A model generated the notes under the pieces. It did not search any database and had not been told where the DNA came from. It was given only the letters and a program-made list of their open reading frames with translations. A DNA stretch of 64,000 nt from Torpedo marmorata (taxonomy: Eukaryota), in the NCBI GenBank assembly GCA_977017645.1, contig OZ360230.1:74710001-74774000 (forward strand). The letters are read 5' to 3'. Shown piece after piece: positions 1 to 64,000 of the stretch; the stretch's first letter is position 1; every line of letters starts with the position of its first letter. A program made the translations under genes and the position numbers.

Positions 1-917
1 ATATCATAACAAAGTGCTTAACAAAGTTCAACAAGATGATCATGTGGTGGATCACATGACTTTAACTAACTTATCACCTCTGATAGACGAGATAGTAAAT
101 GCTGCTTATTAACTTGTAAACACCATAATCTTAAGTCAAAACATTATGAATGATTTTATGACTTGTAGTTCTGATGTGATCTTTCAGTTTTTTCTGTGTG
201 TCTCTTTTACAATATACCATGATTTTATATAGGATTTATATATTTTTTATAGGATTAGTGATAATCAAGGGAAAAAACTGATAGATCAAGCCAGACATCT
301 TTTTACAAGCAATAAACAGCAGTGCTCATTTAAAAATCATCACAACACAGGCTTTATGTTAACTGTTTGATAACTGATACCAATGAAAAATAATTAATAC
401 ATCACTGAAACCCCATCAGTATCACATGCCAAGCAGATTGTCACAGTTTGTACGCTGTGTTTGAGAAATAGTTGATTGACTGTAGCTATTGATTGTCATA
501 ATCGGCCTTCCATAGTGATATTTTGCATAATTACATATTTTCCAGCTTGTTCATCCCAGACACAAAATATTTCAGTCACTACTGATTTTTAGTGCAATGA
601 TATTGTCAGTTATCATTGGCTTTTTATCCAAAGAATCAGTTTCTTGCTCACCTCCGGGCAATATTTCAGGTTTCAAATCAACTTTGAATTTTCAACTTGT
701 TCTCTCCATGAGGATATGTAGGGAAAACTACTGTTTCACTTTATTCCCCAAATTTCAATTAAGAATTTCTCCCAGGTTTAATGGTTCTTTCATGAATTGA
801 TGAGTTATGCAGAATAGAAAGGTTCTGGGTTAGATCTTTGGGTTGACTGCTGGAGCCTGGGAGATGACTGGGGTATCACAGTTATAACCCCTGTCCTTGA
901 ATGCAGGATTTGAAAAT

Positions 918-3900
918 CACTTGTGTCTGAGTCTGAAGTTCATGAGATCAAGTCATACTCCAGAGACAAACGTAAAATCTTTTTTTTTTTTTTTTTACAA
1001 ATTCTTTATAATATTTAATTTAAAATTTTAAATCACAGAATACATAAAATAAAATATGAAATTATCAAAATATTTGTGATACATTTTCACCCCCCCCTCC
1101 CTCCCCTCCCCAACCCTCCCTCCCCTCCCCAACCCTCCCAACTCCACTAATCTAATAAAAATAAAAATATAAAATAAAAGTAAAGAAAGAAAAAAAAGAA
1201 AGAAAAGATAGAGTAAGAAGAATGCCAATCTAAAAACGTACATCTATAAACTAATTCTATTATGGAGGTCAGGTATGCCAGTAGATCCGATGTCCAGAGA
1301 ATAGCAATACATTTCTTTGAAACAGCTAAAGCAATTCGCAAAAATTCTATTTGATACATATTTAATTTCATTTTAATACTAAATTTTCTAATATCCCCAA
1401 ACAAAAATATCATAGGATCCATTGGAAATGTAATCTTAAATAATTTATCTAAAATTTTTTTAACTTTCAACCAGAAATCATAAACTTTTGGACAAAACCA
1501 TGTAGAATGTACAAAAGAACCTTCCTCTTTATTACATCTAAAACATAAACCTGATAATGTCGGATTAAATTTCTTTAATTTTTTAGGTGTTAAATATAAT
1601 TGATGAAAAAAATTGTATTGTACTAATCTATATCTAACATTAATCATCTTCGTCATACTTAATTTACATAATTCTTTCCAATGATTTTCATCTATTGTTA
1701 CATTCAAATCTAATTCCCATTTTAATCTTGATTTATGAATTCCTACTTTAGAAGTTTTCCTCTGGAACAATTTATACATTTGAGAAATAAATTTATTTAC
1801 ATCTCCTTTAGTAACTAATAATTCTAATTCATTCTGTCTTGGTAAAATCAAACTATAACCTAATTTCTCAATCAAAAATGCTCTAATTTGATAATAAGCA
1901 AAAAGTGTATTATCTAATATATTGAATTTATCTTTCATTCTTTGAAAAGTAATAAATTTCCCAGCTTCAAAACAATCATTTATTTTCTTAATTCCTTTTT
2001 GAAACCAAATTTTAAATAATTGATTATTAATAGTAAATGGAATGTTGATTTTGATATAAAGGCATCCTTGGAGAAATCATTCCTTTTCCTCCTATTTCCT
2101 TATCCGTCTTATTCCATATTTCTAACAAATGTTTAAGGATAGGAGAATTTTTCCTTCTTGTTGATATTAATTTAGAATCCCATTTATAAATAACTTCTTC
2201 TTTGGAATCTTCTCCTATATTATTTAATTCTATTTTAATCCAAGCAGAAGATTTAGTTGGATCAAAAAGTTCATTAACAAATTTTAATTGAGCTGCTTTA
2301 TAATAATTTTGGAAATTAGGAAGTTGTAAACCACCAATTTCAAAATTCCAAGTTAATTTTTCTATACGTACTCTTGCTAACTTTCCTTTCTATAAAAATT
2401 TTCTAATAATTGAGTTTAAGTCTTTAAAAGATTTTTGAGGAATTTCATAAGGAATTGATTGGAAAAGATATTGAATTCTTGGAAAAACATTCATTTTAAT
2501 ACAATTTACCCTTCCCATTAAAGTTATAGGTAAATCCTTCCAATTTTCTAAATCCTTTTTTATTTTCACAAATAATGGTAAATAATTTAATTTATATAAA
2601 TTAGCAAATTTTGTATCAATCTTTATTCCCAAATATTTAATTCCTTATTTTACCCATTTAAATTGTGTAATTTCTTTACACTTACTATAATCCCCGTGTG
2701 GTAATGCCATAATTTCACTTTTATCAGTTACTTTTATATCCAGATATTTCCCCATATTCTCTCAATAACGCAGACAATTGTACTAAAGATGTAATAGATT
2801 TTGTCATATATATCAATAGATCATCTGTAAATAAACTAATTTTATGTTCTTCCATTCCAACTTTAATACCAACTATTTTAGGATCTTTTCTAACTAATTC
2901 TGCCAAAGGTTCTATCGCCAAGATAAATAACGCTGGTGACAAAGGACATCCTTGTCTTGTAGATCTAGTCAGGGGAAATCTTGAAGAAATTTGTCCATTT
3001 GTAATTACTTTAGCAGATGGTTCTTTATATATAGTTTTAATCCAATTAATAAATATGGTTCCAAAACCAAATTTCTCCAATACCTTAAATAAGAAATTCC
3101 ACTCTAGTCTATCAAAAGCCTTTTCAGCATCTAGCGTTAAAACTAATGGTAAAACTTCCTTCTTTTTATGTAGATTAATTAAACTATTATCTTTTGAATA
3201 TCTATTTTTAATAAAACCAGCTTGATCAACATGAATTAAATCTGGTAAATAATTAGCCATTCTATTTGCTAAAATTTTTGCCATTATCTTATAATCTACA
3301 TTTAACAATGAAATAGGTCTATATGATTCAGTTTTCAATACATCTCTATCTTTTTTTGGTATGACTGTAATTATTGCATTTAAAAAGGTATCTGGTAATG
3401 AATGGGTTTCCGTAATTTGATTTAATACATCCATATACGGAGGTATTAATAAATCTTTAAACTCTTTATAAAAATCTGATGGAAATCCATCTTCACCTGG
3501 AGATTTACCACTCTTTAGAGAAGTAAGAACTTCATTAACTTTCCTCATTGAGAAAGGTAAATCTAAAGATTCTCTACTTTGGGTATTTAATTTAGGTAGT
3601 GTAATTTTGGATAAAAATCTAATAATTTTAGAATCATCTTGATCAATCTGAGATTTATATAAATTCAAATAGTAATCTTTAAAATAATCATTTATTTCTC
3701 GAGGTTTATAAGTTATTTCCCTAGAATTCTTTTTCCTTATGGCATTTATAGTTCTAGAAGTTTGATCCTTTTTTAATTGCCATGCCAAAACTTTAAGAGC
3801 TCTTTCCCCTAACTCATAATATCTTTGTTTAGTTCTTTCAATTAATTTTTCCATTTTAGATGTTTGTAATAGATTATAATGTAATTTCTTCCCAATTAAA

Positions 3901-4325
3901 TTATTCATTTTTTGAACTGATCTATTTTTTTGTAAATCTTTTTCTAAACACTCAATCTCCTCTAAATTTTTTACCTCCCTAAAATAATCTTTCTTAATTT
4001 TAACAAACGTAAAATCTAGGCTGGCAGAGAACTGCTCTGTTGACAGAAATGTCATTTGGATGAGATATTAACTATTTGGCATCTCAGCTGAATGCAAAGA
4101 AACTTAGGAAACTATTCAGAGGAGTGGAGTTCATCCCACTGACCAGACTGATATTAATCCCTCAAAAACATAATTAATTTAGATTATCAAGCCGTTATTT
4201 CATTATTAACAAGAGCTTGCTGTGCGCAAGTTGACAACTGCATTTTGTACAACATAATAGTGTCTGCATTTTGTCAAAATATATAATTGGCTGTGAAGCA
4301 TTCTGAGATTGTGAAAGGTGTCTTT
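918..4325 (+). mobile_element. Ancient Deu-domain SINE (SacSINE1/AmnSINE-like), split by an L1 insertion (head 918-980, body 4003-4325)
   Basis: Degenerate tRNA-like head (tctgagtctgaagttcatgagatcaagtcatactccagagac...aaaatct|aggctg) continues across the L1. Deu-domain-like motifs follow: ttggatgagatattaa, tattaatccctcaa, gagcttgctgtgcgcaagttg, attggctgtgaagc...gtgaaagg. Recognised from memory of the consensus. Confidence 0.7.
981..4002 (-). mobile_element. 5'-truncated L1-clade LINE (disrupted ORF2: RT and C-terminal zinc knuckle)
   Basis: Poly(T) at 981-996; 15-bp TSD ACAAACGTAAAATCT (966-980, 4003-4017). ORF fragments 2724-4055 (KSPGEDG, YRPISLLNVDYK, LDAEKAFD, RQGCPLSP, FTDD), 2390-2632 and 1147-1938 (CFRC...HSTWFC). 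Confidence 0.95.
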
Positions 4326-5129
4326 GTTGTTATCAACCACAATAGATATCAGAGCCAAACTAGCCTTGTTTCACCAAGTATCTGCATGTGAACGACTGCA
4401 CAAAAGCCTTCAAGAATATATAACAGAGCCACTGAGAAAAAACATTCCATTCCTGAAAGTCAAGTCACATTAATAATTAAGTTAACCAGCCACTCCAAAG
4501 GGCATTCTCTGAAACATACCTTCAGGAGAAGGGAAGTGGGACAACATTAGATTGGGAAACAAAATTAAAATAGAAATACAATTGACCTCCACACCTTTGG
4601 TGCAATAAATGGAATGAGTTCTGCCAAACATTTTGGTGGTTTCAGTCTCGGGGTTTGCCAAATCTTGGTGGCCTATGGTGATATTCACTTCTTTAATACT
4701 TTAGCGCCAGCCTTGATAGCTCTTGAAATAATGTCTTTCTTCGTAACTGCATCCATATGCTAGAGAAAGAGAGGGATGTTGGATAGGGAGGAATGTGGCT
4801 GTGATGTCCACAACTAGTGTGCTGACACTGTCAGGAGCTTCTAGAAATTAATGAGCTTCTCTCGCAGAAACTATGTAAAATTTGAAATTTAATCAAGGGT
4901 GCTCCAGCAAATACCAGTTAAATCCATTGGCTGGATTCATCAGTTGCAATGAATTTTCTTTGGGGAGCTGGGAAAGTATGTTTAAGAATGATTTTTAAGT
5001 GAGGCATTGAAGGGCTTCTGTGATACAGGCCTGAAGAATGCCTGTTATCAACGCCTGCGGCCACTGTCTATTGTGCTGTGATGGTTTAGTGGTGGTGCAA
5101 GGCTCTTTTATTCAGTTCAGATGCATGTC

Positions 5130-5370
5130 CCCTGAAAATCCTAATATTCTCTTATTATTGCACCAAAATCTCGAGCTCACAACATTTCAACATCTTTCCT
5201 GTCATACCCCTCAGAATCTTACATGTTTCAATAAGGTCACTGTTCATTCTTCTGAACTCCAAAGAATGCAAACCCAAATGTTTAGCCTTTCTTGACAGAG
5301 CCACCCTCTCATACCAGGAATTAGCCTGATGATTCTGCTTTGGACTGCCTCCAGTGCTACTATATCACTT
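5130..5370 (-). mobile_element. Old CR1 3' fragment
   Basis: Resembles the CR1 3' region at 34440-34570 (cattcttctgaactc..., ctggactgcctcca); boundaries approximate. Confidence 0.6.
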
Positions 5371-8300
5371 TTTTACAAAATAGAATAGAATGCTCAGTGA
5401 GTCATTGGTTAACTGCACTGCAAACATTTTTCAATTTAACTAAACCTCTTCCTCAAAGTAAAATATAGTTGCCAGATGCTTTCTCTCAACCTTAGAATTA
5501 GAGGTCTATCAATTATCTAACAACTGTAGGAACATATGAAGTAAGGCAAGCAAAAACTATATTAAAAATACTGTTTGTCTGCAGAAGATTCTATCACAAA
5601 TGGAGCTCAAGTTGTAACCTGCATATGAAATGAGTTGTTTGAGGACTGGAATACTACAGGGAAAATTACCAACCACTATTAGCTGTAGACACCCATTGAA
5701 TAATGCATTTTCTACTTCATTTTCTCCAAAACAAAAGCAACCATTTAAGCGAAAGAAATAATCGTGGACTACATGTTCTTATTTATATTTTTTAAAAACT
5801 ATGCCCATGTCACAAAGCCTTTGGTGCTGTCAATGCTGACAGAATAACAGCCACAAATATGGCAACAGATGCTTGGGTGAAATAGAAAAATTGCCTTTAT
5901 GACACCCCAGAGCAGTTTACCAATAAAGATTTCCTCAGCTGCGCAGTTTTGTTCAATAGCTCTGACAGCTGTCAGGGAGCACAGGGACACTCTGCTGTGC
6001 CACCAAAATTTTAATCACATTATTTAGCTAGCTAGAATATAAACATACATTTTCAGGGTTTTTATATTGTTTGAAGCTTTTAATTTTTCAGCTTTCTTTT
6101 AAACAACTGTAACTTTAATTCTTTTTAAAGGGCAATATGATAATTGCCAAAAAATTAGTCCAGAAATTGGTAGCAGAGGTGAAACATAGACACCTGGAAT
6201 TTAATCTTTCATTATTAATCTCAGTTTGTGCAGTGTCCTATTTAACAACATTCAGATTGTCAGACTTTCCTCGCAATATGGGGAGAATTAACTGTGTATA
6301 TGGGCATTATTAACACGTCCTTTGTGAATATATTGAAAGTGATTCTTTTTAGTTCACTAGCTGAGCAATAACCTGATAGATTCAAAACAATGGACTGAAC
6401 ATTCAGGTTAATGGTAGGGTGGGAGGGAGGGGAGACCATGAGAGTTACAAGGTCTGCTCCACCATATCACTGATCAGTTGGGGAGAATGAAGAGTGACTC
6501 CAAAATTCTTCTCTCCACCATTAACGAGGAGTTTTGGGTCTTAAATGCTTGTGGTCAAAGATGAAAATCCAAAGTATCTCTTTTATCATTCACAAGAGTT
6601 TCACACGTGTTGGGGGTGGTATGAAGTGGTGGGGTGATGGTAATAACGTATCTTTTTACAATAATCCAGTTATAACAGGATCTGGCAACAAGCTGCTATC
6701 TCCGTGTCTGTGAATTTTGTATGGTTATGTTTAGATTGCCTCAGTGTGATATGATTACTACTTTTCTCTCTGGGAGGGAAGCAGATTTTGGTCCATACTT
6801 TGTTTTCTGCACTTGGCATTGACAAATATATCAGCATGAAATTACAAGTTGCACATCTGTATTTGCGAACTTCCTTCTGGAATCCATCCTGATCCAAAAG
6901 AGTGAGATGCTGTGTGGCAGCAAGACCCAATGTGACACAATACCACTGTGTGGGTGGGTCACAAGCCCCAAATATACAACTGTTGAAAACTGCTTTGACA
7001 ACCTGCCAAATCACACCTCCAGATTTAGCAAAATGTCAAAGTTGACAAAGACTATGAATATTTCAAAATGCCTGTTATTAAATGACATTGAAAAATAAGA
7101 ACAAAAGAGTCAATTAAATAATTAAAAAGCTTTAAATTGATAAATATATGAAGGTAAAACATTTAAAAATACTCTTTAACATTAAGTTCATGAAGCAAGC
7201 TCAACTAATTAAAATTGTAAATTATCTTTCACATGTTTTTGTCCTTCATAGCTATTTTTCACTATTTGATTGAATGGGCTATTTGAAATAAAATAACACA
7301 GTGGTGGAGTTTGTGCATGGAGAAAAGAAATGAAAGTGAAAACTTACAATTCTTCACTGGTTTGGTCTCCAAAGCTATTTGCAATGTTTTCAGAATGAAT
7401 TAAAAGAAACTCCTCACAGGGAGTATTGGAAATCAAATGGGCTCGTCACAATCATGCAACTTCTAGCAGCTGATATATAGGAGAAACAGCTGAGATTGGG
7501 AGCAGATCATCTGCTTGCTGCTTTAGACAGGAATAATGCATCAAATATGATGAATGAGAATGATAAGCAGAAGTTGAAAAATAACCAACACACTTTAACT
7601 TGCATTAGTTTGATTTTATATCATCAAAAGAGGTAAAGCGGGGATGGAAGGAAACAACACCTCTGTCAATCAACTGGCTCATATTGCTGACTGTGCTGAA
7701 ATAAAGAATTTCTTTTCTTGCGCTTTACTAATAGTCTTGTCCAATTTCTTTAGTGAGTTGTTCGTTAAATAGCAATCTCAGGTTCATTCCCTGCCTGATA
7801 CTCTCAGCTGAGCTTACAACGGGAGATCCACTGTCATCTATAACTGAGTAAAGAGAGATAGCTCAGATCGATTTTCTTTTCTTGATCATTGTGCAATAAC
7901 CTGTTCTGAAAAAATCATGTTGGTGAATCTTAGGCAAGGACAAGCCTAGGCTTAGTTATGGCTGAATAGTCTACTGACACTCAGATCCCTGGTTCATACA
8001 TATGGGATGGGTATTGGAAGGCTAATTGCCAAGTTACCATATCATAGCACCAGCAATCCTTCGCATAGAAAGAAAATTTTAAAAAATCTTATTTTCCTAC
8101 CACTTTCTATTATTTGCCTTCACCTACATATGTCACAACCTGCCTAGTAGGGCTGATGAAGAAATTGTGTTGCTTATTCCATGTTTCAATACCTAAAGGT
8201 ATAGCCTTTTAAAAGGGACAGCCACTTACTGCTGTTTGGATCCTAATTCTTGCTCTTTCTACATTTGAAATGTTTTGTCTGTCTCCCAAAGACCTACTGG

Positions 8301-8669
8301 AGATCAAATGAGTGCTAATCTTTTCTAATGACCATGTATTTAATGCTCAAAATCATTATATTTTTCATAAAATTGAGGGTATAATTATTTTTAACATTTA
8401 TCTTTGTTTTCCCTTTTATATTTGTTATAAGTTTGGGTTCAAAGACATTTCAGCTTTTTAATAAAAGGTTTCTAAATCAAGCCAAATCACCAATGACCAC
8501 TGCTTGGCCCATACCATGTGTCAATGTATTTGTGCCATAATATTTTCTTTAACATGGTTACATTTGTTGTTGCCTCAAACACGCATATTTACCAGACTTC
8601 GCTGGGGTTCCAAAGGACACAAATTTCCAAATCCACATGCAAAAGGCCAATGAAAATGAAAAAAATTGC

Positions 8670-8990
8670 AAATGATGGAAATTTGAAATAAAACAGAAAA
8701 TTCCAGAAACACTAAGCAAGTCAAGCAGAATCTGTGTTAACTTTTCAGGTCAGGGACACATCAGCATAGAGCTTCCTGCAATCGTACGGATCTCAAAATT
8801 GTCATCACTTTTATTGCCCATTTCCAGCCTGCTCTTCCCTTCTCGTTGTCCATGTCTGACTCTTCCCTTTGCTTCCTGATCTTTTTCCTTTCTGATCTTC
8901 CTATCTCCATCTCAGGGGATAGGCCACCCACAAACACCCAATAGAAGTTCACAGGTGCCTTAATTTTGCTTCCTCTCACCCTACCTCCTA
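8670..8990. mobile_element. Degenerate Penelope remnant: inverted 3' tail followed by a + strand RT fragment
   Basis: 8670-8760 resembles the Penelope tail at 39650-39790; 8770-8960 encodes a decayed ASC..F..L.ISISGDR segment like the RT at 40850-41010. Confidence 0.6.
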
Positions 8991-11900
8991 CAGCCACTCC
9001 ATTCCAAACAAAAATTATTAAATCGGTTGGCTCAATCACATTTTAAAGTGCCATTTTTAAATGATCAGCATCTACTTCCAAGTCCACTATCAGATGTAGA
9101 ATAATGGGGTCAATAAGAGGGGTCTGGATGATCTTAGACTACCCTTGCTCTGGTGTGATTTTCAGAGGTTGTACTAGTATTTACAGAACCAAAACATCAC
9201 TCTAAAATTTCACATTCAAATCACAATCCGAACAAATCAATATCAAATAGAATCATGGAAAGACATGCATATTTTTATTATCCTCTTTGAGTGCTTCCAT
9301 TCAATTCCAATTAAATTAAACTCAAAAATATAGTGGCATTTCTTAAACCACAACATGATAACTCTGCTTGTTCATCTAATTTCTACCCTGTTTCTAATCT
9401 TTAAAAGTTGGACACTGCTCAGCATGCATCCCAAAGAGGCAATGCATGTATCTATATTGTAGACAAGGATGATGTTACTCTGTATCTCATTTCAAAACAT
9501 GTCTGAAGCATGTTTGGAACATTAATATCCATGTTATAACGATTCAATTATTAAAGTAAAAAAAAGAAAATAAACTGTTAGTGAAGGCAGAATTTCTGTG
9601 TTACACAAGACGATTATTCATTCTTTCACTTATCTGAATTAATATTGGTTAGAAAACAAATATTTGGCAACGTTTTACTGAAACATTTTCAAGAATTACA
9701 AGAATGACCTTAAAAGGCAATTACACTTCACAAATATATATCCTGCATTCAGGAACTATACTTTGAATTGTAGACTCAACATTGATACAGATGTAATGAT
9801 TTTAATTTGAAAGACTTTTCATCTTTATTTAACTTTTTAGTTAGCACTTATGATAACATTAAGCACCAATTCAAATGTTTTAGCGGAATCAGAATTGCAG
9901 AACTGAAATTTGTAAGCAAGAGTCTGCAAATAGAATATTGATCATGAAGAAAAAGATCATTTGATTTTCTCTGATAGACTGCGCACAATTGATTTAGGGT
10001 GGCTTTGGTTCCATGCTTTTAAGATGTCCCTGCTAATTTGAACAGCAGAAAAACTTAAGGATATCAGGAAACTTGCTGACACCAATTTGAGCTTGGGGGC
10101 TGACTAACAGCTATGTGGGCTGTAAACAATGCAGATGTGTGGGTTAACACAGAGGCAAGTGGAACAAAAAAGTTGGAGGAAGAGGAGAATTTCTCAGATA
10201 TATTATAATAGTGAAAGACTGAAAGTCATCAATCAGAACAGTGACATAAATGGTGAAATACAACAGTGCTGTTGCGACAAGAGTCCCAGATGTCAGTATC
10301 ACCCGCAGCGTGTCAATCCCCAGGATACCTTGGCTTTATGTATTGTATGCCTGATATTAAGCAAAGTTCACTTCCATTGGCCCATGCAACTGAGCATTGC
10401 TGCTTTCTCTTGCACTTCCTAATACGATCTTTATAATTGCGCAGCCTTATGTGTTTGACTACATTTATCTTTTGACTGATCTTGACAGTCACTTGTAAGG
10501 AAGACTCTGGATCCACCAGATGTTGCGCGGTCCCACAATTACGTAGGGATTATTTCAACTGACAATACTGATGGATCGTACGTACAATGGAACATCAAAA
10601 ACTCAGCGACTCTCACAATACGGATTTTCCACAAATTTGCTTGAATCTTTTCTCCTTGACTAAAGTTTTTATCTCTTATTGTTTTTTCAAGGATAATACA
10701 ATCATGATTACTTTCACAAAATATCTTGAGCCAACCAAATCCAAAAAATCTGCAATGCAAACCAAGAGCATTCAAAGCAATTCTTTTGCTATCATGCTTT
10801 TCTGTCACCCATATCTGAATGTGCTTGTGAGCTTTTTATTGCAATGCAAAACACAAGGCTTGAATTCTTCCACTTCAACATTTTGTAAAGATTTATATTT
10901 GAAATAAAGTAATAGTGATAAGGTCTAGGGGAGAGAAGTGTCTAGTGTCATATTGATCTCACTTCTTATTTTCAAATCAAGGAATACTTGCTGGCATGAT
11001 CACTGACAAGTGGATGGACTCAACGTTTGTCAGGCTCAATAATCCAAAAAGTAATTGAGTAGTCATCATAAAGAAATGTAGACAAGAACCGCATGAAATT
11101 AAATACCAAAAACTGCTACTTATATTTTATCAGTAGCAGAAAATGGAAAACCTCTACAAATTCCTCAGTTTTCTAATCTAACATTAGATGTTTTGTTTTT
11201 GTCATCAGTTTCGACACTCAAAAAACTCTTTATGTGACATCGTGTCCTGAAAGCATCGAACGTTAGTTCATACAACTGTTTATCAATCTTATGAAAACAC
11301 CATTGATTTTGTTGTGCATTGTAATCATGAAAAAGCTAGTAAATAGATTAATGCAGTGAAATTTAACAACACAAAATAAATCGCACTGACTGGAAACAAT
11401 TTTAGTCAATACATGTATTATCCAGTCACTGAGTAAAATACTGTGTCACTATTCCAAAATATTATCCAAGATTAGGCTGACACTGTGATGGATAATATAA
11501 AGTTCATGGGCCACCTGCAGCCTGCAAAAGATTCCCATTCAATCCGCATTTGTTTCAATCACAGCCCACCTGACACTTGGCTCATATTCTTGGAACCTTC
11601 CTTCAGGGCTTTTCAATGCAGTTACATTTGAGCTGGATTCTGACTTGGGTGCATCCAGTCATAATCCTCCAGTTGGTAGCTTTGTCCACAGAACACAAGA
11701 CTTTATGACAAGCCCAGTACCTGACTCTAGTCTCAAGACTCAAGTGACACCAGAGATGAGACATCCAGAGACCAGAAACCTTGTCAGGTGAAAGGGAGTG
11801 AAGTGGAGTGAATGGGCAGTGAATCTAGTGAAGGGGCAGTGAGCGGAAGTGGAACAGTGAGGAGGCAGTGAAAGGAGTCTGAACGGGGGTGTGAGAACAG

Positions 11901-13898
11901 TAGCATTTGCGTCTTTACATAAGACCAAAACATCAGTAGCTTGCTACGCAAAACATGTTTCTCATGACGGCTGTTGGAATTAAATGCAGGAATAATCAAT
12001 GTCACAAATGAGGAGTGCAGATTTCTCAGAGGGTTGGAGAAAATGACAAGTAAAGAGTGAGTGAAATATTGAGGTGGTATTTGAAAAGGATGAGACTTTA
12101 AAATCAAGATGTTAGTGTAGGTGAATGAAACTGGGTGTGTGATAGGCAAGTAAGTTGACAGAGAGGCAAAGTCTAGTGTTATTACTGTAAAAAAAAAAGT
12201 CGTATTAATGGCTCAGATATGTGGTCCAAAGCTCTTTTCAGAAACAAATACAAGAACATGAGTCTAGTACAAAAATTGCTTCAAGTACTAGAAATATTTT
12301 CTGTGGTGTAAAGAAATAATAAATTTTAAACTGAAAACCTGTCTAAATTTGTGTTAACAGTTTTTCAATTTTTACTGAATTCCACTCAGTCATCTCAGAT
12401 ATTTTTAATTGTATTACCAACAATACCTACCTCAAGTATTAGGTAAATAGCATGCAGTATAAACTCTCCCTGCATTATCCCAGTAAATAATATCAATTTT
12501 AGGCTCAGCAGAAACAGCCAATACTGTTTACAGGCAGAGGACCAATTCCTTGTCCCACTATAACTCACCCAAAACCCAATTTGTAGGCTATTCCTGCTAT
12601 TATCATCTTCAGCTTACATAATAATTTTAAAAATGGGAAATTCTTTGGTCCAGTTCACACAGTAATTCCTGTTTTTTTTTATCAAACCTCAATAAATTGA
12701 CTATTAAGCTATTTCTTTCTGCATGGAATGTGATCTGTAATCTGTGAATAATTGACCTGAAAACTTCCAAATATTGATTTTAAAGCAAGATTTAATATCA
12801 AATTCATTCTGGAAAATTCAGTAACTTTTTGACATAACATTAAAGTAAGTACTTTGCATCTAAGGACTATTTTACAAGTGGAAACAACTGCCGTGTATTG
12901 GCTATTTCACCTGTAAAGCACAGGAATATAACAGAATAAATAATCAGAAAATTAAAGTGAAATAAATGAAAGATTTTTTTAAGAGTGGTCTTCAATGACC
13001 AAAGATAAAATAGAAAATATGGCAAAAACCTGAATAGTTAGGCAATGATCTAAAGAGGTAATATTCTGGGTTGTTATGTTATATTAATTTTTAAATATCT
13101 AAGAAGATACTTGGATTTTTCATGTTGTTTACAATATAATCATATATTGTGGAGTGTTTTATGTGACTGAAAAACATAAAAAGCTAAAATGTAATGAATC
13201 AAAAATAAATAAAGCTTCATTTTTCTGAGAGACATGTCAAGCTGATTATCTGAAATAACAAATCGGCATGTCAAACTTATCTGTGTTGCCTTACCAAACA
13301 AACCAACATATGGTTTTTATTCCTTAATGTACTTTTTGTCAAATTAATAGTCTGATGTAGATTATGAGCATAACTGAATTAAACAAAAAGTTCATTATTG
13401 AAAGAACACTTTTGGAACATTTATCTTTTGTCAAAACACAAAGGATAGCACCATTTTATTTCTAATCCACACTTTTAACACAATAAGTAAAACATTTTAT
13501 TCAATATTTGGTATTGTACACTGCTATGAAAATGTTAGTTTCAATGTTTCTTACATTCAACATGTGGGTGAGAAATTCACTGTCTCCTCAAATTTGATAC
13601 AGTCACATTTAAATATCTATACCTACTACTTCATCTGTGATTTGACAAATAGAGTAAAATAAATCTTAAGCTATAAGTGTCTTAATTTGTTTCTTCTTCT
13701 TTGCTAATTATTTTAAAACATTTATAAAATGTTCATATGATTTTGTAGAGAAAAATAACATAATTAAAAACCTTAATTCCATTAGAATTTCAAGTTACAA
13801 AATAAATTTGGGAAATTACACTCAGAAATAGATTTACCGGTATCTTAAAATTTTCCAACACCAAAAATAAAGCAAAGAAAAAAGGAAGTTGAGCAATG

Positions 13899-13951
13899 AG
13901 TGTGTGTGTGAGAGAAAGAGAGAGCGAGAGAGGGGGAGAGAGAGAGAGAGA
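13899..13951. repeat. (GT)n/(GA)n microsatellite
   Basis: Visible dinucleotide runs. Confidence 0.85.
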
Positions 13952-13979
13952 ATCTTTCAGCATTTCAGAACATTATAAA

Positions 13980-14352
13980 CAAAAACAAAATACTGCTGTG
14001 GGTCAAGGAGTCATCAGGATGGTTCTGTTTTGGGTCAAGATCTTGCACAAAGACTGAGAGGAAAGAAGAAAGATTGCCAGTATACAGCAGTAGGAGGGAG
14101 GGGTCAGCAGGGGCTGGCAGGTGATAGGTGGAATTCAATGGAATGAGGGGTTAATGATGGGCAGATGGAAACAGGTAAAGGAGGGGGTGGAAATGGGAAA
14201 AGCGAACAAAGAGAGAAGAAACCACGGTGGGCAGGTGAGTATGTGTGAGGAGGGAAAATACTCGGAGTTTGAGTTACCTGAAATTGGAAAATTCAATGTT
14301 CATGCCATTGGATTGGAAGGTACTCAAACAGAATATGAAATGTTGTTTTTCC
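13980..14352 (-). mobile_element. Degenerate Penelope 3' fragment
   Basis: Purine-rich tract then gaaattggaaaattcaatgttcatgcc...gaatatgaaatgttgtt, matching the end of the GIY-YIG ORF at 39975-40050. Confidence 0.65.
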
Positions 14353-16371
14353 AAATTTTCTTTTTTCTTTTTGTTATAATACATTGAATTATTTCAAAAA
14401 GAGTGTGGAATGAGGGGGATGGAGGGGGATACATTAAATTAAGAGGAAAATTCTAAAATGCCCTTTAATGAAAAATGTAATTAAATATCTTGGTGTTTAC
14501 TCAAGATGATCAAAAGCCATATTCTCAAACAGTGCTGCATGGAAGTTGACAGAAACTATTGATTCAAATTTAAGTATACATAGTAGCAAATTTACATAAA
14601 ACACCCAGTTGCCATATATCAGGCTCTGGAGACTCTGACAGGTTCTGATCACCATCCCAGACTATACTTTATGAGGGCTCAGACCCAGGAAAACTCTGGA
14701 AGTTCTCATGAAAGCTCCCTTAACATGATGTAGTAAAAGCCTACTCTTATAATATTTAGTAATAAATGAGACAAGTCATTATCATTAAACAAAACAGAAT
14801 TGTGACTGAATCACAACGTTTTTGGATTCCAACCACTGATGCCATTTTGTTCAATTTCATTATCATAACCAAGCTTCATTATTGAGAGTTCAAATTAGTT
14901 AATTGATAATATTAGGAGAGTTAGTTGCTTGGGTTTAACCGACAGTGAGACATATTATATGTAAAAATCCTGTACATTCTTATTTGGATCTACTAAATAT
15001 AAATGATCTCCTATATTAGCATAAGTTGCCTGAACATTGATTGAGAAAATACTTATATAAAAATATAATTTTGATAGATTCATTTTAATATAGCATTGTT
15101 AGAAGGTCATAAAAAAGAAAAAGTAATCAATATACTGGTTCTTCATTCTTGTTTGATTTAAAAATAAATACCATTCAGTTCAAAAATGTCACTTTTATGT
15201 TAAAAGCCTTGTGCACTTTATCTTGCTGAAGCAGTAGGAATTGGTGGGTGAGGTGTTGTACTGAACGCTGCCCGAAGGAAGTCATGCATTTTGACAGTAA
15301 CAGTAGCTTGCTCCATGATTTCTTCTGTCTTGTTTACATTTGACAATGATAGGTGTGAAGCTTTTATTATTCAATTTATGAATCAGCTAAGTGTCATTGT
15401 TTCTGCATTATAATAATTTACAAAAGGGTAAATATTTCCAAAAATACGTTGTTTAATCCTGTCTTAATCACATCTCTTGTTTAAAAAATACCTACACCAT
15501 AAAAGAATCTGTGGCTATTTCAAGATATAATCAACTTTTCATCAACAAATCTGATGCAACTACAGCTATTGTCTAATGGAAAAACTGTACTTTCATTCAT
15601 TAGACATTGGAATGTGTTTGGGGAATGAAGTGTTACAGGGTCAAAGTGTGTAGGTGGTAAAATAGCCAAGTGGGCACAACATGGAATGAATGAAGTGACT
15701 GCTTTGACACTTTGGAGTTTGTCGAGATTGCATTTCGAGGCAAACACTTCTGTGTTTCTTTTCATCTGTATTCAGGAACAGGCCTGGGGGAGGCCTATGG
15801 ATACACAAAGCCTCCCAATGGGCCGCTGCCTGTCATTGGTTGACAGCACATCTACTGGGGAGATGTAGAGCTGTGAGTAGGAGGACTTTCGCAGTATCTC
15901 GAGGAGTAAGTTACCAGAAGAAAACAAGTTAACAATAGACAACACCACAAAGCTTTAATAGTCTTTCAGCAACATAGAATCTTAAGTAGGACTGTAGCAT
16001 TTACTTGATAATCTTCAATCAATTCCTTTAAATATGAAATATCTGATCAACTATCCAAAATATATAAAAACAAACAGCATTTACAATTCTGTGGTTACTT
16101 GAACACAAATGTCAGCGACAAAATTTGCTTGAACTTAACAGTAAAGAAAATCTAATGTATGAAATATTTTTAGCACATTTCTTTGAAAAAAATTCCAAAG
16201 AATGCCAATCAATTATTATGTTTTGTTGCAGTGATCGCCAAGCAGCCAAGTTCTTCACAGCAGGATCCCAAAATGTCCACTAATGCTATTTGAGGGGAAA
16301 AGTTGCCAGGCTCATTTTCCTTTTCTTCTTTGATCAGCAATATAAAAATAAAAAATATGAAGCAATACAGA

Positions 16372-16926
16372 GAAATTTCTACAGATGTGTGGTGGAAAGT
16401 GTGCTGACCGGCTGCATCACGGTCTGGTATGGGGACACCAATATCCCTGAGCATAAAGTCCTGCAAAAGGTAGTGGACACAGCCCAGGACATCACAGGCA
16501 AAACTCTCCCCACCATCGAGAATATCTACAGGGAACGCTGCCATTGGAGAGCAGCAGCAATCATCAAGGATCCACACTACCCAGCACACGCTCTGTTCTT
16601 GCTGCTACCATCAGGAAAGAGGTATAGGTGCCACAAGACTCGCACCACCAGTTTCAGGCATAGCTGCTACCCCTCCACCATCAGACTCCTCAACAACAAA
16701 CTCAATCAGGGACTCATTTAAGGACTCTTGTGCACTTTATTGATTGTTTTTTTCTCTCTGTATTGCACAGTTTGTTTACATTTCTTTATTTGTTTACAAG
16801 TGTACGTTGAGTACAGTTTTTTTTTGCACTACCAATAAATGGTAATTCTGCCTCGCCCGCAGGAAAAAGAATCTCAGGGTTGTATGTGATGTCATGTATG
16901 TACTCTGACAATAAATCTGAAATCTG
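16372..16926 (+). mobile_element. Rex1/Babar-type LINE 3' fragment
   Basis: ORF 16290-16721 has NFYRCVVESVLTGCITVWYG...IIKDPHYPAHALF.LLPSGKRYR...RTTSFRHS; tail aataaatctgaaatctga; close sister copy at 29829-30465. Confidence 0.85.
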
Positions 16927-18890
16927 ACTTCAATTTCATCCAGTATACAACCCCTCAGATTCCTCAGATGCTATATTGTAAATTCTACTTTCTTAATTCT
17001 TAAATATTAAAACATCAGATTTGGAAACAACAACTGATCATTCAGCCAAACTGATATTGGCGATTTGAAATGATAATATTATACCATAAAAGAAAAAAAA
17101 GGAAAAATTGCTGAGCAGCAGCAGCAGATGGGCAGGGGATTTGTATTCAATGAGCCCATGTCTGGGATAGTGGAAGTAGATGTGATCTCACTGTCATGGC
17201 TGAAATGAACAGCTAGTTCCAACTGCAATGTGGCTGGTCTTTAAGCTACTAATTGCATCAATTTTAGGACAGTTCAACTAGCCAGTGGGAATAAGTTGAC
17301 TTGCCTGGATAGTACACAAAACAAAGTTTTGTACATGTGACAATAAACAATTCAATTCAATTTAATCCAGACCTATGCAGGTCTATGGTTGCAAGTGGCA
17401 GTGGAAGTCATGCCAAGGTTAAAATATTATGGCAGACCACAGCTGGGAGCAAGCCTCATCTTATTTCTCCAACACAGCCCTTGAGGCACAGGTAAGATGT
17501 AGAGAAGGAGAGCACTAATCTATTCACAAAACATATCACCAACCAGTGGTTGGAGGAAGACACAATGGATGTGCACATCAGAAGCAAACCCTCAAAGATA
17601 GATCAGTGAAGGAAAAGATATGATGTCCATAAATTGGTAGTTTAGGGCAGTGATACACCATCTTGTTTTCAATTGCCCTTGGCCCTCCATTTAATGGAAT
17701 ATTCCAAGCACTATAAATGCACCACATCACCACTACTAATCTTTATCAAACCATGCTCAGTCATTTCATTTATTATGTCCCACTACATGTTCACATTCCT
17801 CCACCACTCCAAGACTCTCACTCATGCCTCTCAACTTCAATCACCCTGCAGTCATAAATAAAACTGAAAATGTTGAGGAAACTCAGGTCTGGCAGCATTT
17901 GTATAGAGAAAACACAGTTGGCCTGGAAATTTCTTTGCACATGGCTGTAAAATAACAATGCTGCAATTTAAAACCGGCTACCCCAGTGTTGAGTAATTTT
18001 GTGTGTATATCCGGGTGCCTAAGTGTCTGTTGAGAAATTTGACTCCTGTCTTTTCAATGAGATTTTCATTTGCCCTTGTACATTTCATCCAAAGTAAACT
18101 TCCCACAAACGACATCAATGGTTATGTTAAATGCAAAAATCTGTCTGCGGTGAGTTTCAACTTAACTATCTGAAAAATGACAGTCCTTATTCACTGACAG
18201 AACAGCCAGGTTTTACAAACCCAGTTTTCCCCTAAAACCATTCTGATTAAAGGACCAACACTCAATCTGCACTCTTTGACCTCACCAAAATGTATTGCCT
18301 CCTGCAACCTGAAATAAACCTGGTCTGTTTTACCCACAGAGGTCAGGGTTACATTCATGGTCAGCTCCAGGGTTGGTCCAGGCTACTGCTGTTGATCTCT
18401 GCTTCATCCGAGTTTGCTGCTCACTGCTGCATTTGGAAAGTCACTTAAACATTAGACTCAAGATGAGAAAATTTATATATTTTTCCTGAAATACACAGCA
18501 GATAATATCCCCCAAAACAGAGGCATCCCTGGACTGCACTGATGTCTTGAGAAATGCCTCCATTGTAACCTCCTAGCTGTAAACTATGGCTGCAATGCAC
18601 AAAGAGTGTGCTTATTCTTACCATCCTTACCCTCAACTCATTTGTGTTTGCATTATCTATTTGTTCAACAGCAACAGTCCCTCATATTCTGAAAACTGTT
18701 GGCTTGAGCTCTGGGATGTGCCTCTAAGAGATGGTTAAAAACATTACAGCAGCAGGACTACATGCTGACAAGTGTGAGTACTTCTCATAAAACAACTGAG
18801 AATGCCACGCGGAAACACTGGAAATGTCAGTTTCAGCTCAGTTTTACACAGGGAAGCCTGACAATGATATTCTGCCAAACTCACAAATAA

Positions 18891-19338
18891 CACTGGACAA
18901 CAAAGATTTTGCTTCCTGAATACTTTTGGGTGTATTTTATAAAATTTGGGCTGCTGATCACGAAAATCACTTTAAAATTTCCTATCACATACCGTTTTTT
19001 AGATATAACCTATTTTTGTGATTTCCTGTCATATTTTGTCTACTAGTATATTGCCCACAAAACAAGCTGTTTTGGTCAGTCCAAGCATGCCTGGGCATGT
19101 ACTCAGAGCAGGTGCTTTGCAAATGTTGTCTTAGGCCTATAGGCATTCTTAGTCAGGATAGATGCACACAGACTATAAAAACAGCTCACATATACAGATG
19201 CTGTGCATTACATTGATATAGATTGAACGCATGTTGATGCACATGTTCTTCAGGCAATAGCTTAGTGACTGTACATAACAATAGCATTTATTGTCTTCAG
19301 GAAGATTCAATACAGCGGAAATGTCTCGTCAATGTTGC
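18891..19338 (+). mobile_element. Possible left end of a DNA transposon, truncated by a CR1
   Basis: Starts CACTGGACAAC, followed by a subterminal-like AT-rich block; ATG TCT CGT CAA TGT (MSRQC) at 19321 lies just before the CR1 junction. No right end found. Confidence 0.3.
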
Positions 19339-20594
19339 AATGCGTGGTAGGTCGTGTTTAACGAATCTTGTAGAGTTTTTCAAGGAGGTTACCAAGAAGG
19401 TAGATGAAGGAAAGGCTGTGGATGTTGTCTACATGGACTTTAGTAAAGCCTTTGACAAGGTCCCACATGGGACGTTAGTTCCCACTAGGTATCTATGGAG
19501 AGGTTGTAAACTGGATTCGAAATTGGCTGTGTGGGAGAAAATAGAGAGTGGTAGTGGATGGTTGCTTCTCAGACTGGAGGCCTGTGACGAGTGATGTGCC
19601 TCAGGGATCTGTGTTGGGACCATTGTTGTTTGTTATCTATATCAATGATCTGGATGATAATGTGGGAAATTGGATCAGCAAGTTTGCTGATGATACAAAG
19701 ATAGGAGGCGTTGTGGACAACGAGGAAGATTTTCAAAGCTTGCAGAGGGATCTGTACCAACTGGGAGAATGGGCCAAAAAATGGCAGATGGAGTTTAATG
19801 CAGACAAGTGTGAGGTGTTGCATTTTGGAAGGGCAAACCAAGGTAGGACATACACAGTAAATGGTAGGGCACTGAGGAGTGCAGAGGAGCAAAGAGATCT
19901 GGAAATACAGATACATAATTCCCTGAAGGTGGCGTCGTGGGTGGACAGGGTTGTAAAGAAAGCTTTTGGCATCTTAGCCTTTATAAATCAAAGTATTGAG
20001 TATAGGAGTTGGGATGTTATGTTGAAGTTGTTTAAGACATTGGTGAGGCCAAATTTGGAATATTGTGTGCAGTTTTGGTCGCCTATCCAGGAAGGATATC
20101 AATAAGATTGAAAGAGTGCAGAGAAGATTTACGAGGATGTTGCCGGGTCTTCAGGAGTTGAGTTACAGGGAAAGATTAAACAGGTTAGGGCTTTATTCAT
20201 TGGAGCATAGAAGAATGAGGGGTGATTTGATAGAGGTTTACAAGATTATGAGAGATATAGACAGAGTGGATGCGAGTAGGCTTTTTCCACTTAGATTGGG
20301 GGGATAAATACGAAAGGTCATAGTTTTAAGCTGAAAGGGGAAAGGTTTAGGGGGAACATTAGGGGAAAGTTCTTCACTCAGAGAGTGGTGGGAGTATGGA
20401 ATAAGCTGCCATCTGATGTGGTGAATGCGGGCTCGATCATAAGTTTTAAGAATAAATTGGACAAATACATGGATGGGAGAGGTCTGGAGGGCTATGGAAT
20501 GGGAGCTGGTCAAAGGGACTAGCGGAATGATGGTCGGCACAGACTAGAAGGGCCAAATGGCCTGTTTTCTGTGCTGTAGCATTCTATGGTTCTA
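19339..20594 (+). mobile_element. 5'-truncated CR1 LINE (RT and 3' UTR)
   Basis: GRSCLTNL, YMDFSKAFDKVPH, VPQGSVLGP, FADDTK, RPNLEYCVQFWSP; tail attctatggttctat. Confidence 0.95.
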
Positions 20595-20989
20595 TCTGGC
20601 TTTGTGTGGTAGTGTCTCTCTGTTTGGAGGTCCGACTGTGCGATTATGTTCATTGGTGAATGGCTCTGTGGTTCTGCCTTAAATTACCCATATTGTGTTC
20701 TATTGTTGACTAACTGTGAAGAATATTGAGGCCTTGGAGAGATGGAGACATAATTTTAAGATGCCAGGCCTGAGAACATAGTGCCCTGGAAAGCAAGTAT
20801 TGTCCAGCTTAGAGATGAGAAACATAACATGAGATTTTCAGTTACCTTGTGAGAGATTTTGTCAATGAATGGGTAGAAACCTTTACCACTGGCAAGAATG
20901 TTAATAGACAGAAGTCATAGATTCAAGGTAATTTGCAAAATACCAGAGGAGATGAGATCGATTTCATGTGGTGTGTTGCAATGATCAAA

Positions 20990-21375
20990 ATGAATGCTGC
21001 TCAGAACATCACACAAACTTCCCTCCCCTCCATGGACTCCATCTACATCTTCCACTGCTGAGGAAAGGTAGCCAACATACTGAAGGACCCATAACACCCC
21101 AGGCACACTCTCTTCCATCAAGAAGAAGGCTTAGAGTGTGAAAACATGCACCAACAGGCTAAAAGACAAGTTTCTTCCCTGCTCCTGAATTAATCCCACA
21201 ACAGGGCTATTGTGCAGTCCATGCTTGATGCTAATTGCTCTTTTGTAACTGTATGCCCTGCAAATTATGTCCTCTACTTTCTGCAGCTGTATGAGTGTTG
21301 GAGATAACCTGTTAGACTGCTCACAGAAAAAACCCTTCTCGCTGTACGAGGTGTGAAAAATGATGTGACAATTAA
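20990..21375 (+). mobile_element. Degenerate Rex1/Babar 3' fragment
   Basis: Decayed similarity to 16480-16700 (cagaacatcaca..cttccctcc...aaggaccc). Confidence 0.6.
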
Positions 21376-22544
21376 GAGTGGAGAATTTAGATTTCATAAA
21401 CAACACTTAAAGGAGAATTGGTCTATACCTGGAGCTGGAAAATTGTAGGAGTTTGGGATTAAATTAGAGAGGTTTATTTGCTTTTTCTCTCTAAGAACCA
21501 GCACAGGAACAGTGGCTGGATGGTCTCCATTGCTGTGCAATTCTGTGAATGATTGTTTATTGCCTCAGTCTATCGGTATAAGAATTCAGTGGCCAATGTA
21601 TATAGTTAACATGATTGCTTCATCAAGCTATTTTTTATGTCATAGGTAAATTCAATGTTGTCATCCTTTAGGTCCCCCTCATCTTAATCTGCCGCCCGCC
21701 CCGTCACACACTCACATATTACCATCAAACAAAATCGGATAGAACTGTTGCTGATGTTTTCTAAATCTGTCAGCGTCTAACACTGTTCTTTCTATCCACA
21801 GACAATCTGTCGACTAGGCATTTGCAAAATGTCCTCCTCTTTTCTTAAAATATTAATTTTTCGTGCATTTGAATCTTTTTTTCAACAATGCTGCACGGTC
21901 TGGAATAAACCACTGAAAGTTATAAGAAATGATTGTATCAGTTACAAATGACTAGTTCCAAAGGTTTAACCCAAGTTATAAATTGCTGTTCTGGGGCGTA
22001 TGGCTTATATGTAAAGTTGGAGTAACCTGACTTCTGCTTTCTCCTGTAGATGGTGTGCTGTTGGTGGATACTGGTTATGTGAGGGACCAAAAAGGTAAGA
22101 TCTTTACCACATGCATTTTGAAAATTGCATTATCAATTATACAGGTTCTTTAAAATCTTAAAGTCCTCAGTTAAATTTTAGATACAGTAATTCTTGCCAC
22201 ATATATGAAAGTGGAGTGACCAGATTTAAGATTATTCCTCAACTTTAGAGAATTAAACCAGGGAGCACCTCTTTCTGACGAGAGGAGGCAAATAATTAAA
22301 TCCCTGTCACATCTTTCTTTCATTCTTCGTTTTGTGGTGATGTCGATCTGTTTGACTTGTATTCATTTTCAACATGAGGAGCTATCTGATGTTGCAAACT
22401 TTTATTACCTTGATGCCCTTAGAAGTTGGTGGCAGTTCTTCATGAAGGAAAACTGCACATAGTACTTGAATCAGTAATTATAAATAGAATTTAGCCTCTT
22501 CAAGACATTTCCCTACTTCTCCATCAGTGGCATCCAAAGTTTTA

Positions 22545-22818
22545 AATTTATATATTTTTTTAAAATTTAGACATACAGCACGGTAACAGGCCATTTCGGC
22601 CCACGAGTCCATGCCGTCCAATTTACACCCAATTAACCTACACCCCCGGTACGTTTCGAGCGGTGGGAGGAAATCGGAGCACCCAGGGAAAATCCACGCA
22701 GACACGGGGAGAACGTACAAACCCCTGACAAACAGCGCGGGATTCGAACCCTGGTCCGATCCCAATCGCTGGTACTGTAAAGGCGTTGCGCTAACCGCTA
22801 CGCCAACCATGCCGCCCC
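22545..22818 (-). mobile_element. tRNA-derived V-SINE (HE1-like), young
   Basis: Minus strand: A box tggcgtagcggtt, B box ggttcgaatccc, V-domain gtacgttctccccgtgtctgcgtgg...gggtgctccgatttcctcccac, CR1-like tail gggccgaaatggcctgtt; CpGs retained. Confidence 0.9.
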
Positions 22819-23224
22819 AAATTAATTCCAACTTTATCAGGATTACCCCACATGAATAATATAATGTTGAAATTATTGCTGTGGTCAGTCATGGTATGAA
22901 AACATTTTAAGTCCTTGCACTTGGGTTGAATTTGGATTGGTCATGGTCAAGGTAGGTTCCAGTTGGAAGCTGATGAATAGGCATTGCTTGTGTTTGAACA
23001 CTGCATTCATTTAGAATCAGCCCTCTGCTCTATTCCCACAATTCTTTTCTTTTCAAGTATTTCTTTAGAAAATTGCTCTTGAATCAAATTCCTCCACACC
23101 ATCAAACCGTGTATTCTTGTCCATAGAGAAAACTACGCAAAAACCTCACCTTTCCACTGTTCTTTGAGATTACATTTTAACCCTGTTTCCTCTGATTGCC
23201 AACATCCCTGGTAGTGTCCCTTAC

Positions 23225-23400
23225 CGATTTTTGTAGATGCATCATAGAAAGTATCCTGTTCGATGCATCACAGCGAGGTACAGGAACTGCTCTGTCCTTT
23301 ACTGCAAGAAACTGCAGAGTTGTGAATGCAGCTCAAGCCATCACAAAAACCAACCTTCCCTCCATCGATTCAATCTTTATCTTCTGTTGCCTCATGAAAT
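23225..23400 (+). mobile_element. Degenerate Rex1/Babar fragment
   Basis: Encodes DFCRCIIESIL...CITA.Y.NC...AQAITKTNLPSID. Confidence 0.7.
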
Positions 23401-24759
23401 TTGGCAACAACTGCACTTTGTTTGATTCTCAGGAAAAAAATGTGAACAAATTTCTGTAGCAAAGGCGCACCAACAAACTGAAATAGCAAGGCTTCAGGAT
23501 AAATTCTGAGTCGCATGTAAGAAATTTTCAGAAGAATTATGATGAAACTATAATTTCCTCTGATCAGGTTCCCATATCTGAAAGATGCAGCAAATGCCAT
23601 GACTTTGATCCTTTATGGAACCAGCTGACTTGCTGAGTATTTCCTGACTCAAATTATTCCTGTCTCTCTAACTTTCAGCTATACCTTTCTCCAAGTTTAT
23701 TGCAGACTGAAATGTACCTTCCACTATGGACTTGAAGACATTGAGATGATTGGATAGGCTTTTACAAGGGACCTGTATGTGTCCACAATCCAAGTATACC
23801 CTCAAAAAGGCGACAAAATGAAATCACTTACCAAGATGCAGGAACGCTTAATCAGGAAGATCGGAGACAAAGCTTTGCCTTTCTCATTTGAGGTACATTT
23901 TGCTTCATGCTGTAATGGTAGAACAGACTGAGAAAATTACCATCTAAAAGGGATAAGAATTGTGCATAATGGCAGGTTATGTGGAGAGGTGAGGGATGGG
24001 TGTTCAATCTTATGATCCAATCAAACTGAGCCTTAATAATAGAGGCATGACAGAAAATTATCCCAGGGCAGGTCAGAGAATTCACATCTACTTGAGTTTT
24101 ATAGAAATTGTACCAACTTATTAATTGACGTGTTTGGAATAAAGGCAATGGAGAATCCTGGAGAAGGCTTTAGCAATAGAGGAGATGTGATCATTCCACC
24201 TTTGGGAAAAGTAGCTTATCCTTAAGTGTGGTGACTGTTGCAAATGTAGGAGCTATAACGAAACTGGTGTGTGAGGAATCTAGTGGAACAAAAACCCAGG
24301 TATGCCTTCTATCTAGGTGTTATCTATAGTCTGCCATAATTAATATTTCTGTTCTTTCCCTTAACAGTTTCCAAACTATATGTCCTGCTCTGTTTGTCTT
24401 CAGCCTGGTGTCAATGACCCAGACAAAGTAAGATCTCTAACACCTGTCATGATTTTGTGATGCTGAATGATCGACAGTAGTTTAATTGCTCCTTATTGAT
24501 GCCATCAAAATTGCCTTCAATAAAGTTTATCAAAGTTGAAGCTGGTCCAAATTATAGTACTGATTTTAATTTTAATTTCCAGTTTAGTCTCAATGCTAAT
24601 ATACGCTCTTTAAATGGATTTTGGTTTTACAGGGTAGGCTGGATTTAGGTGGTTCACATGCAAAGTGAGTTAGTCTAATATCCAGACAGATACACTGTAA
24701 TTGTAGAATTGAATACATTGAAAATGCCAAGAGAGATTGGGGGAGGCCAAGGTCTGAAG

Positions 24760-26196
24760 GTATAACACGAAGGAAGTAAGAGAGGCTATCTACTGGAGAA
24801 GACTCATTTGGAACATTATTATCTTGATGGTCAATAAATCACTTGATCTAGACACTGAGAGAAGTAAATGTAGAACTAGTAGATGTATCAGCCAAAATCT
24901 TTCAATCCTCAGTGACTACATGAATCATGCCCGAGGACAGGAATGTTAGACGGCCAATAATCAAGAAGAGGCAAAGTTGGAAAAAAGATGGCAATCAGTA
25001 TATTAACACTGATGAAAATGTTATTGGAACCCGTTATCTTGGACAAAATAATGTTTTTGTTAGAAAGGCTGGGGATAACCAAGGTGGTGTGAAAATGGAT
25101 TTGCTGGAGACAAATTACACCTGTTTCACCTGATTAAATTCTTTGAGATATTCAGGATTAGATTAGACATTGAGTTTGCGGGATAAGCCAGAGTGGTAGT
25201 AGATGATTTCCTATCTCATTGGAGGCCTGTGTCTAGTCGTGTGCCTTATAGATCAGTGCTGGGTCAATTGTTGTTTGTCATCTATATTAACGATCTAGGC
25301 GATAATGTGGTAAATTAGATCAGCACGTTTGTCGATGACATGAAGATCGGAGGTGTAGTGGACAACAAGGAAGGCTTTCAATGCTTGTAGTGGGATGGGG
25401 ACCAGCTGGAAAAATGAGCTGCAAAATGGTAGATGGAATTTAACGCAGACAAGTGTGAGATGTTGAACTTTGGGAGTACTAACCAAGGTAGGACATGCAC
25501 GGTAAACAGTAGGGTACTGAGCAGTGCAGTAGACAAGGGGATCTGGGAATACAGATACATAATTCCCTGAAAGTGGCATCACAGGTAGAAAGGGTCTTAA
25601 AGAGACCTTTTGGTATGTTGGCCTTCATAAATCAAACTATTGTGTACAAGAATTGGGGTGTTATGGTGAAGTTGTACAAGACATTGGTGAGGCCAAATTT
25701 GGAGTATTGTATGCAATTTTGTTCACCTAACTACAGGAAAGATATCAAAAAGATTGAAAGATTTTAGAGAAGATATACAAGGATGTTGCCAGAACTTGAG
25801 GAACTGAATTACAGGAAAAGATTAAACAGGTTTGGACTTTTATTCCCTGGAGTGTAGAAGAATGAGGGGAGATGTACTAGAGGTAAACAAAATTACGAGT
25901 ATAGATAGGGCAAATGCAAGCAGGCTTTTTCCACTGAGGTTAAGTGAGACAAGAACTAGAGGACATGGGTTAAGGGTGAAAGGTGAAATGAGAGTGTGGA
26001 ACAAGCTGCCAGCTGAAATGGTGAATGTAGGCTCATTTTTGATATTTAATAAAAATTTGGATCAGCACATAGATGGGAGGGGTATGGAGGGCTATGCTCT
26101 GGGTGCAAGTCATTGGGATGAGGCAGAATAATAGTTTGGCACAGACTAGATGGGCTGAAGGACCTGTTTCTGGGCTGCAGAGTTCTATGGTTCTAA
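24760..26196 (+). mobile_element. Degenerate CR1 LINE(s), RT and 3' UTR
   Basis: FVDDMK, LVRPNLEYCMQFCSP, WNKLPAEMV; tail agttctatggttcta. 24760-25160 looks like an older adjacent piece. Confidence 0.88.
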
Positions 26197-26354
26197 AAGA
26201 GTGAAGTGATTTCATGAAATGCCATACAGGTGGCTTGTTAAGAAGATAGAAAGTGGATTAAGAGGAAATTGGCAATATGCTTGTAGATTAACTAATGGGC
26301 AGGTAATTGAGAGTGGCAGCAATGATGTTGTGCAACTGAGGGGGAAGAGATACT

Positions 26355-26550
26355 TTAATTTAGAGTTGCAGCATGGTAACAGGCCCTTTTGGCCCACAAG
26401 CCTGTGCCGTTCAAATACACCTGTACACCTTTGGAACGTGGGAGTAAACTGGAGCACCCAGAGGAAAGCCGACAGACACAGGGAGAATGTACAAAATCCT
26501 TACAGGCAGCGCCGGATTCAAACCTGGGTTGCTGGTGCTATAATACCCGT
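26355..26550 (-). mobile_element. V-SINE copy, degenerate
   Basis: ggagtaaactggagcacccagagg...gacacagggagaatgtacaaa matches 22665-22730. Confidence 0.75.
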
Positions 26551-27609
26551 TCCTTTAGTATGAACTTTTGGAGCCATTGCTTTTCAATTGTTATAAACTT
26601 TGAAGAAGATCCAAAACATTTCAAAGTAATTGATAATGATACACTTGCTTGGTCAACTTCAAAATGGGAAGCAGGCTAGTAAAATAGCATGAAGTATGCC
26701 AGATGCAGTTCAATGCAGAAAAGTGTGAAGTATTTTGGTTTGGGAAGGACAACTTTGGAATGCAGTGCAACCCAGAATGGGTCTGTGCCCCACAGACCAA
26801 TAATTCATAATATATCATCCCCCATGCATGTGCAACCTAGAAGGGTCAGCTCTTAGGAATACATCAACTGGAAATGGTCAGTGCCACACAGATCGCCAAA
26901 TTAAAATGAATTTCCCATCATTGACTTGTATCGTTGAATGTGTCATTCCTCATGAACCTTTGACTGAATCAAGTGTCCATGGATTTGAATCATCCACCGC
27001 CTTATCTCCCTGCTGGATAACTGCAACTTCTGATATTTCTGATCTCTCCGCAGTTCTGTTCTGTAGATTTTGAGGTAATAACATTCTGCGTGAACAATCT
27101 GGAGGAAAAGATCCGTAAAAGGTAACAATGAGAACTTGCTGCAGTATGGAAGGCAGTGGCCTCTGATATTGCCCAATATTCTGTGAATGTGATCATGTGA
27201 CACAATAATAGAACTCTGTCTGTCAAGTACGGTGCGCACAGGGTTTTGACTGGCTGCACCTCCATGTAAAAGTTTTAAAAATTATTATTACCAGCTCAAC
27301 TGGGATGAGTGAAGTCAAAATGCAAAAATTTGTGAATTATTAGTGGCCCTTTTGTGAATCTTTGGTATAACTTTGCTACCGCCAGTAAAGTACTCGCTTG
27401 AGGTTTTCGCTAGAAAGTATTGGAATTTACTAGTTGGTTAGATAATGACTTTTCAGTACGATTATTCACCATGTGAGATTTTATTCTTTCTCAAGAGTCA
27501 TGAATTATCCAGAGAATTGAGGAGGTTTGTTGGTTGATTGAAAAATGACAATTACAACATGATTAAACTACAGCAATTTGGCTAAAATGAAAAATGTGCA
27601 TGAGAGACA

Positions 27610-28165
27610 AGTCATGGTGGTTATGTCTCTGGCACAGAGTCTGGCCCATCAGCTCAGAAGGGAAGGGGGGAGAAGAGGAGAGCTATAGTGATTGGGGATT
27701 CATTAGTTAGGCAAACAGATAGGTGGTTCTGTGAACGAGATCGAGATTCCCAGATTGTACCTTGTCTCCCAGGTGCCAGGGTCAGGGATGACTCTGATTG
27801 AGTCCACAGCATTCTCAGGCGGGAGGGTGAGCAACCAGATATTAGTCTACGTGGGGACCAATGACATAGATGGGAGTAGGGATGAGGTCCTGAGGAGGGA
27901 AAATGGGGAGTTAGGAAAGAAGTTGAAAAGCAGGACCTCAAGGGTGGTAATCTCGGGATTGCTGTCTGTGCCATGTGCCAGTAAGGGTAGGAATAGGAAG
28001 TTGTGGCTGAAGGCTTGGGGCAGGGGTTCAGATTTGTGGATCATTGGGTTCTATTCTGGGGAAGGTCTGCCCCGTACAAAAAGGATGGGCTGCACCTGAA
28101 CTGGAGAGGGTCCAATATCGTGGCAGGCAGGTTTGCTAGAGCTATTGGGGAGGATTTAAACTAGG
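27610..28165 (+). mobile_element. CR1 ORF1 fragment (SGNH esterase domain)
   Basis: VIGDSLVRQTDR, CLPGARV, VYVGTNDI, SRVVISGLL.VP, DGLHLN across frameshifts. Confidence 0.85.
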
Positions 28166-28184
28166 GGAGAAGGAAGATATCAGG

Positions 28185-30876
28185 AATTGCTAAAATTTGA
28201 CTACAAAATCCTGTCCAAAGTCATTGCCAATCGAGTCAAGTCTGTCCTGAGACATATAATCCCACCTAGACCAAACCTGTATGGTTCCTGGCAGGAAAAT
28301 CTCTGATAGCCTCATGCTGCTCAGAGATACCATTGCCTACATGCAGGATGGGGATGTGGACACCTGCCTGGTCAACTTTGACCAGGTGAAGCCTTTCGAC
28401 CAATATCACACACGTACTGATGGACATGCTCTCCAAAATGGGCTTTGGGGAGGGAATCCAAAATTGGATTGAACTGCTCTACACGGACATCCGTAGCACA
28501 GTCCAAATCAATGGGTGGGAAACAGATAGCTTCCCCATCAAGTCTGGAGTCAGGCAAGGTTGCCTGCTATCTCCAGTCATTTGTTTGCTGTATAGAGTCC
28601 TTTGCTGAATCCATCAGGAAGGACGAGGACACAAGAGCAGTGACGTTGCCAGGTAGTGGAGGCACTCAGGTTAAGGCCTCCCTATACATGGAAGACATCG
28701 CCGACATCTGTTTGGTCACATGATTGGCCTGGAAATTGATCAGCATCTGCAGCCATTTTGAGTCTGCATTGGCACCAGGTAAACCAGAAGAAGAGCGAGG
28801 CAATGCACTTCGGTAACTGGACTGACCAGTCCACCATCCCCTTCACAGTCAGATCTAACCACCTAAAGGAGTTGAGGATTTGGTTTGGAGGGGCTAAGGC
28901 GTGCAACAAAAATTGGTCAGAGTGGAATGCAGAGGTCCACCAGAAATTGGGTCTGTGGGCGGGATGCTCCCCCTCCATAACAGGGAAGGACCTGGTCATC
29001 AGGTGTGAAGTGGTGTAGGTACTGCTGTGCGTAGCACAGATATGGCCCAACCCCGCAACTCTGCCCTGGCAGTCACTGCAGCAGTCTTCCGGTTCATATG
29101 AGAATCCAAGATGGAAAGGGTCTGAAGGATTGCCACGTACCAGTCACCAGACAATGGGGACAAAGGCGTACCCAACGTGGCCCTCATTCTGATGACCACC
29201 TTCATGTGTGGCTTCATCAGGCTGTGCATAGAACCAAAATATGAGGGCACCACGTGCCACTATGTGCTGAGGTTCTACCTGTCCCAGGTGCTACAAAGGA
29301 TGGGCCTTGCCCCATTGCCGCACAATGTCCCAGTTAGCTGGACTTTGCCACACCATCTATCCTTTGTGAAAAGTTTATCCACACAAACACTTTTGACTAC
29401 AAGGTCATCAGGCAGAGGTCAGCACGGAACATCCTGCAGACACTGAGAGACGAGGACTCGATGGACATCGTGGGGTGGTTCCCGGAGCAGACCGTCCAGG
29501 TCATCTGACAGAATGCCTCATTGCCAGTGCTCACAAACGAGCACCAGGACATGGCCTGGATAATGGTGAGAGGAGCCCTCCCATTCAGATCCTTCCTGTA
29601 CAACCGGATCATCACCCACAACGCACGTTGTCCCTGAGATGACTGCAGTGGAGTGGAGACAGTTGCCCATCTCTTTTCTGATGCATATTCGCTCAGAATG
29701 TGTGGAAAAGTATGCAAGGGTCCTTGTCACGGTTCATCCCCAGCAGCAGCATGACAGAGAACTCTTTGATTTATGGGCTAGTCCCAGGAATGCACAGTCA
29801 GGCATCCAGAAAATCAACTAGAAGACCATCAGATTTCAGATTTAATGTCAGAGTACATACATGACGTCACATACAACCCTGACATTCTTTTTTCCTGCGG
29901 GCGCAGCAGAATTACCACTAATTGGTAGTGCAAAAAGTTAATTGTACACAGCGTAAACATGTACACAATCAAAAGAACTGCTAACAGGTAACGAATGAAA
30001 CTGAAAATGAAACTGACTGTGCAATACAGAGAGAGCAAAGAAAAATCAATAAAGTGCACGAGTAAGAGTCCTTAAATAAGTCTCTGATTTGACTTTGTCG
30101 TTGAGGATTCTGATGGTAGAGGGGTAGCAGCTGTTCCTAAACCTGGTGGTACGAGTCTTGTGGAATCTATACTTCTCTCCTGATGGTAGCAGCGAGAACA
30201 GAGCATGCGCTGGGTGGTGTGGGTCTTTGATGATTGCTGCTGCCCTCCGACGGCAGCGTTCCCTGTAGATGTACTCAATAGTGGGGAGGGTTTTGCCAGT
30301 AATGTCCTGGGCTGTGTCCACTACCTTTTGGAGGGCTTTACACTCAGGGGTATTGGTGTTCCCATACCAGACCGCGATGCAGCCGGTCAGCATACTTTCC
30401 ACCACACATCTATAGAAATCTGCCAGAGTTTCTGGTGACATACCAAACCTCTGCAAGCTCCTAAGAACTCGGTGAAAGACGCACTTTGGTCTGCCAGAAA
30501 CCTGTTGGTCTTTCAGCATACAGAGATGGTGTAGGAATCCTGCCGACTGGCACATTCCAGGCTGCAGGAATATGTGTTGAGGGATGCACTGAGACTTGGC
30601 GCAGCTAACGCAAGGGTGCTGTGGGGAAGGACCACAGACTAGGTTCCTTCCATTACCAGGCATTAAGGGGTTAAGACCGAGGGGAAGCCCCTCAAACAAC
30701 AGAGGGGGGAGTAACGACAAGATGCCACAGTGGTGGTAAGGATGTAAATAGAAATGCATGTTACAATCTACAGTGTTGGAATGTATGGATACAAAACTAA
30801 GGGTGGGGAGAGACTTTGAACAGTTTTACTTTTGTAAATAATTTATTGTGAATAAAGTCTACTTTTGGTTAAAAAA
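28185..30876 (+). mobile_element. 5'-truncated Tx1-like LINE, interrupted by a Rex1/Babar insertion
   Basis: DYKILSKVIANRV, VPGRKISDSLMLLRDTIAY, SGVRQGCLLSP, LYMED, and a C-terminal CP..DC...ETVAHL..C motif; aataaa plus short A tail near 30851-30876. Confidence 0.85.
29829..30465 (-). mobile_element. Rex1/Babar 3' fragment nested in the Tx1-like LINE
   Basis: LRSLQRFGMSPETLADFYRCVVESMLTGCIAVWYG; (tctgaaa) tail. The host reads through as gaagaccatc|aactcggtg with no obvious TSD. Confidence 0.9.
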
Positions 30877-30975
30877 TCTTTATCTCCTCTGGACGGTGCA
30901 AGACTTGCTGAGTTCCTCCAGCATTTTTGTGTTTTTACCATAATCACAGTGTTTGCAGACTCTTGTGTTTCACTA
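30877..30975 (+). mobile_element. Penelope 3' tail fragment
   Basis: gacttgctgagttcctccagcatttttgtgtttttac...gtgtttgcagac matches the reverse complement of 39640-39715. Confidence 0.7.
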
Positions 30976-32321
30976 ATAGTCTTAAAGTTAATTTCTCCCT
31001 GCAGCCATCAAGCTCCTGAATGAACACCATAACAGTGCTTTCATGCAGCCCATGCTTGATGCTAATTTATCTTCCTTTTCATTGTAACCCTGTACTCTGT
31101 AAATTCTGCTCTCCATACAACAGTATGTCAGAGATGACCTCTGGTCTGTTCGCAGAAGAACCCTTCTCACTGCATTTGGTATTTTGTGGCAAATAAATTT
31201 AAATACAATTAAAGCTCTTCCCCGTAGTGTAACTTTCAAAACTAATATGTGGGGTACCCACAATACTGCCTTAATGCCAAGTAAAGACATTAGAACATTT
31301 CCAAGTCAGTGTTTTATATCAATGACCTTTCATCAGTTTCATTCCAACCTTGCAGAATGCACATTTCCAAACTAGCAGATCCAACCACCAGGCAGCATCT
31401 AGTGATTGATTCTATTTCTGCAGCTGCAGAAGCCACTCAATGTTTGGTTGCTTGAGTAGAAGCAAATACTTCCATGTGCAAGCACAGGCTCCGTTGTTTT
31501 GGCATTACTGCTGAAGCTAACTTTGTGCAGTTCCGCAATCTGTTCTCTGTCAGCTTGCTAAGATTAAAGATGCATGTCCTGGCATGTTAAAATGGATTTG
31601 TGGATCTCAAAGTGATATAATTTACCCTCCTACCCCTGTGGAATTAGGCTCGCCAGGAAATAAGGCCTCGGAGTCCCAAATGATCGCAGATTGAAAGGAA
31701 CATGAAGCAAGGAAATGAAAGACAACTGTAACTTTGACTGCACACTTTGTTCCACATGCAGAACATGGCAGATGTCTGGAGCTGATTCCCAGAGACACTG
31801 CTCATCTCAGGTGTAACCAGAAACAGTGGTGCCTTGAACAGCCTTCATGGAAAGGGTTTCCTGCTCAGAACCCAGTTTTCCTTCTATCTCTTACCTCGAA
31901 GCAGGAAGCTTTCCCTTTAAACACACCATTTTGTGCATCTCCCAGTGGTGTTACCACCAAAAGCCTCATGCCTGTTGGCCAAAGGCCATGCCTGAGGCTC
32001 ATGATAAAATACTGAAACTTCAACTCAAAGCAAAATATTTCTGACTTTACCAACTTCTCAAAAACCAAGCCAAACTGCGTTCCAACGGACTCTCCTTTCG
32101 TTCTAACCACTACAGGCAATTTATCATTTTTTTTTTAATGGCATATGTCGGAGGAAAGGGTGAGATAAGTTGCGGAGGCCTTCCCACTGCTAAGCAATGC
32201 ATGTTTATCACCTGGCAAAAGCTGGATAGACATAGCCACTTGAAAGGCCTGGAACCAAACTGGCATTACACAAGGATTGTGGTCAGCAACTGGCTACTTG
32301 TGCATGTGACACACTAGGTAC

Positions 32322-32500
32322 TGTGATGCTTCTTTTTATTGTAATAAAGAAACTTGGGTTCTTTTAAAACAGCTATACTTTATTAGTGATAGGCTCAAGA
32401 CCGCGTGGAGGCATCCATCTTGAATTCAACCGAAGCTGCAACAAACTAGTCTCCAACTCCCTCTAGTGGTCAGGAGTGTCACTAGCACTCTATCACTACA
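32322..32500 (-). repeat. Gypsy 3' LTR (179 bp)
   Basis: Direct repeat of 42716-42875; preceded on the minus strand by the purine tract AGAAATGGGA (32501-32510). Confidence 0.95.
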
Positions 32501-32815
32501 TCCCATTTCTTTGAGATGTTTAATCTAACAACATAACACACTAATACAGTATTCATTTCAATTTAAAGTTCAACACAAACGTAAACACAACATCAGCAGC
32601 TCAAACCTTTTAAGTGTGCAGTTCTTTTTCTTTTAGAGATTCAACCGGTCAGGTGCTTTGATAACACGTGTGGATCTTCTTAACACAAGTGCTTATGTCG
32701 GCTCTGCTGGTCCACTACTGTCTAGCACTTGTGGTGTCTCCTCTGTTGCTGTGCAGGCTGGATCTTCTGCATTTGTCTGTTCCTGCAGTGTCTCTTGCAT
32801 TTTCAGCAGGCTCTT

Positions 32816-34040
32816 TCAATTCCTTCTCAGTATTTGACTATCCTCTGTTCTGACAGTGTAGGATCTTGGATTTACTTCCTCCAGAACAGTTGCCTTTTTC
32901 TCCCAAGTGTTGGAATCTCTGAGTCTCACTGTGTCATGTTGTGCCAGTGGCCCGAAGCTTCTTGCTGACTTGTCATAGTTTGCTTTTTGTCTCCATTGCA
33001 GACGCTTTTGTTTCCGTTCGACATCTTCAACATCTCTGTTCTTGTTTGGCTCTTCAGAGTAGGGAAGTGTGGTGCGTAGTCTACGTCCCATCAGAAGCTC
33101 AGCGGGTGACCTGCCATGTTCAAGTGGCGAAGCTCCATAACTCAATAGAGCTAGATATGGATCTGAGCCACTGTCTTGTGCTTTCTTGAGCAACTGTTTA
33201 ACTATGTGAACTCCTTTCTCTGCTTTACCGTTTGACTGTGGATGCAGGGGACTTGAAGTCACATGTCAAAAATCATACTCTTCTGCAAAGTTCTGGAATT
33301 CTCTACAGCTGTAGCATGGTCCATTGTCACTGTAGAAAATTTGAGGAATTCCATGTCTTGCAAAGATCGATGTCATATATTTGATCACACAAGCAGCAGA
33401 CATGTTAGGAAGCAACGCTATTTCCGGATAGTTCGATAGATAGTCAATAACCAGCAAGTAATTATTTCCATAAATGTGGAACAGATCAGTCCCAACTTTG
33501 TGCCATGGTTCTGCTGGTACATCAGTTATTATTATGGTTTCCTTTGTCTGCTTTGCGTGATGTTTCAAACAGGTCTCACAGCTGGAAACCATCCTGTCAA
33601 TGTCAGCATTTATCCCTGGCAATAAACAGCAGTTCTGGCCCTCCTCTTGCATTTTTCCATTCCAAGGTGCCCCTCATGCACCCTTTTCAGCATCTCTTGT
33701 TGCAGTGATTGAGGAATGACAATTCTGCTCTGTCTGAGTAGAAGCCCATTGACAACGCTCAGTTCAGCTCTGATGTTGTAATATGGCTGACATTCACCTC
33801 TAGGCCATCCATTCAGATTCTTTATGACCTTCTGAAGAACTGTGTCCTTTTCTGTTTCAGCTGCGATCTGCTTGGATTTTATGTCAGATACGGGAAGAGA
33901 TTCAGTGATCAGATTCACGTGGAGATTCACATCTGTCTCTGTGGAACTCTCATTGTGTGCTTCACTCTGCGTCGTTGCCCTGTATAACGCATCAGCTAAC
34001 ACAATAGGTTTCCCTGGTGTGCACACCCTCTTGACTAGGC
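32816..34040 (-). pseudogene. Gypsy RNase H C-terminal stub and integrase, frameshifted
   Basis: ORFs 33610-34116 (PGKPIVLADAL, VHEGHLGMEKC), 33266-33652 (WHKVGTDLF, SDNGP) and 32816-33262 (SSPLHPQSNGKAEK, SPAELLMGRRLRT). Confidence 0.9.
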
Positions 34041-35442
34041 TTATGTTAAGAACATAAGAACATAAGAAATTAGGAACAGGAGTAGGCCAACCGGCCCAAC
34101 GAGCCTGCCCTGCCATTCAATAAGATCATGGCTGATCTGATTAATGCCCTAACTCCACCTACCTGCCCTTTCCCCATATCCCCTAATTCCTTTTTTATGT
34201 AAAAATCTATCCAACTGAACCTTAAATATGTTCAATGAAGCAGCCTCAACCGCTTCCCTGGGTAGAGAATTCCACAAATTCACCACTCTCTGGGAAAAAC
34301 TGTTTTTCCTCATCTCTGTCCTAAATCTACTCCCCTGAATCTTGAGGCTGTGTCCCCTAGTTTTGGTCTCACCTGCCAGTGAAAAAAAACCTTCCTACCT
34401 CTATCCTATCCATCCCCTTCATAATTCTATATGTTTCTATAAGATCTCCTCTCATTCTTCTGAACTCGAGCGAGTATAATCCCAGACGATTTAATCTTTC
34501 ATCATGTCAACCCCATCTCAGGGATAAACCTAGTTAACCTCCTCTGGACTGCCTCCAAGGCCAGTATATCCTTCCTCAAATATGGAGACCAGAACTGTGC
34601 ACAGTACTCCAGGTGCGGTCTCACCAGTACCTTGTACAGTTGCAACATTACCTCCCTGCTCCTGAATTCAATTCCCCTAGCGATGAAGGCCAACATTCCA
34701 TTTGCCTTCTTAATAACCTGCTGCACCTGCAACCCAACTTTTTGCGATTTGTGCACAAGCACTCCCAAGTCCTTCTGCACAACAGCATGCTGCAGTTTTT
34801 CACCACTTAAATAATACTCTGCTCTTTTATTTTTCTTGCCAAAGTGGATAACCTCGCACTTACTAACATTGTACTCCATCTGCCAGACCTTTGCCCACTC
34901 ACCTAACTTAACTATATCCCTCTGCAGCCTCTCCACATCCTCAGTACAATTTGCTCTTTCACTCAATTTAGTATCATCCGCAAACTTGGCTATACCACAT
35001 TTTGTCCCCTCCTCCAAATCATCAATGTAAATGATGAACAGTTGTGGGCCCAGCACCGACCCCTGCGGCACCCCACTTACCACTGTCTGCCAATCAGAAA
35101 AACACCCATTTATCCCGACTCTCTGCCTCCTTTCAGACAACCAATCCTCAATCCATGCCAATATACTTCCCTGGACTCCATTCACCTGTAACTTACTGAT
35201 AAGTCTCTTGTGCGGCACCTTATCAAACGCTTTCTGGAAATCCAAATATACAACATCAACCTGTTCCCCTCTATCTACCGCACCCATTATGCCCTCAAAG
35301 AACTCTAACAAGTTTGTCAAACAAGATCTGCCCTTCCTAAACCCATGCTGCGTCTGCCTGATTGAACCCTTTCGTTCTAAATGTCTCATTATTTCATCCT
35401 TAATGACAGCTTCAAGCATTTTCCTAACTACAGACGTTAAGC

Positions 35443-35776
35443 TAATTGGCCAATAGTTCCCAGTCTTCTGCCTACATCTCTTCTTAAAAAGTGGCGTGAC
35501 ATTTGCTGTCTTCCAATCTGCCGGGACCTGCCCAGAATCCAGAGAATTTTGCTATATGACCACCAATGCATCGTCTATAACTTCTGCCATCTCCCTCAGA
35601 ACCCTGGGATGAATTTCATCAGGACCAGGGGACTTGTCCGGCTTTAGTCCCATTAGTTTGTTCATCACCATCTCCTTTGTGACAACTATTTTATCAAGGC
35701 CTTCACCAACTTTCGCATCCCTATTTCCACTCTTTGGCATGCTGGACGTATCTTCCACCGTGAAGACTGACACAAA
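35443..35776. repeat. Copy 1 of the ~330-bp duplication flanking the nested L1
   Basis: taattggcc...gactgacacaaa is repeated at 37130-37436. Confidence 0.92.
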
Positions 35777-37132
35777 TTTTTTTTTTTAAATTTAATTTTA
35801 TTTTATTTAAAATTTTAAATCACAAAATACATAAAATAAAATATAAAATTATCAAAATACATGTGATACATTTTCACCCCCCCTCCCTCCCTTAACCCTC
35901 CCACCCCCCTGACTCACACCGGCTCACCGACGAGGCGCGGTCAAGTCGCACAGTACACTGTACGTCCCATTCAACAACCACGCCGAAAGCACGGGGAGCC
36001 CATACTAATCTACTAAAATTTAAAAAAAGAAAGAAAAAGATAGAGTAAGGAGAATGTCAATCTAAAAAGAACAACTATAAACTGATTTTATTGTGGAGGA
36101 TAGGTTCGCCAGTCAGATCCGATGCCCAGAGATCTTCAAATCCTTAAACCAACAGTTTTTATATATGGGCTCCATATTTTCAAAAAGAAATGATATTTAT
36201 TACGTAAATTATAAGTAATTTTTTCAAGTGGTATACATGAACGAAGTTCTGCATGCCATCTTTCTAACCCTAAATCTACGTCAGATTTCCAAGTAATAGC
36301 AATGCATTTCTTAGAAACAGCTAAAGCAATTCGCAAAAATTATATTTGATACATATTTAATTTCATCTTAATACTAATTCTTTTAATGTCTCCAAACAAA
36401 AATATCATTGAGTCCAATGGAAGTGTAATACTCAATACTTTATCTAAAAAGTTTTTAACTTTCAACCAAAAATCATATATCTTTGGACAAAACCATGTAG
36501 AATGTACAAAAGAACCTTCCCCTCTATTACATCTAAAACATAAACCTGTTAATGTCGAATTAAATTTCTTTAATTTTTTAGGCGTTAAATATAATTGATG
36601 AAAGAAATTATATTGAACTAATCTATATCTAACGTTAATAATCTTCGTCATACTTAATTTACATAATTCTTTCCAATGTTCTTCCTCTATTGTTACATTC
36701 AAATCTGATTCCTATTTTAATCTTGATTTATGAATTCCTACTTTAGGGATTTTTCTCTGAAACAATCTATATATTTGAGAAATAAATTTATTTACGCCTC
36801 CATTAGTAACTAATAATTCTAGTTCACTCTGTCTTGGTAGAGTCAAACTATAACCCAACTTCCCAACTAAAAATGCTCTAATTTGATAATAAGCAAAAAG
36901 TGTATTATTCAATACATTAAACATATCTTTCATTCTTTGAAAGTAATAAATTTACTAGCTTCAAAACAATCATTTATTTTCTTAATTCCCTTTTAGAACC
37001 AAATTTTAAATAATTGATTATCAACAGTAAATGGAATAAGTTTATTTTGATATAAAGGCATTTTTCGAGAAATCGACCCTTTCCCTCCTATCTCGCTATC
37101 CACTCTATTCCATATTTCTAACAAATGTTTAA
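35777..37132 (-). mobile_element. 5'-truncated L1 nested in CR1 ORF2, same family as 981-4002
   Basis: Poly(T) at 35777; ORF fragments 36136-36933 align with 1147-1938 and keep the C-terminus (CIPLEKITY...KIWSPY). Confidence 0.95.
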
Positions 37133-37436
37133 TTGGCCGATAGTTCCCAGTCTTCTTCCAACATCCCTTCTTAAAAAGTGACGTGACATTTGCTGTCTTC
37201 CAATCTGCCGGGACCTGCCCAGAATCCAGAGAATTTTGGTATTTTGCCATCTCCCTCAGAACCCTGGGATGCATTTCATCAGGACCAGGGGACTTGTCTG
37301 GCTTTTGTCCCATTAGCTTGTTCATCACCATCTCCTTTGTGACAACTATTTTATCAAGGCCTTCACCAACATTCGCATCCCTATCTCCACTCTTTGGCAT
37401 GCTGGACGTACCTTCCACCGTGAACACTGACACAAA
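37130..37436. repeat. Copy 2 of the duplication (27-bp internal deletion)
   Basis: About 15 substitutions versus copy 1 by manual count. Confidence 0.92.
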
Positions 37437-39635
37437 ATATTTGTTCAAGGCCTCGGCCATTTCCTCATTATTCAATATCAATTTCCCCTTCTCATCTTCC
37501 AAGGGTCCAATGTTAACTCTAGCCACCCTCTTCCGTTTTATATATTTAAAAATTTTTGCTATCTGTTTTTATATTTTGTGCCAATTTACCTTCATAATCC
37601 TTTCTCCCCTTTCTTTTTACCCGCTTTGTTGTCCCTTGTTGTCTTTTAAAGTTTTCCCAATCTTCCAGTTTCCCACAACTCTTTGCAACTTTGTACACCT
37701 GAGCTTTTAATTTTATACTCTCCTTTATTTCCTTAGTTAACCACGGCTGACTCTTCCCTCTCTTGCTGCCCTTATTCTTAACTGGAATATATTTTTGTTG
37801 AGCATTGTTTGAAAAATCTCCTTGAAAATCTTCCACTGTTCCTCAACTGTTCTACCAACTAGCCTGTGCTCCCAGTCCACGCTGACCAATTCCTCCCTCA
37901 TCCTGTGATAGTCTCCCATGTTTAAGCATAATACATTAGTTCTAGCTCTAACTATTTCCCCTTCCATTTGTATGAGAAATTCAATCATACTATGATCGCT
38001 ATTTCCAAGAGGGTCCCTAACTATTATATCATTTACTCTACCTATCTCATTGGACAATACTAGATCCAAAATAGCTTTCACTCTTGTTGGTTCCTTAACA
38101 TGCTGCTCAAGAAAGCTATCACGGATGCATTCTATGAAGTCTTCTTCCAGACTCCCGCGATCAACTTGATTTTCCCAATCTACGTGGTAGTTAAAGTCCC
38201 CCACGACAACTGCCGTTCCATTCTTACATGCCTCACTTATCTCTCTGTTTATTGCCTGTGCCACTGTACTATTTGGTGGGCGATGGACAACACCCACCAG
38301 TGATTTTTTTCCCTTTGTTATTCTTAATCTCCACCCAGATGGACTCAACAGTATGTTCCTTAGATCTTAAATCATCTCTCACTATTGCCTTGAACTCATC
38401 CTTGATTAAGAGCGCCACACCTCCTCCCTTACCATCCTGTCTATCCTTTCGTACTACCTGATACCCTTGAAAGTTTAATTCCCAATCATGGTCATCTTGT
38501 AGCCATGTTTCTGTGATGGCCACTAAATCATATGCCTGGGTACCGATTTGCGTCTCAAGTTCACTAACCTTGTTTCTAATACTGCGGCATTCAGATAAAG
38601 TGCCCTTATGCTCATTGACCTTTTAGAATCTAGTGACTTCTGTATCCTTTGCTTTTGATTTTGATTTTTCTGCCCTCTATTTCTCTTTGTCTTTTTCCTA
38701 ACACTTTCTTTGGTCTCTGTACCACCTTCCTCATTTTTTCTGTGTAGGTTCCCATTCCCCTGCCCCACTAGTTTAAACCTTCCCCAACAGCACAAGCAAA
38801 AGAACTCCCAAGTACATTTATCTCGCCCCTGCCCAGATGTAGACCGTCTGGCCTGTATTGGTCCCATCTGCCCCAGAACCGGTTCCAATGCTTCAAGAAA
38901 CTGAAACCTTCCCTCCAGCACCACTGTTCAAGCCACATATTCATTCTGACAATTCTGTTATTTGTATTCTCACTAGCTTGTGGTACTGGTAATAATCCTG
39001 AGATTATTACTTTTGAGGTCCTACTCCTTAATCTATTTCCTAACTCCCTAAATTCAGCTTGTTGGAGCTCATCTCGCATTTTTCCTATATCGTTGGTACC
39101 AATAATGGACCACGACAGCTCGCTGTTCACCCTCCCCTTCCAGAATGTCCTGCAGCCGCTCCAAGACATCCTTGTCCCTTGCACCCAGGAGGCAGCACAC
39201 CATCCGGGAGTCCTTTTTGCGGCCGCAGAAGCTCCTGTCTGTTCCTCTCACCATAGAGTCCCCTATAACTATTACTCTACCTGTCTTTTTCTTTCCCTCT
39301 TTCATAGCTGAGCCACTCACAGAGCCATGATCCTGGCTTCTACTGCCTTCTCCTGGTGGGCCATCTCCCCCAACCATATCTAAAGCGGTATATCTGTTAC
39401 GAAGAGTGATGACCGCAGGAGACTCCCGCACTACCTTTCTGTTTCCGCTCTTGCTGCTGGTCATCCAGTCCTTATCTACTTCTGCTCTCTTAAACTGCGG
39501 CGTGACCAACTCACTGAATGTCCTATCCACCATCATCTCCGCATCCCGGATGCTCCAAAGTGAGTTCATCCGCAGCTCCAGTGCCGTCGTGCGGTCTATC
39601 AGCAGTTGTAGTTGTAAACACTTTATGCACACGTA

Positions 39636-41506
39636 AAAAGTAAACACGAAAATCTGTAGACACCGTAATAATGTAGTAAAAAACACAAATGCTGGAGAAC
39701 TCAGCAGGTCAAACAGTGTCTTTTATGTAGCAAAGGTAGAAATACATAACTGACGTTTCAGGCTTGAGCCCTTCTTCAAAGTATGAGAAAATGCCGGCAG
39801 ACGTCCGAACAAAGGAGTGAGGGGGGAAGGGTGGGTGGGAAGGGCAGAAGATAATAGGTGGAGACAGGAGGGAGGGGACAGTAGCAAAGAGGGGGAGGAG
39901 GGATGGCTGGGTAGCTGGAGAAACACAGGAAGGACAGGTGAGGGGGGAGGGGAAGGGAACAACAAGCAGGTTTAGTGGAAAGCAGAAAAGTCAATGTTAA
40001 TTCCATCTGGCTGGAGAGTGCCGAGACGGAATATGAGATGTTGTTCCTCCAGTTTGCGGGTAGTCTTGGTGGGATAGTACATGAGGCCATGGACAGACAT
40101 GTGAGTGTGGGAGTGTGACCCAGAATTGAAATGGTTGGCCACTGGGAGGTCGCTGTTGATGCGAACCGAGCGGAGGTGCTGAGCGAAGCGATCTCCCAAT
40201 CTACGACCGGTCTCTCCAATGTATAGAAAGCCACAAAGGGAGCACCGGATGCAGTAAATAAGTCCTCTGGATGTACAAGTGAAGTGTTGCTTCACTTGGA
40301 AGGCCTGTTTGGGGCCCTGGACCGTGGTGAGGGGGGACGTGTGGGCGCAGGTGTTGCACCTCCTGCGGGCACAGGGGAAGGTTCCGGGGGTGCGATGGGT
40401 GGGGAGGGACGAGTGCACGAGTGAATCACGGAGGGAGCGGTCCCTACGGAAGGCCGAGAGGGGAGGAGAAGGAAAAATGTGTCTGGTGGTGGGATCCTGC
40501 AGCAAGTGCCGGAAATTCCGACGGATAATGTGTTGGATGCGGAGGCTGGTGGGGTGGTAGGTGAGGATGAGGGGTATTCTATGTTTGTTGTGTCTGGGGG
40601 CAGAGGGGGCCAGGGCAGATGAGCGGGAAATGGAGGAGATGCGGGTGAGGGCTGAGTTGATGGTGGTGGAGGGGAAGCCACGTTTGTGGAAAAAGGCAGA
40701 CATTTCAGAAGATCTGGAGTGGAACACCTCATCTTGGGAACAGATGCGGCGGAGGCGGAGAAATTGAGAGAAGGGGATGGAGTCCTTGCAGGGGACAGGG
40801 TGTGAGGATGTGTAGTCCAGATAGTTGTGGGAGTTGGAGGGTTTGTAGTAAATGTCGGTGGAAAGCTTGTCTCCCGAGATGGAGACAGAGAGATCCAGGA
40901 AGGGGAGAGTGTTATCGGAGATGGACCAGGTGAGTTTGAGATCATGGTGAAAGTTGGATGCGAAGTGGATGAAGTTGACAAGCTCATCGTGGGTGCATGA
41001 GGCAGCCCCGATGTAGTCGTCGATATACCGGAGGAAGAGATGAGGGGTCTTGCCTGTGTAGGCTTGCAGCATGGATTGCTCCACAAAGCCCACAAACAGG
41101 CAGGCGTAGCTGGGACCCATGCGGGTACCCATGGCTACTCCTTTGATTTGGAGGAAGTGGGATGAGTTGAAGGAGAAGTTATTGAGAGTAAGGACAAGTT
41201 CTGCCAGGCGGAGGAGGGTGGTGGTAGAGGGTGACTGGTCGGGTCTTTGGTCCAGGAAGAAGCGAAGTGCTTTCAGACCTTCTGTGTGGGGGATGGAGGT
41301 ATAAAGGGATTGGACATCCATGGTGAAGATGATGCGGTCCGGTTCAGGGAATCTGAAGTCATTGAGGAGATGGAGGGCATGTGAGGTGTCGCGGATGTAG
41401 GTGGGGAGGGATTGGACCAGGGGAGAAAAGATGGAGTCAAGGTAAGATGAAACTAGTTCGGTGGGGCAGGAGCAGGCAGAAACAATGGGTCTGCCCGGAT
41501 GGTCAG
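39636..41506 (-). mobile_element. 5'-truncated Penelope-like element (Neptune-type) nested in CR1 ORF1
   Basis: Uninterrupted ORF: GRPIVS, MDVQSLYTSIP, GVAMGTRMGPSYA, YIDD, linker C-x4-C-x2-C, GIY-YIG (LIYCIRC...YIGETGR...R..QH...NHF...EE...L...G.N). Confidence 0.95.
39745..39785 (-). ncRNA. Minimal type I hammerhead-like ribozyme motif in the Penelope 3' region
   Basis: Minus strand: cauac-UUUGAAGA-A-GGGC-ucaa-GCCU-GAAA-CG-UC-aguuaug. Penelope elements are known to carry such minimal hammerheads. Confidence 0.65.
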
Positions 41507-41567
41507 TCGTCCTGAGTTCCCACATGGCACAGGAGGAACATGACACGGGTTGGACCTCACCTACCAT
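39972..41567 (-). CDS. Chimeric open frame: ~20 aa of CR1 ORF1 fused to Penelope RT/GIY-YIG (531 aa from the ATG); expression unknown
   Basis: MVGEVQPVSCSSCAMWELRT joins TDHPGRPIVS with no stop or frameshift until 39972. Confidence 0.5.
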   Translation of the reverse strand: MVGEVQPVSCSSCAMWELRTTDHPGRPIVSACSCPTELVSSYLDSIFSPLVQSLPTYIRDTSHALHLLNDFRFPEPDRIIFTMDVQSLYTSIPHTEGLKALRFFLDQRPDQSPSTTTLLRLAELVLTLNNFSFNSSHFLQIKGVAMGTRMGPSYACLFVGFVEQSMLQAYTGKTPHLFLRYIDDYIGAASCTHDELVNFIHFASNFHHDLKLTWSISDNTLPFLDLSVSISGDKLSTDIYYKPSNSHNYLDYTSSHPVPCKDSIPFSQFLRLRRICSQDEVFHSRSSEMSAFFHKRGFPSTTINSALTRISSISRSSALAPSAPRHNKHRIPLILTYHPTSLRIQHIIRRNFRHLLQDPTTRHIFPSPPLSAFRRDRSLRDSLVHSSLPTHRTPGTFPCARRRCNTCAHTSPLTTVQGPKQAFQVKQHFTCTSRGLIYCIRCSLCGFLYIGETGRRLGDRFAQHLRSVRINSDLPVANHFNSGSHSHTHMSVHGLMYYPTKTTRKLEEQHLIFRLGTLQPDGINIDFSAFH

Positions 41568-41887
41568 GTCTGAAACGTGCACAGTTGTCTTGTTACTAAT
41601 CAAAGTGACAAATTAGAAAGAAGAAACTTACCCCTTGTAAAGTGCCTCAACCTCTCCGCGCCGAAGCCTCTTGAGCCAAAGCCTGGAAGTCCCATTCCTT
41701 CGCTGTGCCACTCACTCACTGGGCCGCTCCCTGTCTCTCTTATTTATTAGCCTTTTACTAATTAACCCTGACACCCTCTCCTCTACGCCCGACCAATGAC
41801 CGCCTCCGACTCCTCCTTGGACCTTTGCCGCAGGCCCCGGTAAGTAACTTTTAAAAAACCCTCTGTCTTCTCCTCTCTCCTCTCCCA

Positions 41888-42648
41888 ACCAAGCAGTGAT
41901 TCGTGTCCATCTGGGACTACTGTGAACCTGAGGTGGTGCTGTTTATCTTTAACTTTCACCTTGAGTTTACATGTACTTTTCATGTTGATGCGCTGTCCAT
42001 TGTAGGCTTTGAGCTGTACAGGATTTGCTTGGATGTATGGCTTTATCTTCATTGTCCTGATGTGTTTGTGTGTGTACACACACTGTGGCTATGGCTATGC
42101 CTTCATTTTCACTGGCTTTTTCACTCTCACCGAACTTTCTCGTGTGCTGCAGAACTAATTCACTGGCGTGGCATATCTTCACAGCTCCAGCTAAGGTAAG
42201 CTCTGTCTCTCGCAGCAACCTCTCTCTCACTTTTTTATCAATAATCCCGAACACAATTTGATCACGGATCATTAAATCTTGCAGCGATCCAAAATTGCAT
42301 GTTCTTACTTTTAATTTCAACTCCGTTAAAAAAAGTATCAAAGCTCTCTCCCTGTAGCTGCGTACATGAGCGAAACACGTACCTCTCCAACATTTCATTT
42401 GGTGTTCATCAAACATCTTGATAACCTTGTCGAACTTGCCCTGGTCTTCTGCCTTGGCAAAAATAAATGTGTTGAAAACCTCTAGTGCTTGAGGTCCCGC
42501 CACGGTAAGTAGCAGTGCAATCTTCCGTGCATCCGGTTTGCTATCGAGTCCAATGGCTTGCAGGTACAGCATGAATCTTTGAACAACCTCCACTCGTGGT
42601 CGACATTTCCAGTCCAATTTACAGTGTCAGGAGCCTTTACACTCTCCA
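41888..42648 (-). pseudogene. Gypsy gag and protease C-terminal stub
   Basis: KIALLLTVAGPQALEVFNTF, CNFGSLQDLMIRDQIVFGI; then LKAYNG...FTVVPDGHESLLG in another frame. Confidence 0.85.
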
Positions 42649-42700
42649 TTTCTCTGCTGATAACGACTGATACACATTCTGCACACCCCTGGTGTTTCTT

Positions 42701-42715
42701 CCACTCCTGGTACCA
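42701..42715 (-). promoter_or_regulatory. Primer binding site complementary to the 3' end of tRNA-Leu(UAA)
   Basis: Minus strand TGGTACCAGGAGTGG immediately after the 5' LTR; vertebrate tRNA-Leu(UAA) ends ...CCACUCCUGGUACCA (recalled). Confidence 0.8.
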
Positions 42716-42875
42716 TGTGATGTTTCTTTTATTGTAATAAAGAAACTTGGGTTCTTTTAAAACAACTATACTTTATTAGCTATAGGCTCAAGACTGTGTG
42801 GAGGCATCCATCTTGAATCAAACCGAAGCTGCAACAAACTAGTCTCAGGAGTGTCACTAGCACTCTATCACTACA
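42716..42875 (-). repeat. Gypsy 5' LTR (160 bp, lacks an 18-bp segment present in the 3' LTR)
   Basis: Direct repeat of 32322-32500. Confidence 0.95.
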
Positions 42876-43269
42876 GGTACTATCCCAGTTAATGAAAGGC
42901 CCTTTCTGCTGAAAATCTGTGCTGGTGATTCATATTAGAAATGAAAAGCAATACAAATTGGTATAATTAAATTTTGTGTGTCCCAACTTATCAATAATTA
43001 TTTTTAAACTCTGGATTTTACTTTTTGAAGTTATTAATTGCACCTTTATTTTTTTTACAAGGCAGCACAACAAGTACAATGCATCCCAATGTAGAACTTG
43101 ATAAAAAAAAGTAGAAGAGGAAAATGAGCAGCTCTGCCAATGGAGAAGCAGAGATGCTTCCAGCCCTCTTCCACTGTCTCCTACTGCCTGGTCATCACAT
43201 CTGACAGCTCCATACAGATTCAACCCTCCTGCAGCATGGGAGCAGCAACATTTTTTTTACATTGGTGTA

Positions 43270-44065
43270 TCCACGGAGGTCCATGCCCAAGATGGCAGCA
43301 CCAATTGCCTGAATACGACTGGGATTGTCTGATCTCGGAAGCTAAGCAGGCACAGTACTGGTCAGTATTTGGAGGGGAGACCGCATAGGAACACCAGGTG
43401 CTGTAGGTTTCTGTGAGGGGCGCTGGACAAAATAGCGACCCTCTGTCTGCCGGTAGACAAAAATTAAAGAATTTCATGTATTCTAAATGTAGTATTACGT
43501 GACAACAATGGAACCTTTACCATGCTTGGCAACACAGACCATGAGGGTTGCAGGTTCCTTGGGACCAGCAGACAGGTGCAGAGCACCAGGCTGAGAGAAC
43601 ACCCCTCTCCTGTCTAATGAGAGGACCCACCAGAGTCGGAGACCACAGCAGCGGACCAAAATGGGGCTCGGTGGCCGAAGGACTCACTGGAGTCTGGCTT
43701 GTGGGAACCAGATTTTGGGACCAGGATTTGTGAGGGTGCCAATGGAAAGCAAGGGTCCTGAAGGGTCTTGAGCACTGCTTCCTCATTGTATCAGGGGTTT
43801 AGAACTAGAATTTGAGAAGGGTGACTGGATGCCTGTAGCTCCTGTTCACGGTTGGAGCATACTAGAGGCCATGTGGGCTACTGAGGTTACAGGAGAGCAG
43901 GAGACAGTGCTTTGGAAGATGTGGTGGGATACACAGACACTTAATGTCTCTGAAGGGTCTGTGTTTTGCTTCTCTTTCTCTTCTTGATTAGAGCCCCTCT
44001 TTGTGTGCCTTTACAAAAGTAAACAATGTTTTTTCTCATTTGTGCACATGAGAACAAAGAACCCA
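43270..44065 (+). mobile_element. Unclassified non-autonomous retroposon that hosts the 5S SINE
   Basis: Begins near ccaagatggcagc, has a GC-richer body, and ends in a tail-like gtgcacatgagaacaaagaacc; boundaries uncertain. Confidence 0.35.
43307..43521 (+). mobile_element. 5S rRNA-derived SINE (SINE3-like), slightly 5'-truncated
   Basis: 43307-43410 is a diverged 5S (gtctgatctcggaagctaagcagg...ggagaccgc..ggaa.acc.ggtgctgtagg.tt), followed by a ~110-bp non-5S tail ending gtgacaacaatggaacctttacc. Confidence 0.8.
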
Positions 44066-45199
44066 GAAAATTATTAGTTTGAAATTAAATCAAGACCTTC
44101 TGAATATAAGCCATGGAAGAATACATTATTTTACACACGAGGTGACAACATTCTGTATCAGTTACAGTAACATTTTTATCATCACATCACCTCATTTACC
44201 TTGCTCTAACTAGCGTTTTCCTGTTTTTTTAGAAGAACTCTTATTTTAAGTTGTCTTAATAGCAAAGGTAACGATCATTTTGTCTGCTAATTAGTAAATA
44301 TAAATCATCTCATAAATATTTAAATGATTAACAATGTGACGCAGATTTAATATTTGCATTGTTAGGACACCTTGTTCGTTATCAGTTCTTCAATTAAATG
44401 CATGCTTTATCGACGTGGCTTCCCTCAGCTCTGCAAGTGAAACACATGCCGAGTCCATCTGTTATCCACAGACTCGCGGAGAGATGTCGGAAGTCTCAAT
44501 CTCATCGAAGGTTGTTAACTGTTTGGCTTTCCATCGCACCAAAGAAAGGTGAAACCAATTGAACATGAATCACCCTGATGATTCCACTTGGTGGTGCTGG
44601 TGGGTCAGTTGTTAGGCAATAAAAACCTGCTCGACGTCTGATTAACTAAAGCTGGGTCTCAGAGGCCTGAAATCAGTCGTCAAATGGACGGGAAAGGGTA
44701 TACTGTATATGAAAAAAAAAACAACAACTTGAGAAGACAGGGCTGAATGAAATAAGTGAGAGGAGAAATGGGGATTAGGATACCCATCTGACTTGGGTTA
44801 GTATCAGTTGAGTTCCGCCTTGTTTCTCTCAGTTCTTGACTCCGTATGAAATGAACCAACAAGGTATTCCTAATCATGACCACGTTAGAAGTATGTACCG
44901 GGCCATATCAGAATGCTCCTCGCCAGCAAGACGCTTATTGCATCACGGGAGAAGAGTCTATAGTTGACATTCAGATGGTACAATGACTTTACTGAAATAC
45001 TTATTAGGCGCAAGTGCCTTACGGGTCTCCGTTAATGCAGTAACCGGGTAAGCGAATGAAAGTTTGCAAGAGGTAGGTCGTTAAAAAATTTTTTGCAAAA
45101 GGTAGGACAATTGAAGTTGATTGCAACGTATTATGTGCCTTGTGGCCAATGATTCCTTAGAATATTGCTCTTTGATTTTTCGTCCTATAGCTTATTTCA

Positions 45200-46600
45200 G
45201 ATAAGCTATTTACATTGTTTTGTAAATAAAAGTACCAGCCCAACAAGAACGCTGAAAGGCGACTGAGAAAACGGGAAGACATTGAATGTGGGACCTAGGC
45301 AGCGGCTACTCCCCACTCCTGCAGCCCCAGTCTTGGTGCTGTATCCCTAGACTAGGTGCTGCACCCCCAGACCATGTGCGACACAAAGTCCGAGGCCTCG
45401 TTTTGTCCATGTACGATCTTGGATGGTTTTCACAAGCCACATCAAAGGCCAGAACATGGCCAAAAGTTGTGAAACTATACTGCGAGTTTACTGCAGCCAA
45501 TTCCCCGGCTCTGGGAATGCCAGAAAGATGTCACAATCGACCCTGAAATCATTTGGCAAAATGAAAGTAGACTTCTTGCAGGCTGTTCTGTACGTTTCAG
45601 TTTAACTGCTTACTGATTGAGCGAGGAGGGCCTGTTGCAATAGATGCCCCCTTTCAGTCTGAGAAAACGGCATCAAATTAACTGTGGTGGTCGGGAATAC
45701 TGGGGAGGGGGGGTCCAGAGAGTGTTTCCCACTATTTTGACTGGATTTTTTGATTGACGTCTGACGTCAGGAGCTGGCACCGCCCCTTCTACAATGTCTT
45801 CGAGCTGCAGCTCCCGAAGTCCAGTCACTATTCCACCGGGAAAGAGCCATCTAAAGTGAAGCTCCATTGACAGGGTTATAACAAGGAACAAAAAAAAAAA
45901 ATGGGTGGGGGGGAAATGGCCGGGACTGTGCAGTTAAGCATCTGTGCTCTGCTCCTCGGGATTGCGACAGCATTTTATAATTCAAAGAGCCACCCGCCCA
46001 ACCAAGGTAAGTTAGCGATCACATCGGGTTGCGGGGCTTCTCCTTGTGAACGAACAGAAATTGGGATCTGCTCCCTGCTATCAGAGGACGCGGGGCTTCC
46101 ATCATAACCACAGTGTGCATCCAACCGCCGGATCAACTGGCGATAGGTTGACCGGGGATGGGCAGGTGTGGGAAAGTGTGCATTTTAGTGTGTCCGGCCG
46201 GGGCTGTTTTGTTCGCCGCCCAGATCTGATCGCCGAAGTTTAGAAATGGACTTCCCTGTGTGTCCGATCAGTTCTTTCAAGCGTCCAAACCGAACAAGTC
46301 GTCCCGTCCACTTTTGTTCTGGAGGGAGACGGTCGCTTCTCCCGTCTCCATCTGTGGGCTGGAAAATCCACTGCGCTCGCAGTGTGACAAGCACAAGTTG
46401 AGCGCAGTTTTGTGCCGGCGGAGATCGCAGAGAGAGAGAGGTCTTCAGCCACCGCAGTCCACGCATCGAAGCCTCCTCGGTACACTGTGAAAGCAGTGAC
46501 TGAAGACTTGTACCCGATCCAAAATAAAGCCTCACATTCGAAGTGAAATGCGAGGGAACATTGATGTGGCATTTTTAACTGGGTCATTCAGAGACCGTAA
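45200..46600 (+). promoter_or_regulatory. CpG-island-like EphA4 promoter/exon 1 region with tandem CRE motifs
   Basis: CpG density is visibly higher than in the flanks and stays raised to about 49700. TGACGTC at 45755-45761 abuts the palindrome TGACGTCA at 45762-45769; a GC box (ccgcccc) lies near 45780. Confidence 0.7.
45916..46006 (+). CDS. EPHA4: Ephrin type-A receptor 4, coding exon 1 (signal peptide)
   Basis: MAGTVQLSICALLLGIATAFYNSKSHPPNQ followed by G|gtaagt; 91 bp, phase 1. An in-frame upstream ATG sits at 45901. Confidence 0.9.
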
Positions 46601-47749
46601 TCTGAATGGGAAGGGATTGGAGATTTTAATGCACTTTTTTTTTTTGTTTTAAAAAAAAGGTGCAAAGTGAGCTAACTTTATGATAGTGTTTTAATGGTGA
46701 GAGTGGATTGTACGGTCGAAGCTGTCCAGGCTTATGTCGACGAGTCTTAACATTCAAGCCACGTATTTTCTCCTTTCTGAGCCTGCGATTGAGTCATTGT
46801 CCTGCCGCAGTGTAATCCACGGTAGATTCAACCAAATGCTTCTGGAGTGCAATTTGCAACACGCCTTTGCTGCAGAGTGTGGGGGCGGGGGAGCACTGCC
46901 GTCCACCTTATCTCTCCTTGAAATCTTAAGGTGATGATACCCATCTGCAGTTGGTGGCACTTCTTAAACAAATCCTAAAATGAGATTGATACGCCTCGCT
47001 CTCACACGAAATGATAACCATCGCGGAGAACACTTACACTTTAGAAAACGGACTGATTTTGAATACATTTCTGCGGTTCTCCCTTTCTTCCAGAAAAGCC
47101 TACCTGCACCATTGAGGTTTTTTTTTTGCGAGTGTATTGGGCAATAAGAGGTGAGCTTTGACAGCGGACGCCTGCCAGGGGAAAGTACTCCTCTTTAAAT
47201 GCCCTTCCCCCTTCCAGTTTCCAACAGCCAGAGAAGGCGGCGAGAGCAGCTTCGCTCGTCGTTACCTGAGTGAGCATTCGAGCATTAGTGCAGACAGCAC
47301 TAAAACCGCTCCATCTCCTGTCGGTAATAACCCTCGTATTGCCATTAGAATAAACCAATAAAGTTGGGGTTGACGACTTATTGTTTTGTATACCTTCACA
47401 TGAAAACATTTTAATTACTACAAACTAATCATTATCCCCGAAGTGTTGCTATTCTTTAACTTCGAGTAACTGCTCTATCAAGCGAAGTAATTATTCTAAA
47501 TTCCAATAAAGTGAAAATTTCAAAGTAATATATCTTTGCAAACATGTCAGCTGATGCACGTTCCTGTTTCAATCCCAGGTGTGATATTAACAAACGATAA
47601 AACTGAATTTCGTATGCCATAGCGCAATACTTTGGTTGTTTGGTTTCTGCAGAAGTTTTGCAAAGTTTATTAGCAAACAAAGTTTCAAAACTAGAGTAAG
47701 GGGCGATATACGCCGCTACTCCCTAATGGGCTGTTTTAATTCTTCACAG

Positions 47750-47817
47750 TTGTTCTGCTGGATTCCCGTTCTGTCCAAGGCGAACTGGGCTGGGAAGCTT
47801 TTCCTTCTGAAGCCGGA
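47750..47817 (+). CDS. EPHA4: EphA4 coding exon 2
   Basis: tcttcacag|...|gtgagt; 68 bp; (V)VLLDSRSVQGELGWEAFPSEAG; phases join exons 1 and 3. Confidence 0.95.
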
Positions 47818-50800
47818 GTGAGTATGAGAACTTGGTATCGTGTTGGAAAGTATTCGATTCTGACCTAATCGGAGCATTTTCAGCACATTGTACTGGAAGG
47901 TCGGGTTTCTTCAGTGCTCCCGTGAACTGAATTGCTCTTTGTGAGGGGTAATTATATACTCCCATCGGAAAGCCATAGTTCGAAGAATTGGAACCCCAAA
48001 GGGCAGGAGTAAAGGGGAGACAGTTAAGAGAGAACGCATAGGATCATTTTCACTGGTCACTTGATTCAGAAATCTACATTCACTGTCTAGAGAAACTAAT
48101 GAAGACAACCATTGTTCGGAATTTCTGGTGTTAATAATGGTTAGATTATTGAAACGGTCCCAAAATATAGGAAACCTTCCCTGTGAAAGAATGCGCCGAG
48201 TTGTTATTTCCACAGTTTAGTGACGGATTTAGGTGGATTACAAATAACAAAAGGGGTTACAAGCCGCGGGGACAGATTGAGTGTGAAGGGATTCCTTTCA
48301 TTTACAGAAACAGGGCGATCCCTCAGGACGTGGCCGGTCTGTGGTGGAACATCAAGAGAGAGGTCAAGCAGGGGTGCTGCTTTTTTTGCGGATTAAGGGG
48401 GAAAGATGATCTGTTGTAGGAGGTGGAATTTGAGCCTGGCATATTGGTGGGATGAGCACGAGTGTGTACTCAGTCTCCGTTTCTCAGATAAGTTAAACAT
48501 GTCACAACATAAGGAATCGCGCGGCTGTGATTTCCTACCAGTGACAAGGCTTCTGCCCAGCACCGTTCACCAACAATTGGAACTTACACAAGACTCTGTG
48601 CAGTCAATGGCCTCACCCTGGCGTCTGAAAATACCTTCGTATTCTCTCTCCAATTTTCCTCGACATGTTTTAAATGACACGTTAGGCGGCGTTTGTGTCA
48701 GGCTATTTTTTTTGAAGGAGAAATGCAACCGAAGGCTCTCAATTTAAGTAAATCGAACATTTGCTTTTGTATTTATAGTCGGGATTGCATTACTAAATCA
48801 TTCAATTCCAAGTCACATAACAACGCAAATAAGTGAATGTGGGAACGTTGTTAATGATTGTAATGAGCCTGAACCTGAGATGTTCAGCTCTTTAGCACTA
48901 TGTGCTTTGACGCACTGATAATTTTCTGATCGTTACCCTGGGTTCAAATTGATTGCTGCCAGAGTTTAGAGATAAATCACGGATTGCCAGCGAGTGCCCT
49001 ACCGCCTACCCAACCCTTTCACAAACCATTGGGGAATAAGCACAATACCTATAGTTCAGCGACTTCCCCTGAAACCCGACACCCGGGAGAGGTCAATCCT
49101 CTTACTCCAGCGACAAAGCAGCCCGCAGGATACCGGGTGCTGTCTACACACGGTGGCTGGCAGGTTTGAGAGAAGTGGTACCAGCAGGAGGCCGTTAGGT
49201 TTGATTGGAGGGTTAAACCCGTGTTAGCGAGGAAGGCCTCATTTTATTTGTAGGACGGAGTTTAATGTTGAAACGCTTTCCAGTTAATTGAAAGATAGTA
49301 GTTTTTCCTACCAGGTATTTGCATCCTATTTATAAACCTTGGTGAAAAATTAAATAGTCCTTTGCTTCTCCGCCGCTCAAAGTACTCTTGAACCCTTTAT
49401 TTAGATTACTCTTGGTCAATGTTTTATTAGATAATGGTGTATAGAATGCACAGAATGGGAAATGCTTACTTTAATTCTGAAATAAAACATAACATATTCA
49501 TTTTTTGCAACAAGGAATGTTGTGCATTGAAAAATGGAATTGTCAAAACGCTATTGCAATTAGCACCTTTTTTTTTTTAAAGAGAGGGTTACGAATGTAC
49601 TGCTTAATGTCCTTTATTTAATATGGGGCGGCCCGGCGCCTCACTACTTGAATTTCAAAGATTAATTCGGAGCAGTTTATGGAAGGTGGTGAAAGAGCAG
49701 AGACATGATTCTGCCTTCTAGTTTCTCTTCAAAACTAGCTTCTAGTTTCCTTCTAGTTTCTCTTCAAAACTAGCTTCCAACTAATTTTTTTTTTTTTGTT
49801 TCACGAACAAGTTTTGACACATTGGCTTCCAGTATTTAATTTATCAGCACAATCCCCCGGGAGTTCAGAATGTCATGATGGTCATTGAATCTTTATTAAT
49901 GTTCAACCAAGTCTACATAATCACCGAGATATTATGAGGCTGGCCTGAGGATTTATGTCTGGCGATCTCTGAAGACAGCAGGTGCTGCTCACAGTCTTTA
50001 CTTTCTCTAATTAAACGTAAACAGTCAAAATGACTCGTGTGGAATGAAGGCTTTTACAGTTAGGAAACATTATCGACACTGTCCTTCATCTCCTCCTGTG
50101 CACCACTTGCTATTTGAAATAAATATCTGCAGAGTGATTTGAGTGAGTGTGCTTTGGTATTGAGTAATCAGGACATACTTTTAATTATATTGTAAGGATT
50201 GCTTATTCCCTGTGAAAGCAAAATCAATTTGACACGTTCATAAAACGGAAGATTTTTTTTGTGAGGTGAAAACAAGTTATTGATTATTATATCATCTGAA
50301 ACTGAATTTGCTCCATTCTACATAATCCCCACATCTGTTTGCACGTACATTTATTTAACCATGGTTTCCCAAATTCCTTAATCTGTCCACCCCAACCTTG
50401 TTGCACCCGACATTTGCACTCTGTGTTTTATGATCTCAGATCAAATCCTCTGTTATTATTCTGTCGTCTTGCATAATTCTACCATATCTTTCTTTCAGAA
50501 ACTTTCTTCTTAATCTCTCTGCATTATTAGTTCTCTTCCCATTTTTAAGAGCCTTCTAAATCTTTTTGAAATAAATTATCTCCCTTCATCTTTTATGTGA
50601 TTTGACATTTGCCGTCCTTCATGAAGCAGGAATCAAGTGACCATTAAAAATGAATATTCATTTCAAACAGGGTGCCATGCACATTACATCATTTTAACCA
50701 AATATTTTTAACTTGCATGTGCATAATGCAGAATTACACTAACCTTGGGGGATACAGATGGACACACTTCCTTGGTGCATTCATACCTTGAAAAAATCTA

Positions 50801-50882
50801 CATTACTAATGTTAACTGGCATTTCCCAGAAATATGTACCCATGAAATAAAAGGTATGTGTTTGTGTGCTTTATTTCTACAG

Positions 50883-51546
50883 TGGGAGGAAGTGAGTATT
50901 ATGGATGAGAAAAATATTCCGATCCGTACCTACCAAGTTTGCAATGTGATGGAAGCAAATCAAAATAACTGGCTGCGGACTGATTGGATCCCTCGTGAGG
51001 GAGCCCAGAGAGTGTACATCGAAATTAAATTTACCCTTCGGGACTGCAACAGTCTGCCGGGTGTCATGGGAACATGTAAAGAGACCTTTAATCTGTTTTA
51101 CTTTGAATCAAATAATGATAATGAGTGGTATATTTCAGAAAACCGATACATAAAGATTGACACCATTGCAGCCGATGAGAGTTTTACACAAGTGGACATT
51201 GGTGACCGGGTAATGAAACTGAACACTGAAGTTCGGGATGTTGGCCCTCTGACTAAGAAAGGCTTCTACTTGGCATTCCAAGATGTTGGTGCCTGCATTG
51301 CCTTGGTGTCTGTTCGTGTTTTCTACAAAAAATGCCCGCTGATAGTACACAACTTGGCACAGTTCCCTGACACCATTACAGGTGCTGACACCTCATCACT
51401 TGTGGAAGTGCGTGGCTCCTGTGTGAACAACTCTGAGGAGAAAGATGAGCCAAAAATGTATTGCGGTGCGGATGGTGAATGGTTGGTACCCATAGGCAAC
51501 TGTCTGTGCAACACTGGCTATGAAGAGCAGTCTGGAGAATGCCACG
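50883..51546 (+). CDS. EPHA4: EphA4 coding exon 3 (ephrin ligand-binding domain and start of the Cys-rich region)
   Basis: tttctacag|TGG...CAC G|gtagg; 664 bp; [23 protein letters not shown]...[32 protein letters not shown], diagnostic of EphA4. No later exon is visible in the window. Confidence 0.97.
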
Positions 51547-54500
51547 GTAGGAAATTTTTTTTAAAATGAAATTCCATTTAGGCTTTATACAGAAGTAATT
51601 TAATTAGTGTTAGTACAGTATGGTGTAACTAGAGATAATTAGCTTGTCCATTGGGACATTTAATGCCTCAACAGAGTGATTAACAATTCTGTCAGTTCTA
51701 TGTGGTATCTCTGCTTCATAGAATAACAGGTGAAAAGCACACACTTCAAATGACTGTAAAATATTTGTGTCAAAAATTAGAGATTTAAAAAATCATCACA
51801 AAAGAATTTAGTCATTCATGCATCAGTTGCCTTAAGATATTTGGAACAGTAATGCAAATGCATATCTAGGTTTTAGAATTTGCAGTAAATAGCTATTTCA
51901 GTGTCATTGATACTGCTGCAAGGCTCCCATTTAATTCCTAGCATTTACAATGATTCTATTGGGTTCTTGGTGAATGTGATAACAGGATCAGCATTCAAAT
52001 ACAGTGTACTCTCAGGATTGTATCATTAATGCTTCTGCATGGTTACATAGCAGATTTATGGCAGGTGCAACATGCAAATGTTGATAATATGATGTGACTG
52101 TGCAGAAATGGACCACTGAAATTCCCATAATCATCTCTGCACCTATGCCAGCTAAAGAAGAACCACCATGATGAAAAGCATTTCTGGAACAATAACAGAG
52201 ACCAATACCTTGTGGTCCACCACTGAGTGATGGGCCATGCATTGTTTGGATTTCACAACTAATCTGCAGACTTTGCATTGTACCTTCATTGAAACATTTT
52301 GCAGATATGTACAAGATGGTGAATAATCTTCACAATTGTAAATAACCTTCCTGAGTCATGGTGATGTTGTACTCCAATGCTGTTTTGGAAAGGACAATAA
52401 GGTTTTGGTACCTCAGTATTATTACAAAGTGAACAATTTAAGTTAAAGCAGATATCAAATCAGCTGAGCAGTAGAGCTTTACAACAACTAGTTTACAAAT
52501 TGCTTAGATTCCTCAGTAGTAGACTAGAGTCATGGGAGAATGCCATTTTCTGTACAACATTTGTCAAATAGTAAGTTCACTTGAATTGATAGAGCTGTGG
52601 GTGCAAAGTTTTCATTGACTTTTCATTGCTGTTAATGTGTCTATAGGCAAGTAAAAAACCAGAGTGACTTTGATTAGAAACAATAAAATAAACGTTGTAC
52701 CGATTTGGTTTTAATAGAACTCTTAAATCGGAAATATGTTACATTTCATTCAGCTGAACACAATCCGACATCAGCGAAAAAGTCATACAGGATGTAAACT
52801 GAAAATCAATAAGAAATGGGATGAAATGTAATCTTTTTGTTCATGATAATTAATCAGGATCATTATTATTTTATTCTCAACTGCTAATAGTGCTTAGTCA
52901 GAACCTAATTTATTTGAGCATAGAGAAAAACTACACTTTTTAAGAAGTCAGAAAAAATCTCAAATCAAAAATTGTGTATTGAAGTAAATTACACCCTTAA
53001 ATAGAAGTTTTGGATTCTCTTATTTCGTTCTTGCATTCAAGTATTTCTACTTTCCCTGTTCTCAAAGACAGTATTATACTAATTTTTCTGAGTGTTCAGC
53101 TGATTCAACAAACATAGGCCATCTTTTATATATCTATAGCCTTTATGTGATCTGTTTGGTTTAGTCATTCCAAGGTTACTCAAAGAGCTCAACGTGCAGC
53201 CTCATTGGGTTATCTTGATTAATGGGAGAATAACAGAGTTTTCTTGTTTTGAGCTTAGTGCCCCATGTTTGGTACAGCTAATTACATTGCTTTGTTCAGT
53301 AAGAGCCTTTTGATAAGTAAGACTGGTAAATGATAGGACAGATCCCTAACAAATGCAAAAGGCATTGCTCAGTGAAAAAGTCTTGTATACAAGTGAAGCT
53401 ACAATCCAGCAGAATTTGTTTATGATCTTTTTTTATAACCACATTATCTTTTATAAAGGATGTATCTTCAATAAATTATTCCCCATTTTATGGCCACTCA
53501 TTCCAGTTGTTACAAAGAAAAAGCAGTGAAATGAGTTGTTAGGAAGTGACATCAGGGATATTATTCTGTATTTTATAACCTTATTCCAATAGTAATAATT
53601 TTTATCACACTAGCTGAAGTTGGGAGACAAATTATAGTATGCGTTCCTGAAAGGCTAAATGTGATTTTCTAATCTTTAATCTGGTTCGTTATATACATTA
53701 TATATTATATACATTATTAGTATTATCTTTTGGAGATATAATATTCAGCCTTTGAATTGAGGGGGCCATAGGGGGCCAGGATCTTCTGCCCCGACCACTG
53801 CCATTTAATTCAAGTAACATTGAAAGTGTTTGAATCTTTGTGAATAGGAACTGCCCCTATTGTTTTGCATGGAAGAACTCTGACGGGACAATTATGGAGC
53901 AGGGGTCAAGGGTCATTTACTTCCTCATCCATCTTCCTCCTGTCATTGGGGGTTAGCGTTAGATTGATTAAGATCTCATGGTGTGACAAAGCCCTGGCAA
54001 TCATCAGTGGTGGATGTTTTTTGTTACTGGAGTCACCAACGCTGATCATCTGCTGGGGCCTGGGACCATGAGAGGCAGACTTACATTTCCTCTTCCAGTT
54101 GTCACCTTTAACAGAATGTGTTAATACTTGAAAGAAATGTAGGATTGGTAGGGATGGACCTAAGGTTTCAAAGTGACAGATTGGTATTGTCTGTGCCACC
54201 TGCAAGTTCATTTGAAAGGGACAATGATGTCTGACTTCCTTGTAAGATAACAAATAGAACTGAGTTGTGATGTCAATGCATCATTAACTATGCATTGGTA
54301 AAACAAATGAAAACTTTTATTTTAAACAGAATCCTGCAACCTTGCTGTAATACAAAAATGCACTGATCATCACCCATAGTTGGTTTTAATACAGTTGTTA
54401 GCATAAAAGTGTTTGATTTACTGTGAGGTGTTTGATTTACTGCCAGTGCAAAAACATCTGATTGATCCCTCTTTAAATCATTGCCTCATTTAGACAATTA

Positions 54501-55939
54501 TCATGTTGAAGGCAATCTCTTAATTATGATGGTAAATAATCTCTTAATTATGATGCTAAATTGAATATGTTTTGTTAATCTAAATATGGTAAAGTTGTTC
54601 AGAACCAAATATTCTCTTTTTGAAGAAAATAAACTTGTTTGTATTGAATGAAATTAGCTGCTTGTTTTGGCTTATTAGAAGCATTTTAGAGAATGTGCGA
54701 AGACCAAGTATGTCGTTGTGAACAATGGTACTAATCTAATATAAAATGCAGTTACTGTCACATTAGGATTGAATACTCACTGCCAAACAGGTTTTGTGTC
54801 CATCACTAGCACAGGAAAGTGGTACATGCTCAATTCATTTTCTGATTCCAGTGAATTTAAAAATGCACTGAGTGACTTTGCAGAAAAAAATGTTCAGTAA
54901 TTTTGTGCTGAATTTGTGTTTGTATTGAATGAAAACCCCTTGAAAGTAGGGGTGAATTTGATAATGAAAATTATCTGCAACTCTCAAAATATGCCTTTTC
55001 TAGAGTTGTTCTTTTATTTGACTCAGATATTACCTACATTTACTGATTGAAAAAGTGGAGCTGCTCAAGTGCTTTTACATGTCAGCTTTTTAAAGGCATT
55101 TATACATGTTCTTATATTATAATGATAGCTTCCACATGGTAACTACATTAGAATTGGTTCTTTAAAACCTGCTTCATGAGATTTTATTTAGAAGCAATCC
55201 ATCTCTGCTTCCATCTTAAATTTAAGAGATGTTCGGGGGAATATAATTACACATGATTAAGACAAATTTATTTTGCGTATTATGCAGTAAATTACGAGAA
55301 AAAAGTGGAGCCTAGTTATATTATTAATGTACTGACATAGAAATGTTGTACAATGAGACTGTCTCTTCACTGAAGAGGCATGTTAGATTTCATAACCATA
55401 TAACACTGTGATTGGCTGCTATTGTAAAGTGCAGAGAGCTTAAACAAAATCCCCTGAACTCAGTATGTGGGATTCACATGTTCAGCATCTGTGTTTTACT
55501 GTGTCAATCAATGATGGAAGATCAACAAGATATCTCTCAATGTCATCATCACACTGACAACCCTGATCCCCGCCATTCATCTGTTTTGATGAATGGCCAG
55601 CCAGCTTATCTCCTCATAGATCAGGTTCCTTGTTGGCAAATTTTCTACACTAAACTATGCAAGATAGTACATCCCATTTTCTAATTCACAAATTTTCTTT
55701 GCAAATTGGACCTTGGGAATCATCAGAAGTTGAAAAAGCACAACATTGTCTGAGGGCAGACATATTAGACTCAGCATGGAAACAGAGCATCATAGCCTGC
55801 ATTAACCTTTTTACAGCAATGACTTTGCACTTGTGTAGTGGTCCACATTAACTCAGTGCAAGAATGGTGCTTACAGCATGTGGGTCGCTCGTACACTATA
55901 CAGTGTACACTGCAGATACTGAGGTCCTGTGCGGTACTC

Positions 55940-56159
55940 CAGCCATTCCCAACCTTTTTTTGGCCATGGCCCCCTTAGGACTCTGCTCAAAGTTTATGGG
56001 CCCCCTTCCCTGTGCAGCAGTCAAGTTTAGTTGGTTTCTTCTGTACTTCTCTCCTACTGACATAAAATAAAAAAAAATATTTTGAGATTTTAGTCCATGT
56101 CCCCCCTTAAATCTGCTATGGCCCCCAGGGGGGTTGAACAATGCTGTTGAGAATGGCTG
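55940..56159. mobile_element. hAT-like MITE
   Basis: 14-bp TIRs CAGCCATTCCCAAC / GTTGAGAATGGCTG (13/14 match); no clean 8-bp TSD. Confidence 0.7.
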
Positions 56160-56221
56160 CAATACACAAAAATGCTGGAGAAACTCAGCAGGTCGCACAG
56201 CATCCATAGAAAGTATAAGGC

Positions 56222-56260
56222 AGTTGAAGTTTCAGGCCTGAGCCCTTCTTCAGAAGTGTT
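56222..56260 (-). ncRNA. Second Penelope minimal hammerhead-like motif
   Basis: Minus strand: CUGAAGA-A-GGGC-ucag-GCCU-GAAA-CU-UC. Confidence 0.55.
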
Positions 56261-56481
56261 GAAAATCAGGCATATGCCCAAATAAAAAGGTGAGGGTGGG
56301 AGGAGAAGGGGGAAGAAGCACAGGATAACAGGTATTAGGTGTATATACAGGTGGGGGGGGGGGGAGAAAGGGCAGAGGGATCACCAATCGGAGAAAGAAG
56401 GGGGTGGGGAGCTGAAGGGAGACAGAGGAGCGAAAGGGAGAGACGGGAGGAGGGGTGTTAACTGAAATTGGAGAAGTCAAT

Positions 56482-58729
56482 TTTTTAAAATAATATTTTA
56501 TTTTCATTTTTAACAAACAATGAAACAAAATACTTCAAAAACAGATATCACATTATATAGTAATACAATAAAAGTAACAAATATAATAAAGATAAAAAAA
56601 AACCAAATACCCCAAACCTCCCCCCCCAAAAGAAAAAAAAAACTAAACAAAACAAATGGTAGACAATGCTTATATAATTACTAATTTCAAATATATAAAG
56701 GAAAAACTCCAAGGCTTCCCGGCAACAGGGCTTATCGCATGAAGGAACCCAAAACAAATTAATAACAAATCTTTGATTTAATTTATCCTGACCTCAGATT
56801 ATTCTTTTAATTTTTATTTATTTATTTTTAAAACATATAAGACCAAACAATACAGAGACAATCAGTGCAAGAGTATACAATAAGTACAATACAAGGATAA
56901 TAATAAAGAAAATTATAATTACAAATGTCATTAAGTCCCCTCTCAGAAGTAATAATACAAAGAAAGAGCAATCAAGCAATGGCCACATAAAACTGACATA
57001 CCCCCAAAACATAAAGGCAAGGGAAAAAGAAAGGAAAAGAAAAAAGGAATCTAAACTACAACTAACTAACTAACAGAAAAGGGAGAAAATCTAAACCCTA
57101 ATCCATGCGTGTCTGAGACTGGCAAAGATAAAGAAAAAAGAGAGAAAGAATGTTATAAAGCCCGTATTACAATGTCAGAAAGAGACTCATAAACAAACCC
57201 CATATCCTATGAAAGTTGAGATTCTTATCAAGATTAGAACAACAAATTTTTTCCAACGTCAAGCATGACATCACACTATTGAGCCAGTGGCGATGTGAAG
57301 GGGGAATCAACATCTTTCCAGTGTTAAAGAATATTTTTCCTAGCAATGAGTGACGTAAATGATATCACATGCAATGGCGACTTCGTAAGTTTAAGAGTCA
57401 TTAACTTTATGAATCCTGAATAAACCCATAAATGGGTTAGGAGTTAAATTTACATTGAGAACTCTGGACCACATCTGAAAATTACTAGACCAGTAATTAT
57501 ATAATGAAGGACATGTCCAAAACATATGGTATAAGGTGCCTTCCTCGATTTTACATCTATCACAAAGGGGCGAAAGATTTGGGTAAAACTTAGCTAATCG
57601 AGACTTAGAATAATGAGCTCGATGAACAACTTTAAGCTGGATAAATGAATGGCGAGCAGATAAAGAAGAAGAATTAATAGCTAGGAGCACCCGTTCCCAT
57701 ACGGGAACAGAAATCTCCACTTGAAAATCTAGTTCCCACTGCCGTTTAACCTTTAATAATATATCCTCCCTGTAACTAGAACAAGTCAATAACAAATAAA
57801 AAAGAGATAAGGGTTTCTTAGTATCAGACTTGACCTCGTAAATCTCTCGGATAATTTCCAAATTTAATGCTTGAGGGAGGAGCAATTTAAGCAAAATTAA
57901 GAAGTTCCTGACTTGAAGATATTGGAAAAAATGTTGAGCAGGTAAGTTAAATTTAGTAACTACGGTAATTGTTGAAATGTTGCAAGATTACCATCCACAT
58001 ATAAATCCAGGAAAGTCCTAATCCCAAGTGTTGACCAGCTGTGGAAACCACCATCCATTGTTGATGGGAGAAAAAAAGAATGATACAAAATGGGATTATT
58101 CAATAGAAAATCATGCGCACCTACAGACTTCCTAAATTGAAACCAAATTCGTGAAGTATGTTTAACAACTGAATTAGTCACAAATTTAGAAACGGAGAAA
58201 GGCAGAGTGGCGCCCAAGACCGATATAAGTGAATGTTTTTTAATAGAGTTTAATTCAAATTCCAGCCATTGACTAACCAGTCTGTCTCCCACCGCATGAA
58301 CCCAAAAATGAACATATCTAATATTAGCGGCCCAGTAATACAACCTAAAGTTTGGGAGGCCAAGACCACCCTCCTCAGATAATCTAAATAAGGTTGCCAG
58401 ATTTTAAAAAAATAACTTGTTTGTTTTTAATGTTATACGTAATTTTCTCCAATGGAATACAACTATTTATTTCTGAAGTCCATCTATCAATAGACAATGG
58501 GGAATCTGACTTCCAAGTAGTCATTAAACACTTTCTAGCCACACAAAAAGCTATTCCCAAAAATATAATTTGATATCTGGTTAAGGTGTCCTTAATAGTA
58601 GTAAAATTTCCCAAAAGGCATATCTCTGGATCTAAAATTAGAGTAACTCCAATAACTTTAGATATGATGTTACAGAGATTATGTCAAAATTGTCTCAACT
58701 TACAGCACATCCATGTTGAATGTAAAGCG
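56482..58729 (-). mobile_element. L1 fragment A (ORF2 C-terminus and 3' UTR), split by L1 B
   Basis: 6-bp TSD GTCAAT (56476-56481, 58730-58735); encodes HSTW.C...TWKSD...SCIPLEKITY at 58384-58727. Confidence 0.8.
56806..58372 (-). mobile_element. L1 fragment B (different subfamily) nested in L1 A
   Basis: GGLASPN..YYWAAN-like segment and CDRC...HMFWTC; imperfect TSD CCTCAGATTATTCT (56792-56805) / CCTCAGATAATCT (58373-58385). Confidence 0.85.
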
Positions 58730-59807
58730 GTCAATATTGATGCAGTCCTTCGAGAATGCTGAGAAGGAATACAAGATGTTGTTCCTCCAATGAATGGTGG
58801 CTTTAATTTGACAGTACATAAGGCCATGGAAAGACATGTCAGTGGGACAATGGGGTGTGGAATTGAAGTGGTTGGCCACTGGCAGGTCCTTCCTGTTGCA
58901 ATAGACAGAGCAAAGGTGCTCAATGAAGCAATCTCCCAATCTGCATCCCGTCTCCCTAACTTAGAGGAGGCCGCATCAGGAGCCTATGCAGTGTGTTGGT
59001 TCTTGAAGCATTCACTTGGAATTCCGAAAGCTTGTTCGGACCATTATGAAAACTGAGGCACACTTACTACTGGTTGTGCAAGTTGAGAGTGGGCAGGTGG
59101 GTTAGATGGTCACGTCAAAAACAGGTGAAAAATTTCCTTCTTGGGTTGCGTATTCTGGAATCGTACTTGCAGTGCAAATCCACCCTTCGATGGTTGGTTT
59201 TATTTCAATGAGTGCCAGATTTGTTACAGACCTGCACATTCATTTTCTGCTCCTTGGAGATGGCTGTGAGGTGCAAATTAAGGGGTGGTGATCACAACAG
59301 TGGTTGTGATTCTAAATCCCCATGATTCTCAAAGTAGCAGGTCTTGGAGGAGGCTCCAGACCTCTGGCATTCTTCTTTGGATCGACTGAGAGAGAGGACC
59401 CTGAACCTATAGATCCTATTGGATGGTACGGCCTTCCACAAACTGTGGCCCTCACCCATAACCTTTACAGGGGTCTGAGGTTAGCTCTTGTATGTTGACT
59501 GGGTTCCTGCTGATTCTGCTCTTCCTAGACTTTGTGCATCCAGTACATTGTAGCTAGAGCAACACCCACCTTTGCTCCCACTTCTTCAGGTGAAGTTGTC
59601 AGAAAACCCTTCAACTGTAGCCAAATTCGCAAAAAGAGCAATCAAGAGATTGTTTGAATGCTCCAAAGGCAACAAAGGCATTTGGAGTGGCTTAAGTCGT
59701 AAAATAGGAATGACATAAAATATGCCATGGTACACTGTTTTGCATGGTATAATTGTTAACAGTTGCAAGTCTCATGAGGAAATGTTGATATTACGGTCTC
59801 TGATTCA

Positions 59808-60030
59808 GTTCAAAAGTTCCTTTTATTGTCAAGTAATAATACATTAAAAATGTAATACACATGATGTGCTTCAACTTTTTTCTGCTGTAAGCGTCACCAT
59901 GAACATTGCTCGGTGCCCCTAACAATAGGAGAAAAAGAAGCAAAAGAGAGTCCCTTCAGAGACACTGAGTGTCTGTGGATTCACCTCCAGCACTCCCACA
60001 GCCGCACAGGCTCCAGATCCAAACCTCCGA
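59808..60030 (-). mobile_element. Non-autonomous retroposon 3' fragment sharing its tail with the 5S SINE
   Basis: Minus-strand end catgtgtattac...tattacttgacaataaaaggaacttttgaa resembles 43475-43521. Confidence 0.45.
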
Positions 60031-60822
60031 TCAGTTCTTCTCTGGAGGCTGTTGTTTGTGAATTTTTCTACCATAATAATAGATGAAAAAAACATTCCAA
60101 ACTTGCCTCAGTGCAAAATTAGTTAAAGATATCATCTTTATTGCATGAGGTCCAAGTGAATTGTTAATGGTGAACGGAGCTATACTGTAATTACTGTTTA
60201 GCAAATTCTTTGACCCCCAAACAAAATGGTTGCATGTAACGAAATTGTAATCCCCAGTCATAAATATCTCAAAATCAGATCTTTTAAAAAGAAATTTCTG
60301 ATATTTTAGCTTCTACCTTGATCTTAGATGTATCTTCCAGCCTTTAGAATTATGTCAAATGCTTAAAATTTTACTTTTATTTTTATTTTCTTCCTGATTT
60401 GTTGCTGGTGACAGTTCCTTAATTCAATGAGCTTGGAGCTCTTGTGATGTTTGTGAGCAGCTTTCATTGGTGTCAGTGGTGAATCCGTTAGTTTGTTGTT
60501 CACTGCAACATTTATTTAGGCTATTCTTTTCCAACTATTTTGTGTGCCTGTAATTTGCAGCCATTTGCAGTCAAGCAGCCAATGCATCGTGAAGCCAAAG
60601 ATAAGAGGCTGGCTGATGGAGTTTATTGAACTAAAATGGAAATGAGTTCCAATTGTTCTATAGAATCTCAAGTTACAGAGTGTGCAGGAGATACATCCCT
60701 GTCAGCACTGGTGGCTCAGGTGAATTATAGGAAGCTAAAATGTCATTAAGTGTGAATGGAGATGGCTCAAAAGAGTAATTTGTCAGAAAAATTTCTTGCT
60801 TTTCGGCAGGTTTTTTTGGGGC

Positions 60823-61620
60823 ATTTAGAGTGAGGCTTCCACTTCAGTGGTTTCTGACATAGCTGACCATCCGGAGCCACAGGTGGGGCAGATGTTGGTC
60901 AACAGGGTGGTTGAGTGTTTTGTTTGGAGTGAGTGCACTCCTTTTTGCCCATTACATTGGGCTTTATGTTTCCTACGCATGGATTTGGGTTCTGAATGTG
61001 CTCTTTTCAGTGATTTATGGACCATGGATTCTCATGATTGGTGGGGATCTTCTGAGAAGGCTTTAAGAATATCCTTGAATTTTTTTCCTCTGACTATCTG
61101 TAATCTCTTTGAACTCAGAGTAAAGTTTGGGAGTCTGGTGCCAGAGATGAGAATAACATGGCCTGCACTTTGGAGCCAAATCTGTGTAATGGGTCTTCAA
61201 TACTGGGGATCCAGGAAACTGGTGTTAGTGTTGTTAATCTGCTAGTGGATTTGGAGGACAGGGAGAACATTGGTAGCAGCTATCAGTGTTTTGAGGTGCT
61301 GCTGAAGGTAGCCCATATCTTAGAAGTGTACAGGAGGGCAGGGCACACAGGCATCTGCTAGACAGTAAGCTTTGTGCCAGGTTTGAGAACTTGATCTTAA
61401 AACACTTTCTCAGAAGGCCAAAGGCAGCGCTGATGCACCAAAGGCAATTTTGTTATTAGTGTATGACTTCATTGGCTTGCTCTTAAATATGGGAGCTGGC
61501 CTATTCTCTTGGGTCATTATTGTTGAAGGGTAGGATTGTTTAGCCAGGGACAAGTTGGTAGAGGACTTTTGTTTTTTAGATGTTAAGTGTAAGGCACATT
61601 CTCTCATATGCTTCAATAAA
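60823..61620 (-). mobile_element. Degenerate RTE-clade LINE 3' part
   Basis: C-terminal RRKHK...ICPTCG motif and decayed RTE-like ORF2 segments; many stops. Confidence 0.6.
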
Positions 61621-64000
61621 GAAGTTGGCAATAGCTTGTAGCTCAACCTCGTGTGCACACACACAAGTATCGTCTGAGCATCATAACTCAATAAAAGCAG
61701 GTTGGAGCAACCTTGAATCTGAGTTGCAGGCAATGTAAAAGTTAGACAATCTCCCATTTGTTCACTCCAGTGGGAAGTTTGTTGGTGAGGTGCAGAATTG
61801 TGGTGAGAAAGATTTGGAAACGTGAGAGATGATGACGCCCATCTACATTGAGAAAGAGGCTTCTGTGAATCCATTGGTTAAGATTTTGTCTTCAGTGTCA
61901 TGACGTAACAGGTGTAAGCTGGAAACTAATTTCTCCAGATAGCTAAATTTGAACAGAAATCCCCTCAGTTTTTCTTGTTTGATGGAGTCATCTGTGACCC
62001 AAACCAGGTGATGGTTGGAAAAGGTTCAGACTCCAACAACGTGCTGATAATCATGACATGCTCTAATTCTCCAGTGCTTTCTAGGGCCTCCAGGACCTTC
62101 GATGGGCCCATTGATCTACATGCTTGGCCATCCATGTGTAACTGATGTGATGAGTCATTTAAAACTTTAATTTATTAAGAATTAATGATTTGCTTTGATC
62201 CTTATTATGTTGGTATTGAGAAGTATGGTAAAGCTCTGGACCATATTGATAGATGGAATGGCCAATATCCTAACTGATTAATTTAGTTTTGTTTTGCAAC
62301 ATGACTGTTCACAAAAGATGTGATATTATTACATACTTTTACTGGTTCCAGGTTAAGCTTCTTGAGGATTATAAAACATAGTCAAGAAGCTTGAACAGTT
62401 ACTTTATTAGCAAAAGAAGATCAAGCATATGAAACATTTGTGATGCAGGAAAAAGACACATGGTCACCCTTGCTTTGAAGTGTTTCTGTCAGGTAGTTTG
62501 GTAATATCCAGATTAAAGTTTGTATGCAATGAAGTTTCAGAAACAAATCAAGTGTTTCTAATGGTGGTTTTTCCTGAATTTCCCAACCAAGTTTCATGGT
62601 TTGATTCTGTGAATAGCCAGAGCATCATAGATATTATCCACCATAAACTGCCAAGTGTTATTTTGACAGTCTGATCCCCTGCCGTTTGCCATTTGACTGT
62701 GTTCTGACATGGCTCCAGATCGTCTCTTTGTTTCTTTCAGTTTAAGGGGTCAGAGGTTAACAGAAAACTTTTTCTCCTTCACCAATGACAATTCTAGAAT
62801 TGGGTAAATATTCAGTTATTCAGTTCTTTTATTTCAGATTTAACAGAGTTAAAACTTGCATATTTGTCCGAGATGCAAATTATTTATCACAGCAAAATAC
62901 TTTTTAACTTTTATTTTCAAATTTGCATGTCTTTTGCATTAGAACTCAACTTACAAAATTTGCACAGGCCCTTTATTTGCTGTGATGATCTGGCACAGTT
63001 CCTGCTAACTTTGACGAAGAAATCAATCTGCTCAGCATTGTTTTTTCCATATCAATCTTTGCCTTTCTTACATACTGAAATCCTGATTATAATTAATACA
63101 TTGAGTAGCTCCTTATTATGTGATTAAATTGTAACAGGGTTTTATTTGCAATTGCTTTTTCTGTATTTTGCTCAAAGCGTTATTGGGTCAAAATGAATGA
63201 ATGTTATAAAAGTCTCACACGCTTTTGCTTTCAAGAGTAGTATCATAAAAAAATTGTAGCCAAATTATCCAAAATATTCCAGCCATTGAACTTGATAGTA
63301 AAATATTATTTGAAAATAAATGGACTCGTGTTGAAAAAGACATCCCGCCTTCAAAAAATGTCTCATTTTGAAGCGTGCCTGGATGGGAAAGTGATTAATG
63401 CAGTCGCTAAGCAAATTAGCATGTCAAAAGCTGAATCAATACCACTACTTTTTGTGCTGGCTGGATGGAGTTGAGAAAGCCTGCAAAGCACCAGGAAGCT
63501 CTTGACAGCTGTGGAAATCAGCAAAAGAGACTGTTGATGGTGATGCAGACATCTAGCAGGGATCTAGCAGGGATGCTAATCCCAAAAAATGACTTGAACA
63601 GATTAGTTAAAAGTTACTTCAATATATCTAATTACTTTAAGGTGAAGAAATTAAGAACAGTGCAAAAATAATTAATGATCTGTATATTGCAACACTCAAC
63701 TTCTTTTCTGTGATTTACTCCATGTATTTTCAGAGGGAAAATAAATAAGACAATTTTCCAACAAAGAACTAGAAGTATTAATGTCTCTAGGCTTTGTGCT
63801 CCTGTTAATGGCAAATATATAATTCATATATTTTCGAATGAGCTTTAACCCAAATGTCCAGGTTTAATGGCCCCAATTTATTCACTATTTTATTTCTGAC
63901 TTATTGAAAATCAATTTTTAATATATCTTTCAAATATAGTTTCTTGAAACTTGAGTTAAATGGCTGTATTTTGTATCATACCAATTTACCATAATATTCA

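Follow-up and report, generated by a model that had tools for sequence, protein, structure and literature searches.

Fragments of 28S rRNA joined to L1 retrotransposons have been described in human, where 18 chimeric 28S/L1 insertions carry the rRNA at the L1 5' end, 83% of them in sense orientation (10.1101/2025.02.02.635956). According to the main text of that study, the 28S fragments are 50-482 nt long, often start near nt 3636 and are ascribed to template switching or RNA ligation (10.1101/2025.02.02.635956). Stand-alone spread of 28S sequence is represented by SINE28, a Pol III SINE derived from the 28S 3' end and described at 27 human loci (PMC4994717). Besides these, rDNA pieces occur in Pokey (IGS repeats) and in Cassandra and SINE3 (5S), and the review that treats them speculates that most rDNA modules of mobile elements bring the element no benefit; its Table 2, on rDNA in mobile elements, holds no LINE with internal 28S (PMC10946416).

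The locus described here is a GC-rich block in an L1 copy of Torpedo marmorata, within a window of 64,000 nt (the whole stretch of DNA analysed). Like the human chimeras, which are mostly sense, the block is a sense 28S fragment joined to L1; unlike them, it comes from D2, is embedded in the 3' UTR between stretches of L1 sequence and has been amplified over 1000-fold with its subfamily, although the supplements of the human study may list internal cases (10.1101/2025.02.02.635956). It has in common with SINE28 that 28S-derived sequence was spread by retrotransposition, whereas it originates from ~nt 766-859 and is seen only inside L1 or in rDNA context, in contrast to the SINE as it is described (PMC4994717). 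As in Pokey, Cassandra and SINE3, an rDNA module is carried by a mobile element; the 5S cases of the review supply a promoter (PMC10946416), which the 28S block is not known to do. In the literature searched (most subscription journals and Repbase lay outside its scope, so this is no proof of absence), no report was found of an amplifying L1 subfamily whose 3' UTR holds a fixed 28S piece. What is new relative to the known 28S/L1 chimeras is the internal position and the amplification by a whole subfamily.

A GC-rich module in the 3' UTR of an L1 subfamily

A reading of the sequence alone had pointed out a CpG-rich block inside an AT-rich L1, and the composition agrees: 35910-36003 has 10 CpG and 61% GC, against 0 CpG in 139 nt (26% GC) on one side and 11 CpG in 997 nt (27% GC) on the other. 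The features of the locus are as follows.

35910..36003, minus strand: 28S rRNA-derived insert from the D2 expansion region, ~nt 766-859 of host 28S (blastn to rDNA unit L193; Rfam LSU match on the same strand)
35911..36000, minus strand: predicted rod hairpin of the least-changed copies and the donor (fold prediction; 35/35 donor pairs common)
35947..35964, minus strand: apical 7-bp stem with a 4-nt loop, predicted to fold in wider rRNA context too
35875..35909, minus strand: G-rich tract of the L1 3' UTR that adjoins the insert on its 3' side, with the insertion point at the tract's 5' edge
35780..37132, minus strand: 5'-truncated L1 copy with insert, comprising ORF2 end, 3' UTR and A-rich tail (blastn to 20 longer copies)
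1090..1152, minus strand: empty site in the sister L1 copy (~975-2104, 86-89% identical; comparison of copies)

The block lies ~130 nt before the L1 tail and, by eye, ~130 nt after the ORF2 stop. A zf-RVT match at 36340-36711, the end of ORF2, falls below the Pfam cut-off, and a longer relative (L214) contains the Exo_endo_phos (endonuclease) and RVT_1 (RT) domains. The block is therefore a module between the ORF2 end and the tail of an L1, and it is present in many copies: its central 26-mer has 1027 exact copies in the genome, and the total is estimated at roughly 2,100, given that 21 of 43 copies picked by their end patterns had the exact core. The exact empty site is found 3914 times, against the 1027 exact filled cores. 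In all 60 copies sampled among the first 100 matches listed, at least one flank is L1 3' sequence, and in 52 both are (motif test); at the loci inspected, the block was found outside rDNA context only in L1. Genome counts and sampled copies thus uphold the earlier suggestion that the block is subfamily-specific, as it marks one L1 subfamily. Its proposed role as an ORF2p-recognition element is unlikely, since L1 copies without the block outnumber those with it.

The sister L1 at ~975-2104 has no block, as had been stated from the sequence alone, and neither have three L1 relatives that are ~78% identical; the block is therefore an insertion and the empty state is ancestral. Filled copies diverge from the group consensus by ~2% and empty copies by ~4%. 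The copy tree is not reliably rootable on distant outgroups, and the polarity of changes was set by the 28S donor described below. The viral and metagenome contigs searched gave no match to the block. Among sequencing runs, it was detected in one DNA run and in no RNA run listed, and the contigs of one DNA run with the block carry the same major variants and the same junction.

Of 30 inspected loci, nine end in the last ~10 nt of the insert; a truncation hotspot at this end is not claimed, since as many are expected from the background truncation rate, roughly estimated by hand. At L004:1627-1900, a short filled L1 3' end adjoins a longer empty L1 copy in the same orientation. In the window, a ~340-nt RT-element segment flanks the L1 copy as a direct repeat (35443-35785 and 37130-37445); with 87% identity, it is too diverged for a target-site duplication.

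Host 28S rRNA as the source of the block

In a blastn comparison with host 28S rDNA (unit L193), 35910-36001 is identical at 81/92 positions (E 3e-27), and this interval is what clear homology to 28S covers. The donor segment, ~nt 766-859 of host 28S and presumably the region named D2 / ES7L, is identical to the least-changed L1 haplotype at 86/94 positions and to the window copy at 82/94. The sense strand of the rRNA is that of L1, the LSU match and the L1 lying on the same strand relative to the block. The source of the block is host 28S rRNA. Of the origins considered in the sequence-only reading, a captured RNA has thus found its cellular source, while the same match comes close to one of the cases named there as refuting, a match to an ordinary known repeat or rRNA spacer; the block is multi-copy, not single-copy. 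Pre-miRNA and MITE readings of the block were dropped on finding the donor.

The donor was reached through a pattern search built for an odd variant count, which gave 137 places; among the 100 that were listed, the majority fall in ~20-kb tandem arrays, and the first six loci comprise four L1 copies, one rDNA and one rDNA-like pseudogene (L190). The arrays are rDNA, with 18S, 5.8S and 28S found by Rfam on one strand, and the donor segment lies inside the RF02543 matches, where it occupies insert states that follow LSU model position 604 and immediately precede a conserved core. It is identical in 7/7 rDNA-context loci compared, and the core motif of this rDNA class occurs 111 times in the genome. 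An apparent excess of 149 plus-strand A-to-G variants was rejected, these being mostly rDNA copies. Donor hunts with negated L1 flanks returned only L1 copies and one chance match, having missed the rDNA because it differs at 8 positions. Rfam scans of the window and of a least-changed copy gave only weak matches below gathering scores, none of them informative; the lone 94-nt piece goes unseen because expansion segments are insert states in the LSU model. The same rod is predicted for the donor and for the L1 version, so the block owes its GC content, its CpGs and its predicted fold to the rRNA.

Other features of the rDNA were also observed. At L191:618-3098 (minus strand; G000:C757), an 826-aa RT frame (RVT_1, E 9e-30) follows the end of this unit's 28S match, at model position 2343, and resembles an R2-type element located in rDNA. 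A second, older 28S-like stretch at 11621-11680 of the window is identical to the 3' part of 28S at 47/60 positions (E 3e-7). In the rDNA arrays on G000 C30, C266, C615, C757, C1581, C2237 and C2518, the conserved 28S core departs from the Rfam consensus at two positions in 111 copies, and the Rfam-consensus form of that core had 0 matches in the genome; the difference could be a species trait, a variant rDNA class or an effect of stretches missing from the searched sequence.

Junctions and the route of capture

On the L1 5' side of the insert, CCC(N)T is common to donor and empty site; on the opposite side they share no more than a T, and the filled site has two extra C. There is no target-site duplication at the insert, both insert ends lie at most 3 nt from the base of the predicted rod, and the block, flanked by L1 sequence at either end, is internal rather than at an insertion 5' end. 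These junctions fit template switching and DNA-level patching alike. On balance, we lean towards the reading that the block, a 94-nt host 28S rRNA piece fixed in the 3' UTR of one L1 subfamily, was likely captured by a double template switch and is likely a tolerated, decaying passenger.

For the capture, ORF2p would have copied the L1 tail through the G-rich tract and then paused; it would then have switched to 28S RNA, intact or fragmentary, and copied a predicted hairpin arm from base to base; finally, it may have returned to the L1 RNA at the same place via 3-5 nt of CCC(N)T microhomology, yielding a product that presumably stayed a competent source element. Such a double ORF2p switch, with its pause at the G-rich tract, would be the simplest account of the junctions. 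The sense orientation, as in 83% of the 18 human 28S/L1 chimeras, argues for template switching, and the internal position needs two switches. Points against the favoured reading include the pairing pattern of the donor/L1 differences and of the shared changes described below, and the fact that the whole rod in the rRNA is only predicted. A further one is the number of differences between rDNA and the least-changed L1: 8 is high when the copies of the subfamily lie ~2% from their group consensus, although these differences may have arisen in the rDNA. A second rDNA class was not seen in the contigs of one DNA run, which cannot show absence.

The same donor and passenger status would follow if a break at the G-rich tract of the source L1 had been patched at the DNA level with rDNA or 28S cDNA. 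End-joining also leaves junctions with no target-site duplication and only microhomology, and rDNA-like pseudogene copies are present in the genome, as at L190. Nevertheless, insert ends so close to the predicted RNA hairpin base, together with the sense orientation, suit an RNA template, and genome pattern searches for an rDNA-context copy with L1-type letters gave 0 matches. DNA-level capture is therefore considered unlikely, though it ranks first among the alternatives to the double template switch.

Predicted fold: drift, selection and the ribozyme reading

The helices proposed from the sequence alone (GGCUC/GAGCC, CCG/CGG, a long G-U-rich helix and an apical GUACAG/CUGUGC) all appear in the minus-strand minimum-energy fold predicted for the window copy (z = -1.99, with 7/200 shuffles folding as well; plus strand z = -0.97). 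The hairpin as a whole needs correction, as the window copy departs from the least-changed haplotype at 4/94 positions, and in least-changed-type copies the lower stem adopts another register, giving one predicted rod over the entire insert. Seven of the eight commonest full sequences are predicted to form one rod on the L1 sense strand (z -1.7 to -2.8), and the eighth branches (z -1.1); the opposite strands of these sequences give z -0.5 to -1.8. The predicted fold of the least-changed L1 haplotype retains every one of the 35 donor pairs. For the isolated donor the same rod is predicted, with z -0.83, and ~4% of shuffles give a full-length rod (20/500 and 21/500). The rod thus constitutes modest evidence. 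In a 451 nt rRNA context only the apical stem is predicted to be stable, and the whole rod in the rRNA itself is only predicted.

Since capture, the block has drifted stepwise from its donor via CpG loss, the mean identity along the haplotype series being 0.902, 0.893, 0.880, 0.863 and 0.852. The commonest haplotype (42/60 sampled) is the one furthest from the donor. In it, a CpG change breaks a stem pair, the ensemble energy moves from -47.1 to -41.7, and the resulting stability is no better than that left by random same-type changes (30% of 1000 reach it). The passenger reading is accordingly more likely than a fold kept by selection.

The rRNA hairpin might instead have been kept as helpful to L1, through stabilising the RNA 3' end or binding proteins of this ribosomal expansion segment. 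Of the 8 differences between the donor and the least-changed L1, six are at unpaired sites (P 0.005) and no pair is broken by any of them (P 0.059, random transitions). The least-changed L1 version also gains slightly in stability over the donor, a level attained by 7.6% of random same-type sets. Variation was examined in 147 copies, with 9 repeated or duplicated loci dropped; because some of these copies had been selected through patterns within the block, variation in it appears lower than it is. Three non-CpG changes shared among the copies, at 35971, 35941 and 35986, each create a pair in the predicted fold or make one stronger: the first two are sense A-to-G changes that turn an A-C mismatch into a G-C pair, and the third turns U-G into C-G. 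Shared sense A-to-G changes affect 2/8 block sites versus 4/263 flank sites (Fisher p 0.011, in a test chosen post hoc). However, the majority haplotype breaks a pair, none of the shared changes keeps a pair through change on both sides, and empty L1s outnumber filled ones. A third A-C mismatch is among four apical A sites which, taken together, raise the count of 1027 by just 24 copies, about the flank rate of 4.6 per 1000 site-copies; A-to-G at this third mismatch would gain 7 kcal/mol, yet no excess is seen there. The hints of kept structure in the block are weak, and a helpful hairpin, placed after DNA-level capture, is doubtful. A more elaborate version is rated lower still and seems improbable: an autonomous L1 lineage would have captured an expansion-segment hairpin arm and kept its fold as a ribosome mimic in the 3' UTR, for RNA stability or recruitment of a ribosome-bound factor, and the A-to-G changes at A-C mismatches would record editing or selection in source-element RNA.

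That the block is, or descends from, a hammerhead or HDV-like ribozyme is highly improbable, for the rRNA donor lacks both core words (CYGANGA and GAAA), the block has no U4, stem III, NUH site or other cleavage site, and CUGANGA occurs in 1/147 copies. The plus-strand words that had prompted the idea are present (CCGACGA, a 4-bp stem, GAAA), and a loose version of the motif has 3 occurrences in the window, both strands counted (128 kb). These words arose through L1-side differences on the strand antisense to L1. The Rfam scan called for in the sequence-only reading gave no ribozyme match, hammerhead or HDV-like included, in the window copy or a least-changed copy; it also missed a Penelope hammerhead-like motif in the same window. 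This minimal motif, at 39745-39775 (minus strand), lies downstream of an RT/GIY-YIG frame at 39972-41612 and has its first core letter changed; we take it to be as in Penelope-like elements, which carry minimal hammerhead ribozymes. The block and the Penelope minimal hammerheads have in common tandem GA/GA by a short stem and the GAAA word, whereas the block is without U4, stem III and NUH, runs antisense to its element and has no counterpart of the motif in its donor.

A cellular RNA fragment has thus entered the interior of an L1 3' UTR, and the lineage carrying it has made over a thousand copies, with donor, empty site and intermediate haplotypes all in one genome. This provides a dated example of L1 tails gaining unrelated sequence, a process so far raised as speculation for L1 5' UTRs in the human study (10.1101/2025.02.02.635956). 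In practice, such L1 copies are a possible source of error when rRNA reads are filtered or D2 is used for barcoding in Torpedo marmorata. Should the hairpin prove functional, a retrotransposon would be using a part derived from the ribosome.
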